A model generated the notes under the pieces. That model had not been told where the DNA came from and did not search any database. It saw only the letters and a program-made list of their open reading frames with translations. Shown here in pieces: positions 1 to 64,000 of a stretch of DNA of 64,000 nt. The number at the start of each line of letters is the position of its first letter. Positions within the stretch are counted from its first letter, which is position 1. The stretch covers positions 127 through 64,126 of the forward strand of contig CAYOSE010000003.1 in assembly GCA_964406535.1 (NCBI GenBank), given 5' to 3'. A program made the translations under genes and the position numbers. The DNA is from an uncultured Sphingomonadaceae bacterium (GTDB lineage: Bacteria > Pseudomonadota > Alphaproteobacteria > Sphingomonadales > Sphingomonadaceae).

Positions 1-872
1 GGCTTGGGCGCGATGCCGAGCTTGTCGAAGCCCGGCTGCTCGCCGTTCGCGACGTTGCCGCGCTGCAGGATCACCCACTGGTCGCCGTTCATCGGCGTCA
101 GCGGCAGGGCGGCAAACACCGCGCCGGCGACATCGGGCATCGGCACGAAGGTGCGCTTGCGCTGCTGCGCGGCGGCGATCTGTTCGTGCAGCTGCTCCAC
201 CGTGACCACATCGGGGCCGGCCAGTTCGTAGGTCTTGCTGCCATGCTTGCCCGGATCGGCGAGCGTAAGCGCCAGCGCCTCGGCCACGTCATCGACCCAT
301 AGCGGCTGGAACTTGGCCTGTGGGGCGAAGATCGGGATCACCGGTAGGCTGCTGATCAGGCCGGCGAACATGTTGATGAAGTCGTCGTCCTCGCCGAAAA
401 TCACCGAGGGGCGCAGGATGGTCGCCTTGGGGAAGGCCCCGAGCACCAGCTGCTCGCCTTCGCCCTTGGTCCGCGCATAGGTGCTTTCCTCGTCATCGGC
501 ATTGGCGCCGATGGCGGAGACATAGACGAAGCTGGTTGCGCCGGTCGCCTTCGCGGCCTGTGCGGCATGGCCCGCAGCCTTGGCCTGCAGCGTATCCAGA
601 TCGCCGTCGAACGCGCCGACCAGATAGACGACCGCGTCGGAGCCCGCCACGCAGGCCTCGATGCTGTCCTTGCTGGCGACGTTGCAGCGGGCGAATTGCA
701 GCTGGCCGAGATTGGCGAGCGGCTTGAGGCGCAGCGCCTTCTCCGGGTGGCGTGCCGCGACCCGCAGCCGGGCGCCGCGCGTGAGCAGTTTTTCCGCGAC
801 GTGGCGGCCGACAAAGCCGTTGCCGCCGATCAGGGTGACGAGCTTGCCATACAGGGGATCGTTGCGTGCCAT
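1..872 (-). CDS. Complex I NDUFA9-family NAD(P)-dependent epimerase/dehydratase (3' end runs off the window)
   Basis: Manual translation from ATG at 872: MARNDPLYGKLVTLIGGNGFVGRHV (Rossmann GGxGxxG), later YARTKGEGE and ILRPSVIFG; open to the window edge, so absent from the ORF track. Confidence 0.88.
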   Translation of the reverse strand, partial: MARNDPLYGKLVTLIGGNGFVGRHVAEKLLTRGARLRVAARHPEKALRLKPLANLGQLQFARCNVASKDSIEACVAGSDAVVYLVGAFDGDLDTLQAKAAGHAAQAAKATGATSFVYVSAIGANADDEESTYARTKGEGEQLVLGAFPKATILRPSVIFGEDDDFINMFAGLISSLPVIPIFAPQAKFQPLWVDDVAEALALTLADPGKHGSKTYELAGPDVVTVEQLHEQIAAAQQRKRTFVPMPDVAGAVFAALPLTPMNGDQWVILQRGNVANGEQPGFDKLGIAPK

Positions 873-999
873 GAAAGCTGCCTGTTGAGTGCTTGAAGTC
901 TGTTCTTTGCCAATGCACGATGGCAGCAGCACGTTCAATGCCCCTTGGGTGCTCTTGGGTGCCGTTGGGGTTTCGTGCGATGCTCGTGCGATATTCGCG

Positions 1000-1029
1000 T
1001 TGACAGGCAGGGTGTCGCTTCGCTAGTGG
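1000..1029 (+). promoter_or_regulatory. Putative sigma70 promoter of tRNA-Leu
   Basis: Perfect TTGACA at 1000-1005, weak -10 (TAGTGG) ~18 bp later, then GC-rich discriminator GCGCGCGCC, ~45 bp upstream of the tRNA. Confidence 0.5.
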
Positions 1030-1075
1030 CGCGCGCCTACCATGCGGCAAGTCGCTGATGACTGGCCGCTCGGGT

Positions 1076-1162
1076 GCCCAGATGGCGGAATTGGTAGACG
1101 CACCGTCTTCAGGTGGCGGCGATCGCAAGGTCGTGGAGGTTCGAGTCCTCTTCTGGGCACCA
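1076..1162 (+). tRNA. tRNA-Leu (anticodon CAG)
   Basis: Acceptor stem GCCCAGA/TCTGGGC, D-loop GGAATTGGTAGAC, anticodon stem CCGTC/GGCGG with loop TTCAGGT, long variable arm, T-loop GGTTCGAGTCC, encoded CCA. Confidence 0.97.
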
Positions 1163-1167
1163 TTTCA
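1143..1167 (+). repeat. attL (tRNA 3' end direct repeat)
   Basis: GAGTCCTCTTCTGGGCACCATTTCA, repeated at 33661-33684 with a 1-nt deletion. Confidence 0.93.
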
Positions 1168-1274
1168 GCGTTCAGCGATGTCCAAACATATTGCATAAAT
1201 GGCGGAATTCTGCCATTTTTTCTCCGGTCCTGATGATTGGAGTCCCGCTTTGTTCCACTATGTTTTGCATCGAC

Positions 1275-1336
1275 TGGGGGCCTCAATGGGGGCTCATTTT
1301 GGCGAATGTGTGTTCGCGAATCTGAGTGAGGCCCCC
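1275..1336. promoter_or_regulatory. Putative integrase arm-type binding sites (left arm)
   Basis: TGGGGGC at 1275 and 1287 (12-bp period) plus inverted GAGGCCCCC at 1328-1336; same layout at 33583-33617. Confidence 0.65.
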
Positions 1337-1338
1337 GG

Positions 1339-2541
1339 ATGGCTCTGACGACTCAGCAGGTTCGCGGGTTCAAGCCGAAGGATAAGCCTTACAAGAAGGG
1401 CGATGAGAGAGGCCTGTACCTCCTCGTAAAACCGAATGGCTCAAAGCTCTGGCATCTCAAGTATCGCTTCGGCGGCAGGGAAAAGAAGATGCCGATTGGC
1501 GCTTTCCCGGAAGTCGGCCTGGCGCAGGCGCGTCACGAAAGGGATCGTGCGCGCCTCGCGATTGCCGATGGCATCGACCCCATGCGCGAGCGCAAGCGGG
1601 AAAAGGCGCAAATCAAGCTTGGCGCAGAGAACACGTTCGCATCTGTGGCGCAGACCTACATCGAGGAGAAGATGGTCCGGGAGGGGCGGGCCGAGGCAAC
1701 GCTTCGCAAGGCACGCTGGTTTCTCGATCTGCTCAAACCTGCCGTAGGGAACATGCCGCTCAATGATGTCGATCCGCAGCTGATGCTGGCGGCGCTCAAA
1801 AAGCTGGAGGCGAAAGGCAATCTGGAAACGGCGAAGAAGTGCCGTTCGTTTGCAAGCCGGGTGTTCCGGTTCGGAGCGGCCATGGGTCTTTGCGAGTCTG
1901 ATCCGACATCAATCCTCAAAGGCGCGCTGGTTTCGCCAAAGGCGCGGCATTACGCGGCGATCCTCGAACCGGAGAAGCTGGGTCAACTGCTGCGCGCGAT
2001 CGATGGCTACGAGTGCTACCCTGTCACGAAATTCGCATTGCAAATCGCGCCTCACATATTCGTGCGGCCTGGCGAACTTCGTCACGGAGAGTGGGAGGAG
2101 ATCGACTGGGACAAAGCCACCTGGACTATTCCAGAAGGCAAAATGAAGGCGCGCCGGACCCATGTGGTGCCGTTGTCCCGGCAGGTTCTGGAACTGTTTC
2201 GGGAGCTGAAGTCGATTTCCGGCGGGAGGGGATACATCTTTCCGGCATTTCACACCCGGCAACGGCCCATGAGCGAGAACACGATCAATGCGGCCTTCCG
2301 CCGCATGGGTTTCACCAAGGACGAAGTCACAGCGCACGGTTTGCGTTCGACGGCGTCCACCATGCTCAACGAAAGCGGCCTCTGGCATCCCGACGCCATC
2401 GAACGCGCACTGGCCCATGGCGATAGCAACGCGATCCGAGGCGTCTACAATCGTGGCAACTACTGGGATGAGCGCGTCAAAATGGCTCAGTGGTGGAGCG
2501 ATAATCTGGACAAACTTCGAAAAGGCGAATCGAGCCGTTGA
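1339..2541 (+). CDS. int: P4-family tyrosine integrase with N-terminal arm-binding domain
   Basis: N-terminal KPYKKGDERGLYLLVKPNGSKLWHLKYR; catalytic motifs VRPGE, HGLR, LAHG, VYNR; adjacent to tRNA/attL. Confidence 0.96.
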   Translation: MALTTQQVRGFKPKDKPYKKGDERGLYLLVKPNGSKLWHLKYRFGGREKKMPIGAFPEVGLAQARHERDRARLAIADGIDPMRERKREKAQIKLGAENTFASVAQTYIEEKMVREGRAEATLRKARWFLDLLKPAVGNMPLNDVDPQLMLAALKKLEAKGNLETAKKCRSFASRVFRFGAAMGLCESDPTSILKGALVSPKARHYAAILEPEKLGQLLRAIDGYECYPVTKFALQIAPHIFVRPGELRHGEWEEIDWDKATWTIPEGKMKARRTHVVPLSRQVLELFRELKSISGGRGYIFPAFHTRQRPMSENTINAAFRRMGFTKDEVTAHGLRSTASTMLNESGLWHPDAIERALAHGDSNAIRGVYNRGNYWDERVKMAQWWSDNLDKLRKGESSR

Positions 2542-2568
2542 TGGCGCGTTGCTATGTGGGCGGCTAAG

Positions 2569-3273
2569 TTAGAGCGGCAAATATTCCATATGGATGCCCC
2601 AAAAATCCGCGGGATCTCGATATAGGTTGATCGTGTTGCTGGAGCAGAACGCGACAAGGCCCGAAGGCGGCTGCGCCGGGAGATCGTGGGCCCACCAAAT
2701 GAACCAGCGCCGCGTGTTGCGGGTGCGACTTGGATTGGTGCGCATAGTCATTTCTCGACGAACTCCGAGAAGTTCTTTCAAGAGGGCTTTGTTGAACACG
2801 CGATGTTTTGCTTCAACACCTAGTAAGACTTCGTCTGGCAGGGGTCTCTGGCTAGTGCCTGGAACCACCAGCACGATGTCAAGTTCATGGCATTTGCCAT
2901 AAATCTGGCCGGTGAGGGCTTTCGCTGCGCGGCCTGCGCTGATTGCCAGACATTCAATATCTACCCAGAGCTCGCCAACAGTCCCGCGATCGTCGTCGAT
3001 ACGGATATACGGCCATTTGGCACGATCAATTGGTCCGCCCTTGGCGCGGAACACGAGCGACGATCCATGTACGAGAATAAAGCTTAGCGATGAACGCATG
3101 GCCTTCAGCCTAGCCATCACTTCAATCAACGCGTTTAATTCATATGCTTTCTCCTGCAGTGTCGCGCTCGCGAGCAATTGGCCGGCGGTCCGACGATCCA
3201 ATCCCAGATGACTACGAAAGGCGTCACGCAGCTTCTTCTTCACTGTCGTCGATGTACGCGGTTTGAGCGCCAC
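2569..3273 (-). CDS. Hypothetical protein, putative PD-(D/E)XK nuclease
   Basis: 234 aa; ELDIVLV...LLGVEAKHR resembles a D...ExK motif; GTG start overlaps the TAG of the upstream gene. Confidence 0.55.
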   Translation of the reverse strand: MALKPRTSTTVKKKLRDAFRSHLGLDRRTAGQLLASATLQEKAYELNALIEVMARLKAMRSSLSFILVHGSSLVFRAKGGPIDRAKWPYIRIDDDRGTVGELWVDIECLAISAGRAAKALTGQIYGKCHELDIVLVVPGTSQRPLPDEVLLGVEAKHRVFNKALLKELLGVRREMTMRTNPSRTRNTRRWFIWWAHDLPAQPPSGLVAFCSSNTINLYRDPADFWGIHMEYLPL

Positions 3274-3740
3274 TACCGTTCTCCATCTGAACTGTCGGTT
3301 GCGTCCTCCCAGAAGCCGCCGTCGTCACCATGGATCATGGCGACAAAGCTGCGCAGAAATTCAATCATCGCATCGACTTCCTCGGATTCTCCGGACAGTG
3401 AGCGTCGATCTTCACCGAACTCGACCTCGAATGTGTCCACAGGATCTCCTTCCTCGGTCAGGAGAAGGCTCCCTAAGCGTTCGCGCTGTTGATTGAGCGT
3501 CCAGTGCGATCGCGATTTTAGGAAGAGCATAAACTCGCTGGCATAGAGGCGTAGATCACTCAGAGCGGGCTCATTGGCATCAGCCGCCTCTATTGAACTA
3601 TCCGCCGCACCCGCTCGACGCTCTTCGATCGCTAGCTCCATGGCAAGGTCCCAGTTGGCATACCCGGAGCGTTGGACCAGCAAGCGGAATTCGTCGAAAA
3701 CGTCCTGCCATTCCTCCTCGCTAAACTCACGCGTGTCCAT
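3273..3740 (-). CDS. Highly acidic hypothetical protein
   Basis: 155 aa, about 39 D/E versus about 14 K/R by hand count; AGAAGG RBS-like sequence upstream; coupled to the downstream gene. Confidence 0.7.
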   Translation of the reverse strand: MDTREFSEEEWQDVFDEFRLLVQRSGYANWDLAMELAIEERRAGAADSSIEAADANEPALSDLRLYASEFMLFLKSRSHWTLNQQRERLGSLLLTEEGDPVDTFEVEFGEDRRSLSGESEEVDAMIEFLRSFVAMIHGDDGGFWEDATDSSDGER

Positions 3741-3945
3741 GATGCCTTCTTATCTCCTGCTTCCCGATAGGACTGTGAACTGAGTACTTACCGGGCATTA
3801 AATGAATCCAGAATTCTACACCGGGTGACAGAAGTTTACGTCGAAGAGTATGGCGTAGGTTCGAAACGGACTTGACTGGTACATTGGTTCTTATCTGTTC
3901 CGCAAAATTGCAAGCTCGCGCGGTCACAACATTTGGACGTAAAAT

Positions 3946-5070
3946 TTGCCCTTGCTCTGCTCCACAATCGTTGCACCTGACAGTTCACATTGGGCCAAAT
4001 GGCTTGACGCGATGTCCGCTGATGATCGCATTCGACAAGAGCGAGCACTTTCGTTGCACGATCGGCTCCTCGCACAAGGTCGTATACCTCTACTGTGCTG
4101 GCACCACCTGGAAGAATTGCTCGGTGGAGATGATGACACAAAAGCTCGCAAACGTATCTCCTTCCTGACGTCGCTCCCTCTCATCGCGTGGATTCGGTTG
4201 CCAAAAGACCAAATCGGGCTGGCATCCGCCGCACATGTGCGCGCCGCCGAGGTGATCGCAGCGAGCGAGGGCCTGAACGATCTTATCGATATCCGCGATC
4301 GAGCTCGCGAGCTTCTCTTGCGATTTGGAACCGGCAGCCAAGCCATCGGCGAAGAAGAGTGGGTTTGGGAGGCGGTGCGTCCCATATTGCGAGCGCGCAA
4401 GAATGGATCTGACCTGATCGCCGCTCTGGGACCGCTGCGCACATTCGACGAAAGCCGGACGATCGGCGAGCTTTCGAGGGGTTCGATTAATTCCCCGCAA
4501 GAGATGCGGGCGCAGCTGGGAACTATTCGCGCCAAGGCGTTTGAAGAAGCAATGCAGAGCACTGGCGGAGACGTGGTTCGAGCTGGGGAGATGGCGAACG
4601 AGTTCCTAGTGCGAATCTTGTCGAAGCTTCCACCACCAGGGACAACCATTCGGGAACTATTGGTCTCCTCTCTGGTCGATCAGGGCCTCGACGAAGCTGA
4701 GGTGCGCGATGAATGTGTTCTGGCGGACCTTAGTCGCCTTGGTGTGTTTCGCAGCCAACTTCGGGTGATCGCGTCCGAGACTGGTCACTCATTTGAGGCA
4801 CTTAAGCGCGTGCCAATGGACGTGCTGCCTAGCTGGGTGGTCGCTGAGGCCCTTCGAAAACATGGACAGGTCAGAAAGCTACGACCGGGCAGTGATCTAC
4901 ACGATAGCCATCTCGCTGTATTGGCTGCCTACTGCGACGTGCTTTATGTCGACAAACGGACGGCAGAAGATTTCCGGCGTGCAGAGAGTAAGGAGCCGGA
5001 GCTTGTTGGGCTGATAGGGACCATTGCCAAGGCGAGCGACTTCGACGGAATCCTGGCACCAACAGGTTAA
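3946..5070 (+). CDS. Hypothetical protein, possible PIN-like nuclease
   Basis: 374 aa; acidic residues in PIN-like positions: IVAPDSS, HHLEEL, DLHDSHLAVLAAYCDVLYVDKR; start codon uncertain. Confidence 0.5.
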   Translation: MPLLCSTIVAPDSSHWAKWLDAMSADDRIRQERALSLHDRLLAQGRIPLLCWHHLEELLGGDDDTKARKRISFLTSLPLIAWIRLPKDQIGLASAAHVRAAEVIAASEGLNDLIDIRDRARELLLRFGTGSQAIGEEEWVWEAVRPILRARKNGSDLIAALGPLRTFDESRTIGELSRGSINSPQEMRAQLGTIRAKAFEEAMQSTGGDVVRAGEMANEFLVRILSKLPPPGTTIRELLVSSLVDQGLDEAEVRDECVLADLSRLGVFRSQLRVIASETGHSFEALKRVPMDVLPSWVVAEALRKHGQVRKLRPGSDLHDSHLAVLAAYCDVLYVDKRTAEDFRRAESKEPELVGLIGTIAKASDFDGILAPTG

Positions 5071-5269
5071 CCGCGATCAATTGTGCAGCCGACAACCGGA
5101 TTGAAGCCGGTAAGGCAACCAAGGGGCTAGCTTCACCGAGTCAAGGCTAACCGAGGGCCGCAGTCCCCTGTCGCCGTCTCGCGAAAAATCCGCTCGCTTC
5201 GAAATGGTTCTGCAGAGTGCGGACATGGTCATCCGCTATGTCGTTTTCCTTGAAGCGCCGTTGTCACGG

Positions 5270-5869
5270 CTATGGCTGATGGATCTTTTCGGTGAGGAAG
5301 AACACGCCGTGTAGCGTTGAAACCAGCATTGAAGAAAACGCAAAGGTGAGCGCGATGCCCACAATGGCTTTGACTAGGAGCCAAGGCCATACTGCTCCAA
5401 TAGAACCAGCAATGAAGGCGTGCAGGGCCTCAATCGCACCGGACAGCGCATTGATGGCCACTAACGCAAAGCACAGGCCGAACGACACAACGACAAGGTA
5501 GGAAAACAGGTAGGAAAGGAACAGCCGCCGGGTCAAAGGGTTGGCCTTCACTATTTTCCCGTTGACCAGCATATCTATCGTCGGCGCAGGCGAGGGCATT
5601 TCCTTGTCCATTGAAGTGCTGCCAAAGGTCGCAACCGCTGCAAGGCCAGCGAAATAGAATCCCGGAAGCGTTGAAACCAGCGTCAGCAAACTTGTTGCAA
5701 GGCCACCTTCACCAACAAGCGCGGGTTTGACAGGCAGCACGACGTAAATGACAACGGCGACGACCGTAAGAATCAGCGGAAGCCACGTGGTATAGGTCCG
5801 CATTTCGACGTGCGAAATGCGGCGATAGGCGACTCCCCGACCTAGTTCATATAGTAGCTGTCCAAACAC
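5270..5869 (-). CDS. Four-TM membrane protein (RexB/KwaA-like architecture)
   Basis: 199 aa with four hydrophobic stretches (WLPLILTVVAVVIYVVLP; LLTLVSTLPGFYFAGLAAVATF; LFLSYLFSYLVVVSFGLCFALVAI; LLVKAIVGIALTFAFSSMLV); GTG start 1 nt after the upstream stop. Confidence 0.75.
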   Translation of the reverse strand: MFGQLLYELGRGVAYRRISHVEMRTYTTWLPLILTVVAVVIYVVLPVKPALVGEGGLATSLLTLVSTLPGFYFAGLAAVATFGSTSMDKEMPSPAPTIDMLVNGKIVKANPLTRRLFLSYLFSYLVVVSFGLCFALVAINALSGAIEALHAFIAGSIGAVWPWLLVKAIVGIALTFAFSSMLVSTLHGVFFLTEKIHQP

Positions 5870-5870
5870 C

Positions 5871-6854
5871 TCAAAGCGTCCGATGGTTCAGAAATTCCGG
5901 GATTGCCAAGTCCCTCAAGTGACTAACTACCTGCATAGCAGATTGGTCCAAAAATGGATAGATATTAGTGAGTTCGAAGAACTTGACGTATAGTTCTTCA
6001 AGTGGGTTCCCAGTGGTGGTATCAATTTGCACCGTGACGGTTTTATTGTTCCCCGGAACCTTATAACTGACCTTTGCTACGCCATAAGTTCCAGAGTTTG
6101 CTTGGAACGATTGGACGAGTGATTGCCACATATTCGCTGGAAGATTGTTTTGGTCCAGTTGAAGGCGAAGTTCGGTTTCCTTCTTCTTCAGATAGGCGGA
6201 ACCGGCGATGGGCGTTACGGCTTCAGCTTTGACAAGTGATATGCCGGTAATCTGCCCGTTGTTAATGTCGGCAATTAGCGTGTCCGACGGCCTGCCTCGC
6301 AGTTCGATATGTGGGCAACACCGCTCCATTCGTGGTTGGCCTTGGCGGGTCAATCCGCCCGCTGGATGGGGATATGTAAACGACGTTGCGTCGTCCCTAT
6401 ATTCGTAGTGCAGCAACTTCGACAAAAGCCTTTGCACAAGGCTGGACGCCAAACCCGGAATGCGCTCAATCGCGCATGTGTAGATGTTTGGAAAACCCTG
6501 TTCTTGGGCCGTCGAAATGATGACGTGGCATCCGAAGTCGGAACCTTCGTTTTCTTCCTTTTCCAGCACATTGAAATGCCCGGCAGCGGGGTCGGAATAC
6601 ACGGCGTTTGGCGTAGTCTTATCAGACAAGCGGACAAGCAACGTGATGAACTGTTGAGCAGCGTCAATCTGAATGTCACCAACCAACATGGTGCCGGTTT
6701 CAGAACGAATTGGATAAGTGCGGGCCGTATCCTTCATGCGCTGGAAGACCGGAACGATGTCGTCCATCGTAGGGATAGACGCACCTTCCTTACGGGCACC
6801 AATTTCCAGATCGTATATGTAAAACTGCCTACGATTGTTCTGCATTCGATACAT
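5871..6854 (-). CDS. Soluble hypothetical protein (RexA/KwaB/DUF4747-like candidate)
   Basis: 327 aa, beta-rich pattern, no TM segments; operonic with the 4-TM gene; fold call is inference only. Confidence 0.6.
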   Translation of the reverse strand: MYRMQNNRRQFYIYDLEIGARKEGASIPTMDDIVPVFQRMKDTARTYPIRSETGTMLVGDIQIDAAQQFITLLVRLSDKTTPNAVYSDPAAGHFNVLEKEENEGSDFGCHVIISTAQEQGFPNIYTCAIERIPGLASSLVQRLLSKLLHYEYRDDATSFTYPHPAGGLTRQGQPRMERCCPHIELRGRPSDTLIADINNGQITGISLVKAEAVTPIAGSAYLKKKETELRLQLDQNNLPANMWQSLVQSFQANSGTYGVAKVSYKVPGNNKTVTVQIDTTTGNPLEELYVKFFELTNIYPFLDQSAMQVVSHLRDLAIPEFLNHRTL

Positions 6855-7025
6855 CCCTGTTTGCCGTGAGATAGCACGGCGAATCTTTTGCCGCCATATT
6901 CAGCCCACTGATTTGGTGTAACAAAGCAACCCGCTAGGATACGGCTTCGCGCCATCCTGTGGCCTCCCCAAGACGCTAAGCCAGTTGCCGACCCATACGC
7001 GGTCCATCTGCCCGAAGGCCGGGCG

Positions 7026-7250
7026 CTAAGCGCCCGGTTCCTTCTTCTCGTCGTCCAGCGGCGTGCGAAGGACAATCCGGCCATTGATCGGCACGACTTC
7101 CAGTTGAAGCGAAAGGCCCTTGCGGTCGCGGTGGAACCACGCGGCTCCGATGCGGGTCCAGAAGCCCTTGTCGCCCTTGTTGGCGACATGCCAGGCGAGG
7201 AAGTCCGGCGGATTGGTCTCCTGCGCGGGTGCGGTATTGCTGCGTGCCAT
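7026..7250 (-). CDS. Small conserved element protein, DUF736/PC4-like putative ssDNA-binding protein
   Basis: 74 aa MARSNT...PPDFLAWHV...WTRIGAAW...GLSLQLEVVPINGRIVL; AAGGA RBS before ATG 7250. Confidence 0.6.
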   Translation of the reverse strand: MARSNTAPAQETNPPDFLAWHVANKGDKGFWTRIGAAWFHRDRKGLSLQLEVVPINGRIVLRTPLDDEKKEPGA

Positions 7251-7453
7251 GATGATTTCCTTTCGTGTCTGGTGGCTCGTTGCACCAAACGGGAAGGCCG
7301 CACGGCCAAGGGCAGGATTCATGTCCAACACGGGTGAGCGGAGCGAACCGGCGCGGGCCGGGCATTGAAGGCTGACCGCGTGCGGCCAGTCAGGGTGCTC
7401 AGAACGAAGCCGAAACGACGCGATAGGAACCCATCGCCAACAACCTAGCGTCC

Positions 7454-8365
7454 TCAGGATACCTCGTAGGACTTTTCCAGCAGCGGCTTTGCCTTCTCGA
7501 AATCGGCGGAACTCTGGATCGTAATCTCAAGATCGCCAGTGCCGAAATGGCCGATACCGCGCACATCGCGGGTAAAGCCTTGTTCGAGCACGACGCTGTC
7601 CGGATCGACTTTGACATAGACCAGCAGCTTCTTGGCCTGATTGCGGAACTCAAGACTGGCGAAATTCTTGATGCGACGGAAGGCGACATAATAGGCGGTC
7701 GTCTTGGCTTCCACGTCGTCGCCAAGCGCGAGCATGAAGTCCGACATCAAATGATAAAGGTCGGTCAGCTCCTGGGGTGCCTCTGTCATCTGATCTTCAA
7801 TGGTCTTGTAGTTCGGCTTGGTGCCGGTCGGCGCGGCAGGCACGGCGGCTGAAGTCGGCCCCTTCGCGCTGGCAGAGGTAAGTTGTTCAAGCAGCAGAAG
7901 GTCGCCTTCAAACTTCCGGTAGCGAATGAGCGAGATATTGCGGTTCATCTGCTTGACCGCATGCTCATCGTATTTGCCGAAATCCCCGGCGATGCAGATC
8001 AGGCGCGGCCCGGACCAATCGACGGCTTTGGCCGCGTCCTTGCCGAGCTTTTCCAGCACGAGCCATTCGAAGTCCTTCCGGTGTCCCATCAACCAGTCGA
8101 GGTAAAACAGGCCCTGATTGATCACGTTCTCGTTCGACGAACGCTTGTACTCAATCACTACCGGGCTATTGTTCTCGTCGATCCCAAGGCTATCCATACG
8201 ACCACCCTCGTTGGTGATGAACTCGCTCGCGAGAAACCGGACGCCGAGAAGGCTCTCAAGATTGGCTTCGAACAAAGTCTGCAGCGACTTCTCCAGAGCA
8301 ACCGCTCCGCCGGACAACTCGGCAACGCCGCCCTGAGTCATTCTGTAGAGTTTGATGTCGCTCAT
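7454..8365 (-). CDS. NucS/DUF91-like PD-(D/E)XK domain + DUF5655 protein
   Basis: 303 aa; LEKSLQ...GRMDSLGID...VIEYKR nuclease motif; C-terminal RDVRGIGHFGTGDLEITI typical of DUF5655. Confidence 0.8.
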   Translation of the reverse strand: MSDIKLYRMTQGGVAELSGGAVALEKSLQTLFEANLESLLGVRFLASEFITNEGGRMDSLGIDENNSPVVIEYKRSSNENVINQGLFYLDWLMGHRKDFEWLVLEKLGKDAAKAVDWSGPRLICIAGDFGKYDEHAVKQMNRNISLIRYRKFEGDLLLLEQLTSASAKGPTSAAVPAAPTGTKPNYKTIEDQMTEAPQELTDLYHLMSDFMLALGDDVEAKTTAYYVAFRRIKNFASLEFRNQAKKLLVYVKVDPDSVVLEQGFTRDVRGIGHFGTGDLEITIQSSADFEKAKPLLEKSYEVS

Positions 8366-8372
8366 GCAGGTC

Positions 8373-9161
8373 CTACCTCGGAAGCTTGTAACGGATGGTC
8401 AGGGATGCGCCCTTTCCCTTTGGTGGTTGGGCAAGAATTGAATCGGCAGCTTTCTGCTCCGCATACATGGCATTGCAGCAGCTTGGCATGGCTGCTTTTG
8501 GCCCCGGATAGCCTCCGAGCTCGCGATGGAGTTCGCCGGAATTGATGTCGAGAAAAGTAGCTTGGCGCATCTCGGCAAGGCGCAGTTTCTTGCGGATTGC
8601 CTCCCGGAAATCATCGGTTGTAGGTATGGAGTTGGCAATTCCTTGTGGCGTAGGTGGAGCGATGGGAAGGCTCGGCTCCGCAGTGGCCTCTAGCTCAAGT
8701 CGGCGACCTGACATGCTCACTGGATTGAGCTCCCAGACCTCGACATCCTCCGGCACCATGTGACCCTGAGTGCGCAGATAATATTCGGCAAGACTCTCGC
8801 TGCGACCGTCGCGAAGGCTCTCCTGCACGATCAGAATCTTGCGATAGCCAGACGGTGCCAGGATGAAATGCAGCATCGCCTCGTTCAGTGACCGCAGCTT
8901 CGCGCTGGGGGCGTTGCCGCCGCTGGTCCAAGTGTATGACTTGCACTCAACAAGCACTGGTGGGGCATCGCCACCCAAGTCGAAGTTGTGCGCCTTCTTT
9001 CGCTCATGCCCAATCAGCGCAGAGAAATTGAAGTCCAGCTCGAGTCCTTGGGATGACAGGAAATCCCGGGCCGACTGTTCGAACTCACGCCCGGCATGCG
9101 CATTGCTGATCGCACCAACCCGTTGATGGGCATTCCGAGGTAGGTCCGCTTCGTCGCTCAC
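8373..9161 (-). CDS. Two-domain PD-(D/E)XK nuclease-like protein
   Basis: 262 aa; GREFE...HNFDLG...LVECKS N-terminal nuclease motif; separate C-terminal module INSGELHRELGGYPG...MPSCC...LTIRYKLPR; GTGA overlap with the MTase stop. Confidence 0.7.
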   Translation of the reverse strand: MSDEADLPRNAHQRVGAISNAHAGREFEQSARDFLSSQGLELDFNFSALIGHERKKAHNFDLGGDAPPVLVECKSYTWTSGGNAPSAKLRSLNEAMLHFILAPSGYRKILIVQESLRDGRSESLAEYYLRTQGHMVPEDVEVWELNPVSMSGRRLELEATAEPSLPIAPPTPQGIANSIPTTDDFREAIRKKLRLAEMRQATFLDINSGELHRELGGYPGPKAAMPSCCNAMYAEQKAADSILAQPPKGKGASLTIRYKLPR

Positions 9162-12100
9162 GCTGCGTATCGTCCATCTTTCAAACGACGTGCCTGTCCG
9201 ATGGCAGTGAGGGAATCGAGGATCGGGCGAACGGTTGCGGCGCGTTTGCCCTTGAAGGTGCGAGCGACATCCTGCGGGGCGAGTGGTACGGTCGAGGCGG
9301 ACAGGACGGCGGCAACGGCGCTGACCTGTTCGGGGAGCTTGTCAGGCCAGGGAAGCACATTGTCGGGCGCGGGGGCAGCCGCTTCGCCAAGGTCGAGAGT
9401 CTGCGAGATCGGGGCCTGATAGTCCGGGGCCTGGTATTCTGGGCGTAGCCAGCGGATAAGTCCCTTGGCTTCCTCGGCGGCGCGTTCCTTGTTGAGTGCG
9501 ACGAGGCGCGTGAGGATGTCCTCGTCTGAAAGATCGGCAGGCCAGCCATAGGCCTCTGCCACTTTGCGGTCGATGGCGTCGTGATGCTGGCGGATCAGGG
9601 TGACGAGGCCGCGATCATGGATATCGCGCTCGGCATCGGTCAGCGCGCGGCCCTCTCCATCGTTAGCTCGCAGGGCTTCGAGCACGTTGTAGACCTTGGT
9701 GAGAGTCAGGTCCTTGTTTTCGGCCAGCACCCGCTTTCGCAGCGCATCGAGCGCCTCGGCTTCGGCGCGGATTTTGTCCTTGAGTGGATCGGGGACATCG
9801 CACGGGAAGGGAAACTTACCGAAGCAATCCGAGTGATTGTAATTCGAGTCATTTCCGACACCCAGCCATGCTCCTGAGCGTTCAGCCCAAATTAAATGCG
9901 TACGGCTGCTAAGCACTCCAAGGTGGAAGGCGTCTTCCAAACCGATGAATATGACCTTTGCGTCGGGCAATGTTGTGATCCTCTCAAACGAGAAGAGACG
10001 ATATTTGGAAGTCCGACATGTAGCGATGAAGCGTTGAAGTCCTGAAGCTGCCGCACGCATGTCCGATCTTGGCTCGGCATACACCCACCATTTTTCGCGG
10101 TAAGACGCTCGCTTGTTCTGATCTCTTACAGGTTTCACTCGGTGGAGCAGTATTTGATATAGGTCAGGAAATTCGCTTCGGAATTCCTCCTCCGAATAGC
10201 CGAACGCATCGATGACGAAACGAGTTTCGCGCCGTCCAGTCAGATCCATCCCGATTATATAGTCTTTGACGACCCCAGATTGCTTTGCTGTCGCAAGATC
10301 GAGTCGGTCTAGGTCGGTTGATTCGAGTCTAAACCCCTTCCCGACAAGGGTCACACCTTGGTAGCTGATTTTCCCATTCGAGCTGAGGTAGGATGAACCG
10401 GCAAGGTTACTTCCGACAGAAAGGTCGGAATTGATTTGATCGCCAGCTTTTGTCGAGAGCTTGACCCAGCGCTCCCCGTACCCGTCCGATATCAGACCCT
10501 CATCAACCACTTCCTGCAAGATTGACTGTCCCGAATAGCCTCCTGTTGTCATCGCGATGCGCACGTCCGCCCCATCTGCTCCATCGACCCAGGGATGATC
10601 GGGAATGGCGAAGAGAAGTTTGCACTTCGCCGCTTCGATCACTGACCTGTTGAATGTTTGCGTGATCGAGTTTGTCGTGATGAACCCAAATCGTGTTGTG
10701 TCACCTCTTGCGGTCGCAGCTGCTGATACTGCCCACCAGTACATCACGAAATCGACCGACTTGCTGATCTTCGGATAAGCCGTACGGACTGCTTCCGCGT
10801 ATCCATCGCCTAACCTGTCGCGCATGCGCTTGTTGCCGATAAATGGCGGGTTCCCGACGATGAATTCCGCATTTGGCCACTTCGTCGATCGCGGTTTGAC
10901 GTAGCGGTAAAGTTCTTTCCGCCCGGTTTCGTCGGGCACCAGTTTTCCGGTAACTGGGTGCTTTTTGAAGCTGATGCCATCCCAAATGCTGAGTGGCTTG
11001 CCGTGCTCATCGCGTTCCAGCTCGCGCCTGTCGTAATCGATCAGGGCGTCGCGGTTCTCGATAGTGCGGATGTCCTTCAGGATCGGTTCGGGCGGGGCGC
11101 GGTCCTTGCCGTTTACGCGGAAATGCCATTGCAGGTAGCCGATCCATAGGACCAGCTGCGCGATGGCGGCGGCGCGCGGGTTGATTTCGATCCCAAGGAA
11201 ATTCTCTGGCGTGATTGTGTGTCCGGTGATCTCCGCTACGTATTGATCGTCACCCAGCTCGACCAAGAGGTCGAGCACTTCGCCCTCCAGTTCCTTCATT
11301 CGCGCCATGGCGACATAGAGGAAATTGCCGGTACCGCAGGCAGGGTCGAGGACGCGGGTTTGCGCCAGTTTTGCATGGAAGCCCTCGACAAGCGACCTAG
11401 CCTCTTTCGCCTTGTCCGCGCCGATAAGTTCGGAGGCGGCAGCACGCACCCCGTTCCAGTCAGCGCGAAGAGGTTCCATAATTGTTGGGCCGATCAGCCG
11501 CTCGACATATGCGCGCGGCGTGTAGTGCGCACCAAGCTTGGCCCGTTCCTTTACGTTGAGTGCGCGTTCGAGCAACGTGCCAAAGATCGCCGGCTCGACC
11601 TCGGTCCAGACCTTGTTCGCCGCTTCGATCAGCACCTTCAATTCATCGGCATCGAGCGGCAGTGCATCGGTGTTCTTGAAGAGGTAACCATTGAATTTAC
11701 GCACCTGCACCGCGAGCGCGGGCGAGAACTCGCCCGAATCCATCGCCTTCCACAATGCCGTCAGCGAGCGAGGCAGGTTGTCGAGATTGTCCTCATGCGC
11801 TTTTAGCAGCGTCTTGAAGCTATCCTTCGGCAGCAGAACTTCGGTGTCCTCTGCGAACATCGTGAACAGCACGCGCATGAGAAACCCACTGACGGTTTCG
11901 GGATCGTGGTTGCGCTCCAGCCGCTTGGAGAGGGTGGCCAGCAGGTCGGCAATTTCACGGGTGACGGCGGCGGAGCGCGATGCCGGGTCGAGACTTTGCG
12001 GATCGGTCCAAATCGCGGCGAGGCGTTCGCGTACCTTCTCGTCGCGCAGGTCCTCAAGCATGATGCGATAACCGGCCCGGTCGGGAAACTGCGCGTAGGC

Positions 12101-12625
12101 CTTGCCGGTGCCGGTGAAGTCAGCATAGACCTCAATGCAGTATCCGATGTCGGCCACCAAGAGGAACGGCGGCCAGCCATGTTCGGTGGGCAGTGCCTTT
12201 GCATAGCGCTCGGCCTGCCCCTTCGCCTCCTGCATGGCCTTAGCCCAGGACGGTGTGCCGCGACGCGCGGTGCCACGGGCAACACGAGCCTTGGCCGTCT
12301 GGCCAAAAAGGTCGAGGTCTTCATCGCCCTTTTCGGCAGCGACGCGGTCTGCCTCACTGCCCTGTTTGGCTTCGAGCACGAAGCAATCGCGCTTGTAGCA
12401 ATCGATGCGCCCGAAACTCTCCGTGCCGTCGCCATTGTCCTGAAACACGCGGCGCTCGAACACATAGTCGTTGGTGGCGTCATCCGCCTTGGCCCCTCGC
12501 GGTGGATCGGCACCGAGCAGCTGGGTCAGGCCATTGATGAAGAGTTGCGTGTTGGCGAGTTCACTGCCGCCAGTCTCGCGCCAATCGGCGATGAATTGTT
12601 CGATTTGATCTTGCGGCGCGGTCAT
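9158..12625 (-). CDS. MmeI-like type IIL fused restriction endonuclease / N6-adenine methyltransferase
   Basis: ~1155 aa from ATG 12625; N-terminal GRIDCYKRDCFVLEAKQG nuclease motif, GAHYTP, motif I VLDPACGTGNF, motif IV NPPF, C-terminal TRD. Confidence 0.9.
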   Translation of the reverse strand: MTAPQDQIEQFIADWRETGGSELANTQLFINGLTQLLGADPPRGAKADDATNDYVFERRVFQDNGDGTESFGRIDCYKRDCFVLEAKQGSEADRVAAEKGDEDLDLFGQTAKARVARGTARRGTPSWAKAMQEAKGQAERYAKALPTEHGWPPFLLVADIGYCIEVYADFTGTGKAYAQFPDRAGYRIMLEDLRDEKVRERLAAIWTDPQSLDPASRSAAVTREIADLLATLSKRLERNHDPETVSGFLMRVLFTMFAEDTEVLLPKDSFKTLLKAHEDNLDNLPRSLTALWKAMDSGEFSPALAVQVRKFNGYLFKNTDALPLDADELKVLIEAANKVWTEVEPAIFGTLLERALNVKERAKLGAHYTPRAYVERLIGPTIMEPLRADWNGVRAAASELIGADKAKEARSLVEGFHAKLAQTRVLDPACGTGNFLYVAMARMKELEGEVLDLLVELGDDQYVAEITGHTITPENFLGIEINPRAAAIAQLVLWIGYLQWHFRVNGKDRAPPEPILKDIRTIENRDALIDYDRRELERDEHGKPLSIWDGISFKKHPVTGKLVPDETGRKELYRYVKPRSTKWPNAEFIVGNPPFIGNKRMRDRLGDGYAEAVRTAYPKISKSVDFVMYWWAVSAAATARGDTTRFGFITTNSITQTFNRSVIEAAKCKLLFAIPDHPWVDGADGADVRIAMTTGGYSGQSILQEVVDEGLISDGYGERWVKLSTKAGDQINSDLSVGSNLAGSSYLSSNGKISYQGVTLVGKGFRLESTDLDRLDLATAKQSGVVKDYIIGMDLTGRRETRFVIDAFGYSEEEFRSEFPDLYQILLHRVKPVRDQNKRASYREKWWVYAEPRSDMRAAASGLQRFIATCRTSKYRLFSFERITTLPDAKVIFIGLEDAFHLGVLSSRTHLIWAERSGAWLGVGNDSNYNHSDCFGKFPFPCDVPDPLKDKIRAEAEALDALRKRVLAENKDLTLTKVYNVLEALRANDGEGRALTDAERDIHDRGLVTLIRQHHDAIDRKVAEAYGWPADLSDEDILTRLVALNKERAAEEAKGLIRWLRPEYQAPDYQAPISQTLDLGEAAAPAPDNVLPWPDKLPEQVSAVAAVLSASTVPLAPQDVARTFKGKRAATVRPILDSLTAIGQARRLKDGRYAA

Positions 12626-12676
12626 CAAGTGCTTGTAGTCGCGAGATTGACCGCGCCGCAATTGCAATATGGTGTC

Positions 12677-13060
12677 TCAATACTCGTGGGCGAGCATTAT
12701 GGTGAGAACGCGCCGGGTGACCGCCGGATCAGCCGGGTCGTCGCTGCCAAACTGCAAATCGCGGTCGTAGGCATCGATCTTCCAGAACACGGTTTCGGCA
12801 GGAAGCGCCGGTCGCGTGGTTGTCCAGCGACCTTCGCCGTCCAGATAGATCGCCCCGAAATCGCGTTCTCCGTAAGGATCATTGTCCGGAGTGAAATCGT
12901 CGAAAGTCTCGACCAGTTCGCGCACGCGCGACTGATCTTGTTCGGGCAAGGCCCGGAACCCCTCGGTTGCCACGGCAACGCAGGCAAGGCCCATCGCCAG
13001 CCGCGCCCGGTCATTGAGGCGGGCAATCCGCTCGCTGTAGGCAATGGTACCAGCACTCAT
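12677..13060 (-). CDS. DUF3768 domain protein
   Basis: 127 aa; NDPYGERDFG, FWKIDAYD, DPADPAVTRRVLTIMLAHEY; ATGA overlap with the upstream gene. Confidence 0.88.
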   Translation of the reverse strand: MSAGTIAYSERIARLNDRARLAMGLACVAVATEGFRALPEQDQSRVRELVETFDDFTPDNDPYGERDFGAIYLDGEGRWTTTRPALPAETVFWKIDAYDRDLQFGSDDPADPAVTRRVLTIMLAHEY

Positions 13061-13245
13061 TGCACTGCCCTCCCACCGCATTCGCAGACGTGAACCAGCT
13101 CGCCAAAATCCTCGCTCTCACCCAGTTCCTCGGCAAGGCGCTGAACTGTCCCGAACGGCAAGCCATTCTCGTTTGCCAGCATCCGCAGCCAGTCTTCGCG
13201 GCACTCGGCCCCGCAAGCCCGGTAGTTCAAGATCAGGTCACCCAT
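13057..13245 (-). CDS. Small conserved hypothetical protein (62 aa)
   Basis: MGDLILNYRACGAECREDWLRMLANENG...LGESEDFGEL; strong GAAGGAGG RBS; coupled to DUF3768. Confidence 0.7.
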   Translation of the reverse strand: MGDLILNYRACGAECREDWLRMLANENGLPFGTVQRLAEELGESEDFGELVHVCECGGRAVQ

Positions 13246-13249
13246 TTTC

Positions 13250-13750
13250 TGCCCTCCTTCGGCTGAAAGCCGCATCCGACACGCGGCATGCGGCCTGCCT
13301 TCCGGCGAGGATGGGAGGGGGAGGGAAGACCGGAATCGATGCCCTGGCGCGGGCCAGCGGGCACAGCCCGCCACACGGGGGCGTCTATTTCCGGTTTCGG
13401 GAACGAGAGGGCAAAGCCTTTGGTGTTCCCGCGAGGGATCGCCCGGCGATCCAGAAGAAACGGCACCCTTGCAACGGCGCGAAGCCGCCGGAGGCCCTGC
13501 GCGCGCGATCAGTGCGCCAGCGGGCCTCCGGCAATGAGAGAGGCAAGAGTGCCTGCGGGTTAGCTCAGGAATGCCGCGCCCTCAGGAGCATGACCGCAGG
13601 ACATGCGGGACAGAGCGCGTCCATCGGGAATTCCCGCTCCGCTTTCAGATGCTCCTGATCGTCACCCGAATGGGCCGGGACTACAGGCCCGGTCCGCAAC
13701 AGCGGATAGAGCAGGTCGCCCGTAAGGGCAGCGCTGCGATTACTGCCTTC
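13250..13750. other. Highly structured non-coding leader upstream of the DUF3768-MmeI operon
   Basis: Dense inverted repeats, e.g. 13487-13497/13522-13532 (11 bp perfect), 13582-13591/13649-13658 (10 bp), GGATCGC-ccg-GCGATCC at 13436-13452, GCCC-GTAA-GGGC at 13718-13729. Confidence 0.6.
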
Positions 13751-13874
13751 ACCCTGATCTGATCTTGCTTGTGATCAGTCGAGCCATCGATGGTGGAAGT
13801 AAGAGCCGATGAATGTTGCTTAAGAAGTCAATCCCTATAACATCTTGGCCACTTTATGAATTGCACGAGAATCC

Positions 13875-15389
13875 ATGCCCTCTGAGCCGCTACAGATTCC
13901 AATCCCGCGCAGGACTGCGGATGCGACTCCTCACGCGGCATCGCTCATCCAGAGCTTGCGGGATATTGGCTATTCCTCGGAAACGGCGCTTGCCGACATC
14001 ATGGACAACTCGATAACCGCTGGTGCGCGGAAGATCGAAATACTGTCCGAAACGAATGCGATTGAACCGGCGATTGCTGTCCTCGACGACGGCTGGGGTA
14101 TGACCCTGGACGAGCTCGTCGAAGCGATGCGACCCGGCAGCAGCAATCCGCTCGATGATCGTGCCTCGGGCGATCTTGGACGCTTCGGGCTGGGAATGAA
14201 AAGCGCCAGCTTCTCCCAGTGCAAGCGATTGACTGTCCTGACCCGAAAGAATGGCGCGACTTCCGCCGCGACCTGGGACCTTGATGAGGTGTCGCGGACC
14301 AACAAGTGGGAAATCGAGCTTCACGACAACCTGTCAGACATTCCCTGGAGCGAAAGGCTTGGGGAACGGGGAACGCTGGTGGTCTGGCGATCGCTGGACA
14401 GGCTTTCGGGCGGAATAGAGAACGATCAGAGAAAGCGCGCGGAACATATCAATCGTCTGCTGGCAGAAGCCGAACGCCACATCAGGCTGGTGTTCCACCG
14501 CTTCATGTCAGAGGATAAGCCACCGCTCGAAATAATGCTGAACGGCAGAAAGCTCGACGCCCTTGATCCGTTCGGGACCAGATTCCCCAAGCATCAAGCC
14601 GACAGGCCGGACCGGCTTGAACTCAAGAATGGATATGTCGAGTTTCAGAGCTTCACGCTTCCGCACCACAAGGAAATCCCGACTGCCGACTGGAATGACC
14701 TGGGTGGTCCTGAAGGACACCTGCGAACACAGGGGTTTTATGTTTATCGAGGCAGACGTCTGATCATTGCTGGAAGCTGGCTCGGGATGGCGAGGCAGAC
14801 CGAGTTGACCAAGCTGTGCCGTATCCGCGTCGATATTCCAAACACAATGGATTCCGACTGGAAGATCGATGTGAAGAAGGCATCGGCGCAGTTGCCTCCT
14901 GCTGTTCGTGAAAGGATGCGACTGCTCGTTGAACGGCTGGCCGTAACGTCAAAACGCACCTACCAGCGCCGAGGGAAGAAGCTCGTGGACAACGAGTATT
15001 TCCCGGTCTGGCAGCGCATCCAGCGAGATGGTTCCATCATCTATCGTCCGGACCTGGCTCACCCGGTTTTCGCCGACTTCTCGGAGAAACTGCCAACTGA
15101 TCTGCAGTCGGATTTCGCGAACCTCATCGGACTGATCGGCTCGTCGGTCCCGGTGGCATCGCTGCATTCGGACTTCGCTGGCTCGCCCGAAGACGTGAAA
15201 GCCGAGGATGCAGATGAACAGTCACTACGACAACTCGCCGAGGCGATGATCCCGAGGCTTGTCGAGCAAGGCACCGACAGAGAGCGAATTACGGAAATCC
15301 TCTGTCAGATCGAGCCGTTCAAGTCGGCTGCCGCAATCGCACGGAATGTGGTCGGTGAAGTTCTCGAGGGGATCGCTTGGAATGACTGA
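13875..15389 (+). CDS. GHKL/MORC (MutL-like) ATPase of an Mza-like defence operon
   Basis: 504 aa; LADIMDNSITA, DDGWGM, GRFGLGMKSASFS GHKL motifs. Confidence 0.9.
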   Translation: MPSEPLQIPIPRRTADATPHAASLIQSLRDIGYSSETALADIMDNSITAGARKIEILSETNAIEPAIAVLDDGWGMTLDELVEAMRPGSSNPLDDRASGDLGRFGLGMKSASFSQCKRLTVLTRKNGATSAATWDLDEVSRTNKWEIELHDNLSDIPWSERLGERGTLVVWRSLDRLSGGIENDQRKRAEHINRLLAEAERHIRLVFHRFMSEDKPPLEIMLNGRKLDALDPFGTRFPKHQADRPDRLELKNGYVEFQSFTLPHHKEIPTADWNDLGGPEGHLRTQGFYVYRGRRLIIAGSWLGMARQTELTKLCRIRVDIPNTMDSDWKIDVKKASAQLPPAVRERMRLLVERLAVTSKRTYQRRGKKLVDNEYFPVWQRIQRDGSIIYRPDLAHPVFADFSEKLPTDLQSDFANLIGLIGSSVPVASLHSDFAGSPEDVKAEDADEQSLRQLAEAMIPRLVEQGTDRERITEILCQIEPFKSAAAIARNVVGEVLEGIAWND

Positions 15390-18138
15390 CAAGGTCGCGC
15401 AACTCGATGGAATGGTTTCCCAGCTCATTGCCAGCCAGGACAGGCCAACTGAGGAAAGCATTCGCGAGACGATAGCAACGGTCCGGATTCTGCCGATCTT
15501 TTCCGAAGTGACCGACGAAGACGCCGAGCTCCTTGCGCGTGAGCTCGAAGAGCGCATCGGCATCAGCATGGGAATTGGCGCGGTCATCGGTGAAACCGAC
15601 TTCAAGCCTTGGCTGAATGATGCTCGGGCCGATGGTCTGATCGAACCGTACTACTGGAACAGGTATAGAAAGCTGCTCGAACAGAAGCGCTTGCCCAAGG
15701 ATGTCGTCACTTCGACCGACCATGTCACCGATCGCATTCTGGACCGAATGGGCAATCCTAGCGACCGCACGGCTTGGGATCGCAAGGGAATGGTCGTCGG
15801 CCACGTTCAGAGTGGCAAGACAGCGAACTATACCGGCTTGGTCTGCAAGGCTGCTGATGCAGGATACCGCCTGATCGTGGTCATCGCAGGCATCCACAAT
15901 AATCTACGCAACCAAACACAAGCAAGGATCGATGAGGGATTTATTGGGCGAGACACCGGACGCCTTGAGATGGCAGAAACCCGCAATCGCCCAAGATACA
16001 TCGGTGTCGGCACGTTCGATCACAGGCGTTCTCCGGTCAGTCTGACCACTACACTCCGGGACTTCAACAAGGGTACGGCCACGACCAACACGAGCGAAAT
16101 CGCGTCGTATTCTGTCCCAGTCGTTTTGGTGATCAAAAAGAACTACCGCACTCTCTCGAACCTCATTGATTGGCTCCGCGAGCACAGCACAGGTCGGTAC
16201 TCGGAGATGGTCGATCAACCCATGCTCCTGATCGACGACGAAGCCGACAATGCCTCCATCAACATCCAGTATGGGCGAGACGAAGTCTCGCGCATCAATG
16301 GACAGATCAGGGACCTTCTGGGGCTTTTCCAGAGAAGTTGCTACGTCGGCTACACGGCCACCCCCTTCGCCAACATCTTCATCGACCCTGACTCTGATGA
16401 CGAGGTTTACAAGCAGGACCTTTTTCCGAGGCATTTCATCATCGGGCTCGATGCGCCCACCAACTACTTCGGTGCGCGCAAGGTCTTCATCGACGGTATC
16501 CCTGATGATGATGGCGAGAGGCCGCAGTTCCTGCGCTACATCGACGACAATGGCGATCTGCTCCCGGTAAAGCACAAGATCGATCACGACATCACTGCCG
16601 TCCCGGAAAGCATGCTCTATGCGCTCCGGTGCTTTATCGTGGCCCGCGCAATCAGGAATCTGCGAGGCCAGAAGAACCAGCATGCTTCCATGCTCGTCAA
16701 CGCATCTCGCTTCACCGGCATCCAGAACCTTCTGCGCAACAGATTGCATCAGCACTTGAAGGCCATCGAAGACGCGGTTCGAGTCGATGGTGCGAAGTTC
16801 GACGCGGACAACAACCCCGAAATTGCCGAACTGAAACGTTGCTGGGAGGACGAATATCGGGATGCGTGGCCCGAATGGGATGATGTCCGCGAGAACCTGC
16901 TTCCGGTGGTTGCTTCGGCGACCGTCATGGCAGTGAACTCATCCTCCTCGGAGAGCCTTGATTATGAAGCTGGCGGCGAGAATGGCCTGACCGTTATTGC
17001 GGTCGGCGGATTCTCGCTTTCGCGCGGCCTCACGCTCGAAGGACTGACCGTGTCCTATTTCCTGCGCAACTCGTTGATGTACGATACCTTGATGCAGATG
17101 GGTCGATGGTTCGGTTACCGGCAGAACTACGAAGACCTCTGCCGCATCTGGATGCTTCGCGAGGCATCATCCTGGTACGCTCACATCGCTGAAGCCATCG
17201 AGGAGTTGCAGCTGGAGCTGAAGAAGATGGAACGCGCAAATGCCACGCCGGAACAATTCGGTCTCGCTGTGCGCAGCCATCCGAGTGCGCTGATGGTCAC
17301 CGCCAGAAACAAGATGGGCTCAGGTCAGAAGCACCTGATGGTTGGCCTATCCAACAATTTCGTGGAAACGACGCGACTTGGAGCGGGAGACGCTGCTCTC
17401 AATCACAACCGGAAAGTGCGCGACAGGTTCTTGGCTTCACTTTCGCGGAATGGCTATGCTCCCGAAAGTGCGCAGCAAGTCTCCGGTGGTCAGCTTCTCT
17501 CCGGAGTGCCATTCGAGGTCGTCGATGATTTCCTTCGTGATTTCGAGAATCATCCGGACTCCGTACTCTCGGCTACTGACCCCATCCGCAGATACATCGA
17601 CGCGCGGCGTAACGATGAAATGTCGGAATGGGATATCCTTCTGGCGTCCCTCAAATCCTCGGATGAGGCCGAACCACTCGAAATTGACGGGTGGACTATC
17701 AATCCGATCAATCGTTCGATCGGTCCTGACGATCTTGCCAACAACATCCTGACAGTCAGTGGATCGAGTGCTCGTGTGGCTTCGCGAGGCATGGAAAAGG
17801 CAGGTCTTTCGCCTGATCGCGTTCGCCAGGCCGAAGCGGATTATCGTGAAGAGAGAAACCTTGGCGCAGATGCCAAGGTCAACTTCCCGGATCGAGTATA
17901 TCGGGCACGCCGCGAGCGTCCGCTTTTCATGCTCTTCAACGTCTCGATCAAGAAGGACGGTGTCGATGAAGCCGACCGCCACAGGCTTCCTGACAAGCCC
18001 GTAGTCGGCTGGGGGATCAGCTTTCCACCATCAGCCCGACCCGATCAGAAGGTCGAGTATATCCTGAACACTACCAAGCTTCGCGAACTCTTCGGCGAAG
18101 ATGACAGCGATGAGGACGCGGCGGATGACGAAGAATGA
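15382..18138 (+). CDS. Z1-domain SF2 helicase-like protein
   Basis: ~918 aa from ATG 15382; GHVQSGKT Walker A, LIDDEAD Walker B, YVGYTATP, SRGLTLEGL, DTLMQMGRWFGYR. Confidence 0.9.
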   Translation: MTDKVAQLDGMVSQLIASQDRPTEESIRETIATVRILPIFSEVTDEDAELLARELEERIGISMGIGAVIGETDFKPWLNDARADGLIEPYYWNRYRKLLEQKRLPKDVVTSTDHVTDRILDRMGNPSDRTAWDRKGMVVGHVQSGKTANYTGLVCKAADAGYRLIVVIAGIHNNLRNQTQARIDEGFIGRDTGRLEMAETRNRPRYIGVGTFDHRRSPVSLTTTLRDFNKGTATTNTSEIASYSVPVVLVIKKNYRTLSNLIDWLREHSTGRYSEMVDQPMLLIDDEADNASINIQYGRDEVSRINGQIRDLLGLFQRSCYVGYTATPFANIFIDPDSDDEVYKQDLFPRHFIIGLDAPTNYFGARKVFIDGIPDDDGERPQFLRYIDDNGDLLPVKHKIDHDITAVPESMLYALRCFIVARAIRNLRGQKNQHASMLVNASRFTGIQNLLRNRLHQHLKAIEDAVRVDGAKFDADNNPEIAELKRCWEDEYRDAWPEWDDVRENLLPVVASATVMAVNSSSSESLDYEAGGENGLTVIAVGGFSLSRGLTLEGLTVSYFLRNSLMYDTLMQMGRWFGYRQNYEDLCRIWMLREASSWYAHIAEAIEELQLELKKMERANATPEQFGLAVRSHPSALMVTARNKMGSGQKHLMVGLSNNFVETTRLGAGDAALNHNRKVRDRFLASLSRNGYAPESAQQVSGGQLLSGVPFEVVDDFLRDFENHPDSVLSATDPIRRYIDARRNDEMSEWDILLASLKSSDEAEPLEIDGWTINPINRSIGPDDLANNILTVSGSSARVASRGMEKAGLSPDRVRQAEADYREERNLGADAKVNFPDRVYRARRERPLFMLFNVSIKKDGVDEADRHRLPDKPVVGWGISFPPSARPDQKVEYILNTTKLRELFGEDDSDEDAADDEE

Positions 18139-19108
18139 CGACCCTTGGGATGGGTTGAGCGCGGGAGGCATCGATGCCCGAAGGGTCAATCCGGGCAGCA
18201 ATCATGACTTCTTCTGGATCATTTCGGGCAAATCCGAACCGGGTCTGCTGCTGCGGCTGGCGGTAGATACCGTCGAAATCAAGCCGCTTCCGAAGCTGCG
18301 TTCGCTCGAGCTGACCTACCGAAATGTCGCGGGTCACAAATCGCTGGTCCTGCTGCTCCGGGATGAAGAGCAACGGGAACTCTTCGGGAGCCTGTGCCGG
18401 GATATTGTGCAGGCGGGAGAACAGGGAAGCGACAATCGCGATGCCTTGAACCGCTCGATCCGGCGAACGCTGCGCTGGCACCACCTTCTGCGAGGCGGCA
18501 AAAGTGGCTTGCTTTCGCTGGAAGAACAGCGGGGGCTGCTGGGGGAACTCCAGTTTCTCCAGCATCTGATAGACCTGATCGGACCGCGGGCGGCTATCGA
18601 AGCGTGGAAGGGGCCGCTCGGATCTTCGAAGGATTTCGAACTCGACGGGTGCCTCGTGGAAGTGAAGGCACGTCGCGGAGCAGCAAAACCCTTCGTGCAG
18701 ATTTCCTCCGAAGATCAGCTATCGGATGTGGATGGTTGCCAGCTGTTCCTCGTTGTCAGCGCAATCGACGCAGTCGTGAAGCCGAATGGTCTGACGCTGA
18801 CCGATTATGTCACTGAGGTCGAGAAACTGTATGCCATCGCCGACCCAGAAGCATATTCGCTCTGGGAAGAGGCAATCGTGTCGACCGGCTTTGATTTCGA
18901 GGACGACTATTCCGACCGGCGCTGGAACGTCGGGAAAAGTCTGCACTTTGAAGTTGTCGAAGGCTTCCCAAGAATCGCCAACCCACCGCCCTTGGGCGTC
19001 TCCGCAGTACGATACAGTATCAGTCTCGATGCCTGCTCGGATTTCGCCGTCGAGCCGGATTCGTTGGATCACCTGATCGTCGAGAGGAACGGTTCGTGGA
19101 CGAACTGA
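18125..19108 (+). CDS. PD-(D/E)XK motif protein (DUF4420)
   Basis: ~327 aa; EQRGLLGELQFL...WKGP...KDF...VEVKA; overlaps both neighbours. Confidence 0.88.
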   Translation: MTKNDDPWDGLSAGGIDARRVNPGSNHDFFWIISGKSEPGLLLRLAVDTVEIKPLPKLRSLELTYRNVAGHKSLVLLLRDEEQRELFGSLCRDIVQAGEQGSDNRDALNRSIRRTLRWHHLLRGGKSGLLSLEEQRGLLGELQFLQHLIDLIGPRAAIEAWKGPLGSSKDFELDGCLVEVKARRGAAKPFVQISSEDQLSDVDGCQLFLVVSAIDAVVKPNGLTLTDYVTEVEKLYAIADPEAYSLWEEAIVSTGFDFEDDYSDRRWNVGKSLHFEVVEGFPRIANPPPLGVSAVRYSISLDACSDFAVEPDSLDHLIVERNGSWTN

Positions 19109-21153
19109 ACGAATACCATCGTCAGCTTATCGCAGAGATTCAGGGTGATGCAGATGCGATGGGCCTCATCACCAGTGAAGCATTTCTCGACAAGATTGCT
19201 GATGTCCTCGATGAAGCTGGAGAGGTCTCATCGCTCTCGCAGTGCTATTTCGAGGGAAAGTTCGGTTCGAAAGCCGTCCAGGTGGATGCATACGCGTGGG
19301 ACCCGACAGATGAAGAGGGCGTATTGAGCGTCCTGGTCTGCGATTTCACTGTCGCCGATGAACCGCAGTCAATCGACAAGACTGAAATCAGCCGTCTTCT
19401 CAAGCGGCTTGTCGAGTTTGTCGTTGCCGCGAAAACACGCGACTTCCGCGAGGGGCTGGAAGAGACGAGCAACGGTTTTGTCCTGAGCGACCTGATTGCC
19501 CGGGCATGGAAGCAGATCAACAAGATCAAGCTCATCCTTGTAACCAATCGGATCAACAAGGCTCGGACTGATGCGCAACCTGTCGGCAATATTGGCGGAA
19601 TTCCGGTCACCTCAAATGTGTGGGACCTGGCGCGCATTTATCGCTTCGAATCGTCAGGCCAGACGCGGGAAGACCTGATCGTTGACTTCGCCGAATCCTT
19701 TGGCGAACCGGTTCCTGTCCTCAAGGCTTCCTACGATGGCGCGCCATTGGAAAGCTACATCGCGGTAATTCCTGGAGTGCAGCTCGCGGAGATTTATGAA
19801 AAGTGGGGCGCACGATTGCTTGAAGCCAACGTGCGAAGCTTTCTTCAAGCGAGGGGGAAGGTCAATCAAGGCATCCGGAATACAATCCGCGATGACCCCA
19901 GTATGTTCTTCTCATACAACAACGGGCTGACGGCGACCGCCGCGTCGGTCGAGATCGCTGACATGGGCGAGGGTCTGCTCCTGATGTCCGCTAACAACTT
20001 TCAGATCGTGAATGGTGGGCAGACGACAGCATCAATTCACGCCGCCAGAAAACTCGCTCCGGAACAGCTGAAGGACGTTTTCGTCCAGATGAAACTGTCG
20101 GTAGTACCGCCCGAACAGACCGAAGACATCGTCCCGCTCATATCGCAGTTCGCCAACAGCCAGAACAAGGTCAACGCGGCAGACTTCTTCTCGAACCATC
20201 CATTTCACGTAAAGGTGCAGGAATTCTCGCGCCGAATTCTCGCACCATCAGGCGATGAAGGATATCGGGAAACCAAATGGTTCTATGAGCGTGCACGTGG
20301 CCAATTTGCTGACGAGCGGGGTCGCCGGACCATCGCCGAGCGCAAGCGATTTGACGCCGAGTATCCTCGATCCCAGTTCTTCACGAAGACAGACCTCGCA
20401 AAGTTCGAGAACTCATATCGTTGTAAGCCTCATGTTGTGAGCCTTGGAGCACAGAAGAATTTCGCAGATATGGCCAAGGCAATTGGCGATGAGTGGACGC
20501 GCTCCGAGGCAGCATTTGACGAGGTCTGGTTCAAACGTTTGATCGCGAAGGCAATAATTTTTCGACGCCTTGAAAAGCTCGTGCCCCAGCAGGAATGGTA
20601 CGCTGGGGGATACAGGGCAAACATCGTTACCTATGCCTTCGCCAAGGTAGTCCATGACGCAGACTTGAAGAAAAAGGTAATCGATCTCGACCGGGTTTGG
20701 TCGCTTCAGCGCGTGCCCTCGAACCTCGAACGGGCCTGTCTCGTTGCAGCCGAAGCGGCAAATGCGGTCATCACTGCGCCACCGGCTGGCATTCGGAACA
20801 TGAGTGAGTGGGCAAAGAAGCAGGGCTGTTGGGCCGAGCTTGCCAAGCGTTCAGTTGAGTATGGTGCGGACTTCTGGGACAATCTGATCGATCCGGCTGA
20901 CGCGCAAGCCAACAAGCGATCGGCTCGGAAGGACCGAGAACTGACATCCGGAATCGAGGCTCAAAGCGAAGTTGTCATGCAGGGGGCTGAATACTGGAAG
21001 CAGTTGCTGGCGTTTGGGCGGTCGATAAGCAAATTGACAGGGCGAGAGCAGGGAATCCTGACGGCTTGCACATTCCTGCCCGACCGTGTTCCGAGTGAAA
21101 AGCAGTCTCTTGCCGCACTGGCTATCGCGGAAAAGATTGAGGAATTCTACTGA
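19096..21153 (+). CDS. AIPR family protein
   Basis: 685 aa; LLEANVRSFL, FFSYNNGLT, QIVNGGQTT, NSQNKV, WFYERARGQF. Confidence 0.92.
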   Translation: MDELNEYHRQLIAEIQGDADAMGLITSEAFLDKIADVLDEAGEVSSLSQCYFEGKFGSKAVQVDAYAWDPTDEEGVLSVLVCDFTVADEPQSIDKTEISRLLKRLVEFVVAAKTRDFREGLEETSNGFVLSDLIARAWKQINKIKLILVTNRINKARTDAQPVGNIGGIPVTSNVWDLARIYRFESSGQTREDLIVDFAESFGEPVPVLKASYDGAPLESYIAVIPGVQLAEIYEKWGARLLEANVRSFLQARGKVNQGIRNTIRDDPSMFFSYNNGLTATAASVEIADMGEGLLLMSANNFQIVNGGQTTASIHAARKLAPEQLKDVFVQMKLSVVPPEQTEDIVPLISQFANSQNKVNAADFFSNHPFHVKVQEFSRRILAPSGDEGYRETKWFYERARGQFADERGRRTIAERKRFDAEYPRSQFFTKTDLAKFENSYRCKPHVVSLGAQKNFADMAKAIGDEWTRSEAAFDEVWFKRLIAKAIIFRRLEKLVPQQEWYAGGYRANIVTYAFAKVVHDADLKKKVIDLDRVWSLQRVPSNLERACLVAAEAANAVITAPPAGIRNMSEWAKKQGCWAELAKRSVEYGADFWDNLIDPADAQANKRSARKDRELTSGIEAQSEVVMQGAEYWKQLLAFGRSISKLTGREQGILTACTFLPDRVPSEKQSLAALAIAEKIEEFY

Positions 21154-21168
21154 CGGTCGTCCAGTCGG

Positions 21169-22701
21169 TCAGTTTGCGTCCGCCATTCGGAGAATTTCGA
21201 ACAGCAACTCCCCAATCTGCTTGGCCAGCAGTGGCGGAACGGCATTGCCGACCTGCACATATTGCTGAGTGCGATTGCCCTCGAAGAAGTAGTTGTCGGG
21301 GAAGGTCTGAAGACGAGCAGCTTCTCGCACAGTCAGACTGCGGCATTGCTTCGGGTCGGGATGGATGAAGTAATGTCCATCCTTCGAAATGTGGCTGGTC
21401 ACTGTGGTTGAAGGGCTGTTCCAGGTCTGGACCCGGAACCTGTCCGCGAATTTGCCTGAGGTCCAGTTTCGATGGTTCGGGGCCAGGTCCATGGGAAACT
21501 CGTCTGCTTTGGGAGAGCGATCGAACACTTCGGCGAAGGTCGCTGCGAAGGCGTACCGCGCCAAGTCACCCTGCATGTGGCCGCGACTTTCATGATTGGG
21601 CAATGCGAGCAACCTGTCGTCAGCCAGCCATGCAGCGAGGAAGTTATCAGCGAGCGGAGTGACCAAAGTGCTGGACCTAGGTGGCAGGTCGGTCGCTGCC
21701 CCAATCCCGCGAGAATATCCGGCAAGCCGCTGCGCAACCTCGGCAAGCCACCCGCCATCGCGGCGACATGCTGCTGCGGCATCCTTGAAGGCGCGAACGA
21801 CGGCTTGTCGCCATGCCTCCGGGCTGTCGGCGGTCTTGCTCAGCCCGCTTCTAAGGTTCGGCATTCCAGTCAACACGCTGGCAACTGACCGGCGCGTAGG
21901 TCGCGAGGTCAGAGATGGTGATGTCTGCGGGTCTATTCCTGATCGGGCGAAAACATCAGCCCTGATACCCATAAGAATCACACGATGGCGGGCCTGCGGC
22001 ACCCCGAAATCTTCCGCACGGATCACATGCCGCACATGGCCAGAACGCTGATCAGCGATCAGCGGAAGGAGAATGTAACTGTCGGGCCTTCCTCCAGCAG
22101 CTTTAAGGTCTTCGACGATCCTGTCGATCAAGCTCTCGCCTGATACCTTTGCCGAGAGCATGCCTTTCACATTCTCCATGACGAAAGCGACGGGCTCCAG
22201 TCGCTGCAGGATGCGTATGTACTCGCGATACAGAAAGTGGCGGTGATCTGCCTCTGGAACGTAGTCCTGAATGCCGCGATTCCGGGCGCGGCCAACCAGC
22301 GAGTAGGCTTGACACGGGGGGCCACCAATCAGGATTGTTTCGGTTTTGGCCGTCGCGGATATCTCGTCGAGCTTCGGGTCCAGCCAAGCTGTTGCCTCCT
22401 CAGTACCGAGCTCTAGCATTGCCGTTTCTTCAGATGCGGCCTTCCATTCCCTCGGGTGGGCGGCAACCAGTTGGTCTTTCGATATCTTCCCGCTGATGTA
22501 CGCGTAATATGCCTCGGGAGTGTCTTCGAACTGACGGAAGAATGAACGGAGCCGCAGGGTTGCGAAGGCAGATGGCTCCTTCTCCACTGACAGTGCGATT
22601 CGGTATGGACGCTTTCCCTTTTCGTCCCTGATCGCCGCAAACCCCTCGGCAAGGCCACCCGGTCCGGCGAAAAGGTCGACAGTCTTGAATGCTTGGCTCA
22701 T
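21169..22701 (-). CDS. dcm: DNA (cytosine-5) methyltransferase
   Basis: 510 aa; DLFAGPGG, GGPPCQ, ENV, QxRxR (PQARHRVI), TVREAARLQ, QVGNAVPP. Confidence 0.95.
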   Translation of the reverse strand: MSQAFKTVDLFAGPGGLAEGFAAIRDEKGKRPYRIALSVEKEPSAFATLRLRSFFRQFEDTPEAYYAYISGKISKDQLVAAHPREWKAASEETAMLELGTEEATAWLDPKLDEISATAKTETILIGGPPCQAYSLVGRARNRGIQDYVPEADHRHFLYREYIRILQRLEPVAFVMENVKGMLSAKVSGESLIDRIVEDLKAAGGRPDSYILLPLIADQRSGHVRHVIRAEDFGVPQARHRVILMGIRADVFARSGIDPQTSPSLTSRPTRRSVASVLTGMPNLRSGLSKTADSPEAWRQAVVRAFKDAAAACRRDGGWLAEVAQRLAGYSRGIGAATDLPPRSSTLVTPLADNFLAAWLADDRLLALPNHESRGHMQGDLARYAFAATFAEVFDRSPKADEFPMDLAPNHRNWTSGKFADRFRVQTWNSPSTTVTSHISKDGHYFIHPDPKQCRSLTVREAARLQTFPDNYFFEGNRTQQYVQVGNAVPPLLAKQIGELLFEILRMADAN

Positions 22702-22771
22702 TTACTCGAAAATCCGATATTGCATGAGCCTATTACCAGGCTGACTCCAAGAAGCCAGGGGGTGAATTGCG

Positions 22772-23224
22772 TTGGCTGACATTGTGGATGCCAAGACCCG
22801 CTCGCGAATGATGTCGGGCATTCGCGGCAAGAACACAAAGCCCGAGCGGCTGTTGAGACGGGAGTTGCATTCCGCCGGGCTGCGATACCGCCTTCATGGC
22901 GCGAAGCTTCCGGGCAAACCGGACCTCGTCTTCGCAAAGTACCATGCGGTTGTTTTCGTGCATGGGTGCTTCTGGCATCGGCATGAGAATTGTCGCTTTG
23001 CCACCACTCCAGCGACCCGTCCGGAATTCTGGGAGTCGAAGTTCACCGCAAACGTCCAGCGAGACGCCAAAAGCATGGCTGCGCTCCTGGACATGGGGTG
23101 GCGAGTAGCCATTGTTTGGGAGTGTGCTTTGAAGGATCAGCCTGTCGAATTGGTCGGAAAGTCCGTGCAAGAGTGGCTCAGGAAAGGGGTGGTGCCCTCA
23201 ATGGAAATCCCGGCTACTTGCTGA
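22772..23224 (+). CDS. vsr: Very short patch repair endonuclease
   Basis: 150 aa; RSRMMSGIRGKNTKPE, GKPDLVF, FVHGCFWH, WRVAIVWEC; divergent from dcm with a 70-bp gap. Confidence 0.95.
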   Translation: MADIVDAKTRSRMMSGIRGKNTKPERLLRRELHSAGLRYRLHGAKLPGKPDLVFAKYHAVVFVHGCFWHRHENCRFATTPATRPEFWESKFTANVQRDAKSMAALLDMGWRVAIVWECALKDQPVELVGKSVQEWLRKGVVPSMEIPATC

Positions 23225-23228
23225 ATCT

Positions 23229-25976
23229 CTAGCCCATCCCAGCACCCATTGCCTTCGACTTTCCGGCTTCGGGAGTACTCGCGGTCATGGCCGTCTGCTT
23301 CTCGCCCGCACGCTCGTAAATTGCGCGGACAAGCCGGTCTTTGTCGTCGGTGACAACAACCGCCCCGGCTTTGGCACGTGACAGCGCAACATAGAGCATC
23401 TTCTGGTCGACCAGATTGGTGGAACGGCTGTCGGCGTGGATCAGGACGCGCTCGGCGGTCTGGCCCTGCGCGGCGTGTGCGGTCTGGACATAGGCGTGGC
23501 GCAAATGGCTGTCGCGAGGATCGGATAGATCGAGGTTCTGCTCACGCCCATTGGCGAGCTTCAGCGTTGCATGGCCATGATCGGAATCGATACTTGTGAC
23601 GGTCCCGCCAAGGCCATTGACCCGTTCGGCCTCGCGGTCGTTGCGGGTGAACTGCACGCGGTCGCCGGTGCGGAGCTCCATCGGCTTCGGCTCGAACACC
23701 TCGGCTTTGCCTGCACCCCACTGCCGGGGATGCCAGTCAACCGACCTTCCATCGCGGCCTTCCAGGGCAATGCGCCCGCGTTCAGGATCGACATCGGCGA
23801 TCGCAAAGCTCTCGCCCCGGCGCACGCCCTTGGCGGCATAGTCGCGGTTGAACCGGACAACATCGCCGATTGAGTAGCTGGCTGCCTTGCGCGCTTCGGC
23901 ACGGGTAAGACCTTTCGCGTCCAAAGCATCGAACCGCACGGCTTCCGCTGAAAGCTCGCCGCGCTCGGCCAGCTTTGCGCGGATCATACCGGTGAGCCTG
24001 TCGCGGCCTTCGCGCGATGGCTCGATTACCAGCGTTCGCGCGCGCTCTGTTGGCGACAGGGCGAGATAGTGCCGGGCCATCGCCCCAAGGCGCTCGTCCG
24101 GCGTTGTCCCTTCGATCACCTTGCCGCCGCCACGTTCCAGCGCGGCCAGCGCCTTGCCTGCGTGACCTTCGATCGAGGCCATGACGGCTTCGCGGGTTCC
24201 GGCATTGGTCTGCCGGACCACCTCGGCAAGTTTCCCGGTCGCCATGCCAGCCTGCTGCAACTGGGCGAAGGCTGCGCCCGCGCCAACCGAACCCAGCTGC
24301 TTGACGTCGCCAACCAGAACGAGCCGGGCTCCGGCCTTGTCGGCACGCGACATGAGTTTCGCCATGTCGTGAGTCGAGAGCATTGAGGCTTCATCGACAA
24401 TCCAGACAGCCTCCTTGCCTGTTTTCTTCACTTCTGGGGCGAGCAAATGCCGCGCCACGGTATCGCCGCGCAACCCCAGCGTTTCCCCAAGCACGGCTGC
24501 TGCCGATGCAGTTGGCGCGAGCGCGGTCACGGCAAGCCCGTGGCGCCGTGCTTCGCGCGCGTAGGTGGCGAGCACGGTCGTGGTTTTGGCGGTCCCGGCG
24601 TAGCCTTGGACGGCGGCAACGCGGTCGCGCGAAGTGAGCAGGTCTGCGGTCGCGCGCTTCTGGTCTTCGGTCCAGGCATAGCCGGATCGGGCTGACCGCC
24701 GTGCAGCGCGCTCGATGGTTCGTGCTGCCGCCACCGGACTGGCGAGCGATTTCGCCATGCCGCGTCCGGCCTCCTCAAGGCGCAACATGGTACGCTCGGT
24801 CTCGACGGCCTGCGGCGTCGTGAACCCCGCAAACTCCGCACCGCGCCGGTCAAGGAAAGTGCGCGGGACTAGCTCACCGAGTTCTCCGGCCTCGGCAATC
24901 GCTGCGCTGATTGCATCGTGCCCGGCCTTGCCGAAGGCAAAGTCCCCGGCCTCGCGCGCCAGCGTGCTGGCCGAGAATACGGCCTCTCGTTCAGACAGCT
25001 TGGCAGCGGCCCATGCCACAGCCTGCCGAGCCAGCAATTCGGGGCTGGCGGTAGCTTCGCTGGTTTTGGTCCTCTCTCTCGCTTCACTGATCAGCTTGTC
25101 TCGCGCTGCCTTGTCGAACCCGTTGGCATCGGCAGTCGCCCGCCAGTCAGCGCGCAAGGTGCGATGATTGGCATGGCTCTTGGCTTCCCGCGTATCGAGC
25201 GCGGCGATCTGCTTTTCAGCAGCGCTCGCTTCCGCGCGGCTCGTGCCGCGCTCGACAAGCCGGGAATCGATTGCTGCGGTGCGCTGGCTCAGCGCATCGA
25301 CTAGCTTCTCCGGAACGCCTGCGATCTCGAACAACGAGTCTTTCCCGGCCTCGATCTTGTATCCCAACGAAGCTACGCCGTGCGCCAGTTCCTGCCGGTA
25401 GATAGCGCCGATCTCTTTTTGCAGCTGGTAAATTGCGCGCGGCTCGAGGCTGCGCCAGTTGCGATCCTTGTCCTGCGTGGCGTTGATGATCACACCGTGG
25501 GTGTGCAACTGCGGGTCCTGCGCCCGGCTTGTGGCATGGCGGAAGGTGGCGATGGCGAGGTTGCCGGTCACTTCGCGCCGGACCTCGCCGCCCTGCCTGA
25601 TCCGCGTTGCCGCCATATGCTTTTCGACATGGGCGAGCGCCACTTTCACCGCTGCACCATGCGCCTTGATCAGCCGCATGTCTCCGGCAACTTCGGCCAT
25701 GATCGAGACCGACTTGGGCGCGGACAGGGTGATGTCCCAGCCAGGCCGATGCTCGACCTTGCCATCGCGGGTGGTGCCCAGTTGTTGCCCAGCAATTCGG
25801 CCTTCGAGCAATTCGGCAAACTTCTCGCGATCGACCTCGCCTGACAGGCTAAGCTTTTCCGCTGCCTCGCCAAACCATTCGGACGGTGCCAAGCCGCCTT
25901 CGGCATAGTAATCGTCGGCTTCGTAATAGCTGGCTGCCTGACCGGCACTCGACAGGGCCGAGACCGAGGCGACCAT
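23229..25976 (-). CDS. MobF (TrwC/TraI-type) relaxase-helicase
   Basis: 915 aa; YYEADDYY tyrosines, DITLSAPKSVS, HATSRAQDPQLHTH, helicase QGYAGTAKTT, VDEASML, LVGDVKQL. Confidence 0.95.
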   Translation of the reverse strand: MVASVSALSSAGQAASYYEADDYYAEGGLAPSEWFGEAAEKLSLSGEVDREKFAELLEGRIAGQQLGTTRDGKVEHRPGWDITLSAPKSVSIMAEVAGDMRLIKAHGAAVKVALAHVEKHMAATRIRQGGEVRREVTGNLAIATFRHATSRAQDPQLHTHGVIINATQDKDRNWRSLEPRAIYQLQKEIGAIYRQELAHGVASLGYKIEAGKDSLFEIAGVPEKLVDALSQRTAAIDSRLVERGTSRAEASAAEKQIAALDTREAKSHANHRTLRADWRATADANGFDKAARDKLISEARERTKTSEATASPELLARQAVAWAAAKLSEREAVFSASTLAREAGDFAFGKAGHDAISAAIAEAGELGELVPRTFLDRRGAEFAGFTTPQAVETERTMLRLEEAGRGMAKSLASPVAAARTIERAARRSARSGYAWTEDQKRATADLLTSRDRVAAVQGYAGTAKTTTVLATYAREARRHGLAVTALAPTASAAAVLGETLGLRGDTVARHLLAPEVKKTGKEAVWIVDEASMLSTHDMAKLMSRADKAGARLVLVGDVKQLGSVGAGAAFAQLQQAGMATGKLAEVVRQTNAGTREAVMASIEGHAGKALAALERGGGKVIEGTTPDERLGAMARHYLALSPTERARTLVIEPSREGRDRLTGMIRAKLAERGELSAEAVRFDALDAKGLTRAEARKAASYSIGDVVRFNRDYAAKGVRRGESFAIADVDPERGRIALEGRDGRSVDWHPRQWGAGKAEVFEPKPMELRTGDRVQFTRNDREAERVNGLGGTVTSIDSDHGHATLKLANGREQNLDLSDPRDSHLRHAYVQTAHAAQGQTAERVLIHADSRSTNLVDQKMLYVALSRAKAGAVVVTDDKDRLVRAIYERAGEKQTAMTASTPEAGKSKAMGAGMG

Positions 25977-27796
25977 CAGACCGGTCCCGGTTTCGCGTCA
26001 GGCTCGGCACCTTTGGCGATCTCGCTGACCCGGCTCCAAAGTGTGCCCGCAGGATCGCCTGGCACGTAGGCAGGCTGGCGAGGTTCGCCACGCCGGGCGA
26101 TGTGATCAGCGGTGAGACCGATGCGCGCGACAGGCAGGCCATCGGGAAGCAGCAGATAGCCCTGATGCGGACTGAGCCGCAATTCGCTTTCGAGCACGGC
26201 AGGTCGGAACTGGCGCTGTGTCGCGATGGTCGTGCGCGGCACCTCGCTGCCAATCGACAACGTATCGGTGGCAACGCGTAGTTCCACCTCGCACTGACCG
26301 ATGGTCTCGCTCGCCCATTTGCGCGTTTCCTGATCGACGGTTTGCAGGAACAGCTTGGTATTGCAGCAGGCGAGCATGGCTTCGGCGATGTTCGCGCCAT
26401 AGCGATTGCGCATCTGCCCGAGCGCCTGAAAGGTGAGCACAATCGCTGCGCCGAACTTTCGGCCCTCGGGCAGCAGACGGGCAAGGTTCTCGACGCGGGG
26501 GAGGTCAGCCAGCTCGTCGAGCACGAACCAGATGCGGCGGTTCGGAGATGGCGACAGACCCAGCACCGCACTCGCAGCGCATTCGAGCCAGCACGCCATC
26601 AGCGGCTTGGATGCTTCGAAGTAGTCTTCCTTGCGGGGCACAAAGATCCACGGCTTTGCCCCCTCGCACTCGTCCAGCTTCGCGATGAAATCGCGGAAGG
26701 CGAAACGGTCCTCTCCTTCGTCCTCGACCTGCAGGAACTGAATCAGATTTGCCGCCTTGGCGAGCATGAAGAGCACGCTGCCGGTGGCACGGTCGGCGTC
26801 GTTGGCAAAGGTGCGGGCCGACGAAGTGTGCCCCAGCCATTCCTTCAACTGCTCCTTGTCCTTGACCTGCAAGGCTTCGAGCAAAGCTTCGAGGCTGCAG
26901 TTCTTTTCCGCCCAGAGTGAACGGATCATGTTGGCGACAAGAATGCGACTGGTTTCGAGCCAGACATCGTCATCCTGACTGCTGGTTTCCGAAACGAGTT
27001 GGCGCGCTATCCGGTCTGCATCGGCGGGGTGCGATATCTCGTCGAACGGTGTCCAGAAGGCACAGCGCGCATCGAAGGGATTGAGGATAATGTCCCCGCG
27101 CGCGGGGTTGTAATAGTGCGCGATGAACTCGCCCGATGTGTCATAGACCAGCGCGGCTTCACCGCGCCTTTCGATGCCGTCGAGCATCTGGCGAAGGGCA
27201 GTGGTCTTGCCGCTGCCGGTGGTGCCGAGAAAGGCAAAGTGGCGGGTCTCGATCCGGCTAGGAACGGGGACTGGGCCGATGCGCAATGCATACCTGCCAC
27301 AGAGCAATGTGGTCTGTGCGGCGACGTCCTCTTCATCCGCCACACGGGTTCCGCCAATGACCCGGTCGGCGAGCGTATCTTTGCCCTGAGCTGACATGGT
27401 GCGCTGGAGCACCCAGACCGTGAACAGGCCTATCAAAAGGCCCGTGATTGCACCGCCAGCGATCACTTTGACGACCTGCCAGAAGGTATCGGTGAACAAC
27501 GGTTCCGAGGCGAACCAGGCGGCGGAAACGGTCCAGCGCTGGCCCTCCATCGCTATGTTTATCTTGATGTCGCTGCCTGTCAGCGAGCCCAGCAAGGTCA
27601 GTGCATTGGCCCATGCATACTGCAATGCGGTCGTGATCGCGGGGCCATGCAGCAGGAACTGGGGTGCGATGATTGCTCCGGCCGCTGCTGCACCAAGCGT
27701 GATCGTGGAAAAGAAGCGAAAACGCTGCTGCCATTGCGCCATGCGAACACGCCACAAGGCATGGGCGCGGGTAACAAAGTCGATGTTGGAATTCAT
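25976..27796 (-). CDS. Type IV coupling protein (TrwB/TraD-like)
   Basis: 606 aa; two N-terminal TM segments, GTTGSGKT Walker A, LDELADL Walker B, GRKFG; TGATG overlap with the relaxase. Confidence 0.93.
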   Translation of the reverse strand: MNSNIDFVTRAHALWRVRMAQWQQRFRFFSTITLGAAAAGAIIAPQFLLHGPAITTALQYAWANALTLLGSLTGSDIKINIAMEGQRWTVSAAWFASEPLFTDTFWQVVKVIAGGAITGLLIGLFTVWVLQRTMSAQGKDTLADRVIGGTRVADEEDVAAQTTLLCGRYALRIGPVPVPSRIETRHFAFLGTTGSGKTTALRQMLDGIERRGEAALVYDTSGEFIAHYYNPARGDIILNPFDARCAFWTPFDEISHPADADRIARQLVSETSSQDDDVWLETSRILVANMIRSLWAEKNCSLEALLEALQVKDKEQLKEWLGHTSSARTFANDADRATGSVLFMLAKAANLIQFLQVEDEGEDRFAFRDFIAKLDECEGAKPWIFVPRKEDYFEASKPLMACWLECAASAVLGLSPSPNRRIWFVLDELADLPRVENLARLLPEGRKFGAAIVLTFQALGQMRNRYGANIAEAMLACCNTKLFLQTVDQETRKWASETIGQCEVELRVATDTLSIGSEVPRTTIATQRQFRPAVLESELRLSPHQGYLLLPDGLPVARIGLTADHIARRGEPRQPAYVPGDPAGTLWSRVSEIAKGAEPDAKPGPV

Positions 27797-28167
27797 GGCT
27801 CGATCTCCAGGGCAAGCGAGCGCTGGCGCTCGAATGCGGCACGCGCTTCGGCTGCAATTGTCTCGTCGGATTTCTTGGTTCCCAGCGCCGCATGGCGGGC
27901 ATAAGCGTAGGCCGCACAGGCGGTGAACAGGGTGCGATCGAGCACCCGTTCGGCCTCGGCGAGGCGCGCCGATATCGCCCCGATCTCGCGCGCCAGTTCG
28001 GCGAGATCGGTCTCCTTGTCGGTGCCGTGCAGGACCGAAAGAAAGCCCGCGTCGATCACCTTCAGGAGCATCGCGTATTCCGACAATCCGCGCCGGTCGG
28101 CGATGCCGGAAAGCGACCGTGCCTGTGAAGGATTGAGGCGGATGGTGCGCTTGATGTGACTCGCCAT
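27793..28167 (-). CDS. Ribbon-helix-helix relaxosome accessory protein (TrwA/MobA-like)
   Basis: 124 aa from ATG 28167 with GGAGG RBS; HIKRTIRLNPSQARSLSGIADRRGLSEYAMLLKVI RHH pattern; first gene of the mob operon. Confidence 0.7.
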   Translation of the reverse strand: MASHIKRTIRLNPSQARSLSGIADRRGLSEYAMLLKVIDAGFLSVLHGTDKETDLAELAREIGAISARLAEAERVLDRTLFTACAAYAYARHAALGTKKSDETIAAEARAAFERQRSLALEIEP

Positions 28168-28169
28168 CA

Positions 28170-28330
28170 CCACCTCCCGCGCGCGCTCGAAGCGCGCTCC
28201 GGAAATGGCGGATTTGCTATGGTTTGAGCGCTTTCTTTCAGCGAGCGCGCTATCCGCGCGCTCCAGAAACCGCAGAGTTCCTCGATGCACACGTGCGTGG
28301 GGTGTGTATGAAAATTCCGGGTCCGATACG
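28170..28330 (+). promoter_or_regulatory. oriT: oriT with predicted nic between 28305 and 28306
   Basis: TGCGTGGGGTGT^G at 28294-28306 matches the F-plasmid nic core; IR GAGCGCGC-tatcc-GCGCGCTC at 28243-28263; upstream of the MobF operon in F-like orientation. Confidence 0.8.
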
Positions 28331-28378
28331 TAGTATCGTGGCCCCTCATTCTCTCCGGTTGATAAGCGGGTCCGTGCA

Positions 28379-28876
28379 TCACAGGCCCTCGCCAAATTCA
28401 GGAAGGGGACGCGCGAAAGCGCGTATCTGCTGCTCAGCTTCAGCGTCCGCAGCCGCGCGGTTCGCAAACGGCTTTTCAAAGATTGCAGGCACGAAGTCGA
28501 AGTCCCTGTCGTGCAACCATTCGCGCACTGTCTCATCGACCACTTCGCGCAGCTTTTCACGCAGTTCGAACGCCTCCTCGGGGGTAATCCGGGTCCACTG
28601 GATCTGGCGTTCAATGAACCCGCCAAGCGGGTATTCATTGCCATCAATCCGGATCGCCGGGCCTTCGAACTGGACGTTGAATTCCGCGCCGATGAAACGG
28701 TCAATCATGGGGCGTTCGAAGTAGAGCCAGTCGGCAATGAAGCCGCGATAACACATGCCATCAGGGCCAGGTCGGCTGAGCCGCCGGACGTATTCATCAA
28801 TCAGCAGTTCGGTGAGGCTCTTGTAGCGCTCGGCAGGTTCAATGCACGGAGTTGTGGGGGCAGCAGAGTCGTTCAT
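28379..28876 (-). CDS. Hypothetical protein (165 aa)
   Basis: ORF from ATG 28876 (MNDSAAPTT...), located between oriT and alpA; no recognisable domain. Confidence 0.6.
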   Translation of the reverse strand: MNDSAAPTTPCIEPAERYKSLTELLIDEYVRRLSRPGPDGMCYRGFIADWLYFERPMIDRFIGAEFNVQFEGPAIRIDGNEYPLGGFIERQIQWTRITPEEAFELREKLREVVDETVREWLHDRDFDFVPAIFEKPFANRAAADAEAEQQIRAFARPLPEFGEGL

Positions 28877-28917
28877 TTGAGGGTACTTTCTGCGGGCTAT
28901 TGCCCGCCTAGGAGGGG

Positions 28918-29109
28918 TCAATAGCTGCGCAGCGGGAGGGCCTCGATCCACACTTCGATGTCAGTGGAACGCCAGCGGATACGTCCGCCACCAATGTCAA
29001 TTGGATGAGGAAAGGCACCGCGTCGGATGCGTCGCCAGATCGTTGTCCGGCTGCGAATGCCAGTCAGGCGCATGACCTCATGGCAGGTGAGCAGTTCAGT
29101 ATTCGGCAT
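28918..29109 (-). CDS. alpA: AlpA-family regulator / probable excisionase (RDF)
   Basis: 63 aa; EVMRLTGIRSRTTIWRRIRRGAFPHPIDIGGGRIRWRSTDIEVWI. Confidence 0.9.
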   Translation of the reverse strand: MPNTELLTCHEVMRLTGIRSRTTIWRRIRRGAFPHPIDIGGGRIRWRSTDIEVWIEALPLRSY

Positions 29110-29458
29110 AACAGATTCCTTCGTTTCAAGGTTCTGTCACCGAAGCCGTGTTCCCCCACGACGATGGGTTGTCCTTCAGATTGCCGTCGCGGAATGTGCG
29201 ATCAGATGTTCAACTCAGCGCCACCCTTGGCTTAGGTGACGCTGACCAAGCTATGCGAATCGCAATGATGTAGGAAAGAACAAAAATAGAACATATGCCG
29301 TTCCGCATTGGCGGGTGGACGATGTTGGATCGCTATGGACAGTCCGGGACTGAAAGAATTTTTCCCGCTGGTGTCCGCTCCGGGCCAATGCATGTCCGAA
29401 TCTACGGTTCTGGTGCAGCGGGAGATCGGTTTTCACGCGAATCGCAGCTTGAGCCGAT

Positions 29459-30040
29459 ATGACAAGCAAACGCGCTTTCGCTTTGCACGTTGATGCGGAC
29501 ATGCAAAGAAAACGCGAAAATCTTTACACGTTAGCGGAATTGCGGATGCAGCAACTTGGGCCGGACAATGCCATCTGGGATGATGGCGAATGGATCAGCT
29601 GGGACGAGATCAACAAGCAAATCCAGTACAAGGAATGGCGGGCAAAATATCGCAATGCCGATCTGTCGCTGGTCTCGATATTCGAGAACCTGATCGCCAC
29701 GGCTGAAGATTATCACCTTCACACAGGCAAGCACCTTCAGGTGTATGGCGATATCGGAGAACTCTACGGGGCGATCACGCACGGCATCAAGCTGCACCGC
29801 AACTACGCTCAAGGATCGGACGGACGGCTCGGCAACGATCTGGTCGAGGTCAAGACAATCACGCCATTCAAGAGCAATGACCGGGTCACGCTGAACCTCA
29901 AACGGAACTTCAGCATGGTATTTCTGGTCAAGATTACATCTGACTTCGAAGTGCGCGGGAAGCTCATTCCACGCAGGGCCTTGCCCCGTGTGAAGGGTGA
30001 CAAGCTGGTTCTTGAATGGACTGATGTTGGGCGCGGGTGA
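29459..30040 (+). CDS. DUF6998-like putative PD-(D/E)XK nuclease
   Basis: 193 aa; VYGDIGELYGA...AQGSDG...LVEVKT; start uncertain. Confidence 0.6.
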   Translation: MTSKRAFALHVDADMQRKRENLYTLAELRMQQLGPDNAIWDDGEWISWDEINKQIQYKEWRAKYRNADLSLVSIFENLIATAEDYHLHTGKHLQVYGDIGELYGAITHGIKLHRNYAQGSDGRLGNDLVEVKTITPFKSNDRVTLNLKRNFSMVFLVKITSDFEVRGKLIPRRALPRVKGDKLVLEWTDVGRG

Positions 30041-30066
30041 ACCCCGAATTCAGCTGTTCTTGTCCT

Positions 30067-30330
30067 TTAAGGTGCGAGATGCAGAGGGTATCCGGCCAAG
30101 TCCGAAAATTGACGAGCGACTGCTTTCGCCTTGGCCTCATCGACATTCATTTCTGCGATGAAGGCCAACTGGACCGCCGGTGCAATCTCTGAGAAGAAAG
30201 CGAAAGCAGCGGCATTGTGTGCCTGCGCGCTTGAAGGGTCTGCGATAAGCGCTGCGAGCTGCTGAGCGGATTGCTTGGTCCCATAGGGACCGTTCACCGT
30301 TGCCAACACTCGTGTAGTAAGTTTGCTCAT
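30067..30330 (-). CDS. Small hypothetical protein (87 aa)
   Basis: MSKLTTRVLATVNGPYG...AFFSEIAPAVQLAF; divergent from the NTase gene. Confidence 0.55.
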   Translation of the reverse strand: MSKLTTRVLATVNGPYGTKQSAQQLAALIADPSSAQAHNAAAFAFFSEIAPAVQLAFIAEMNVDEAKAKAVARQFSDLAGYPLHLAP

Positions 30331-30473
30331 CGCAGCTCTCGCCCAATTTATCCCATAAAGGAAGATGCATCCGGTTGGACCGTCAAGGCAAGGATGGTCC
30401 ATGAAGTATGGTTCCAAAGGGCATTTATCCCGCGTTTATTGAAAATTGGAGATTTGCGGGATAAAACTCGCGT

Positions 30474-31454
30474 ATGGCCATCATCCAACCCTTCTCCGCT
30501 GAGCAGGAACGAGCGCTCATCAACATGCGCCAGCGCTACGATGTGTGGATCGAAGCCGAGCGCGAACTCTTCGCGATGCCGTACGACCTGAAGCGTAAGA
30601 AGATCGGAGAGTACGAGTACCTCTATGAGGTTTTTGATCGCGTAGGAAACGGCAAAAGTCTCGGCGCGTGGGACGACGAAAAGGAAGTCCAGTTTGAGGA
30701 TTACAAGGCTGCAAAAGCTTCCTTGAAGGAGCGCCGCGACGGCGCACGGGATGCTCTTAATGAGAGCAGCCGGATTGCTCGCGCACTGCGCTTGCCGATG
30801 CTGTCAGCGGACGCCGGACCCATTCTCCGTGAGGCGGACAGACGGTCGCTTCTCGGTAGTCACCTGCTTGTTGTCGGCACCAACGCAATGGCAGCCTATG
30901 CCATCGAAGCGGCAGGCACGTTTCGCGATGTGCCGGATGAAACCGAAGACTTCGATCTTGCCTGGGCGGCGGACGAACCGGAAGATGGGACTCTGCTATG
31001 GGACTTGCTCAAGGCGGTCGATCCGACGTTCACGATCAATACCGAGCGGGAATTCCAGGCGCGCAACGCGAAGGCCTATGAAGTCGAATTGCTGGTCGCA
31101 CCATCGCGTGTCGAAACGCTCGCCGGAAAGGATCGGCCTCGACCTGTTCCGCTACCCGAACAGGAATGGCTCTTGCCCGGTCGGCGGGTAGACCAGGTCG
31201 TCCCATGCCGAGATGGTAGCCCGGCGCGCATCGTCGCACCTGACCCCCGCTGGTTCGCGCTCCACAAACTGTGGTTGGGCGCTCAGGCCAAGCGGAACCC
31301 GCTCAAGCGGCGCAAGGACACGGTGCAGGGAGCGGCGCTACTCGACGCGATCTCTGAGGCAATGCCGCACTATCCATTGGGCCCTGAGTTTGTGGACGAC
31401 CTGCCGAGCGACCTCATGCCTTTCTGGAGTGAATGGGTGCAGCACCGGGAGTAA
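30474..31454 (+). CDS. GSU2403-family nucleotidyltransferase-fold protein
   Basis: 326 aa; LVVGTNAMAAY...TEDFDLAW, APDPRWFALHKLW, KRRKDTVQG. Confidence 0.82.
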   Translation: MAIIQPFSAEQERALINMRQRYDVWIEAERELFAMPYDLKRKKIGEYEYLYEVFDRVGNGKSLGAWDDEKEVQFEDYKAAKASLKERRDGARDALNESSRIARALRLPMLSADAGPILREADRRSLLGSHLLVVGTNAMAAYAIEAAGTFRDVPDETEDFDLAWAADEPEDGTLLWDLLKAVDPTFTINTEREFQARNAKAYEVELLVAPSRVETLAGKDRPRPVPLPEQEWLLPGRRVDQVVPCRDGSPARIVAPDPRWFALHKLWLGAQAKRNPLKRRKDTVQGAALLDAISEAMPHYPLGPEFVDDLPSDLMPFWSEWVQHRE

Positions 31455-31464
31455 CCGTCGGCAC

Positions 31465-33327
31465 CTAGAACGCCTGCTCTTCAATCTGCGGCGCGATGTG
31501 CTCTTTCCAGTAAGGCAGGAGAGGGGCAACCGTCATCTGATAGATCAGCCAGCAAGCATAGATCGCATCCGCACTATAGCACAGTCCATCGGTGAGCTTG
31601 CCATGTGCCGCTTCGTGACGAAGGGCCGGGCCGGGGCGGTAATTGAACAGCATGTCGATCTCGTGAACGAGATCGACACCAAACACCCCTTCCACCTCCT
31701 CGCGCATGTGATCGAGAAGACTGCTCAAGGATCGATCATCCTGGGTGAGGTCGGACATCATTTTGGGGCTGTGCGCATTGGCGTTCTTCAGGACATAGCG
31801 AATAGCGTTTTCAAGCTGGGGAATGAGGATATGGGCTGCAGAGATAAAATCGCCCTGGAACATCCGCGCAAAGCCGAGCGCGAATGTATGGTGATAGCCG
31901 TTCTCCACGAATGGGCTGTTATATACGATGGGCAGGAAATGCCGCTCTTCTAGCGGGAATGTGCTCACGACAAAACGCCGTGCGGGATCGATCATCCCTC
32001 CTACGACCTGCTGACGGTGTATCTCGCACGCCAGCAGGGATTGCGCCTTGTACCAATCGGTCTTGTCGGCATCCCCATCGGGCTTGGCCTCGGTCTGCGC
32101 ATAGACCTTGCCCTCGCGATCGGCATGGCTTCCGGCAAACATGGAACTCATGATGAACTTCTCGGAAGATTCGTCCGCGTTGCGTTCGAGTGCCTCTCTG
32201 GATTGGGGCTGGCTCAACAAAGCGAACTGCACCAGAATATCGGGCAGGGTGAGGGTTTGAAACAGCGCCACCGTGCCGCTCGCCAGTTCGGAGATGTCCA
32301 GCTTGTAGGGGATACCGGCAAAGTCATCGAGCGAAGCTTCTTCCAGCGCACGCAACTCCTTTCGTAGCTCAGCAATGCGATCCTTATTGCCGCCAAAACG
32401 CCGCAACTTGTCGATCGCCACGCGCACCCAATGCGCTTCAGCTGAGGCCTGCCCGACCTGCGAGCGCATCTTCAAATCCTGCTCGACGATGGCATCCTGT
32501 GCACGCTTCTGATTGTCCTTGTCGCCAAGCTTTGCATAGCCGCGTTCTGCGAGCTCCCACACGCCCTGAACCGCCATCGGATAATCATGGCCTTCAATAT
32601 CGGCGACAATGGCTTCTGCGCCTTTGAGTACCTTCTCCCACCCAAAGATGTCGTAGCCTAGGGCAATGTCGGCAACATGGCAGAAGGCGACATAGGACTG
32701 CGCAGCAACGCACGCGTCAAAAAGAGTATCGAGAACATCGGTTATGGACGAGGGCAGGGCACTGATCTTGTGGACGCGCGCGGCCACACTCATCATGCGT
32801 GTGGCGATATCTGCCATATCGAGCAGGTGGGTATCATCGCCATGTGAGCGATGTAGCTCGCCGGCAAGCCGACGCTTGATGATTTCACCATAGGCTTCGA
32901 CCGCCAGCTTTCCGACGTCGCCGCGCTTGCGGTCGTTATGCCAGGCTAAATCGGCAAGACGCGCCTTGAGCACCGGATGTTCAACAGTGACTGCAAACTC
33001 GGCAAATATTGTGCTCTGCCCACCGCGAAAATCGCTAGCGGTGCAAGTGCGTCCTTCCGGCCCCTGGAGCATTGGTCCGAAGGGCTCTGCCCGATCATGC
33101 ACCTTCAAATGAATATTGAGAACATCATGGAGCAGGCCCAGCGCTTTGCGCCGCTCTTCATTGCCTTCTTTCTCCGAATTCGCCCGCGCTTCGCGCAGAG
33201 GCTTGGTCAGTGCAAATGGATCACTGCCCTCATTTCCTGCCAGCAGAGCATTCACATTGAGCGCGTTGAGGTCGGCCAAGGAGATGACCTCAAGTTCGGA
33301 TTGAGTTTGGGCGTCTACATCAGCCAT
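31465..33327 (-). CDS. DUF4209-like protein with C-terminal HEPN motif (putative RNase)
   Basis: 620 aa; AHILIPQLENAIRYVL and LRHEAAHG (RxxxxH) near the C-terminus. Confidence 0.75.
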   Translation of the reverse strand: MADVDAQTQSELEVISLADLNALNVNALLAGNEGSDPFALTKPLREARANSEKEGNEERRKALGLLHDVLNIHLKVHDRAEPFGPMLQGPEGRTCTASDFRGGQSTIFAEFAVTVEHPVLKARLADLAWHNDRKRGDVGKLAVEAYGEIIKRRLAGELHRSHGDDTHLLDMADIATRMMSVAARVHKISALPSSITDVLDTLFDACVAAQSYVAFCHVADIALGYDIFGWEKVLKGAEAIVADIEGHDYPMAVQGVWELAERGYAKLGDKDNQKRAQDAIVEQDLKMRSQVGQASAEAHWVRVAIDKLRRFGGNKDRIAELRKELRALEEASLDDFAGIPYKLDISELASGTVALFQTLTLPDILVQFALLSQPQSREALERNADESSEKFIMSSMFAGSHADREGKVYAQTEAKPDGDADKTDWYKAQSLLACEIHRQQVVGGMIDPARRFVVSTFPLEERHFLPIVYNSPFVENGYHHTFALGFARMFQGDFISAAHILIPQLENAIRYVLKNANAHSPKMMSDLTQDDRSLSSLLDHMREEVEGVFGVDLVHEIDMLFNYRPGPALRHEAAHGKLTDGLCYSADAIYACWLIYQMTVAPLLPYWKEHIAPQIEEQAF

Positions 33328-33582
33328 GCCAATGATATGGCGCGATGATGCGTGGAGACAAGGCGTGCCCTTGTCGCATCCGTCACGAACTCAATGCTTC
33401 TTGTACTCCCATGGTCGAACTTGATGCTAGAAATCAGTCAGCCCGCTTAGGTGATGCCGATGTAAATTTTGATCGGCGCAGATTGCGCTGCTTTTGAGCG
33501 CCGTTATGCTTTGAAACACAGCGGTTGCAGGAGTCGAAAGTACCCGAATCCGGGAACCGAACCTTCTGAAGGGATGAAAAAT

Positions 33583-33617
33583 TGGGGGCTCTAGTGGGGG
33601 CCTTTTTTGAGGCCCCC
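33583..33617. promoter_or_regulatory. Putative integrase arm-type binding sites (right arm)
   Basis: TGGGGGC at 33583 and 33595 (12-bp period) plus inverted GAGGCCCCC at 33609-33617, mirroring 1275-1336. Confidence 0.65.
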
Positions 33618-33660
33618 AAGGTAATTTAATCCGAGAATTCCGCCGTTTTTGTTCCCTTTA

Positions 33661-33684
33661 GAGTCCTCTTCTGGCACCATTTCA
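33661..33684 (+). repeat. attR
   Basis: GAGTCCTCTTCTGG-CACCATTTCA, 24 of 25 nt identical to attL. Confidence 0.93.
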
Positions 33685-33784
33685 ACATACTTCGATGTTC
33701 GTGGGCGGCAGTTGCAGCTGTCGATACCAGTGGGTTGGGCACGGTCTCTTGTTTTAGGCGATCCCGCAGCTGCCTGAGAACAGC

Positions 33785-34450
33785 TTATCTGTCCGCCACG
33801 CGGCTGGCGTCGCAGCGGCGCTGCGCGAGCTGCAGGCCGAGCGCGATGACGCGCCCTGACAATTCCTCATTACCCTCCACGACCGCGCGAACGGCCAGCC
33901 CCCGGACCATGTTCCACAGGAAAACCGTGACATGCCTGGCCATGTCCGCGCTGATCCCGGTTGCCGCCAATCTTTGCGCCCACCCTTGCCGGGTGGTCGG
34001 CTGGAGCCGCTCTGCCAGCGCCTTGCGAGTGTCCGCCAGCGGCTTTTCCTTGGCCGAGGCGACGAGGATATCGAGCATAACCTTGTAGGAATCGGAGAAA
34101 AAGCGCGCGCGGGCGTCCTCGACAATCGCCTCCAACAACCCATCGTCCGGTGCAGTCTCGATCCGCTCCCAGCTGGCGCGCTCCATTTGCAGGACGATGC
34201 GTTCGTAGGTGGCGGCGACGAGGTCCTCCTTGGTCGGAAAGTGATGCAGCAGGCCGCCGCGCGAAACACCTGACAGCGTCGAGACATTCGCCGAGCGCAG
34301 GCCGGCATGGCGCGATTCCGACAAGATCTGATAGGCGGCGCCGAGCAGTTTCTCGCGCGTCGCAGCGCTGCGGGACTCCTGCTCTTCCGAGCCAAGATCC
34401 GGGCGCGCGACTGGCGTTATCGTTTCGTTCAACTTCGTGCTCCTGGCCAT
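33785..34450 (-). CDS. TetR/AcrR family regulator
   Basis: RSAATREKLLGAAYQIL...SGVSRGGLLHHFPTKEDL HTH; likely ATG at 34450. Confidence 0.9.
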   Translation of the reverse strand: MARSTKLNETITPVARPDLGSEEQESRSAATREKLLGAAYQILSESRHAGLRSANVSTLSGVSRGGLLHHFPTKEDLVAATYERIVLQMERASWERIETAPDDGLLEAIVEDARARFFSDSYKVMLDILVASAKEKPLADTRKALAERLQPTTRQGWAQRLAATGISADMARHVTVFLWNMVRGLAVRAVVEGNEELSGRVIALGLQLAQRRCDASRVADR

Positions 34451-34655
34451 CACGCAGTCAGCGCCGCCCCGTTCGCGGCCGCTATCTTTCGCCAATCCGC
34501 AGCCGGTTCGATTGACCTCGGGGCGAGATCATTTAGACAACTCTCGTTCCATCGGGCAAGTTCGCCGACATATGAGCGGGCCGGGACGAGTGTCCTACAA
34601 AGCCGGGACAGGATAAAGGTCGTTCCAGCAGCGGGCGAAGTGAGTGGGGCAGTAG

Positions 34656-35309
34656 TTGACATCCTCTAGCCAGAACAAACAGCCGGGTGGCAGGAAACGG
34701 CGGCGTACCCAGCAGGAACGGCGCGCGGAAACGTCCGAAAAGTTGCTCAAGGCGACGATCGATATGCTCCTCGAACGGGGCTATTCACGGTTTCGGATCG
34801 CCGATGCAGCTGCGAAGGCCAAGGTGTCGCGCGGCGGGCAGACTCACCATTACGCGACCAAGAACGACCTGATCGAGGCGGCGATCGAACATCTGTTTGC
34901 CGGCGAAGTCGGGCAGACCCAGGCCGAAGCGGCCAGCGCGGAGGATGACGAGATCTTTCGCACGACCGCGCAGCATGCCGATGACTTCTTCTCCAGCAAG
35001 CTGTTCCAGGTCTCGCTCAACATGCTGATCTCGATGGACGATCAGGAGCAGATGGCTGATGGTGTGCGCGCGATCTCGGCGCGCAGCCGTGCCCCGATCG
35101 AGGCCGCCTGGGTCAACCGGATCGCCAAACTGGGTGTCGATATCCGCGAGGCCGAGACCGTCCTCACCCTGTTGTGGAGCGTGCAACGCGGGTTCTCGAT
35201 CGGGGGGCGTATCGAAGGCGTGCCGACCGAGGCGGCCGAAGGCGCACTCGAATTCACCATCGACCTGCTGGAAGAATATTTCGATGACATCCGGTCGCGG
35301 GCGGCCTAG
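34656..35309 (+). CDS. TetR/AcrR family regulator
   Basis: RRAETSEKLLKATIDML...AKVSRGGQTHHYATKNDL HTH; TTG start uncertain. Confidence 0.9.
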   Translation: MTSSSQNKQPGGRKRRRTQQERRAETSEKLLKATIDMLLERGYSRFRIADAAAKAKVSRGGQTHHYATKNDLIEAAIEHLFAGEVGQTQAEAASAEDDEIFRTTAQHADDFFSSKLFQVSLNMLISMDDQEQMADGVRAISARSRAPIEAAWVNRIAKLGVDIREAETVLTLLWSVQRGFSIGGRIEGVPTEAAEGALEFTIDLLEEYFDDIRSRAA

Positions 35310-35504
35310 CCTCAACGCGGTCGATTACAGTTACGGCCTGCCCATCGCGACCGGCGGATTCGGGACGAGATTGCCCGGCGTTTTCAGGATTTGATCTCGC
35401 GCATTTGCAAACCGTCTATCCTGTCGATATTTGTATGTGCAGAGGCACCCGCTCATTCGGGCGGGTGCGGACCTAACAAACATCATGAGAGCAGGGATCG
35501 GGAT

Positions 35505-36668
35505 ATGAGCAAGCGGGCAGAGGCTATCGCGGAACGCGTTGAACAGTTCATCCGGACGGAAATCGTCCCCTATGAGAAGGACGAACGACGTAACCACCAT
35601 GGTGCCCCGACCGAGGAGTTGGTCGCCGAGATGCGTGCCAAGGCCGGCGCGGCAGGGGTCATGACCCCGCATATCCTGCCCGATGGCAGCCACCTGACCC
35701 AGCGCGAAACCGCGCTGGTCCTGATCAAGACGGGTCTGTCGCCGCTGGGGCCGGTCGCCTGCAACACGGCCGCCCCTGACGAAGGCAACATGTACCTGCT
35801 CGGCCATGTTGCCAGTGCCGAACACAAGGAACGGTTCCTCGCCCCCCTGCTGACGGGCGAAGCGCGCTCGGCCTTCTTCATGACCGAACCGGCGAGCGAG
35901 AACGGCGCGGGCTCCGATCCCAGCATGATGCAGACGACCTGCCACAAGGATGGCGATCACTGGGTGATCAACGGGCGCAAGGCCTTCATCACCGGGGCGT
36001 TGGGAGCAAAGGTCGGAATCGTCATGGCCAAGGCTGAGGAAGGCGCCTGCATGTTCCTGGTCGACCTGCCCGATCCGGCGATCACTTTGTATCACTCGCC
36101 CAACACGATCGACAGCGCCATGCCGGGCGAGCATGGCTTCTTCGTGATCGACAATCTGCGCCTCCCGGATGATCAGTTGCTGGGCGAGACGGGGCAGGGC
36201 TTCGCTTATGCCCAGGTGCGCCTGTCGCCCGCGCGCCTGTCGCATTGCATGCGCTGGCTGGGGGCCTGCATCCGCGCGAACGAGGTGGCGGTGGACTATG
36301 CCTGCAAACGCATGGCCTTCCGCCAGCTGCTGATCGATCACGAAGGGGTCGGCTTCATGCTGGCCGAGAACAAGATCGACCTGAAGCAGGCCGAACTCAT
36401 GATCGACTGGTGTGCCGACGTGCTCGACACCGGCTCGCTGGCGACGGTCGAAAGCTCGATGGCCAAGGTGGCGGTGTCCGAGGCGCTGATGCGCGTGGCC
36501 GATCGCTGCGTGCAGGTGATGGGCGGCATGGGCGTGACCCAGGATACCATCGTCGAACAGGTGTTTCGCGAGGTCCGCGCCTTTCGGATCTACGATGGTC
36601 CCACGGAGGTCCACAAATGGTCGCTGGCGAAGAAGATCAAGCGTGGCTGGAAGGAAGCGCAGGCCTGA
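35505..36668 (+). CDS. Acyl-CoA dehydrogenase
   Basis: ~387 aa; FFMTEP, WVINGRKAFIT, RLSHCMRWLG, QVMGGMGV, RAFRIYDGPTEVH. Confidence 0.93.
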   Translation: MSKRAEAIAERVEQFIRTEIVPYEKDERRNHHGAPTEELVAEMRAKAGAAGVMTPHILPDGSHLTQRETALVLIKTGLSPLGPVACNTAAPDEGNMYLLGHVASAEHKERFLAPLLTGEARSAFFMTEPASENGAGSDPSMMQTTCHKDGDHWVINGRKAFITGALGAKVGIVMAKAEEGACMFLVDLPDPAITLYHSPNTIDSAMPGEHGFFVIDNLRLPDDQLLGETGQGFAYAQVRLSPARLSHCMRWLGACIRANEVAVDYACKRMAFRQLLIDHEGVGFMLAENKIDLKQAELMIDWCADVLDTGSLATVESSMAKVAVSEALMRVADRCVQVMGGMGVTQDTIVEQVFREVRAFRIYDGPTEVHKWSLAKKIKRGWKEAQA

Positions 36669-36707
36669 CACGGGGCGGGCCGCGCGCCTGAGTGCCGGGT
36701 AGATCGA

Positions 36708-37244
36708 CTAGGGTGCGGTGGGGGCGATACCCTGCTGCTCGAAGGCCTCGGCCAGGTTGGCTGACATCCGGTCGAGAACCGACAGGCAGATATCGATTTC
36801 GGCCTGGTCGATTCCCTTCTGCGCGATCTCGTTGAGCCGCGTCGCATAGCCCAGAACTTCGTCTTCGAGGGCCTTGCCGCGATCGGTCAGCGAGATGCGG
36901 AACTTGCGCCGGTCGTCCGGATTCCGGTCGCGGTTGACGAGGCCTTCGGCCGCCATGGCGTTGATCAGCGCCGCTGTGGTGTTCTCGGCGGTATTGGTCA
37001 TGTCGCTGAGATATTTCTGGGTGACCCCGTCGCGGATCCACAGGATCCGCAGATAGTACCAGAAGCCGCTTTTCAGATCGTGCCGCGCGAGAAAGGCGTG
37101 GAGCAGCCGGTCGAACCGCCGATGGCAACGGCGGACCTGGTATCCGGCGCTCAGTTCCGGTTGCAGCGTGATGGGCTCCTGCGGCACTGCGCTTTGCTCC
37201 TCGAACGCGAGCAGAGCGCGCCCCGACGGGGTCGGGGCGCTCAC
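36708..37244 (-). CDS. MarR family regulator (OphR-like position)
   Basis: 178 aa; LRILWIRDGVTQKYLS...GLVNRDRNPDDRRKFRISLTDRGK. Confidence 0.88.
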   Translation of the reverse strand: MSAPTPSGRALLAFEEQSAVPQEPITLQPELSAGYQVRRCHRRFDRLLHAFLARHDLKSGFWYYLRILWIRDGVTQKYLSDMTNTAENTTAALINAMAAEGLVNRDRNPDDRRKFRISLTDRGKALEDEVLGYATRLNEIAQKGIDQAEIDICLSVLDRMSANLAEAFEQQGIAPTAP

Positions 37245-37257
37245 CTTTTGCTCCTGC

Positions 37258-38250
37258 TCAGATCACGAATTCAGAGAAGGTCTCCGGCGCGAACATATCC
37301 TCGACGGTGAGACGACGCGACGAGAGGCCCTGCTCGTGGTGGTAACGGGTGAAGGTCTCGATCACATGGCGGTTGGGCTCGACGCCATAGGGCCACCAAT
37401 TTTCGCCCATGGTCGCGATCGTGTCTTCCAGCGAGGCGACCTGCCAAGGCAGCATGGTCTTGAGCGAGGCGGTGACCTTCAGCTGCTCGTAGGTCAGCTT
37501 CTGTGCTTCCTTGAAGGCCTTGAACAGCGCCTGCGCGATCCAGCGGTTCTTTTCATAGGTTTCGCGGCGGATGGCCACGACGTGCATGATCGGGAAGATG
37601 TTGGTCTTCGCGTAATAGGCCTTTTCCACCTCGACGAAGTCGGGGAACAGGCGACGCACATTTTCGGGCTCGCTGTAGAAGGTGGACGGCGCGCGGGCAG
37701 TGTGCAGCGCGTCGATCTCGCCATCGGCGAGCATCCGGGTGAGCGTATCGGTCGGGCCGATCGGCTCGACCTTGAACTTGGCCGGCAGGTCGAGCTTCAG
37801 CTTCTCCTCACGCCCCGGCGATTCCTCGCCGCCGGTGACATAGGTCACCGACGACGGGTCGATCCCATATTCGTCCTGCAGGATGCCGCGGATCCAGACC
37901 GGCGCGGTCATCTGGTATTCGGGCACGCCGATGCGCTTGCCGACGAGGTCGGAAGGCTTCTCGATGCCGCTCTTGGCCGACACGAAGATGCACGAGTGGC
38001 GGAAGAAGCGCGACGGGAACACCGGAATGGCGATGAACGGCGGATTGTCGCGCGACAGGGTGACGCAATAGGACGACATCGACATCTCGGAGACGTCGAA
38101 TTCCTGGTGCTTGGCCTGGCGGAAGAAGGTTTCCTCGACCTCCAGCGCCTGGAAGTTGAGGTCGATCCCGTCGGGGCGGACCTCGCCGGTCTGCAGGGCC
38201 TCCGTGCGGTCGTATCCCCAGCAGGCCAGCGAAAGATTAAGGCGTGACAT
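37258..38250 (-). CDS. ophC: 4,5-dihydroxyphthalate decarboxylase (OphC/Pht5-like)
   Basis: 330 aa; LSLACWGYDRT, FDVSEMSMSSY, AIPVFPSRFFRHS, RIGVPEYQMTA, FPIMHVV. Confidence 0.88.
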   Translation of the reverse strand: MSRLNLSLACWGYDRTEALQTGEVRPDGIDLNFQALEVEETFFRQAKHQEFDVSEMSMSSYCVTLSRDNPPFIAIPVFPSRFFRHSCIFVSAKSGIEKPSDLVGKRIGVPEYQMTAPVWIRGILQDEYGIDPSSVTYVTGGEESPGREEKLKLDLPAKFKVEPIGPTDTLTRMLADGEIDALHTARAPSTFYSEPENVRRLFPDFVEVEKAYYAKTNIFPIMHVVAIRRETYEKNRWIAQALFKAFKEAQKLTYEQLKVTASLKTMLPWQVASLEDTIATMGENWWPYGVEPNRHVIETFTRYHHEQGLSSRRLTVEDMFAPETFSEFVI

Positions 38251-38270
38251 TCAGTAGTTCTCCGAAGGTT

Positions 38271-39476
38271 TCAAACCGATAGGTTGTTAATGATGGCGCC
38301 GGGCGAGATTTCCTCTCCCGTCCGGCTCGATTCGAGCAGGGCCTCGCAGCAGGCCATGGTATCGACGCCCCAGCGTCCATTGTGAACCGGGGTAATTGCG
38401 CCGGTGATGGCGCCGACGAATTCGTCGATCACCTCGATACGCGGCAGGCGCGGCGGCGGGATGTCGATCACCCGCCGTTCGCTATTGCCATAGACCGTGA
38501 TCTCGGTCGGCGTCACCTTCAGGTCGGCCTTGTCGCAGCTGACGAGGAGGTAGCCGAAATGCTCGTGGTGCGGCGCGCGCGGCGGGCTGTCGGATTCGCT
38601 GCCCGGCCCGTAGGTGCGGCTGACCTTCGCGGCGATCTCGTCCTCGGGGGACATATCGGCCAGCTTGCGGCGAGCCGCGCCATAGGCCTCCGGATCCTTG
38701 TCGAAGCCCAGTTCGGAGATCCAGCCAACCAGCTCATCGACATCGTAATGGGCATAACCGCTATAGGTCATGGTGGCCCAGGGGCCGCCTTCGAAGGTCA
38801 TCAGGGCGGAGTAGGCCCCTTCGCTGGGCCGCTTCGGGTCCCAGTTCGCGGCGGTCGCCCGGATCGTGGAGACCGGCAGGCCGGCGATGCGCCGGACCAG
38901 GTCGATCTGGTGCGCCGCCTGGCTGTAGACCACGCCCCCGCCGCGCGACGTATCGAGTTCCTCCGGGCGGCGCGGGCGATACATGAAGTCGGTGAAGTTG
39001 AAGGTCGTGATCATCCGGAACGCGCCGAACTCGCCCGAGGCGACCAGTTCGGCGGCCTTCTGGATCGGCGCATCGAAGCCATGGCTAGGCCCGACGATGA
39101 TGATCTTGCCGGCTTCCTGCGCCGCCGCCTCCATGGCCATGCAGTCCTTCAGGCCGATCGCCATCGGCTTTTCGACCAGCACGTGCTTGCCGGCGCGCAC
39201 GGCGGCGATCGTCTGCTCGGCATGAATTTCATGCGGCGTGGCGATGTAGACCGCATCGATCTCATCGAGCGCCAGCAGCGATTCGAAACTGTCGCAGGCA
39301 ATGGCGTCGAACTGCTCGGCAAAGTGTTCGCGCGGTTCCGTCCGCAGGGAGAAGGCGGCGCGCAGCCGGACCGCCGGGTTGTCGCGCAATGCGGGCAGGG
39401 TCAGCATGAAGCCGCGGCCAAGCCCGACAATTCCCAGGTTCACAGCGCGCACTTTTACCCCTCCAGAGTCACTCAA
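38271..39476 (-). CDS. ophB: Phthalate 4,5-cis-dihydrodiol dehydrogenase (Gfo/Idh/MocA; OphB/Pht4-like)
   Basis: GIVGLGRGF, HVLVEKPMA, RPRRPEELDTSRGGGVVYSQAAHQID; located between the ophA2-like and ophC-like genes. Confidence 0.85.
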   Translation of the reverse strand: MSDSGGVKVRAVNLGIVGLGRGFMLTLPALRDNPAVRLRAAFSLRTEPREHFAEQFDAIACDSFESLLALDEIDAVYIATPHEIHAEQTIAAVRAGKHVLVEKPMAIGLKDCMAMEAAAQEAGKIIIVGPSHGFDAPIQKAAELVASGEFGAFRMITTFNFTDFMYRPRRPEELDTSRGGGVVYSQAAHQIDLVRRIAGLPVSTIRATAANWDPKRPSEGAYSALMTFEGGPWATMTYSGYAHYDVDELVGWISELGFDKDPEAYGAARRKLADMSPEDEIAAKVSRTYGPGSESDSPPRAPHHEHFGYLLVSCDKADLKVTPTEITVYGNSERRVIDIPPPRLPRIEVIDEFVGAITGAITPVHNGRWGVDTMACCEALLESSRTGEEISPGAIINNLSV

Positions 39477-39497
39477 CGGAAATCTTGCAATGGGCCC

Positions 39498-39515
39498 TAC
39501 TTCTATATAGAAGTA
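39498..39515. promoter_or_regulatory. Perfect 18-bp palindrome, candidate MarR operator
   Basis: TACTTCTATATAGAAGTA in the 138-bp divergent ophB/ophA2 intergenic region. Confidence 0.65.
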
Positions 39516-39614
39516 ATGGCAACCGATAGGGACGTATTCGCTCGCGAAGGCACTTTCGACAAGAGCGGAGCGCTCCTATATAACTGCAAGAAACTTGCGA
39601 ATTAGGAGTTGGCG

Positions 39615-40949
39615 ATGACACCCGAACAAAACGACCTGCTGTGCCGCGTGGAAGGCGATGCCCCGATGGGCACCTTGATGCGTCAGCATTGGATGCCTGC
39701 GTGCATGATCGAGGACGTGGCCGAACCGGACGGCACGCCGCGCCGCATTCGTCTGCTGGGCGAGAACATGGTCGTGTTCCGCGACAGCGAGGGCAAGGTG
39801 GGCGCGCTTGAGGAAATGTGCCCGCACCGCCGCGCCTCGCTGGTGTTCGGTCGCAATGAGGAATGCGGCCTGCGCTGCCTCTATCACGGCTGGAAGTTCG
39901 ACGTGAACGGCAATGTCGTCGACATGTCGTCGGAGCCCGAAGGCTCGCACATGAACAACAAGATCAAGGCCCGCGCCTTCCCGGTGATCGAATCGGCCGG
40001 GTTCGTGTGGGTGTGGATGGGCGATCCGGACAACGTGGCCGAATTCAATGCGCCGCAATGGTCGTCGGCGCCCGACCACAAGATCGCGATCGTCAAGATG
40101 CACGGTGCCTGCAACTGGGCGCAGATTCTCGAAGGGTCGATCGATTCCTCGCACAGCTCCAGCCTGCATTCGAGCAACATGCCGACCGCCGATGTGGAAG
40201 GTTCGACCGCGCGCGATGGCGCCTGGCTGCGCCCCTCGGCTGACAAGTCGCCGCGCATCGAGGTCGAGAAGGCGCCGTTCGGTTTCCGCTACGCCGCAAT
40301 TCGCAAGCCGATCAAGGACGCCGACAAGCAGGACTATGTCCGCACGACGCTGTTCATCGCGCCCTATACCGTCGTCATTCCCTCGAATGACCAGTATCAC
40401 CTGAGCCAGATGCTCGTGCCGATCGATGACGTGAACACGATGTTCTACTGGGTCGCGTGGCATCCGGACGAGGACAAGGGCATCTCCACCGACGACTGGC
40501 GCAAGTTCTGCGGTGCCGAGATCGGCAAGGATGTCGAGCCGGTGACCTACAAGAAGGTCCGCAACTACGATAATTACTACCTGCAGGATCGCGCAGGGAT
40601 GAAGGCCGGCGACTTTACCGGCATTTACGGCATCCCGGCGCAGGACATGGCGATGTGGGAATCGATGGGCCAGATCGCCGATCGCAGCGAGGACAACCTC
40701 GGCACCAGCGACAAGGCGATCTTCACTTTCCGCACGATGATGTATCGCGCGGCGCAGGCTGTCCAGAAGGGCGAGCCGGCGATCGGCACGGCCCCCGGTA
40801 CGGTGCTGCCGCACGCCACGCTGAGGTCCTACCAGGGCATGATCCCCAAGGGCGAAGACTGGAAGGAATACAACATCTCCGATGAGGAGCGCGCCATGCG
40901 CGAGGCGAAGGCCAAGTCGTCCAGCACGGTGAGCGAGCCGGCTGAATGA
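39615..40949 (+). CDS. ophA2: Phthalate 4,5-dioxygenase oxygenase subunit (Rieske; OphA2/Pht3-like)
   Basis: LLCRVEGDAPMG, CPHRRASL...LRCLYHGWK Rieske motif, NWAQILEGSIDSSHSSSLH, WLRPSADKSPR, QDMAMW; AGGAG RBS before ATG 39615. Confidence 0.9.
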   Translation: MTPEQNDLLCRVEGDAPMGTLMRQHWMPACMIEDVAEPDGTPRRIRLLGENMVVFRDSEGKVGALEEMCPHRRASLVFGRNEECGLRCLYHGWKFDVNGNVVDMSSEPEGSHMNNKIKARAFPVIESAGFVWVWMGDPDNVAEFNAPQWSSAPDHKIAIVKMHGACNWAQILEGSIDSSHSSSLHSSNMPTADVEGSTARDGAWLRPSADKSPRIEVEKAPFGFRYAAIRKPIKDADKQDYVRTTLFIAPYTVVIPSNDQYHLSQMLVPIDDVNTMFYWVAWHPDEDKGISTDDWRKFCGAEIGKDVEPVTYKKVRNYDNYYLQDRAGMKAGDFTGIYGIPAQDMAMWESMGQIADRSEDNLGTSDKAIFTFRTMMYRAAQAVQKGEPAIGTAPGTVLPHATLRSYQGMIPKGEDWKEYNISDEERAMREAKAKSSSTVSEPAE

Positions 40950-41812
40950 CGACCAGCCGCAGCCCCGTAGCGGGCCTTGATGCGGCGGCTCTGGAAGTGT
41001 TCCTGGCGTCCGCCCTTGCCGAGGATCTCGGTGAGGGCGGCGACGTCACCAGTGCCGTCACCGTTCCCGACGATGCCCGCCTTGAAGCCGAGATCGCCAC
41101 CCGCGGTCCGATCGTGCTGGCGGGTATCGAACTGGCCGAAGCCTTCTTCCGCAGGCTTGACCCGGATGTCCGGATCGAGCGGCTGGAAGAAGATGGCGCG
41201 CGGCTCGACGCCGGAACGCCGGTCATGCGCCTCGCGGGTCATGGCCGCTCTATGCTGTCGGCCGAGCGCTCGGCGCTCAACACGCTGCAGCACCTGACCG
41301 GCATTGCCACGCTCACGCGGACCTATACCGATGCGATCGAAGGTACGGGGTGCACGCTGCTCGATACGCGCAAGACCATTCCCGGCCTGCGCGTGCTCGA
41401 GAAGTACGCCTCGCATGTCGGCGGCGCGACCAACCACCGCATGCGGCTCGATGACGGGATCCTGATCAAGGACAACCACATCGCGGTCGTCGGCTCGCTG
41501 GAGGCAACGGTGCGCGGCGCCGTCGAGGCCAATACCGGGCTTGAGGTTCAGGTCGAGGTCGACCGGATCGACCAGATCGAACCGGCGCTGTCTGCCGGGG
41601 CGCATCGCCTGCTGTGCGACAATATGGGGCCGGAGCTGCTGCGTGAAGCAGTCGCGCTGGTGGCCGGACGGGTGCCGATCGAGGCTTCGGGCGGTGTCCG
41701 GCTCGACACGATCCGCGAGATTGCCGAGACGGGCGTCGACTTCGTTTCCGTCGGGCGCATCACGCAAAGCGCACCGGCTGCCGATATCGGCCTGGACTAC
41801 GCGCAGGCCTGA
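40946..41812 (+). CDS. nadC: Quinolinate phosphoribosyltransferase (OphE-like NadC paralog)
   Basis: 288 aa; LAEDLGEGGDVTS, AERSALN, DTRKTIPGLR, HRMRLDDGILIKDNH, EVEV, EASGGV; ATGA overlap with ophA2. Confidence 0.93.
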   Translation: MTTSRSPVAGLDAAALEVFLASALAEDLGEGGDVTSAVTVPDDARLEAEIATRGPIVLAGIELAEAFFRRLDPDVRIERLEEDGARLDAGTPVMRLAGHGRSMLSAERSALNTLQHLTGIATLTRTYTDAIEGTGCTLLDTRKTIPGLRVLEKYASHVGGATNHRMRLDDGILIKDNHIAVVGSLEATVRGAVEANTGLEVQVEVDRIDQIEPALSAGAHRLLCDNMGPELLREAVALVAGRVPIEASGGVRLDTIREIAETGVDFVSVGRITQSAPAADIGLDYAQA

Positions 41813-42013
41813 TCAGACTCACACCAAGGGTGGGCTTGCGGAATGCAGGTCTGCCTTTGCTTTGTCTTTGGGGCTGCATCCTTGCAGCCCATGGCTGCAA
41901 GGATGCTACTTGCCTGCATTTTCTCGCCTGCCAAAAGGCATCAGTAAGGGGATGGTGCGACAAGTTCGTGGCCAATCCTTCCGGGCACAGACGAACCGAA
42001 ACGGGGAGAGCTA

Positions 42014-42775
42014 ATGGATATCAACGGACTGGCAGCAATCGTTACTGGCGGGGCGTCCGGCCTTGGCGGGGCGACGGCGGCGCATCTGGCTTCGCTGGGC
42101 GCGAAGGTGACCATTTTCGATCTCAATGCGGAGCAGGGCGCAGCCCATGCCGAGGCAATCGGCGGCCGGTTCGCGGCGGTGGACGTCACCGATGAGGCCG
42201 CCGTAGCCGAGGCGCTGGAGGCAGCCGCCGCCGCGCATGGCGAGGCGCGGATCCTCGTCAACTGCGCGGGCATTGCTCCGCCCGCCAAGGTGCTCGACCG
42301 CGAAGGCAAGGCGCTGCCCGTGGCGGGGTTCAGCAAGATCGTGTCGATCAACCTCGTCGGTACCTTCACGATGATCGCGAAATTCGCCGAGCGCATCAAT
42401 GCCGCCGACCCGGTCGGCGAGGAGCGCGGCGTGATCATCAACACCGCCAGTGTCGCGGCGTTCGAAGGGCAGATCGGCCAATCCGCCTATGCGGCGTCGA
42501 AGGGCGGCGTGGTCAGCATGTCGCTGCCGATTGCCCGTGAATTTGCCCGTTACGGCATTCGTGTGATGACTATCGCGCCGGGCATCTTCCTGACGCCGAT
42601 GCTCGAATCGCTGCCGCAAGAAGCGCAGGACTCGCTCGGCAAGCAGGTGCCGTTCCCCAGCCGCCTCGGCAAGCCGCAGGAATATGCCAGGCTGGTCGAG
42701 AGCATCGTGACCAATCCGATGCTCAACGGCGATGTCATCCGGCTCGACGGCGCCATTCGCATGGCCCCGAAATAG
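42014..42775 (+). CDS. SDR, 3-hydroxyacyl-CoA dehydrogenase type II-like
   Basis: VTGGASGLG, NCAG, ERGVIINTASVAAFEGQIGQSAYAASKGG, NPMLNGDVIRLDGAIRM. Confidence 0.9.
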   Translation: MDINGLAAIVTGGASGLGGATAAHLASLGAKVTIFDLNAEQGAAHAEAIGGRFAAVDVTDEAAVAEALEAAAAAHGEARILVNCAGIAPPAKVLDREGKALPVAGFSKIVSINLVGTFTMIAKFAERINAADPVGEERGVIINTASVAAFEGQIGQSAYAASKGGVVSMSLPIAREFARYGIRVMTIAPGIFLTPMLESLPQEAQDSLGKQVPFPSRLGKPQEYARLVESIVTNPMLNGDVIRLDGAIRMAPK

Positions 42776-42845
42776 GGCATAAGGGTATCTAACGCGGCCT
42801 GAGCATGGCTGGTAGCGTGCCTAGAAGACTTCAGGAGATGGATAG

Positions 42846-43634
42846 ATGAGCGAAGAGCCGGTTCTGTTTTCGATCGACGGCGCGGTTGCCACGGTGACGC
42901 TCAATCGTGCCAAGGCGGGCAATGCAATCGACCTGCCGCTTGCCCAGGCCCTGCTGCGGGTGGCTGCGCGGTGCCAGGCCGACCCGGCGATCCGCTGCGT
43001 CGTCCTGACGGGCAATGGCAAGCTGTTCTGCGGTGGCGGCGACGTTGCCAGCTTTGCCGCGGCGGGCGAGGAGGCCTCGGCCTTCATCAGCGAACTGGCC
43101 GGTACGCTGCACCTCGCCATGTCGCGCTTCCTGCAAATGCCGAAGCCGTTCGTGGTGCTGGTAAACGGACCGGCGGCCGGGGCTGGCCTCGGCCTGGCCG
43201 TTTCCGGCGATATTGTGATCGCCGCCCGTTCGGCGCAGTTCAGCTCCGCCTATGGCCAGGTCGGCCTCACGCCGGATGGCGGAGCCTCGTGGCTGCTGCC
43301 GCGCCTGATCGGGCTGCGCCGCGCGCAGGAGGTGCTGATCGGCAATCGCAGTCTCTCTGCCGAGGAAGGTGCGGAGATGGGCCTCGTCACCCGCGTGGTC
43401 GACGATGAGGAGCTGACCGAAGCGGGGCAACAGCAGGCCGCGAAGCTGGCGCGCGCGCCCAATGTCGCCTTGGGGCGGACGCGTATGCTGATGCTCGAAG
43501 GGGCGAGCGATTCCTTCGAGAGCCATCTCGAACGCGAAACGCGCTCTATCGCGGCGGCAGCTGGCAGCAAGGATGGTCGCGAAGGCGTGGCGGCCTTTCT
43601 TGAACGCCGCAAGCCAGTCTTTACTGGCGAATAA
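42846..43634 (+). CDS. Enoyl-CoA hydratase/isomerase family protein
   Basis: VTLNRAKAGNAI, FCGGGDV, VNGPAAGAG, GLTPDGG, EGVAAFLERRKPVF. Confidence 0.92.
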   Translation: MSEEPVLFSIDGAVATVTLNRAKAGNAIDLPLAQALLRVAARCQADPAIRCVVLTGNGKLFCGGGDVASFAAAGEEASAFISELAGTLHLAMSRFLQMPKPFVVLVNGPAAGAGLGLAVSGDIVIAARSAQFSSAYGQVGLTPDGGASWLLPRLIGLRRAQEVLIGNRSLSAEEGAEMGLVTRVVDDEELTEAGQQQAAKLARAPNVALGRTRMLMLEGASDSFESHLERETRSIAAAAGSKDGREGVAAFLERRKPVFTGE

Positions 43635-43858
43635 GCGCCGCATTCGCGCGGCGCAGCCGGGAAGATGCGGGCTGAAAGCGGAGAACTTATCGCGATGCCC
43701 GGCATTTAAGGCGCTCCTTCCGCCCGGCACAAACCAATTGGGAAAGCGTCACTGGACGAATAGCATCGTCCAGCATATCTTTACGCCTTCGGGACATCCC
43801 GAAAGTGACCGAGTTGCACGTTCGGTTGCGGTAAGATTTTCGCCTAGCAATCCTTGGA

Positions 43859-44473
43859 ATGCCGGTCATGAATGCGACAACCACAGCTCGACGAGGCCGT
43901 CCGCGTAGTTTCGACCGCGACGCTGCGCTGTGCAAAGCCATGCGGCTGTTCTGGGCCAATGGCTATGAAGGTACGTCGATGAACCAGCTGGTCGATGCCA
44001 TGGGCATCGGCTCGCCCAGCATCTATGCCGCCTACGGTTCCAAGGAAGAGCTGTTCCGCGAAGCTGTCGATCTCTATCTGGCCACGCAAATCGATCCGGC
44101 GTGGCAGAAGCTGGAGGCCATCGATGACGCGCAAGAGGCCGTTCGGGCGATGTTTGCCAGCAGGCTCGACTTGCTGGCCGATAGCGAAGCCGCGCCCGGT
44201 TGCCTGATCATGCTTGGCGCCGGGCATCTGGGCTGCGGTGATGAAACCGTGCGCGCTTTCCTGCGCGAGCAAAGGATGCGGTATCGCGATAGACTCGTTA
44301 AGCGCCTGCGCCGAGGGGTGGCAGAAGGCGACATTGCTTCCGATCGCGATCCGGAAATTCTCGCCGACTGCATTCTGGCCTTCTCAGCCGGTATGGCCAT
44401 CAAGTCGACCGACGGTGCGCCGCTCGCCGAGATCGCCGATTCCACCGAACATTTCTGTCGCCAGATTTTCTAG
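43859..44473 (+). CDS. TetR/AcrR family regulator
   Basis: RGRPRSFDRDAAL...FWANGYEGTSMNQLVDAMGIGSPSIYAAYGSKEELF. Confidence 0.92.
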   Translation: MPVMNATTTARRGRPRSFDRDAALCKAMRLFWANGYEGTSMNQLVDAMGIGSPSIYAAYGSKEELFREAVDLYLATQIDPAWQKLEAIDDAQEAVRAMFASRLDLLADSEAAPGCLIMLGAGHLGCGDETVRAFLREQRMRYRDRLVKRLRRGVAEGDIASDRDPEILADCILAFSAGMAIKSTDGAPLAEIADSTEHFCRQIF

Positions 44474-44567
44474 CCACCGCGCTTTTTTGTAGTGCTCGAC
44501 AGAAAAGTATTGCGCTCCCCATTTTGCCTATTTATGTGATGCCCAGCACAAAATATTCTTAGTGCTT

Positions 44568-44588
44568 GGGTGAGGGTGAGGGTGAGGG
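44568..44588 (+). repeat. (GGGTGA)3GGG tandem repeat, canonical G-quadruplex motif
   Basis: GGG-TGA-GGG-TGA-GGG-TGA-GGG in the intergenic region upstream of the TonB receptor. Confidence 0.7.
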
Positions 44589-44724
44589 CGGAAAGTTCCA
44601 TTCCCTGGGGTGGTGCGCGAACAAAACTTGTGCACCTGCGAAAATCGGCGTTCTGCTGACGCATCCAGATACCCCGATCACCTGCAACAGACTGAGCGAG
44701 ATATCGCCAGAGGGAGAGTGGGGA

Positions 44725-47190
44725 ATGCGAAAGAAAATCCAGTTTATCGGTGGAAGTGTTGTGGCCCTTGGTTGTGCCATCGCCTCCATCCCTGCTGCCG
44801 CTCAGTCGAGCGACGACGTGACCCAGGCGGCACCGACCAACGACAACTTCATCATCGTCACTGCCCGCAAGAAGGCTGAAAGCGACCTCAATGTCCCGAT
44901 CGCCATCAGGGCATTCGGCGAGGACCAGCTGCAGCGGCAGGGCATCCAGTCACTTTACGACGTCGCGGCGACAACGCCCTCACTGAACATTTCGGCATCG
45001 GCGAGCGACGGCGGCGGCGCGATTACCTTGCGCGGCATCGGGACGCCGACGGCCGGGTCCGGTCCGGACCAGGCTGTCGCCATCAATCTGGACGGCACGA
45101 CGATGTCGGACGGCGTTTCCGTGCGCCTGGGCCAGTTCGACATGGCGCAGATCGAAATCTTGCAGGGCCCGCAGTCGCTCTATTACGGCAAGAACTCGTC
45201 GGGCGGCATCATCTCGATCACGACCGCCGATCCGACCGATGCGCCCTATGCCATGCTGCGGGCGGGCTACGGCTTTCAGGCGCGTGAAATGCTGACTGAG
45301 GCCGTTGTCGCCGGGCCAATCACCGATACGCTGGGCGCGCGTCTGGCGTTCTATCGCTCGAACATGCAGGGCTATTTCAAGAACCCGTTGAACTCCCGCT
45401 ATGCAATGGGGGTTCCGACGCCAACGCAGCTCGCCCTGTTCGGCCCGCTGCCTTCGGCCGTCAGTGCGCGGGCCCCGAACGAGACCGTGACCGCCCTGCG
45501 CGGCACGTTGAAGTTCGAGCCGACCGAGGCGCTGACCGTTCGGCTCAAGGGGCACTGGCTGCAGCAACGCGGGCTGGACTCCTTCTCCTCCGGTCAGAAG
45601 TTCAACTGTCCGGCGGGTGTGCCCGCTCCGGCCAGCCTCGCGAATGTTGCCGGCATCGAGGATTGCGAGATCAACAAGTACTCCGCCGCCGTTGGTCGGA
45701 ACACCACCTCTGTCGAGGGTGGCGCAGCGTCCTATCGGGACGGCACGCCCTATGCGGAGCTGGACATGTTCCTCATCTCGGGGTCGATCGATTACGAGCT
45801 GTCCGATGCCTTCCTGCTCAGCTCGAACAGCAGCTATTACGAGACCAAGCTGCGTGAAGGCGACGTGCAGACGCATTCGCCCTATCCGCTGCTCGGCTCG
45901 ACCGTCCGCAACGTGCGGACCGACTTCCAGCAGGAACTGCGGGTGACGAGCGACCTTGATTCGCCGCTGAACGGGATGGCGGGCGTGTATTTCCAGGATG
46001 GGACCTATAGCGCGCATCCCGAAGCCCATCTGGCGGTGCTCGGAGCCTTGCCGACGCCTTACTACTACGTCGATTCGCGCACCTATGCCGTGTTCGGCCA
46101 GCTGACGCTCGACCTGCTCGACGACAAGCTGCAGCTGTCAGCCGGTGGCCGCTATTCGGACGAGAAACGGACGCTGGAAGCCGACCTGCTGGGCATGGCG
46201 GTTGAGGACGTCTTCGCCTCCAAGGAAGTGAACTCGTCGAGCTTCTCGCCTGAGGTGACGGTCAGTTTCCGGCCCAATAACCGGACCAATTTCTTCGTTA
46301 CCTACAAGAAGGGCGTGAAATCGGGCGGCTTCGCCATCGTCTCGGTCCTGCCGCCGGACATCACCGACTTCGACCTGTCGTTTAGGGACGAGGTTGCCGA
46401 AGGCATCGAAGGCGGCGTGAAGACCGTGGTGTTCGACGACCAGCTGCGCTTCGACCTGACGGCTTATCGCTACGACTACAGCGACTTCCAGGTGACGGTG
46501 TTCGACCCGACCACCTCGACCACCGGCGTTCGCAATGCGGCGGAGGTCCGTACCTGGGGCGTGCAGCTCAACACCAACTTCGCCCCGGATAGCGTGCCTG
46601 GCCTCAATATCGGCGCCTCGGTGAACTACGGCAATGCCCGCTTCCGCGAGTATCTGGCCAATTGCTACACCGGCCAGACGCAGGCGGACGGCTGTATCTA
46701 CCGACTCGACGGCACCGTGGTCGATCCGGTCGCTGATCCGACCGAGCGGGCCTTCAACCAGGACCTGTCGGGCCGGCCGCTCAGCGCCGCGCCGGACTGG
46801 ACGGGCAACATCAACGCCAATTACGACTTCGACATTTCCGGGGGCGGGACGCGTCTGGGCCTGTCGGCCAGCGCCACCTACCAGGACAAGTATGAGGTGC
46901 TGTACAACCAGCCGCCGGGCTCGCAGCAGTCGAAGGCCGTGAACGTTGATGCGACGCTCCGCCTGTTCAACGACGATGACGGTTGGGAACTGGCGCTGAT
47001 CGGCAAGAACCTGACCGACCAGTTGCGCGTACGCTGGGGGGCGGAGGTGTTCTCCGCACCGGGCCTGACGGTCGATCCGCTGACGGGGGTATCGTCGGGC
47101 GATGGCATCCGCTCGGACAATCTCGGTTTCACCAATGCGCCGCGGACCATCATGCTGCGGCTCACCTTCAAGCCGTTCGGCGATAACTGA
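44725..47190 (+). CDS. TonB-dependent receptor
   Basis: ~821 aa from ATG 44725; signal peptide, IIVTARKK box, IEILQGPQSLYYGKNSSGG plug motif, C-terminal NAPRTIMLRLTFKPF. Confidence 0.95.
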   Translation: MRKKIQFIGGSVVALGCAIASIPAAAQSSDDVTQAAPTNDNFIIVTARKKAESDLNVPIAIRAFGEDQLQRQGIQSLYDVAATTPSLNISASASDGGGAITLRGIGTPTAGSGPDQAVAINLDGTTMSDGVSVRLGQFDMAQIEILQGPQSLYYGKNSSGGIISITTADPTDAPYAMLRAGYGFQAREMLTEAVVAGPITDTLGARLAFYRSNMQGYFKNPLNSRYAMGVPTPTQLALFGPLPSAVSARAPNETVTALRGTLKFEPTEALTVRLKGHWLQQRGLDSFSSGQKFNCPAGVPAPASLANVAGIEDCEINKYSAAVGRNTTSVEGGAASYRDGTPYAELDMFLISGSIDYELSDAFLLSSNSSYYETKLREGDVQTHSPYPLLGSTVRNVRTDFQQELRVTSDLDSPLNGMAGVYFQDGTYSAHPEAHLAVLGALPTPYYYVDSRTYAVFGQLTLDLLDDKLQLSAGGRYSDEKRTLEADLLGMAVEDVFASKEVNSSSFSPEVTVSFRPNNRTNFFVTYKKGVKSGGFAIVSVLPPDITDFDLSFRDEVAEGIEGGVKTVVFDDQLRFDLTAYRYDYSDFQVTVFDPTTSTTGVRNAAEVRTWGVQLNTNFAPDSVPGLNIGASVNYGNARFREYLANCYTGQTQADGCIYRLDGTVVDPVADPTERAFNQDLSGRPLSAAPDWTGNINANYDFDISGGGTRLGLSASATYQDKYEVLYNQPPGSQQSKAVNVDATLRLFNDDDGWELALIGKNLTDQLRVRWGAEVFSAPGLTVDPLTGVSSGDGIRSDNLGFTNAPRTIMLRLTFKPFGDN

Positions 47191-47197
47191 GCAAAGG

Positions 47198-47266
47198 GGG
47201 CTTCCGGTGACCTGTCATCCCCGTATCACCGGAAGCCCATTGCCCTCGTGGGCTAACGCGAGGGCA
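47198..47266 (+). other. Tandem intergenic hairpins after the TonB receptor
   Basis: GGGCTTCCGGTGA (47198-47210)/TCACCGGAAGCCC (47226-47238) 13-bp stem, then TGCCCTCG/CGAGGGCA; no U-tract. Confidence 0.55.
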
Positions 47267-47352
47267 CCTTCCAGGGTCTCCATCCGGCCTGCCGCTGAAC
47301 TGGCGGGCCGTTGGAGCCCCCAATTTGCGAATTCGAGCAAGAGGACACAGCA

Positions 47353-48087
47353 GTGATCGACATCCATTTCACGCCATCGCCCAACAGCCTGAAGGTCCTG
47401 ATCGCGGCTGAAGAACTCGGGCTCGAGTACAAGATCATCAAGTACGACCTGTACAAGGGCGACCACCTCAAGCCGGCGTTTCGCGACATTAATCCGAATG
47501 TAAAACTGCCGGCCATCGTGGACTACGATCCGGCGGATGGCGGCGAGCCGTTCAACGTGTTCGAAAGCGGCGCGATCCTGCAGTACCTGGCGGAGAAGTC
47601 AGGCAAGCTGCTGCCCGCCGACTGGCGCGAGCGCTGGCAGGCCATCCAGTGGGTCACCTGGCAGGTCGCGGGCGTGGGGCCGAATATGGGGCAGGCGGGC
47701 CACTTCCTGCGCTATGCCCCGCCGGGCGATCATACCTATCCGAAGCAGCGCTTCGTCAACGAGTCGAAGCGGCTGGTGCAGGTGCTCGACAACCGGCTCA
47801 AGCGCGCGGCTTATCTGGCGGGCAGCGAATACAGCATCGCCGACATTGCCTGCTGGCCGGTGTTCCAGATGTTCTCGCCCTATCTCGGGATCGAGCTCGC
47901 TGAGTACGAGCATGTGGCACGGTGGCGCGATGAAATCATGGCGCGGCCCGCCATCCAGGCAGCCATGGGCAACCCGGTCATGGGGGGCGGCAGCAGCCGC
48001 GAATATGACGCGCAGCCGGAGCTGACCGAAGAGGAATGGTCGAACAATTTCGGCGAACGGATGCTCAACGCGGTGCGCGAAGACTGA
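47353..48087 (+). CDS. Glutathione S-transferase (YfcG/YghU, Nu-class-like)
   Basis: TPSPNSLKV, INPNVKLPAI, FESGAILQYLAEK, YSIADIACWP; likely GTG at 47353. Confidence 0.88.
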   Translation: MIDIHFTPSPNSLKVLIAAEELGLEYKIIKYDLYKGDHLKPAFRDINPNVKLPAIVDYDPADGGEPFNVFESGAILQYLAEKSGKLLPADWRERWQAIQWVTWQVAGVGPNMGQAGHFLRYAPPGDHTYPKQRFVNESKRLVQVLDNRLKRAAYLAGSEYSIADIACWPVFQMFSPYLGIELAEYEHVARWRDEIMARPAIQAAMGNPVMGGGSSREYDAQPELTEEEWSNNFGERMLNAVRED

Positions 48088-48140
48088 CGGCCAAACACCC
48101 GCAGGCACTGGCTATAGTGGGGCAGAATAACGAGGAAAGC

Positions 48141-48896
48141 ATGGCTGAAGCACGTACCTATATCGTCACCGGCGGCACCGGGGGTGTCGGCGGCGAGACA
48201 GCCCGCGTGCTGTGCGGGGATGGCCACCGGGTCATCTTTACCGACATTGCCGACCCGGACGAGAAGCTGCAGGCCGCCTTGGAGGGTCTTCGGGGAACGG
48301 CGCATTTCGTGAAATGCGACATCACCGATGAAGCTGCCGTCGCCGCGCTGGTCGATGAGGCTGTGAAGCTTGGCGGCAGGCTGGACGGGGCGGTCAATTG
48401 CGCCGGGGTCGATCAGGGAATCGTGCCGCTGGCCGATATCGATCTGGCGCTGTGGAACCGGACCATCACGATCAACCTGACGGGCATGTTCCTGTGCATG
48501 AAGCACGAGATCCGCGCCATGCTGAAAAGCGGGGGCGGGTCGATCGTCAATATCGGTTCGGCCATGGGCAGCGTCGCGGCGGGCCACCAGAGCTGCTACG
48601 TCGCCTCGAAGCACGGTGTCGCCGGGCTGACCAAGGGCGGTGCGCTCGACTATGCCGGGCAGGGCATCCGCGTGAATGCGCTGATGCCGGGCGTCATCGA
48701 CACGCCGATGATCCAGCAGCACGCGCATGAGCCATGGATGGCCGACTTCGAAGCGACCGTGATCGGCGCGCATCCGCTGGGCCGGATTGGCCAGCCGATC
48801 GAGGTGGCGGAGGCAGCCAGGTGGCTGCTGTCGGATGCGGCATCCTTCGTCACCGGCAGCCTGATGCCGGTCGATGGCGGCTACACCACACACTGA
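48141..48896 (+). CDS. SDR family oxidoreductase
   Basis: VTGGTGGVG, NCAG, YVASKHGV, IRVNALMPG, VDGG. Confidence 0.92.
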   Translation: MAEARTYIVTGGTGGVGGETARVLCGDGHRVIFTDIADPDEKLQAALEGLRGTAHFVKCDITDEAAVAALVDEAVKLGGRLDGAVNCAGVDQGIVPLADIDLALWNRTITINLTGMFLCMKHEIRAMLKSGGGSIVNIGSAMGSVAAGHQSCYVASKHGVAGLTKGGALDYAGQGIRVNALMPGVIDTPMIQQHAHEPWMADFEATVIGAHPLGRIGQPIEVAEAARWLLSDAASFVTGSLMPVDGGYTTH

Positions 48897-48932
48897 ACGG
48901 GCCCGACCGGGCATGACGAGGAGAACGACACG

Positions 48933-49301
48933 GTGATCAAGGTGTTCGGGCTGGCCAAACGCAAACCCGGCATGAGCTTCGAGGAGTTCTCCGCCTATTA
49001 TCGCGAGCGGCACGCCAAGCTGGGCGAAACCGTGCTGAAGCGGGTCGGCGCGGTCCATTACAAGCGCAATTACGTCGTGCCCGCCGCTAACCAGTTCCAT
49101 GGCGAACCCCAGGAATCCGACTTCGATGTGGTGGTGGAGTTCTGGTTTCCGGACATGGCCAGCTTCGAGGCCTGTTTCGATATTGTCGGCAATGAAATGC
49201 GCGACACCTTCATCGAAGACGAGCTGAACTTCGCCGAGCGGGATTCGATCCGGATGCTGATGGTGGTCGAGGAAGACGAATCCGACATGACGGCGCAATG
49301 A
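48933..49301 (+). CDS. EthD family protein
   Basis: MIKVFGLAKRKPGMSFEEFSAYYRERHA...FDVVVEFWF...IEDELNF. Confidence 0.88.
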   Translation: MIKVFGLAKRKPGMSFEEFSAYYRERHAKLGETVLKRVGAVHYKRNYVVPAANQFHGEPQESDFDVVVEFWFPDMASFEACFDIVGNEMRDTFIEDELNFAERDSIRMLMVVEEDESDMTAQ

Positions 49302-49397
49302 TGCATCGGCACGGGTAGCGCCGGGCCGGAATGCTATTAGCGCAACAGATGCAATCGGCGGAGGCAGCAGGCCGGGCCGTCACACAGGAGAGATGCA

Positions 49398-50153
49398 ATG
49401 GGTAGACTGGACGGCAAGGCAGCCATCATCACGGGCGGCAATATGGGCATCGGGGCTGCCGCCAGCCGGTTGTTCGCCGAAGAGGGTGCGAAGGTCGTGC
49501 TGGCCGCGCGGCGCGTGGAAGAGGGCGAGGCCGTTGCCGAAAGCATCCGCGCTGCCGGTGGCGACGCCATCTTCGTGCGAACCGACGTTTCCAAGGCGGC
49601 TGATTGCAAGGCGTTGGTCGACCGCACGGTTGCCGAATACGGCAAGCTCGACATCGCGTTCAACAATGCCGGGATCGAGCAGGTCGGTACGCCGCTCGTC
49701 GACCTGAGCGAGGAGGATTTCGATCAGGTAATCGCGGTCAACCTCAAGGGCGTGTTCCTGTGCATGAAGTACCAGATTCCCGAGATGCAGAAGAATGGCG
49801 GCGGGTCTATCGTCAACACGTCGTCGTTGGCGACCATCGTGACCAAGCCCGGCCTGTCCGGCTATGGCGCATCGAAGTTCGGCGTCATCGGGCTGACCCG
49901 CTTCGCGGCGGTCGAATATGCCCCGGACAAGATCCGCGTGAATGCGCTGGTGCCCGGCGCGACGCTGACCGAGATGTTCGGGCGCTGGCTCGAGATTCCC
50001 GGCGTCAAGGAGCAGATCCTCGCCGGGCAGCCCAATGGCCGCTTCGCCGAGCCGATCGAGCTGGCGCAATCCGCGCTCTATCTGGCGAGCGACGAGGCCT
50101 CCTTCGTGACCGGCCACTCGATGGTCGTCGATGGCGGGGCGGCGCTGCCCTGA
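49398..50153 (+). CDS. SDR family oxidoreductase
   Basis: ITGGNMGIG, FNNAGI, YGASKFGV, IRVNALVPG, VVDGG. Confidence 0.93.
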   Translation: MGRLDGKAAIITGGNMGIGAAASRLFAEEGAKVVLAARRVEEGEAVAESIRAAGGDAIFVRTDVSKAADCKALVDRTVAEYGKLDIAFNNAGIEQVGTPLVDLSEEDFDQVIAVNLKGVFLCMKYQIPEMQKNGGGSIVNTSSLATIVTKPGLSGYGASKFGVIGLTRFAAVEYAPDKIRVNALVPGATLTEMFGRWLEIPGVKEQILAGQPNGRFAEPIELAQSALYLASDEASFVTGHSMVVDGGAALP

Positions 50154-50196
50154 GCCGACCGACCACGGCAAACGCATTCATCTTAGCGAGGACGCA

Positions 50197-50925
50197 ATGA
50201 TCGACTTCTATTTCGCCCAGACCCCCAATGCCGCCAAAGTGCTGATCGCGCTCAAGGAACTGGGCATGGAGTACCAGATCAAGCCGTTCGACCTGTATCA
50301 GGGTCAGCACCTCAACGCCGAGTTTCGCAAGGTCAATCCGAACCTCAAGATTCCGGCGATCGTCGACCTCGATCCCACTGATGGTGGCGAGCCGATCCCG
50401 GTGTTCGAGTCTGCCGCGATCCTGATCTATCTGGCGGAAAAGGGCGGGGCGCTGATCCCGGCCGATGCGCGGCGGCGGATGGAGGCGCTGCAGTGGCTGT
50501 CATGGCAGGTCGCCGGGCTCGGGCCCTATATGGGGCAGGCCGCGCACTTCCTGCGCTATGCCCCGCCGGGACCGCACGAATATTCGACCGAACGCTATGT
50601 CAAGGAATCGGTCCGGTTGCTGCATGTGATGGACTACCGGCTGCGGAGCGAGCCGTTCCTGGCCGGCAAGGACTATTCGATTGCCGACATCGCCTGTTTC
50701 CCGGTCGTCCATTATTTCGACCAGTATTTCGAGTTCGACTTCCAGTCGCTCGACACGATCAAGCGCTGGTACTCGGCCATCCTCGAACACCCTGCGGTAC
50801 AGGCGGCGCTCAACGGCCCCGAGATGGACCCGGGCCGCTATTACGACACCGCCCCGGTCCTGACTGAGGAGGAATGGTCCAACGTCTTCGGCGAGCGGAT
50901 GCTGAAGGCGTCGATGGGCGACTAG
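50197..50925 (+). CDS. Glutathione S-transferase (Nu-class-like), paralog of 47353-48087
   Basis: QTPNAAKV, VNPNLKIPAI, FESAAILIYLAEK, YSIADIACFP; shares the C-terminal LTEEEWSNxFGERML. Confidence 0.88.
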   Translation: MIDFYFAQTPNAAKVLIALKELGMEYQIKPFDLYQGQHLNAEFRKVNPNLKIPAIVDLDPTDGGEPIPVFESAAILIYLAEKGGALIPADARRRMEALQWLSWQVAGLGPYMGQAAHFLRYAPPGPHEYSTERYVKESVRLLHVMDYRLRSEPFLAGKDYSIADIACFPVVHYFDQYFEFDFQSLDTIKRWYSAILEHPAVQAALNGPEMDPGRYYDTAPVLTEEEWSNVFGERMLKASMGD

Positions 50926-50991
50926 CACGCATTGTCCGGGCGGGCCGCCGGATGCGCTTCGCCCGCAGCGACTGAACAAGGAGAGGAATCA

Positions 50992-51378
50992 GTGAGCAAC
51001 GACTACCCGAAGAAGAGCCCCCCGGGGAGCATCGCGATTTTCGGTGCCGGTGGCCGGATGGCGAGCCATGTCGTAGATTACCTGCGCTACAAGGCCCCTG
51101 ACATCCGCCTGCGCCTGCTGGCGAGTTCGGAAGCCGGGCTGGCCTCGCTGGTCGAGCGCTATCCCGACGAAGAGAGTATGCTGGGCAATTACTTCGATCC
51201 GGCCTCGCTCGATGCCGCGCTGGACAGCATGGAAGGGGTGTTCGTCGTCACCGCGTCCGGCATGGACGAGAAGGTCGGCATGGACAATTTCGTCGCCGCC
51301 GCAAAGAAGGCGGGGGCCGCCAGGCACATCATCCGGCTGGTCGGCTATGCGCCCGAATCGAACCCGGACAAGCTGCCC
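50992..51378 (+). pseudogene. 3'-truncated NmrA-family NAD(P)H-binding protein
   Basis: GTG with AAGGAG RBS; IAIFGAGGRM, DPASLDAALDSMEGVFVVT, AAAKKAGAARHIIRL; family-like sequence stops at ...NPDKLP after ~129 codons and continues as frameshifted junk. Confidence 0.75.
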
Positions 51379-52865
51379 GCCTGCGCCGCGCCGTGCAGAC
51401 CCTGCGGGTGGAGAATGCGGGGGAGGATCAGGGCGGCAGTTTCGGGACGCATGTGCCGGTCGGCAGCGTGGTCTCGCGCCGCACGCTGATCCACTGCGCG
51501 CCCGCCCTGACCATTGGCGAGGCGGCGAAGCTGATGGCGCGCGAGGACGTATCGGTCCTGCCGGTTATCGACGATAGCGGGCTGGTCGGTATCCTGACCG
51601 ACAAGGACCTGCGAAAGCGGGTGCTGGCGGTCGAGCTCAATCTCGGCACACCGGTGGGCGAGGTGATGACGCCCGACCCGATTACGCTTGGCGGCAGCCA
51701 GACCGTGCTGTCCGCGCTGCTGACCATGACCTCGCACCATATTCACCACCTGCCCGTCGTCGATGGGGCTGGCACGGTCACCGGGATCGTTTCCTCCAGC
51801 GACGTCCTCTCGCAGCTCGGCTCCAATTCCTTCCACCTCGCCCGCGAGATCGAGACCGCGCGCGACCTGCCCGCGCTGATCGAGGCGAGCGCGCATCTGC
51901 CGCGAGCCGTCGCCGGGCTGGTCGAGGCGGGCGTCGATGCCGATCCGGTGGCGCGCTATGTCAGCGCGATCGGGGAGATGGTGCATCGCCGGGTGCTGGC
52001 ATTGGCGCAGGATGAGCTGGGACCGGCCCCGGTCGGGTTCGCTCTGGTCTGTTTCGGTTCCCTTGCGCGCCATGAGGTGTCGCTTGGTTCCGATCAGGAC
52101 AATGGCTTCATCTTCGGCGAGGACTATATCCCGGCGGAGCACGATCCCTATTTTGCCGAGCTCGGGCGGCGGCTCGCCGACGGGCTCGACAGCGCGGGCT
52201 ATCGCTATTGTCCGGGCGACATCATGGCCTCCAACCCCGAATATCGCGCGACTGTGGGCGAGTGGACGCGCCGCTTTGCCGGGTGGATCGAGCGGCCCGA
52301 CCCGCAGGCGATCCTGGAGAGCGGGATCTTCTTCGACATGCGCCCGGTCGCGGGCGAGGCAAAGCTGGTCGAGCAATTGCGCGAGGCGACATTTGCCGCG
52401 GCGAGCGAGAACGGCATCTTCACCTCCTTCCTCGCCCGCGCGGCTGCCGGATCGGCGGTGCCGCTGGGCTTCTTCCGCAATTTCCTGCTCGAAAAGGATG
52501 CGGTGGAGGGCAAAGTGCTCGACCTGAAGACGCAGGCGATCACCCCCGTCATCGACCTTGCCCGCACCTATGCCATTGTTGGCGCGCTCGAGGCGACGAG
52601 CACGGTCGACCGGTTGCAGGCCGCGCAGGAACAAGGAGCGCTCGATGCCGAGGCCGCCCGCGATCTGGCGGCCTGTTTCGAATTCGTCCGTAACGTCCGC
52701 TTTCGCCACCAGGCGGCGCAGATCAGGCGCGGAGAAGCACCGACCAACAAGCTCGATCCGGGCGAGCTGTCGCGCTTCGACCGCGAGCATCTGCGCGATG
52801 CGTTCAAGCTCATCCGCAGCCAGCTCGACCGGCTGCGCTCGGCCTATGCGGGCGGGCTGACCTGA
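51378..52865 (+). pseudogene. 5'-truncated CBS + DUF294 nucleotidyltransferase-like protein (N-terminal cNMP domain missing)
   Basis: Coding-like frame begins RLRRAVQTLR at 51378 with no convincing RBS/ATG; two CBS domains, CFGSLARHE...DQDNG, IFFDMRPV, LDLK. Confidence 0.75.
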
Positions 52866-52866
52866 G

Positions 52867-53559
52867 ATGTTCGACCGGTTCTTCGGCGGCCCCACGCACA
52901 AGCTCGAACGGGCCTTCGAAGACGCGGCCCGCCACGCGCCCGAGGGCCCGCTGGCCGACTATTACCGCGCCGGGCTGGCCGATCTGGACACGCCCGCGAA
53001 CGGAGCCACTTTGCTCGCCATCGACCTCGAAACCGACGGGCTCGACCTTGGCAGCAGCACGATCCTGGAGGCCGGGTGCATCGCGCTTCGCCGAGGCATG
53101 ATTGCCAGCGACAGCGCGCGCCGGATCCGCTTTCGCAGCGATAGTCCGCTCGACCCTGAAGCGGTGGTGATCCACCGCATCACCGACGATGCCGCCGCCG
53201 CCGCGCGCCCGTTCGAAGAGGCGCTGGCCGAGGTCTTGCGCGAATGTGCGGGCAAGGTGCTGGTCGCGCATTTCGCCGAGATCGAGGCGGGTTTCCTCGA
53301 TGCCGCCTGCCGCCTGGTCTATGGCACGGGCTTGGTCGCGCCGTTCATCTGCACGATGCAGCTAGAGGCGCGCTGGTTCCCGCGCACCCGCGCCGCCGAC
53401 CGGTTGCGGCTGGGCAAGCTGCGTGCGCAATATGGCCTGCCGACCTATCGCGCGCATGACGGGCTGACCGATGCGCTGGCTTGCGGGGAACTGTTGCTGG
53501 CCCAGCTGGCGCATGCGGGGCGTGAAAATGTGCCGCTGGCCGAGCTGCTGCGCCGCTGA
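52867..53559 (+). CDS. 3'-5' exonuclease (DnaQ-like) of the DUF294/actP locus
   Basis: AIDLETDGL, VAHFAEIEAGFLD, RAHDGLTDALACGEL DEDDh motifs. Confidence 0.88.
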   Translation: MFDRFFGGPTHKLERAFEDAARHAPEGPLADYYRAGLADLDTPANGATLLAIDLETDGLDLGSSTILEAGCIALRRGMIASDSARRIRFRSDSPLDPEAVVIHRITDDAAAAARPFEEALAEVLRECAGKVLVAHFAEIEAGFLDAACRLVYGTGLVAPFICTMQLEARWFPRTRAADRLRLGKLRAQYGLPTYRAHDGLTDALACGELLLAQLAHAGRENVPLAELLRR

Positions 53560-53587
53560 ACCCGGCCCCGGAAGCCTCCGGCCGATA

Positions 53588-53600
53588 TACGACCAAAGTC
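53588..53600 (+). promoter_or_regulatory. Predicted CrbR box upstream of DUF4212-actP
   Basis: TACGAC-CAAA-GTC; GAC-N4-GTC motif, repeated at 61905-61917. Confidence 0.65.
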
Positions 53601-53690
53601 GCGATAGGAAAGACCGCCCTGTTCTCTACGCTTGCCAGCGGACCGTGGGAAAGCTGCGGCACTCGCGATTATCATGTGGGGGAGAACACC

Positions 53691-53960
53691 ATGTCTGAAG
53701 ACGATCCCAAGGGCGCAGCGGCGGGCGCTTATTGGAAAGCGAATATCCGCCTGCTCGTGACATTGATGGCGATCTGGTTCGTCGTGTCCTTCGGCGCGGG
53801 CATCCTGCTGCGCGATTTTCTGGACCAGTTCATGATCGGCGGCTTCCCGCTCGGTTTCTGGTTCGCCCAGCAGGGTTCGATCTACGTCTTCATGGCGCTG
53901 ATCTTCTACTACACGTGGAAGATGAAGAAGATCGAGCGCGACTTCGATCTCGACGACTGA
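53691..53960 (+). CDS. DUF4212 small membrane protein (ActP partner)
   Basis: YWKANIRLL...GFPLGFWFAQQGSIYVF; GGAGA RBS. Confidence 0.92.
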   Translation: MSEDDPKGAAAGAYWKANIRLLVTLMAIWFVVSFGAGILLRDFLDQFMIGGFPLGFWFAQQGSIYVFMALIFYYTWKMKKIERDFDLDD

Positions 53961-53970
53961 GGAGGGGACT

Positions 53971-55746
53971 ATGTCTACACAAGGTCTGATCTACCTCTTC
54001 GTCGGCATCAGCTTCGCGCTGTATATCGGTATCGCGATCTGGTCGCGCGCCGGTTCGACGAAGGAATTCTATGTCGCGGGCGGCGGGGTGAACCCGATCG
54101 TCAACGGCATGGCCACGGCCGCCGACTGGATGAGTGCGGCCTCGTTCATCTCGATGGCGGGCCTCATCGCCTTCCTCGGCTATGACGGCTCGGTCTACCT
54201 GATGGGCTGGACGGGCGGCTACGTCATGCTGGCGCTGTTGCTGGCGCCGTATCTGCGGAAATTCGGCCAGTTCACCGTCCCCGACTTCATCGGCACAAGG
54301 TACTATTCTAAGGTCGCCCGCACGGTGGCCGTGATCTGCCTGATCTTCATCAGCTTCACCTATATCGCCGGGCAGATGCGCGGCGTGGGGATCGTGTTCT
54401 CGCGCTTCCTGGAGGTGGATGTGACGCTTGGCGTGATCATCGGCATGGCGATCGTGTTCGTCTATGCGGTGCTGGGCGGCATGAAGGGCATCACCTACAC
54501 GCAGGTGGCGCAATATTGCGTGCTGATCTTTGCCTATATGGTCCCGGCGATCTTCATCTCGCTGCTGATCACGGGCAATCCCGTGCCGCAGCTGGGGCTG
54601 GGCTCGATGGTCGATGACGGATCGGGCATGTATGTGCTGCAAAAGCTTGACATGTCGCTGCAGGATATGGGCTTTGGCCCCTATACCGATGGCAGCAAGT
54701 CGATGATCGACGTGTTCTGCATCACCGCCGCGCTGATGATCGGCACGGCTGGCCTGCCGCACGTGATCGTTCGCTTCTTCACCGTTCCCAAGGCCTCCGA
54801 CGCGCGCAAGTCGGCGGGCTGGGCGCTGCTGTTCATTGCCCTGCTCTACACCACGGCCCCGGCGGTTGCGGCGTTTGCGCGGATCAACTTCAACGAGACG
54901 GTCGACCAGACCGCCTATGAAGAGGCTCCGGGCTGGTTCAAGAACTGGGAAAGCAACAAGCTGATTGCCTGGGTCGACAAGAACGACGATGGCGTGATGC
55001 AGGTGGCGAGCGGCGATGCCTTCAAGGGGGCACCGGACTACACCGGCGAAACCGGTGCGCTCGGCCAGCAGCTGGTCGCGAATGAGGTCGTCGCCGACAG
55101 TGCCAACGAGGTCTATGTCGATCGCGACATCATGGTGCTGGCCAATCCGGAGATCGGCAATCTGCCGGGCTGGGTCATCGCGCTGGTGGCGGCGGGCGGC
55201 CTTGCGGCGGCGCTGTCGACGGCAGCAGGCCTGCTGCTGGTGATCTCCACCGCGGTCAGCCACGACCTGCTCAAATCGACCTTCAAGCCGAACATTTCGG
55301 AGAAGGGCGAATTGCTGGCAGCGCGTGTCGCGGCCACGGCGGCGATCGTAGTGGCCGGTTACCTCGGCATCTATCCTCCGGGATGGGTGGCGCAGGTGGT
55401 GGCCTTCGCCTTCGGTCTGGCGGCAGCCTCGCTGTTCCCGGCCATCTTCATGGGGATCTTCTCCAAGACAATGAACAAGGAAGGCGCGATTGCCGGCATG
55501 ATCACGGGCCTCGCTTTCACCTTCAGCTACATCTTCTACTTCAAGCTGATGAACCCGGAGGCGAATGTCGCCGAGAACTGGCTGCTGGGCATCTCGCCCG
55601 AAGGCATCGGCGTGATCGGGATGGTGCTGAACTTCGTCGTTGCCATCGGCGTGGCGAAGGTGACGGCGGCCCCGCCGCCGGAGATCGACCACCTGGTGGA
55701 ATCGATCCGCGTCCCGCGCGGTGCGGGCGAGGCCCATGTACACTAG
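53971..55746 (+). CDS. actP: Sodium:solute symporter, acetate permease ActP-like
   Basis: 591 aa multi-TM; NGMATAADWMSAASF, GTAGLPHVIVRFFTV, AALSTAAGLL; next to acs. Confidence 0.9.
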   Translation: MSTQGLIYLFVGISFALYIGIAIWSRAGSTKEFYVAGGGVNPIVNGMATAADWMSAASFISMAGLIAFLGYDGSVYLMGWTGGYVMLALLLAPYLRKFGQFTVPDFIGTRYYSKVARTVAVICLIFISFTYIAGQMRGVGIVFSRFLEVDVTLGVIIGMAIVFVYAVLGGMKGITYTQVAQYCVLIFAYMVPAIFISLLITGNPVPQLGLGSMVDDGSGMYVLQKLDMSLQDMGFGPYTDGSKSMIDVFCITAALMIGTAGLPHVIVRFFTVPKASDARKSAGWALLFIALLYTTAPAVAAFARINFNETVDQTAYEEAPGWFKNWESNKLIAWVDKNDDGVMQVASGDAFKGAPDYTGETGALGQQLVANEVVADSANEVYVDRDIMVLANPEIGNLPGWVIALVAAGGLAAALSTAAGLLLVISTAVSHDLLKSTFKPNISEKGELLAARVAATAAIVVAGYLGIYPPGWVAQVVAFAFGLAAASLFPAIFMGIFSKTMNKEGAIAGMITGLAFTFSYIFYFKLMNPEANVAENWLLGISPEGIGVIGMVLNFVVAIGVAKVTAAPPPEIDHLVESIRVPRGAGEAHVH

Positions 55747-55846
55747 GTCACTCGGGAGAGTGCCTAACGGCGGGGGTGGCACGAAACTGTCGCCCCCGTT
55801 CGCATATCCGGCTAGTCTCCGGCGCTGAGGGAGGGATGTCAGGCCC

Positions 55847-58800
55847 ATGTCATCGTGGCCCATTTCGTCGTGGTTCGTGCCGGCCATCGTTGCGATGGCC
55901 TATGCGGCGCTGCTGTTCTGGATCGCCCATATGGGCGACCGGCGGCCCGTCAGCGATTATTCCAGCCGCTTCGCCCGCCTGACTTTCGGCCTGTCGCTGG
56001 CGGTCTATTGCACCAGTTGGACCTTTTACGGCGCAGTCGGGACGGCGATGGGCGGCGGCCTGCGCTACCTGCCGATCTATCTTGGCCCGGTCATCATGTT
56101 CGTGCTGTTCCCACGCTTCCTTGGCCGGGTGCTGCAATTGGGCAAGGCGCAGCATTCCACCTCGATCGCGGACTTTCTGTCCGCCCGCTATGGCAAGAGC
56201 GCGTGGGTCGCGGCGCTGGTGACGCTGATCGCGCTGTTCGGCGCGCTGCCCTACATGGCCCTGCAGCTCAAATCGGTCAGCCAGACGCTGGCCGCGCTCT
56301 CGCCCGAGATCACCACCTATCTGCGGGCGGAGGAGATCGTGATGGCGGTGGCGGCGACGATGGCGGCCTTTGCGGTGCTTTTCGGCACCGGGCGGCTCGA
56401 CCTGACGCAGCACAATCGCGGGATGGTGCTGGCGATCGCGGCGGAATCGGTGGTCAAGTTCATCGCCATCGGTGCGGTCGCGGCCTTCGCACTGACGCTG
56501 CTGGTGACGGAGACGAGCATTGCCGAGATGCGCGTGACGGCGGCGGCGACCTTCTCATGGGGGCAGATCGATGCGCGCTTCGTCACGCTGACTTTCCTCG
56601 GGGCGATGGCGATCCTGTGCCTGCCGCGCCAGTTCCACATGCTGGTGGTTGAGGCACAGGATGACCGGCTGCGCGGCGCCATGCGCTGGCTGTTTCCGGC
56701 CTATCTGGCGCTGATCTGCGCCGCCGTGGTGCCGGTGGTGCTGGCCGGCGCGGCGCTGATGCCGGGCGGGGCTGCCGCGGATATGCTGATGCTGAGCCTG
56801 CCACAGGCCTATGGCTCCGATATCCTTGCCCTGCTGGCCTTTATCGGCGGGTTTTCGGCAGCGACGGGCATGATCATCGTCACCAGTATCGCGCTGTCGG
56901 GCATGGTCACCAACGACCTGATCGTGCCGGTGTTCTTCCGTGAGCGCCTGCGCCAGCGGGGCGAGCGGCAGCTGGTCGGCCCGGTGCTGATCCTGATCCG
57001 GCGCGTCACGGTCGTGGCGCTGCTGGCGCTGGCCTATCTCTATGTCCGGGCGGTGGGCAGCGGCTCGACGCTGGCAGGGCTTGGCGAGATCGCCTTTGCC
57101 GGGGTCGCGCAATTCGCGCCCGGCCTGCTGCTGGGCCTGACCTGGCACCGGGCCAACCGCATGGGGATGATCGCCGGGTTGATCGGCGGCTTTGCCGGCT
57201 GGCTGTTCCTGCTGGCGGCCCCGGTGCTGGGGCCCGGCACGGTGCCCATTATCCTCGGCGATGACGTGCTCGTCTCTGGCACGGTTCTGAGCCTCGCTGC
57301 CAACACGCTGCTGCTGGTGGTGTTCTCGCTTGCGGGCGAGACCAGCCTTGCCGACCGGGTGCAGGCGCTGGCCTTTGTCGGCCAGCGTCCCGCGCTGCCC
57401 GATCCCGACGATCTGGCGAGCGAGGCGCGCGTGGCCGACTTTCGCCTGCTGCTCGAGCAATTCGTGGGCGAGGAAAGGACCCGCTCGGCCCTGAACGCGC
57501 TGCGGCTGGAAAGCGGGCGCCCCTATCGCGATGCGGACCGGGCCGATGCGACGCTGCGCGATGCCAGCGAGCGGATGATCAGCGCGATCATCGGCAGTTC
57601 CTCGGCCCGCGCGCTGATCCAGTCGACGCTCGAAGGAGACCCGGTGTCGCTCGAACGCGTCGTGGCGATGTTCGACGAGACCTCGCAGAAGCTGCAATTC
57701 GGCGAGCGGCTGCTGCGGATCGCGATCGAGAATATCGACCAGGGCGTGTCGGTGGTCGACAGCGAGCAGCGACTGGTGGCTTGGAATTCGCGCTATGTCG
57801 CCATGTTCGACTATCCGCCCGGCCTGGTCGAGGTAGGCCGACCCATCGCCGACCTGCTGCGCTTCAACATGCGCGCGCTCGATTTCCCGCCCGAGACGAT
57901 CGAGGACGAAGTGGCCAAGCGGCTCGGCTATCTGCGCGCGGGGACGCGGCACAGCACCGAGCGCGTGCTGTCCGACGGGCGGGTGCTGCGTGTGCTGGGC
58001 AATCCGTCGCCCAATGGCGGATATGTCACCAGCTATTCCGACATTACCGCCGACCGCCAGACCGAACAGGCGCTGGAGGCCAAGGTCTACGAACGGACCG
58101 AGCAGCTGCTCCAGTCGAATGCCGCACTGGAAGCCGCGACCCGGTCCAAGACGCGCTTCCTTGCTGCGGCCAGCCACGACCTTGTCCAGCCGCTCAACGC
58201 GGCACGGCTGTTCGCCAGCGCACTGGGCGAGGAGATCGACGGAAAGCGCCCGCGCGAACAGCAATTGCTCGGCCAGATCGACCGCTCGATCCGCACCGCC
58301 GACCGCCTGCTACGCGCGCTGCTCGACGTCTCGCGGCTCGATGGCGGCAAGGTCGAGCTGGAGCGGACGCGCTTCTCGCTCGATCTCGCCTTTGCCGAGA
58401 TGGTCAACGAGTTCGAGGTACAGGCCGAAGCCAAGGGGCTGCAACTGGTCGTCCAGCCGTGCGGGTTGTGGATCGAGACCGATCGCGGGCTGTTCGTGTC
58501 GGTGCTGCAAAACCTCGTTACCAATGCGGTGCGCTATACCGGGCGGGGCAAGGTGCTGGTCGGTGGCAAGAGGCGCGGCGATCAGGTGCAGATCGTCGTC
58601 GCTGACGAGGGACCAGGTATCGCGCCGGAGGATCTCGGGCGCATCTTCGACGAGTTTACCCGGCTGGAGCGCGGCAGCGACGGTGAGGGGCTGGGGCTGG
58701 GCCTCGCCATCGTGAAACGCATTGCGGCAATGCTGGGGACCGAGGTCGTGGTCCAGTCGCAGCCGGGCAAGGGCAGCTGCTTTTCGCTGCAGATGCCGCA

Positions 58801-59224
58801 GGTCGCGCCCGCGCCTGAACCCGCGTCTAGCGAGGATCCCGCGCCGCGCTCCTTAGCGCGCAGCGGCGCGCAGGTGCTGTGCATCGACAATGACCAGCCC
58901 AGCTGCGAGGGGCTGGTGGCGCTGCTGCAACGCTGGGGGCTCGACGCGATCGGGGTGCAGCATCCGGGCGAGATTCCCGCCGACGCCGCGCCCGCGCTGG
59001 TCCTGCTCGATTACCGGCTCGACGACGGCCTGACCGGCGACCGGGCCTGCCCCATGCTGGCCGAAAGGTTCGGCGACCTGCCACCCGTCGTGCTGTTGAC
59101 CGCCGAGGATACGGAGGAGACCGCTGCTGCGGCCAAGGCCATCGGCGCGCAACGGATGATCAAGCCCGCCAATCCGGCGGCACTGCGCGCGCTGATCAAT
59201 GCTTTATTGCAGGTCGACGCCTGA
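55847..59224 (+). CDS. crbS: SLC5-STAC-PAS hybrid sensor histidine kinase (CrbS-like)
   Basis: 1125 aa; N-terminal SSS-like TM domain (SLAVYCTSWTFYG), PAS, KTRFLAAASHDLVQP H-box, GLGLGLAIV, C-terminal receiver. Confidence 0.9.
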   Translation: MSSWPISSWFVPAIVAMAYAALLFWIAHMGDRRPVSDYSSRFARLTFGLSLAVYCTSWTFYGAVGTAMGGGLRYLPIYLGPVIMFVLFPRFLGRVLQLGKAQHSTSIADFLSARYGKSAWVAALVTLIALFGALPYMALQLKSVSQTLAALSPEITTYLRAEEIVMAVAATMAAFAVLFGTGRLDLTQHNRGMVLAIAAESVVKFIAIGAVAAFALTLLVTETSIAEMRVTAAATFSWGQIDARFVTLTFLGAMAILCLPRQFHMLVVEAQDDRLRGAMRWLFPAYLALICAAVVPVVLAGAALMPGGAAADMLMLSLPQAYGSDILALLAFIGGFSAATGMIIVTSIALSGMVTNDLIVPVFFRERLRQRGERQLVGPVLILIRRVTVVALLALAYLYVRAVGSGSTLAGLGEIAFAGVAQFAPGLLLGLTWHRANRMGMIAGLIGGFAGWLFLLAAPVLGPGTVPIILGDDVLVSGTVLSLAANTLLLVVFSLAGETSLADRVQALAFVGQRPALPDPDDLASEARVADFRLLLEQFVGEERTRSALNALRLESGRPYRDADRADATLRDASERMISAIIGSSSARALIQSTLEGDPVSLERVVAMFDETSQKLQFGERLLRIAIENIDQGVSVVDSEQRLVAWNSRYVAMFDYPPGLVEVGRPIADLLRFNMRALDFPPETIEDEVAKRLGYLRAGTRHSTERVLSDGRVLRVLGNPSPNGGYVTSYSDITADRQTEQALEAKVYERTEQLLQSNAALEAATRSKTRFLAAASHDLVQPLNAARLFASALGEEIDGKRPREQQLLGQIDRSIRTADRLLRALLDVSRLDGGKVELERTRFSLDLAFAEMVNEFEVQAEAKGLQLVVQPCGLWIETDRGLFVSVLQNLVTNAVRYTGRGKVLVGGKRRGDQVQIVVADEGPGIAPEDLGRIFDEFTRLERGSDGEGLGLGLAIVKRIAAMLGTEVVVQSQPGKGSCFSLQMPQVAPAPEPASSEDPAPRSLARSGAQVLCIDNDQPSCEGLVALLQRWGLDAIGVQHPGEIPADAAPALVLLDYRLDDGLTGDRACPMLAERFGDLPPVVLLTAEDTEETAAAAKAIGAQRMIKPANPAALRALINALLQVDA

Positions 59225-59851
59225 CGGGTCGCCAACGTCGAGCTGCCTGGCGACCAGCACCGCCTGTGTGCGGTTGGTGACGCCAAGTCGCCGGAAGATC
59301 GCCGTGATATGCGCCTTCACCGTCGCCTCGCTGATATTCATCTCATAGGCGACCTGCTTGTTCAGCAGCCCTTGCGAGACATAACGCAGGATGCGCGTTT
59401 GCGCCGGGGTCAGGCTGGCCAGCCTGGCCGTGATATCGTCTGCGCTATCGCCGCTGCCGGGGCCCGTGCCGGGGAAGGCGAGGTCACCCTCGCTGACCTG
59501 TCGCAGGGCCTCGGTCATGGTGGCCAGCGGGGCAGTCTTGGCGATGAAGCCCGATGCGCCCAGTTCGCGCGCGCCCGCCACGACGCGCGCATCCTCGCTG
59601 GCGGAAATGACCACCACTGGCACCGCCGGGCACAGTTTCCGCAGCTCCATCAGCACGCTCAGCCCGTTACTGTCCTGCATGTGCAGGTCGAGCGTGGCGA
59701 GATCGACATCGCCGGCGAGCATTTCGGCTTTCGCGGCGGCGGCATCCTCCACCTCGACGATGGCATGGCCGGGCCACACCTTCTCCACTGCCGCGCGGAT
59801 TGCGCCGCGCATCAGCGGGTGGTCGTCAGCGATGACAATCCGGCGGGTCAT
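59204..59851 (-). CDS. crbR: LuxR/NarL-family response regulator (CrbR-like)
   Basis: IADDHPLMR, LDLHM, GFIAK, LTPAQTRIL...LNKQVAYEMNISEATVKAH. Confidence 0.88.
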   Translation of the reverse strand: MTRRIVIADDHPLMRGAIRAAVEKVWPGHAIVEVEDAAAAKAEMLAGDVDLATLDLHMQDSNGLSVLMELRKLCPAVPVVVISASEDARVVAGARELGASGFIAKTAPLATMTEALRQVSEGDLAFPGTGPGSGDSADDITARLASLTPAQTRILRYVSQGLLNKQVAYEMNISEATVKAHITAIFRRLGVTNRTQAVLVARQLDVGDPSGVDLQ

Positions 59852-59877
59852 GACCTTTCCGATCCCTTACAGATGCC

Positions 59878-61827
<1,950 letters not shown>

Positions 61828-61904
61828 CCAGGCTTCTCCCATTTTCTGCACGTCGCACAGATCGCTTATCGTGCATGCCTATCCCATGCCTGCGGTCATT
61901 GCCT

Positions 61905-61917
61905 TACGACCTTAGTC
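61905..61917. promoter_or_regulatory. Predicted CrbR box between acs and the porin gene
   Basis: TACGAC-CTTA-GTC, 77 bp upstream of the acs ATG. Confidence 0.65.
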
Positions 61918-61995
61918 TTATAGACCATCCGCTGATAGATAAGTGCCCCGCATATTGCGATTTTCCCGCCCACAAATCGAAAACGATGGGAGGGA

Positions 61996-63420
61996 GTGTT
62001 CGTGGCCAAGGTTATCTCTGGGGTTATCTCTGGAACGCGTCTGGGGAAATATGCCGCCGGTCTGCTGGCGGCCAGCATGCTGGTGCCAGCCATCGCGATG
62101 GCCCAGACGGCCGATGACGAATCGATCGAGGATCGGCTGGACCGGCTGGAGGCGATGATCGTCTCCCTGCAGGAGCAGGTCGCCGGTCAGGCTGCTGCCA
62201 CGCCGCAGCAGGCCGAGGTGGTCAGCCAGCTGAGCACCGCCGTTGCCGAAACCCGCGCCCAGAACGAAGCGCTGGCAACCCAGCAGAGCGTGACCGAAGA
62301 GCGGCTGGCGAAGGTCGAGAAGGATTCGACCAACGGCTTCCGCGTCGGTGACACGACGGTGAAGATCGGCGGCTATGTGAAGCTCGATGGAAAGAGCATC
62401 AGCACCAGCGGCGGCGAATTGCCCAGCGGCAGCGCCGGGCTCGACTTCCTGATCCCGAGCCTCATCCCGGTCGGCGGCAGTTCCTCGGGCTGAGACACGC
62501 ATTTCCATGCGCGCCAGAGCCGTCTGGTCGTCAGCACCAGCACGCCAGTGGGCGACAAGGCCGTGGGCACGCATCTGGAAATGGACTTCATGGTCACCGG
62601 CGGCGGCGACCAACGTGTCTCCAACAGCTACACGCCGCGCATGCGCCAGGCCTTCATCACCTATGACGGCTGGACCTTCGGGCAGGCGTGGTCGAACTTC
62701 CAGAACGTTGCCGCGCTGCCCGACAGCGTGGAGTTCGTCGGGACGATGCCGGGCACGGTCTTCGTGCGCCAGCCCATGATCCGCTACAAGCATGCGAGTG
62801 GCTTCTCCGTCTCGCTGGAGAACCCGGAGACTACGCTGACGAGCAGCACGGGCGGACGGATCCTGCCGACCGACGACCAGATCCCCGACGTGATCGTGCG
62901 CTACGATGGCAAGGGGTTCGCCATTGCCGGGATCGTGCGCCAGCTGAACGCCTCGGACGCGGTCCTGCCGATGGGTTCGGACACGGCCTATGGCTATGGT
63001 GTCAGCGTTTCGGGCCGCATCCCGATCGGCAGCGGCGGCGATGACTTCCGCTTCATGGGGACGGTCGGCGAAGGGCTGGGGCGCTATATGGGCGCCAATA
63101 TCGTGAACGACGCGGCGATCGACGCAAATGGCGAGCTGGACACGATCGCGACCTATTCGGGCTTTGCCGCCTTCCGCCATGTCTGGGGGCCGCGCCTGCG
63201 CTCGAGTGTGGCGGGCAGCTATTTCAAGGCGGACAACCCGGTCGCGCTGACCGGCACCTCGCCAACGGATGAGGTCTGGAACGTGCTCGGCAACGTGATC
63301 TACACGCCGGTGCCCAAGCTCGATCTGGGGCTGGAGTACATGTATGCTGAACGCACCAACGAAGCTGGCCTCAGCGGCAATTTGCAGCAGGTCCAGGTGA
63401 TGGCCAAATATAGTTTCTGA
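61996..63420 (+). pseudogene. DcaP-family trimeric outer-membrane porin with an in-frame TGA at 62491-62493
   Basis: ORFs 61996-62493 and 62548-63420 share a frame; read-through gives GGSSSG*DTHFHARQSRL; signal peptide, coiled coil, KIGGYVKLD, RMRQAF, GQAWSNF, C-terminal AKYSF. Confidence 0.82.
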
Positions 63421-63458
63421 TTTTTGCTCCACTCACGTGGAGGCGGCACCTGCCCACG

Positions 63459-63507
63459 CCCCCACCCGACCTCCCAAGGTTCACCCTATCGGGAGGTTGG
63501 GTGGGGG
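63459..63507. repeat. REP-like palindrome
   Basis: CCCCCACCCGACCTCCC (63459-63475)/GGGAGGTTGGGTGGGGG (63491-63507), 17-bp stem with one G-T pair. Confidence 0.6.
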
Positions 63508-63607
63508 AGCGGGCCGGAGCCGCACCGGTTTCAGTGTAACTGAAACAAGATGTACGGGTGGTCCCGGATGGGGCCGCCCCATGAGCTTGAAAAGGGCAGG
63601 AGGAAGC

Positions 63608-64000
63608 ATGTCGTTTGCAGATGTCGTCGCACGGGCCGAGAGTGATGCGGAAGGCTTCTGGCTGGAGGCGGCCAAAGGGCTGGACTGGGCGAAGTTCCCC
63701 CAGATCCCGCACGACCGGGAAAACGACATCTGGTTCCCCGATGGCGAGCTCAACACCTGCTTCAATGCCGTCGACCGCCATGTCGAGGCGGGACGAGGCG
63801 ATGCACCCGCGCTGATCTATGAAAGCCCCATCACGGGATACGCGGCCACCTACAGCTTCGCCGAACTGCAGGAGCGTGTCGCGCGCACGGCGGGCATGAT
63901 CGCGGCGACTGGCGTCAGCAAGGGCGACCGTGTCATCATCTACATGCCGATGGTGCCCGAGGCGGTCTTCGCCATGCTCGCCTGCGCCCGGATCGGGGCA
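63608..64000 (+). CDS. Propionyl-CoA synthetase-like acyl-CoA ligase (partial)
   Basis: ATG with AGGAGG RBS; [51 protein letters not shown]; runs off the window. Confidence 0.85.
   Translation, partial: MSFADVVARAESDAEGFWLEAAKGLDWAKFPQIPHDRENDIWFPDGELNTCFNAVDRHVEAGRGDAPALIYESPITGYAATYSFAELQERVARTAGMIAATGVSKGDRVIIYMPMVPEAVFAMLACARIGA

Follow-up and report, generated by a model that had tools for sequence, protein, structure and literature searches.

Here we describe a two-gene operon that is a good candidate for a new toxin-antitoxin-like defence module. It lies within a 64,000-nucleotide stretch of DNA (the window) from an uncultured Sphingomonadaceae bacterium (GCA_964406535.1, CAYOSE010000003.1:127-64126). 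The downstream gene very likely encodes a PD-(D/E)XK nuclease and the upstream gene encodes a small acidic partner. Comparison of the sequences across many genomes supports the view that the two genes are a conserved, co-inherited unit. That the nuclease is held inactive by its cognate partner, in the service of abortive infection or of element addiction, has in our judgement about an even chance of being right. Neither family has a match in any of the libraries searched (Pfam, NCBIfam, PHROGs and PADLOC), and a pair of this kind did not turn up in searches of the literature.

The elements of the operon, and the region upstream of it, are as follows.

3273-3740, minus strand: upstream partner gene, encoding a 155-aa acidic protein (ORF calling)
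2569-3273, minus strand: downstream nuclease gene, encoding a 234-aa basic protein with a PD-(D/E)XK-like core (ORF calling)
3281-3284, minus strand: GGAG, the Shine-Dalgarno sequence of the nuclease gene, within the end of the partner gene (sequence reading)
3741-3945, no strand given: intergenic region of 205 bp between the pair and a divergent 374-aa ORF

The TAG stop of the partner gene and the GTG start of the nuclease gene form the sequence TAGTG (the reverse complement of 3271-3275), in which base 3273 is common to both genes. This is the 1-nt overlap that the initial annotation had read. The GGAG lies 5' of the nuclease start, at a distance of 7 nt from the GTG. A 1-nt overlap with an internal GGAG is the classic layout for translational coupling of two genes. 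The 205-bp region is presumably the location of the operon promoter. No consensus sigma-70 site was found in 3741-3945 by promoter scan, and the promoter and terminator scan gave no signal above shuffled expectation.

The computed properties of the two proteins agree with the first description of an acidic protein of about 25% D/E beside a basic protein of 234 aa. The partner consists of 25% D/E, with a net charge of -25 and a pI of 4.13. The nuclease has a pI of 9.9 and a net charge of +12. The pair had been called unannotated, and both proteins are indeed 'hypothetical' in every source.

Close homologues of the 234-aa protein number 58, all of them 'hypothetical', and come from Sphingomonadales, Devosia and Spirulina. 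A profile search of 1.84 billion representative proteins returned 316 clusters at E <= 0.001 (274 at E <= 1e-10), which places the family at about 316 clusters at 50% identity. Family members are stand-alone proteins of 215-245 aa. An alignment of 112 members, which share 22-68% identity with the protein of the window, has five invariant residues: E45, E130, D132, K156 and G170. A further set is conserved in at least 90% of the 112 sequences (K42, Y44, H129, P144, E154, K162, L169, R172, R173, E174 and P202), and the family motif can be written as HELD-x21-E(A/C)K...RRE. The D...EAK motif pointed out initially corresponds to H129-E-L-D132 and E154-A-K156, which are invariant or nearly so across these 112 diverse homologues. 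The codons for the conserved residues are located in the window as follows.

3139-3141, minus strand: codon of the invariant E45 (in K42-x-Y44-E45), first core helix (alignment and model)
2878-2889, minus strand: codons of H129-E130-L131-D132, core strand (sequence, alignment and model)
2806-2814, minus strand: codons of E154-A155-K156, next core strand (sequence and alignment)
2752-2760, minus strand: codons of R172-R173-E174, end of the helix after the ExK strand (alignment and model)

The catalytic constellation of the PD-(D/E)XK nucleases is present in these sequences, with D132, K156 and E45 invariant and E154 conserved in at least 90% of the 112. In one distant subclade E154 is replaced by S or T, and E174 is retained there. 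SxK variants with a helix-borne Glu are known from Cfr10I/NgoMIV-type enzymes. By analogy, the subclade in which S or T stands at position 154 is reminiscent of these enzymes.

An AF2 model of the nuclease, built on a 29-sequence alignment, has a pLDDT of 83 and a pTM of 0.86. Its elements run in the order helix 40-59 (with E45), strand 97-109, strand 128-136 (with D132), strand 149-156 (with E154 and K156), helix 162-175 (which ends in RRE) and strand 205-210. The predicted alpha-beta-beta-beta-alpha-beta order fits a PD-(D/E)XK core, as judged from secondary-structure order alone. Foldseek searches with the model returned nothing at E <= 0.001 in PDB or BFVD. The best PDB matches are all restriction-fold nucleases (NucC at E 0.028, Cdn1, VC1899 and Can2) and are weak, with E values of 0.015-0.05 and a TM of about 0.3. 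The BFVD matches, also weak, include exonucleases and a restriction endonuclease.

Sequence searches place the family outside those already catalogued. The 234-aa protein has no match in Pfam, NCBIfam, PHROGs, PADLOC or the PDB sequences, and its 112 relatives have no Pfam or PADLOC family match (one PADLOC match, at E 0.005, is spurious). Searches of the PDB sequences with single sequences and profiles gave chance matches only for both proteins of the pair. The assignment to the PD-(D/E)XK fold is made because the motif, the predicted topology and the weak Foldseek matches point the same way. The proposal of a PD-(D/E)XK nuclease stands on its strictly conserved signature and its predicted topology; the structural matches, at E of about 0.03 and TM of about 0.3, are weak and none is significant. 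Taken together, we consider the 234-aa protein very likely to be a nuclease of this kind.

The partner has no sequence relative in Pfam, NCBIfam, PHROGs, PADLOC or PDB. A predicted model (pLDDT 72) has four helices, a beta-hairpin, a further helix and a disordered acidic tail, and a fold search with it gave nothing credible. A word-based search with the partner found two relatives only, so by itself the protein resembles an orphan; genomic context shows otherwise. Across the family, no column of the partner alignment is invariant. No HTH, RHH, AbrB or similar DNA-binding domain was found in 17 partners, and the partner has no NTPase motifs. The protein is the founding member of a second unannotated and fast-evolving family.

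The partner diverges about twice as fast as the nuclease, with 29% identity where the nucleases share 50-70%, and the nuclease is the more conserved member in every pair compared. In 52 of 53 non-redundant loci the partner carries a net negative charge, but the net charge of the nuclease spans -13 to +14 across loci. The combination of extreme acidity in the partner with a basic nuclease is confined to a single clade. The raw net charges of nuclease and partner are anticorrelated (Spearman rho -0.77, n=15; -0.60, n=53). We rejected this anticorrelation as evidence of binding: contrasts between 15 independent sister pairs gave 5 of opposite and 9 of the same sign, so the raw correlation is read as clade structure and not as compensatory evolution.

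The two genes are found together in nearly all loci with sufficient upstream DNA. A metagenome scan returned 80 loci, of which 58 had at least 480 nt upstream of the nuclease, and a homologous ORF ending at the nuclease start was present in 55 of these 58. A partner HMM matched 64 of 65 candidate ORFs at E <= 1e-3 and none of 65 shuffled controls. All nine loci (9/9) from the species genomes have an ORF of 140-180 aa whose end meets the nuclease start. The partner ORF was also found in Novosphingobium (on an integrative and conjugative element, ICE), in Devosia and in a MAG, on a Pseudoalteromonas megaplasmid and on a faecal virome scaffold. It is kept in four distant relatives with 26-35% nuclease identity, and in a very remote relative from the same taxonomic family. 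The acidic gene is upstream of the nuclease in every locus.

Such pairing is far beyond chance. The initial annotation had named failure of the two genes to co-occur in other genomes as the result that would tell against it; the opposite was found, decisively, in 55/58 metagenome loci and in all inspected genome, plasmid and other loci. The distance matrices of partner and nuclease are correlated in a mirror-tree comparison (r = 0.80). One cluster in the representative library (P0073, 389 aa) is a fusion, with the partner at 1-165 and the nuclease at 166-384; its N-terminal 165 aa match the partner profile at E 2.8e-9. This single case is known from the protein alone, and a lost stop codon or a sequencing error is possible.

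The unit appears to be limited to two genes. When the genes lying within 4 kb of the pair in 87 loci were compared by all-against-all BLAST, no third gene recurred, and tblastn found no orphan partner homologues in phages or plasmids. The divergent 374-aa ORF (3946-5070) was considered as a third component and rejected, as it is unrelated to the gene downstream of the pair in another locus (L014). This ORF has no significant match in Pfam, NCBIfam, PHROGs or PADLOC and is not kept beside the pair in other loci.

Metagenome loci without the partner are decayed copies. In one type (L043 / L097, 4710-5765) a serine-recombinase (resolvase) fragment is fused in frame to the nuclease and replaces the partner; the C-terminus of the nuclease is altered or diverged and the copy is degenerate. 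Another locus (L086) is without the partner and without about the first 35 residues of the nuclease. Nonsense mutations interrupt the nuclease in three more loci (L062, L078 and L081), and L081 also has a frameshift in the partner. The sole case of an apparently intact nuclease, with all the invariant residues, beside a frameshifted partner is that of Erythrobacter sp. SG61-1L (L013). The pieces of its partner lie at 7518-7715 and from 7736 onwards (region 7518-8125), and an assembly error is possible. An intact nuclease without an intact partner was thus found in 1 of about 75 loci. This asymmetry of decay is as expected if the partner protects the cell, although the numbers are small. In the Erythrobacter locus, translational coupling could also silence the nuclease.

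We propose the following model for the pair. The operon would be a self-contained, horizontally mobile module in which the downstream gene encodes a Mg-dependent PD-(D/E)XK (restriction-endonuclease-like) nuclease. The catalytic residues would be E45, D132, E154 and K156, with E130 and E174 probably assisting. The partner would be made first, in step with the nuclease by way of translational coupling, and, in healthy cells, would bind the nuclease and block its activity. Loss or titration of the partner, or an end to its synthesis, as may happen on phage infection or loss of the element, would free the nuclease. The free nuclease would then cut nucleic acid, and the cell or the invader would be stopped. 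Binding, inhibition, DNA rather than RNA as the substrate, toxicity and the trigger are the parts of this model that we infer. The initial annotation had pointed to DNA mimicry by acidic partners and to displacement of the inhibitor by a phage trigger; both would be candidate features of the pair.

Several findings speak against the model or limit it. The P0073 fusion and the strict 1:1 coupling fit a permanent subunit equally well. The apparently intact nuclease beside a frameshifted partner in Erythrobacter goes against a simple antitoxin, unless coupling silences the nuclease. The partner is without the DNA-binding domain of canonical type II antitoxins. Some neighbourhoods of the pair are housekeeping in nature, and the charge anticorrelation is a clade effect.

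In the main rival, which we regard as unlikely, a heteromeric restriction-like nuclease would need the partner as a positive subunit, whether as sensor, as activator or as a factor for specificity or assembly. Such an enzyme would attack foreign DNA directly and would not be a restrained toxin. Strict co-occurrence, translational coupling and the natural partner-nuclease fusion are all in keeping with such an enzyme, and the nuclease signature is like those of type II restriction enzymes and NucC; the conserved module, however, includes no methyltransferase or other device to tell self from non-self. The lack of an antitoxin-type DNA-binding domain fits a subunit, but a partner that is poorly conserved, with no invariant column, would be an unusual catalytic cofactor. 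The Erythrobacter locus tolerates an intact nuclease with a broken partner, whereas the copies that have lost the partner all have truncated or altered nucleases.

The genomic setting bears on what an inhibited nuclease would be for. In the window, the pair is carried close to one end of an island. The features that delimit the island, and the candidate defence genes within it, are as follows.

1076-1162, plus strand: tRNA-Leu(CAG), the integration target of the island
1140-1181, plus strand: attL, the tRNA 3' end and flank (direct repeat of about 40 bp, imperfect)
1339-2541, plus strand: tyrosine integrase with Arm-DNA-bind_3, Phage_int_M and Phage_integrase domains (domain search)
5270-5869: PDC-M53B (PADLOC, E 7.1e-40)
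5871-6854: PDC-M53A (PADLOC, E 3.7e-48)
7454-8365: PDC-S18, a 303-aa protein (PADLOC, E 6.8e-144; Pfam DUF5655; weak NucS_C match)
33658-33698, plus strand: attR, imperfect direct repeat of attL

The GC content is 52-60% between the att sites and 62-66% in the flanks. The stretch between the repeats is a tRNA-integrated island of about 32.5 kb. Integrase and pair are convergent, and the pair is the first cargo beside the integrase. The two proteins encoded in the 5270-6854 block are a soluble one of 327 aa and a membrane one of 199 aa, and the block is already catalogued as a candidate system, given its PADLOC match to PDC-M53. The 262-aa ORF that adjoins PDC-S18 (8373-9161) has no family match.

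The pair is rare, patchy and horizontally mobile. Of 400 other genomes of the same family, 2 carry it, and among six of the same genus none does (0/6). In the Novosphingobium ICE the coupling-protein gene lies on one side of it and the relaxase gene on the other. Elsewhere it lies beside integrases, IS elements and resolvases, and some copies lie among housekeeping genes. The commonest neighbour in the 87 loci is a serine recombinase, in 5 loci.

Known or candidate defence genes are also often found beside the pair. The neighbours include PD-Lambda-2_B-like and CapP-like peptidases in Sphingomonas cynarae (L001), the Dcm methyltransferase and MvaI/BcnI restriction enzyme of a type II RM system (L003) and an HD-CE/HATPase_c_3 protein (L023). 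In the metagenomes they include Ppl, a type III REase, a PbeA-like protein, GajB, STK_OB (E 1e-170) and mREase_II (E 8e-149). Matches to PADLOC models were found in 6 of 10 metagenome neighbours examined, a descriptive figure that amounts to guilt by association. The placement of the module in defence islands and mobile elements is borne out by the PDC-M53/PDC-S18 island, by the ICE and by the defence neighbours in unrelated loci.

Two of these neighbourhoods have features of their own. In the Sphingomonas cynarae locus (7591-10556) a CapP-like M78 peptidase is encoded downstream of the pair; after it comes a 542-aa protein with AAA kinase-like and adenylosuccinate-synthetase-like domains, an unusual combination. 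On a faecal scaffold recorded as 'UNVERIFIED Bacteriophage sp.' (MT837022.1; L024, 3441-7822), SIR2_2 and HerA genes are directly upstream of the pair. The phage label of this scaffold deserves checking because the scaffold looks like a defence island. It is the single match in the phage collection, and searches of IMG/VR with patterns from the broad alignment found no nuclease relatives.

The same settings invite a further alternative, in which the same nuclease-inhibitor chemistry serves the mobile element, for addiction or stabilisation or as a weapon against competitors, with no role in phage defence. The pair is directly beside the integrase in the window, lies between the coupling-protein and relaxase genes of the ICE, and adjoins serine recombinases in 5 loci and IS elements in others, all of which would suit such a role. 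Bona fide defence genes, however, adjoin the pair repeatedly in unrelated loci, and defence and addiction are not exclusive; we consider a role confined to the element quite improbable.

Least probable, and in our view very unlikely, is that the 234-aa protein is not a PD-(D/E)XK DNase at all and is instead an RNase or tRNase, or a non-catalytic DNA-binding protein with an unrelated role (for example as a recombination or repair accessory): no fold or profile match to any known nuclease is significant and E154 gives way to S or T in the distant subclade, but the invariant E...ExD...K constellation falls on the expected secondary-structure elements, the best fold matches are all restriction-fold nucleases, and an SxK motif with a helix Glu is known from Cfr10I/NgoMIV-type enzymes, E174 being conserved here.

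The proposed inhibitor-nuclease module can be compared with several known systems. NucC is an effector endonuclease of CBASS and of type III CRISPR. The nuclease described here is similar in size to NucC and to the NgoMIV/SgrAI/Cfr10I branch (234 vs about 240 aa), and NucC chains are the top Foldseek matches, which are weak (E 0.03, TM about 0.3). The type of catalytic motif is also alike, HELD-x21-EAK here as against IDx30EAK in NucC (doi 10.1101/694703). Unlike NucC, the nuclease has no PADLOC CBASS effector match and no match to the NucC sequences of the PDB by phmmer or hmmsearch; none of the 87 loci links the pair to a cyclase or Cas10, and a dedicated protein partner is present instead. 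With neither sequence similarity nor linkage to a cyclase, the nuclease finds no support as a member of the NucC family.

The pair shares its organisation with the type II toxin-antitoxin systems. It is bicistronic, coupled and co-inherited, with the gene of the putative neutraliser first; it is small, mobile, patchy and found in defence islands, and the neutraliser evolves faster. It differs from them in that the partner lacks an HTH, RHH or any other DNA-binding domain and that the family of the putative toxin is not among the described TA toxins.

Nuclease-inhibitor pairs with acidic inhibitors are known, among them colicin E DNase-Im, barnase-barstar and NucA-NuiA. In such pairs the acidic inhibitor is expected to bind tightly, 1:1 and by electrostatic attraction, across the face that takes the substrate. 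As in these examples, a small acidic protein is encoded here beside a basic nuclease. In contrast to them, the acidic gene is upstream and the nuclease has no secretion or translocation domain. The partner resembles Im, barstar and NuiA in neither sequence nor fold, and its acidity varies between clades. In polymorphic toxin-immunity pairs a secreted multidomain protein ends in the toxin domain and the immunity gene follows directly downstream. The present pair does not fit this pattern, since the nucleases are stand-alone proteins of 215-245 aa and the acidic gene always precedes them.

Defence nucleases restrained by an operon partner have also been described. In Hachiman the PD-(D/E)XK nuclease HamA is restrained by HamB, and in PARIS the nuclease AriB is sequestered by AriA. 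By analogy, the nuclease proposed here may be inactive in complex with its operon partner until infection is sensed. The partners in Hachiman and PARIS are large helicase/ATPase proteins, whereas here the partner is a protein of 130-170 aa with no NTPase motifs. Neither protein of the pair has a PADLOC match to HamA, HamB, AriA or AriB. A known or candidate system of PADLOC-DB 2.0.0 was ruled out, as neither protein matches any HMM.

Our most specific proposal is a tentative one. The pair may represent a new two-component anti-phage system of Proteobacteria, Cyanobacteria, Actinobacteria and many metagenomes, in which a small, fast-evolving acidic protein not only inhibits a NucC/NgoMIV-like restriction-fold nuclease but also senses infection, and gating by a protein replaces the gating by cyclic nucleotides used by NucC. 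If the model holds, the pair would add a compact family, of two genes and about 390 codons, to the known defence or toxin-antitoxin modules, one that today's defence-annotation libraries miss. It would place a restriction-fold effector nuclease under the control of a dedicated protein partner, and not of methylation or a nucleotide signal. With names for both families, several hundred gene pairs now listed as 'hypothetical' in islands, ICEs and megaplasmids could be labelled. A search for the phage trigger could naturally start from the partner, which evolves fast.

Follow-up and report, generated by a model that had tools for sequence, protein, structure and literature searches.

A gene pair on a Sphingomonadaceae integrative island belongs to PDC-M53 and is probably a RexAB-type abortive-infection system

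Genes PP_5643 and PP_5644 of Pseudomonas putida prophage P1 have been described as a RexAB-type defence, RexABpp (Sci Rep 2026, PMC12894663). Both genes are needed for defence, and deletion of either sensitised P. putida to phages (PMC12894663). The soluble protein, RexApp (37.5 kDa with a His tag), dimerises and binds DNA non-specifically, and, in a manner that depends on RexBpp, cells overexpressing it stop growing, take up dye and leak enzymes as the membrane is permeabilised (PMC12894663). Suppressor mutations in RexBpp were found at W25, F35, L55, T103, S145, G153 and Y181, and a two-hybrid assay detected no interaction between the A and B proteins (PMC12894663). PADLOC, DefenseFinder and the PDC systems go unmentioned in that paper. 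The PDC systems are a set of 145 candidates found embedded in BREX, DISARM and type I restriction-modification (RM) loci (Payne et al., bioRxiv 10.1101/2024.01.29.577857). For lambda RexA, RdgC has been reported as a structural relative (PMC11077077).

The pair studied here lies in the window, by which we mean the whole 64-kb stretch of DNA from an uncultured Sphingomonadaceae bacterium that was analysed (Table 1). The ORF list and translation place both reading frames on the minus strand where they had previously been reported, gene A upstream of gene B, with 1 nt between the stop codon of A (TGA) and the start codon of B (GTG). The earlier note had described a 327-aa soluble, beta-rich gene followed 1 nt later by a 199-aa gene with four transmembrane (TM) segments, and the reading frames, hydropathy and structure models all agree with this. 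Since nearly all of the 120 close homologues of A have the second ATG as their first residue and are 324 aa long from there, the true start of gene A is probably the ATG at 6845, giving a protein of 324 aa; the motif GGGA lies 8 nt ahead of it. For gene B (224 homologues) the GTG start is supported because the first 22 residues hold positions that are invariant among the homologues (within residues 7-20, before the next ATG). From inspection of the sequence, the promoter of the pair would lie in the upstream region that follows the 74-aa ORF, which ends in a GC-rich hairpin; a scan of this region for the sigma-70 consensus found no promoter.

Table 1. Positions in the window of the gene pair and of its neighbours on the island
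Feature	Positions	Strand	Basis or remark
tRNA-Leu(CAG)	1076-1162		with the integrase, one island boundary
Integrase	1339-2541		with the tRNA, one island boundary
Gene B, PDC-M53B / RexB-type membrane protein	5270-5869	-	199 aa, GTG start; PADLOC, hydropathy, AF2 model
Gene A, PDC-M53A / RexA-type soluble protein	5871-6854	-	327 aa counted from the first ATG; PADLOC, homologues, AF2 model
Upstream region of the pair, presumed promoter and leader	6855-7025	-	sequence inspection; 3' of the stop and hairpin of the 74-aa ORF
74-aa ORF directly upstream of the pair	7026-7249	-	ends in a GC-rich hairpin (7017-7039)
PDC-S18 / DUF5655 protein	7454-8365	-	E 6.8e-144
262-aa ORF, unannotated	8373-9161	-	between PDC-S18 and the type IIG RM gene
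MmeI-like type IIG restriction-modification enzyme	9158-12667	-	PADLOC E 0
MzaB-like GHKL-ATPase protein	13875-15389	+	MzaB match E 2.3e-85

Both genes matched a catalogued family over essentially their full length. Protein A matched the PADLOC model PDLC04696 (PDC-M53A) at E 3.7e-48 (residues 4-305 of 327, profile positions 1-302 of 320) and four further PDC-M53A models at E values from 2e-26 to 1e-9, while protein B matched PDLC04699 (PDC-M53B) at E 7.1e-40 (residues 5-199, profile positions 2-187 of 188). Gene order and protein sizes are also those of PDC-M53, and no structural difference was seen. On these model matches the pair is assigned to PDC-M53, a catalogued anti-phage candidate, within an alphaproteobacterial, island-borne clade. 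The earlier note had regarded the pair as possibly undescribed and as its best candidate for a novel system, and had named a strong hit to a named system as the result that would remove the novelty. As both genes match PDC-M53 models full length, that claim fails, and for the window the result is one of annotation.

Searches of A and B against Pfam, NCBIfam and PDB sequences gave nothing except a sub-threshold DUF2938 match for B. When 1.84 billion cluster representatives were searched with a profile, 631 clusters (at 50% identity) reached E <= 1e-3, and 346 of them reached E <= 1e-10. Every one of 105 diverse full-length representatives of the family was matched by PDC-M53A and by no other named system; RexA, RdgC, DUF4868, DUF4747 and Pfam families of any kind were absent from the same 105. 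The PDC-M53 models found nothing in 14 control genomes.

A link between this family and RexABpp was provided by an IMG/VR provirus (L036, taxon 637000222), which carries a CI-like repressor gene, two small genes, an A gene (330 aa), a B gene (188 aa) and HicB/HicA, the same layout as that published for P. putida P1. Six of the seven published RexBpp positions (W25, F35, L55, S145, G153 and Y181) are occupied by the same residues in its B protein (5001-5567). The seventh, published as T103, corresponds to T102, residue 103 being D, which would mean that the numbering in the paper slipped or that the provirus is not exactly the published strain. The computed mass of its A protein with His6 is 37.47 kDa, against the published 37.5 kDa. 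From the layout, the presence of hicAB, the six residues and the mass we infer that L036 is prophage P1 of P. putida KT2440. The provirus scored 1.1e-157 on PDLC04694 (M53A) and 3.8e-73 on PDLC04699 (M53B), and Pfam RexA had no match in it. Because the provirus fits the P1 locus and scores so highly on the PDC-M53 models, RexABpp is very probably itself a PDC-M53 member, and the family would then count, on this sequence evidence, a RexAB-type system with experimental validation among its members. The provirus also encodes a HIRAN-domain protein (3146-3559; Pfam E 1.4e-17), whose gene has the CI-like repressor gene on one side and the RexA-type gene on the other; the gene in this position in P1 was dispensable for defence in the published P. 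putida work (PMC12894663).

The window proteins are homologous to both proteins of the provirus. Window A is 31% identical to its A protein over 257 aa (blastp, E 3e-22) and window B is 29% identical to its B protein over 196 aa (E 2e-20). The order of the genes is the same, the sizes are comparable (330 and 188 aa in the provirus, 324 and 199 aa in the window), and each of the two B proteins has four TM helices, its N and C termini lying on the same side. Apart from the identity of about 30%, the two loci differ in setting: the Pseudomonas pair lies in a prophage 3' of a CI-like repressor gene, whereas the window copy lies in a tRNA-Leu island with no repressor nearby. They differ also in what is known of them, in that the experimental data belong to the P. 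putida pair while the window copy is known from its sequence. As far as we have found, the correspondence between PDC-M53 and RexABpp is stated in neither the P. putida paper nor the PADLOC paper. If it is correct, PDC-M53, with its 631 clusters at 50% identity, moves from a candidate to a RexAB-type exclusion system. The family ranges from Pseudomonas prophages, where it follows cI, through enterobacterial lambdoid phages, where it lies between Q and the lysis genes, to alphaproteobacterial islands, and on the same condition the spread of Rex-like systems would go well beyond the five described to date.

Taken from its homology to RexABpp, its architecture and its context, the window pair probably works like RexAB, as a two-gene abortive-infection or growth-arrest system of the PDC-M53 type in which A would sense phage DNA and activate a membrane-damaging B. 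Protein A would be a cytoplasmic, dimer-forming, non-specific DNA binder that senses a phage replication or recombination intermediate (DNA or a DNA-protein complex) and, once activated, switches on B. Protein B would be an oligomeric four-helix protein of the inner membrane, with both termini and a conserved loop facing the cytoplasm, and would make the membrane leaky, so that growth stops and the infection is aborted. For a copy about 30% identical to the P. putida pair, we infer the same behaviour, the trigger and a direct contact between A and B. The earlier note had read the pair as RexAB- or Kiwa-like; homology to the presumptive RexABpp upholds the first half of that reading, and the second half is taken up with protein B below.

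The structure of protein A was considered next to those of lambda RexA and RdgC. It has no hydrophobic segment (the top Kyte-Doolittle score over 19 residues is 1.21), and its AF2 model is confident (pLDDT 93.2, pTM 0.87), giving a beta-rich alpha/beta protein whose N-terminal domain combines two helices with some seven antiparallel strands, whose middle part is rich in beta structure and which has a helix at its C terminus. In a Foldseek search of the PDB the model had no significant match (best E 3e-3, TM about 0.1). The earlier note had proposed comparison with RexA, RdgC, KwaB and DUF4747; lambda RexA (8TWQ), RdgC and KwaB were all absent from the top 50 PDB matches of the model, and DUF4747 was likewise without a match in the family representatives. 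Against BFVD the best four matches were uncharacterised proteins of siphoviruses (E 1e-8 to 6e-12), followed in fifth place by a protein of Xanthomonas phage FoX4 (E 2.9e-3, probability 0.96, TM 0.29/0.24), a member of the Pfam RdgC family (E 1.6e-36). The model thereby gives a weak indication of a fold link between A and RdgC, the fold class of RexA. Beyond this weak fold-level match to a phage RdgC-family protein, RdgC (PF04381) has no sequence similarity to A, and it differs in acting alone, with no membrane partner.

Lambda RexA and RexB (PF15969 and PF15968; 8TWQ) have no detectable sequence or profile similarity to A and B. Neither Pfam family matched either protein, so that the pair falls outside the lambda family as Pfam defines it, and the earlier note was right that the sequences match neither lambda protein, the Pfam, HMM and profile-profile comparisons all being empty. 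When hhalign was used to set three PDC-M53A alignments with different centres against 30 aligned lambda RexA sequences, P ranged from 0.12 to 0.58. Whether the A alignment was close, broad, SfII-centred or Pseudomonas-centred, the comparison with lambda RexA was negative, and P was 0.27 when the B alignment was compared with lambda RexB. The published HHpred link to RexA was not reproduced by these profile-profile comparisons, which were run without a secondary-structure term. A control comparison of RexA with RdgC, an accepted pair, was also negative, which means that the test is too weak to speak against shared ancestry or a kinship of folds. The window proteins are also longer than their lambda counterparts, A by about 45 residues and B by about 55, and to judge from the secondary structure of the model the middle domain of A is more beta-rich than lambda RexA, which has a four-strand, four-helix dimerisation domain.

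Conservation within A allows another view of what this protein does. Across the 105 representatives (18-56% identity) there is no variation at H110 and E130 and almost none at R9, D78, K99 and G200, and R9, D78, K99, H110 and E130 also occur in the presumptive RexApp. With a fold that finds no significant PDB match, these residues could be taken to mean that A is an enzyme or a small-ligand sensor using the cluster in its N-terminal sheet domain (R9, D78, K99, H110 and E130), with B still the effector and a trigger or chemistry unlike that of lambda Rex. We consider this unlikely: DNA binding by the P. putida homologue is non-specific (PMC12894663), and SfII_50, the A homologue of Shigella phage SfII, has Y and T aligned at the positions of the His and Glu, so not every member of the wider family has the polar cluster. 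Quite unlikely, too, is the form of this proposal that is confined to the alphaproteobacterial island-borne clade, in which the cluster would be a catalytic or ligand-binding site and A would sense or process a specific molecule instead of acting as a non-specific DNA clamp. If true, it would make these proteins a mechanistic variant of Rex in a fold without a solved relative.

Hydropathy of protein B indicates four long hydrophobic helices, at about 23-44, 57-81, 114-141 and 161-197, and the AF2 model (pLDDT 89.8) likewise has four long helices; it adds an amphipathic helix at the N terminus and places a beta-hairpin within the middle loop. Foldseek found no relatives of the model in the PDB (best E 0.9). 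The amphipathic helix and the loop, which is predicted to be cytoplasmic, show strong conservation and might serve for docking if the roles were reversed, as in the gp30/gp31 pair of mycobacteriophage Butters, with soluble A as the toxic component and membrane-bound B sequestering it until infection. According to the literature, Rex-like pairs can act in this way (discussion in PMC12894663), but in P. putida the toxicity of A overexpression needs B and the suppressors map to B (PMC12894663), and we hold the reversal to be highly improbable for the window pair.

A single four-TM protein next to a soluble protein of about 320 aa is also, superficially, the composition of Kiwa, in which a membrane sensor of phage attachment is joined to a DNA-binding effector; both systems have two genes of similar sizes. 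In Kiwa, however, the TM gene comes first, whereas in the window pair the soluble gene does. No KwaA or KwaB model was among the PADLOC matches of A or B at E <= 1, neither DUF4868 nor another Pfam family occurred in the 105 members, and no Kiwa structure (KwaA or KwaB) was among the Foldseek matches of either model. A Kiwa-type system was given next to no probability, and Kiwa identity was ruled out at the level of sequence and fold search; this is the part of the earlier reading that did not survive.

The setting of the pair is that of a mobile defence island. Its GC content (0.515) is the lowest among all 1585-bp windows of the 64 kb (median 0.616), in line with the AT-richness already remarked upon. 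One boundary is formed by the tRNA-Leu(CAG) and integrase genes; the 3' end of the tRNA (1143-1168) recurs at 33661-33685 (25 nt, with a one-base deletion) and forms the other. The tRNA 3'-end repeat and the integrase delimit an integrative island of about 32.5 kb that holds the pair. The tRNA-Leu gene, the integrase and the PDC-S18, type IIG RM and MzaB-like neighbours bear out the defence-island setting that the earlier note had proposed. Another defence system begins, judging from the sequence match, at the MzaB-like gene. The PDC-S18 gene, the 262-aa ORF and the type IIG RM gene (7454-12667, minus strand) make up a tight same-strand block adjoining the pair. The 74-aa ORF resembles, we assume, the small DUF736-type proteins of alphaproteobacterial integrative elements. 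No repressor gene adjoins the pair in the window.

The order of the two genes is strongly conserved, as gene-pair comparison had been expected to reveal if they form a unit. A is followed by B on one strand at nine of nine alphaproteobacterial genome loci and at all 37 IMG/VR viral loci (36 of them tightly spaced), and the same order is kept in SfII and in the Pseudomonas genomes, prophages included, whose loci were examined. In SfII the homologues of A and B are SfII_50 and SfII_49 respectively (phmmer, 2e-10 and 2.6e-22). The SfII pair (L017, 3390-5004) has the position of a moron: it lies between the Q and holin genes and runs opposite to the late operon. In one Pseudomonas prophage the pair begins 42 nt 3' of a CI-like repressor gene, opposite a Cro-like gene, and among the 37 viral loci at least 10 have a CI-like gene no more than 1.5 kb upstream of the pair. 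The succession of a CI-like repressor and then the pair, frequent in Pseudomonas, mirrors the cI-rexA-rexB layout of lambda. A scan of IMG/VR with the alphaproteobacterial B alignment found no relatives.

The distribution of PDC-M53 is sporadic. No strong match was found in 150 other genomes of the host's family; the system was present in none of 400 other genomes of a Pseudomonadota sample and, in a separate set, in 5 of 401 Pseudomonas genomes. Among 124 flanking ORFs from ten alphaproteobacterial loci there were matches to type IIG RM, AbiE, AbiU, DRT, PDC-S20, PDC-S36 and methyltransferase models, as well as four integrases, three resolvases and housekeeping genes. Carriage on an integrative island and on prophages, together with the growth suppression brought about by B-type proteins, might suggest that the pair, as a membrane toxin and its regulator, mainly serves the mobile island for addiction or stabilisation and is not primarily anti-phage. 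Against this, deleting either of the P. putida genes sensitised the cells to phages (PMC12894663), a separate HicAB module adjoins the pair in the presumptive P. putida prophage, and PADLOC found PDC-M53 embedded in restriction, BREX or DISARM loci; an addiction role is accordingly very unlikely in our estimate, and an abortive-infection system of the RexAB type remains the reading we prefer.

Two of the alphaproteobacterial loci showed features of their own. In a Sphingobium metagenome-assembled genome (L006, 5904-6874) the A homologue is 88% identical and appears as two overlapping tblastn pieces that meet near locus position 6251-6260, which points to a frameshift or to faulty assembly; B is intact there. 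In Martelella (L010, 11836-15864) a gene convergent to the pair encodes a 1342-aa protein without a Pfam domain, and after this gene come UvrD-like helicase, SRAP and ImuB-type genes; the 1342-aa protein may be the product of another uncharacterised defence or repair gene.

Follow-up and report, generated by a model that had tools for sequence, protein, structure and literature searches.

A conserved structured non-coding element of Sphingomonadaceae mobile elements: a candidate single-stranded-DNA promoter

A structured non-coding element of 490 nt was delimited in a 629-bp gap of the window (i.e. the whole 64,000-nt stretch of DNA from an uncultured Sphingomonadaceae bacterium that was analysed). 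The conserved secondary structure of this element is real, and the evidence favours folding of its main domains by the plus strand, the template of the adjacent minus-strand operon (62-aa ORF, DUF3768 gene and MmeI-type restriction-modification gene). Computed support from conservation, covariation, plus-strand folding and gene associations leads us, with slightly more than even confidence, to read the element as a strand-specific ssDNA promoter or priming element of the Frpo/ssi kind, and it is probably an alphaproteobacterial counterpart of the Frpo promoters of the F plasmid. The window carries a tRNA-integrated mobilisable element (IME), in which the structured element separates the 62-aa ORF operon from a plus-strand HATPase-Z1-DUF4420-AIPR operon (Table 1). 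The sequence-only reading had proposed either an ssDNA promoter or a cis-regulatory RNA at this site; a structure folded on the plus strand was favoured and, for the main domains, a leader in the mRNA sense was not.

Table 1. Features of the window and of the structured element (positions in the window)
Feature	Position	Strand	Remarks
tRNA	1076-1159
Integrase	1339-2541
MmeI-type restriction-modification gene	9158-12667	-	9 nt past DUF3768
DUF3768 gene	12677-13081	-	Pfam PF12599, 110.8 bits
62-aa ORF	13057-13245	-	first gene of the operon; kept in IME relatives
Whole conserved element	13246-13735	+	490 nt; IME-type (module 1 + module 2)
Module 1	13244-13432	+	recurrent gene-proximal unit, ~190 nt; covariance model R1, 205 bits
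P0-P3 domain	13248-13328	+	P0: RBS complement 13248-13259 paired with invariant G-tract
P1	13260-13272	+	enclosed by P0
GGCT-GAA-AGCC	13261-13271	+
P2	13269-13294	+	enclosed by P0
P3	13298-13314	+	enclosed by P0
G-tract	13313-13328	+	complementary to RBS complement 13248-13259
P4	13329-13336/13387-13395	+	main rod, within 13329-13395
P5	13338-13344/13379-13385	+	main rod
P6	13345-13356	+	side hairpin on rod
P7	13357-13371	+	side hairpin on rod
-10-like CTATTT (13385-13390)/TATTTC	13385-13391	+	3' arm of rod
Hairpin P8/P9	13399-13430	+	compensated sequences in copy from another family
Module 2	13436-13735	+	four parts: Pa, D2, D3, D4
Hairpin Pa	13436-13452	+	unrelated hairpins take its place in relatives
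D2 rod	13462-13553	+	11-bp stem and GCGAAGC mini-hairpin; ~55-nt hairpin insert at tip in some relatives
GCGAAGC mini-hairpin	13479-13485	+
11-bp perfect stem	13487-13497/13522-13532	+
D3 core	13552-13647	+	three stacked helices; covariance model R2, 85 bits
10-bp perfect stem	13582-13591/13649-13658	+
D4 multibranch domain	13651-13732	+	ends in boundary hairpin
GCCC-GTAA-GGGC	13718-13729	+	boundary hairpin
HATPase-Z1-DUF4420-AIPR operon	from 13875	+
TrwC relaxase	23229-25976	-
TrwB-type coupling protein (T4CP)	25976-27796	-
Candidate oriT	28242-28306	+	inverted repeat, then GTGCGTGGGGTGT nick-like motif; upstream of T4CP-TrwC operon; nicked strand inferred

The element is bounded on the left by the 62-aa ORF's RBS and has a sharp right edge, marked by the boundary hairpin. 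A structured non-coding region had been proposed at 13250-13750; both attributes held and the limits were corrected to those in Table 1. Full-length homologues spanned positions 1-487 of the 490-nt query at 69-94% identity and diverged abruptly beyond, with positions 13736-13874 being conserved in the two closest relatives only. Of 401 genomes of the order compared at the DNA level, 69, representing 28 of 96 genera, had matches, nearly all within one family, and blastn (word 11) against 72,556 plasmids matched 14 records, all from Sphingomonadales. In pairwise comparisons of 19 homologues, 149 of 164 indel runs were not multiples of three, indicating that the element is not a gene; the unrecognised CDS that the sequence-only reading had allowed for was thereby ruled out. 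A search of Rfam found no match at the gathering score or the E-value threshold (best E-value 0.22, far below threshold), neither STAXI nor any other family having a covariance-model match. A repeat within its own genome was also rejected, as only a weak 43-nt match and a 23-bit R1 match were found and both were taken as chance.

The stems, about ten in number, and the loops named in the sequence-only reading were all present. Both strands of the region folded better than dinucleotide shuffles: DNA parameters gave z-scores of -4.6 (plus) and -3.9 (minus), with none of 100 shuffles as stable, and RNA parameters gave a z-score of approximately -3. Covariation was assessed on 31 distinct module-1 copies. 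Paired cells amounted to 96.1% as compared to 89.6% in shuffles, pairs with both sides changed numbered 23 as compared to 10.1 +/- 1.7, and none of 500 shuffles reached any of the observed measures; slid controls were about three-fold lower (~0.08 versus 0.257 observed). Structural conservation, whose absence from homologues had been put forward as grounds for doubt, was thus strong. Both P4 and P5 exhibited three to four Watson-Crick pair types at each position, and pair 13340:13383 varied as T·G, C-G, G-C, T-A and A-T. P3 and the G-tract were nearly invariant across all copies. Hairpins were lengthened, or swapped for unrelated hairpins, among relatives; P7 is a 6-bp hairpin in the window versus a three-segment hairpin of ~21 bp in plasmids. 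Invariant features of D3 were a C·A mismatch (13580:13614) and a 6x6 internal loop (13583-13588/13606-13611), and five of its 11 pairs were compensated.

Two sequence features were noted within this fold. GCCWGCGGG was found three times on the plus strand of the 490-nt element (13353-13361, 13516-13524 and 13551-13559) and eight times in the 64-kb window; every copy in the element starts a helix arm, and the motif could be a protein or polymerase contact. GGAGC (13585-13589), in the invariant internal loop of D3, is complementary to GCTCC at 13636-13640 or 13651-13655, just 3' of D3. This pairing is the 10-bp stem of the sequence-only reading, and a GCTCC following D3 was kept in all D3 types, so that a pseudoknot or alternative fold is possible.

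The folding strand was addressed through wobble pairs, since folding on the minus strand is expected of an mRNA leader and folding on the plus strand of an element of the transferred strand. Using hand-defined helices in 50 unique copies, wobble cells of P4-P9 on the plus strand were G·T in 138 cases and A·C in 11 (95 versus 6 for P4-P7; 43 versus 5 for P8/P9). A structure-blind MAFFT alignment, considering pairs predicted on both strands, gave 69 G·T and 21 A·C cells on the plus strand. The G·T cells occupied positions that were fully compensated elsewhere, and in the mRNA sense they would produce tandem A·C mismatches. Unpaired columns exhibited no excess of C/T over A/G (33 versus 37 columns), indicating that the wobble asymmetry is not a mutation bias. 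D4 had 12-17 G·T and 3-5 A·C cells. The bias was reversed in P1/P2 (A·C 25 versus G·T 8), a weak hint of folding in the 5' end of the mRNA, and a structured 5' UTR could well make up the first 80 nt. On the opposite strand, the invariant C·A mismatch of D3 would read as a G·U pair, and in one analysis both Pa and D3 leaned towards the minus strand.

Loop types and stability were also compared between strands. Counted in hairpins with at least four pairs, GNA triloops numbered 97 on the plus and 16 on the minus strand and GNRA loops 36 and 6, a six-fold excess overall, and the heptamers GCGAAGC (49 versus 1) and GCGCAGC (40 versus 1) together gave 89 versus 2. Hirao and co-workers reportedly found that d(C-GNA-G) loops produce unusually stable DNA hairpins; triloops are uncommon among structured RNAs. 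The MFE of module 1 was lower on the plus strand in all 50 copies with RNA parameters and in 49 of 50 with DNA parameters, and that of the full element in 13 and 18, respectively, of 19 homologues. Wobble pairs, loop types and folding energy are three independent tests, and each assigned the fold to the plus strand.

Module 1 recurs in front of different genes. Of 151 genomes of the family searched with R1, 27 contained copies, as did one genome of another alphaproteobacterial family; a genome had at most five copies and a contig at most three in the same orientation (three in G468:C3, three in G459:C45 and two in G445:C4). For most of 29 copies examined, a start codon on the opposite strand lay 0-7 nt from the end of module 1. 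The abutting genes, whose identities were checked with Pfam, encoded ArdC (ArdcN plus zincin peptidase), ArdA-family, SSB, ParB-like and DUF3768 proteins and two small ORFs; the copy at the SSB gene was weak and diverged. These associations agree with the Frpo logic invoked by the sequence-only reading. In sphingomonad plasmids, module 1 immediately precedes an unrelated 63-aa ORF, behind which lies a ParB-like gene of ~600 aa. Plasmid pBSY17_3 carries three copies (before ArdC, before the 63-aa ORF and ParB-like gene, and before DUF3768), all on the strand of its MOBP relaxase, and the genes were likewise co-oriented with the relaxase in the IME family, G468:C3 and G412:C2. D3 alone, detected with R2, recurs in the same family 255-350 nt upstream of ~400-aa, ArdC-like and integrase-like genes; among module-1 copies it was found only with those having a short P7 and was missing from all plasmid-type copies.

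Promoter-like features were located on the 3' arm of the rod. The -10-like segment adjoins a conserved C·T mismatch (13337:13386) and a bulged T (13388), and its A and TT were nearly invariant across copies. Plasmid-type copies display CTTGGC or CTTGTC on this arm, then 17 nt, then CTATTT, GATTGT or GATTAT, and these hexamers were kept in three divergent subfamilies despite otherwise different stems. By a rough count, a 10/12 hexamer match would arise by chance in 230 nt with a probability of ~0.05; the hexamers are therefore suggestive, and their weight rests on conservation and position. The window copy has a short P7, no -35 hexamer and a -10-like hexamer without the final T, and carries module 2 instead. 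A sigma-70 scan of the window's element found no consensus site on either strand, and no conserved match to CTTGAC-N16-18-CTATAT emerged when 19 IME-type homologues were scanned. Promoters of the sigma-54, EcfG and Caulobacter types, checked by hand, did not fit (e.g. the GGAAC...CGTT spacing for EcfG was 19 nt).

Under the favoured reading, transfer (or rolling-circle replication) would leave the plus strand single-stranded, allowing the conserved hairpin domains to fold. The P4/P5 rod beside the gene would then display the partly mismatched -10-like segment on its 3' arm and, in plasmid relatives, also the -35-like hexamer 17 nt upstream. By the Frpo geometry, as derived here, hexamers on the 3' arm would steer RNA polymerase along the 5' arm as template and towards the gene, i.e. 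leftwards into the 62-aa ORF, DUF3768 and, here, MmeI. Such transcription would precede the existence of the complementary strand, whose synthesis could be primed by the same RNA. Module 2 (i.e. D2-D4), which accompanies only short forms of the -35-bearing hairpin, would supply the missing recruitment or priming. Of these steps, we infer the transfer of the plus strand, the action of RNA polymerase, the transcription start site and the role of module 2. The G-tract complementary to the RBS, which had been proposed to gate expression, is present, and gating through this pairing is possible; the pairing is not independent evidence of it, because any purine-rich RBS would give the same.

To our knowledge, ssDNA promoters are known experimentally only from enterobacterial IncF/IncI plasmids, where they switch on anti-defence and SOS-suppressing genes while the incoming DNA is still single-stranded. 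Class 1 comprises Frpo1 and Frpo2 of F and ssi1-3 of ColIb-P9/pESBL (PMC9849209, PMC11541004, PMC12672017), with Frpo/ssi driving ssb and ardA in IncF/IncI plasmids (PMC9849209, PMC12672017). Like these, the Sphingomonadaceae element is non-coding, a few hundred nt long and on the template strand of genes, it lies upstream of ssb and anti-restriction-type genes with several co-oriented copies per plasmid, and it is the template strand rather than its complement that folds; the template would also be the transferred strand, as predicted below. Class 1 promoters require hairpin folding and have -35/-10-like hexamers on one arm with mismatches in the -10 (PMC9849209, PMC11541004, PMC12672017), and the plasmid relatives of the element similarly bear such hexamers on one arm. 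In contrast to class 1, the element lacks sequence similarity (the blastn matches among plasmids being confined to Sphingomonadales), is GC-rich and multibranched rather than one long stem-loop, and its window copy lacks a -35 and is not next to oriT. Unrelated hairpins with the same role before anti-restriction genes are the class 2 (ardA/klcA) and class 3 (M.EcoGIX) promoters of pESBL/F (PMC12672017); unlike the predicted element here, they were mapped by 5'-RACE in transconjugants, and they are single large stem-loops. STAXI (Rfam RF01728) is a structured motif near SSB, anti-restriction, integrase and topoisomerase genes that has been discussed as a possible ssDNA structure (PMC2864571). 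It resembles the element in being conserved, structured and close to SSB and anti-restriction genes, and differs in being enterobacterial, in having repeated pseudoknots and UUCG loops that argue for RNA, and in the lack of an Rfam match here.

The plus strand had been presented as both operon template and transferred strand. The first holds; the second is predicted from the layout of relaxase and oriT, with the plus strand moving 5' to 3' rightwards, because by analogy with MOBF/MOBP systems the relaxase operon would enter last and its template strand would be transferred. In the IME family, the layout was constant (integrase, cargo, DUF3768, 62-aa ORF, element, cargo, TrwC, T4CP and oriT side) and the 62-aa ORF/DUF3768 operon was always co-oriented with the relaxase operon. 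The element lies, and would enter, ~17 kb from the candidate nick in the window, part of this distance being cargo, and the distance is 20-40 kb in pBSY17_3; it is therefore not in a classical leading region. The call of a 303-aa ORF at 27793-28704 probably begins too far upstream: only residues ~119-303 have matches in relatives, and the extended frame includes the candidate oriT.

Several points count against an ssDNA promoter of the Frpo kind. The multibranched fold with its conserved internal loops resembles a large RNA more than the single long Frpo hairpin. The window copy has no -35, an incomplete -10-like hexamer and no sigma-70 site in the scan, and the MmeI restriction-modification gene needs steady expression, which a promoter active only on ssDNA would not give. 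Distance from the predicted nick, the reliance of the T-strand assignment on the MOBF/MOBP analogy and the D3 C·A mismatch, which would pair as G·U on the opposite strand, also weigh against it. Finally, the predicted start falls on a purine-only template stretch, so that the RNA would begin with a pyrimidine, and in the plasmid type a single-stranded 7-nt junction breaks the duplex between the -35-like and -10-like hexamers. We also entertain, tentatively and at low confidence, an undescribed class of large, multi-domain and sequence-conserved ssDNA elements in which shape, especially that of D3 with the mismatch and internal loop that never vary, and not sigma-70 hexamers would recruit the host's transcription or priming machinery. 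That covariation would here define an ssDNA regulatory family for the first time, one spread over alphaproteobacterial plasmids, ICEs and IMEs, is held just as tentatively; Frpo/ssi structures were predicted by single-sequence folding (PMC9849209, PMC11541004, PMC12672017).

The main rival to the ssDNA-promoter reading is a large structured non-coding RNA, transcribed rightwards from the plus strand, divergent from the adjacent gene and acting in trans or as an antisense regulator, which we consider unlikely. It would account for the fold on the plus strand, the multi-domain architecture with GNRA loops, invariant internal loops and a possible GGAGC/GCTCC pseudoknot, and the frequent G·U-like pairs, and mobile elements are known to carry large non-coding RNAs. 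However, such an RNA would have no room for a conserved upstream promoter, with the left edge abutting the start codons of at least six unrelated genes, and no terminator was found at the sharp right boundary. The sole promoter-like hexamers lie inside the covarying rod, d(C-GNA-G) triloops dominate the plus strand, and the fixed position relative to the start codon is given no reason.

A single-strand origin or priming site alone, of the sso/ssi type and not promoting the adjacent genes, is a still less likely reading. Orientation-specific folded ssDNA on which RNA polymerase makes a primer is known from ssoA/ssoU of rolling-circle plasmids, ICEBs1 sso1 and the minus-strand origin of filamentous phages, and integrative elements need a single-strand priming site (e.g. 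ICEBs1 sso1). The strand evidence applies equally to this reading, the multi-hairpin layout resembles sso and G4-type ssi signals, and the D3 core occurs 255-350 nt from genes without promoter hexamers. Single-strand origins are, however, not tied to the start codon of a gene, and both the 0-7 nt spacing of module 1 and the two to three copies per contig, each before a gene, would be left unexplained.

Improbable, and below both of the preceding readings, is a cis-regulatory 5' leader of the operon mRNA, e.g. a translational switch in which a C-rich tract hides the RBS. The position directly against the RBS, the CCCTCC/GGAGGG complementarity, the minus-strand lean of P1/P2 and the behaviour of Pa and D3 described above would suit a leader. 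These are set against the tandem A·C mismatches that the P4-P9 wobble cells would create within compensated helices, loops that would read UNC/UNNC, a minus strand less stable in 49-50 of 50 module-1 copies, and the lack of both an Rfam match and, in the variable distal end, a promoter. We regard as very improbable an unrecognised gene or an array of palindromes bound by protein as duplex DNA (operator or centromere-like): inverted repeats are many, GCCWGCGGG is repeated and ParB-like genes are nearby in relatives, but duplex sites cannot produce wobble and loop statistics that differ between the strands, stems stay paired despite changing sequence and length, and the indel phase contradicts a gene.

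If the element is an ssDNA promoter, a non-homologous alphaproteobacterial family would show the strategy to be general, and wobble asymmetry combined with loop type would offer a comparative means of detecting such elements, whatever the mobile element that carries them. Candidate early establishment or anti-defence factors would then include DUF3768, the 62/63-aa ORFs and the large ParB-like proteins, and a restriction-modification gene (MmeI) would be placed under an ssDNA element. A literature search found no work on DUF3768 or on ssDNA promoters in Alphaproteobacteria, and for DUF3768 no relative with a solved structure and no NCBIfam model were found. The MmeI-type gene was missing at this position in most relatives and is therefore cargo. 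In the second IME copy of G217 (L043/L044), an MmeI homologue (31% identity) lies across the element and divergent from the 62-aa ORF, so MmeI-type genes recur beside the element in either position. In G257 (L039 19398-19795), the DUF3768 match was split into two pieces in different frames, and the gene is probably frameshifted.

Further copies differed in architecture. The module-1 copy from the other alphaproteobacterial family (L126:1681-2190, 87.7 bits) lies directly before an ArdA-family gene, shows a good TATTTT and a short P7, and lacks module 2. Decay or rearrangement probably accounts for copies L016, L017, L071, L072 and L094, in which the adjacent ORF was lost or the left end (P1/P2) replaced. 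A conserved ~400-aa gene (L030, L033, L095-L100; e.g. L033:1842-3032) gave no Pfam match, so that the name DUF932 was dropped, and has its own conserved hairpin-rich element of ~430 nt upstream; promoter hexamers were looked for in this D3-bearing element and none were found. Its D3 lies ~255 nt upstream of the gene and a sharp boundary hairpin marks its end. A D3-like core was also observed ~295 nt upstream of the 414-aa genes of L107, L108 and L111, which, judged from their N-terminal sequence, may be tyrosine integrases.
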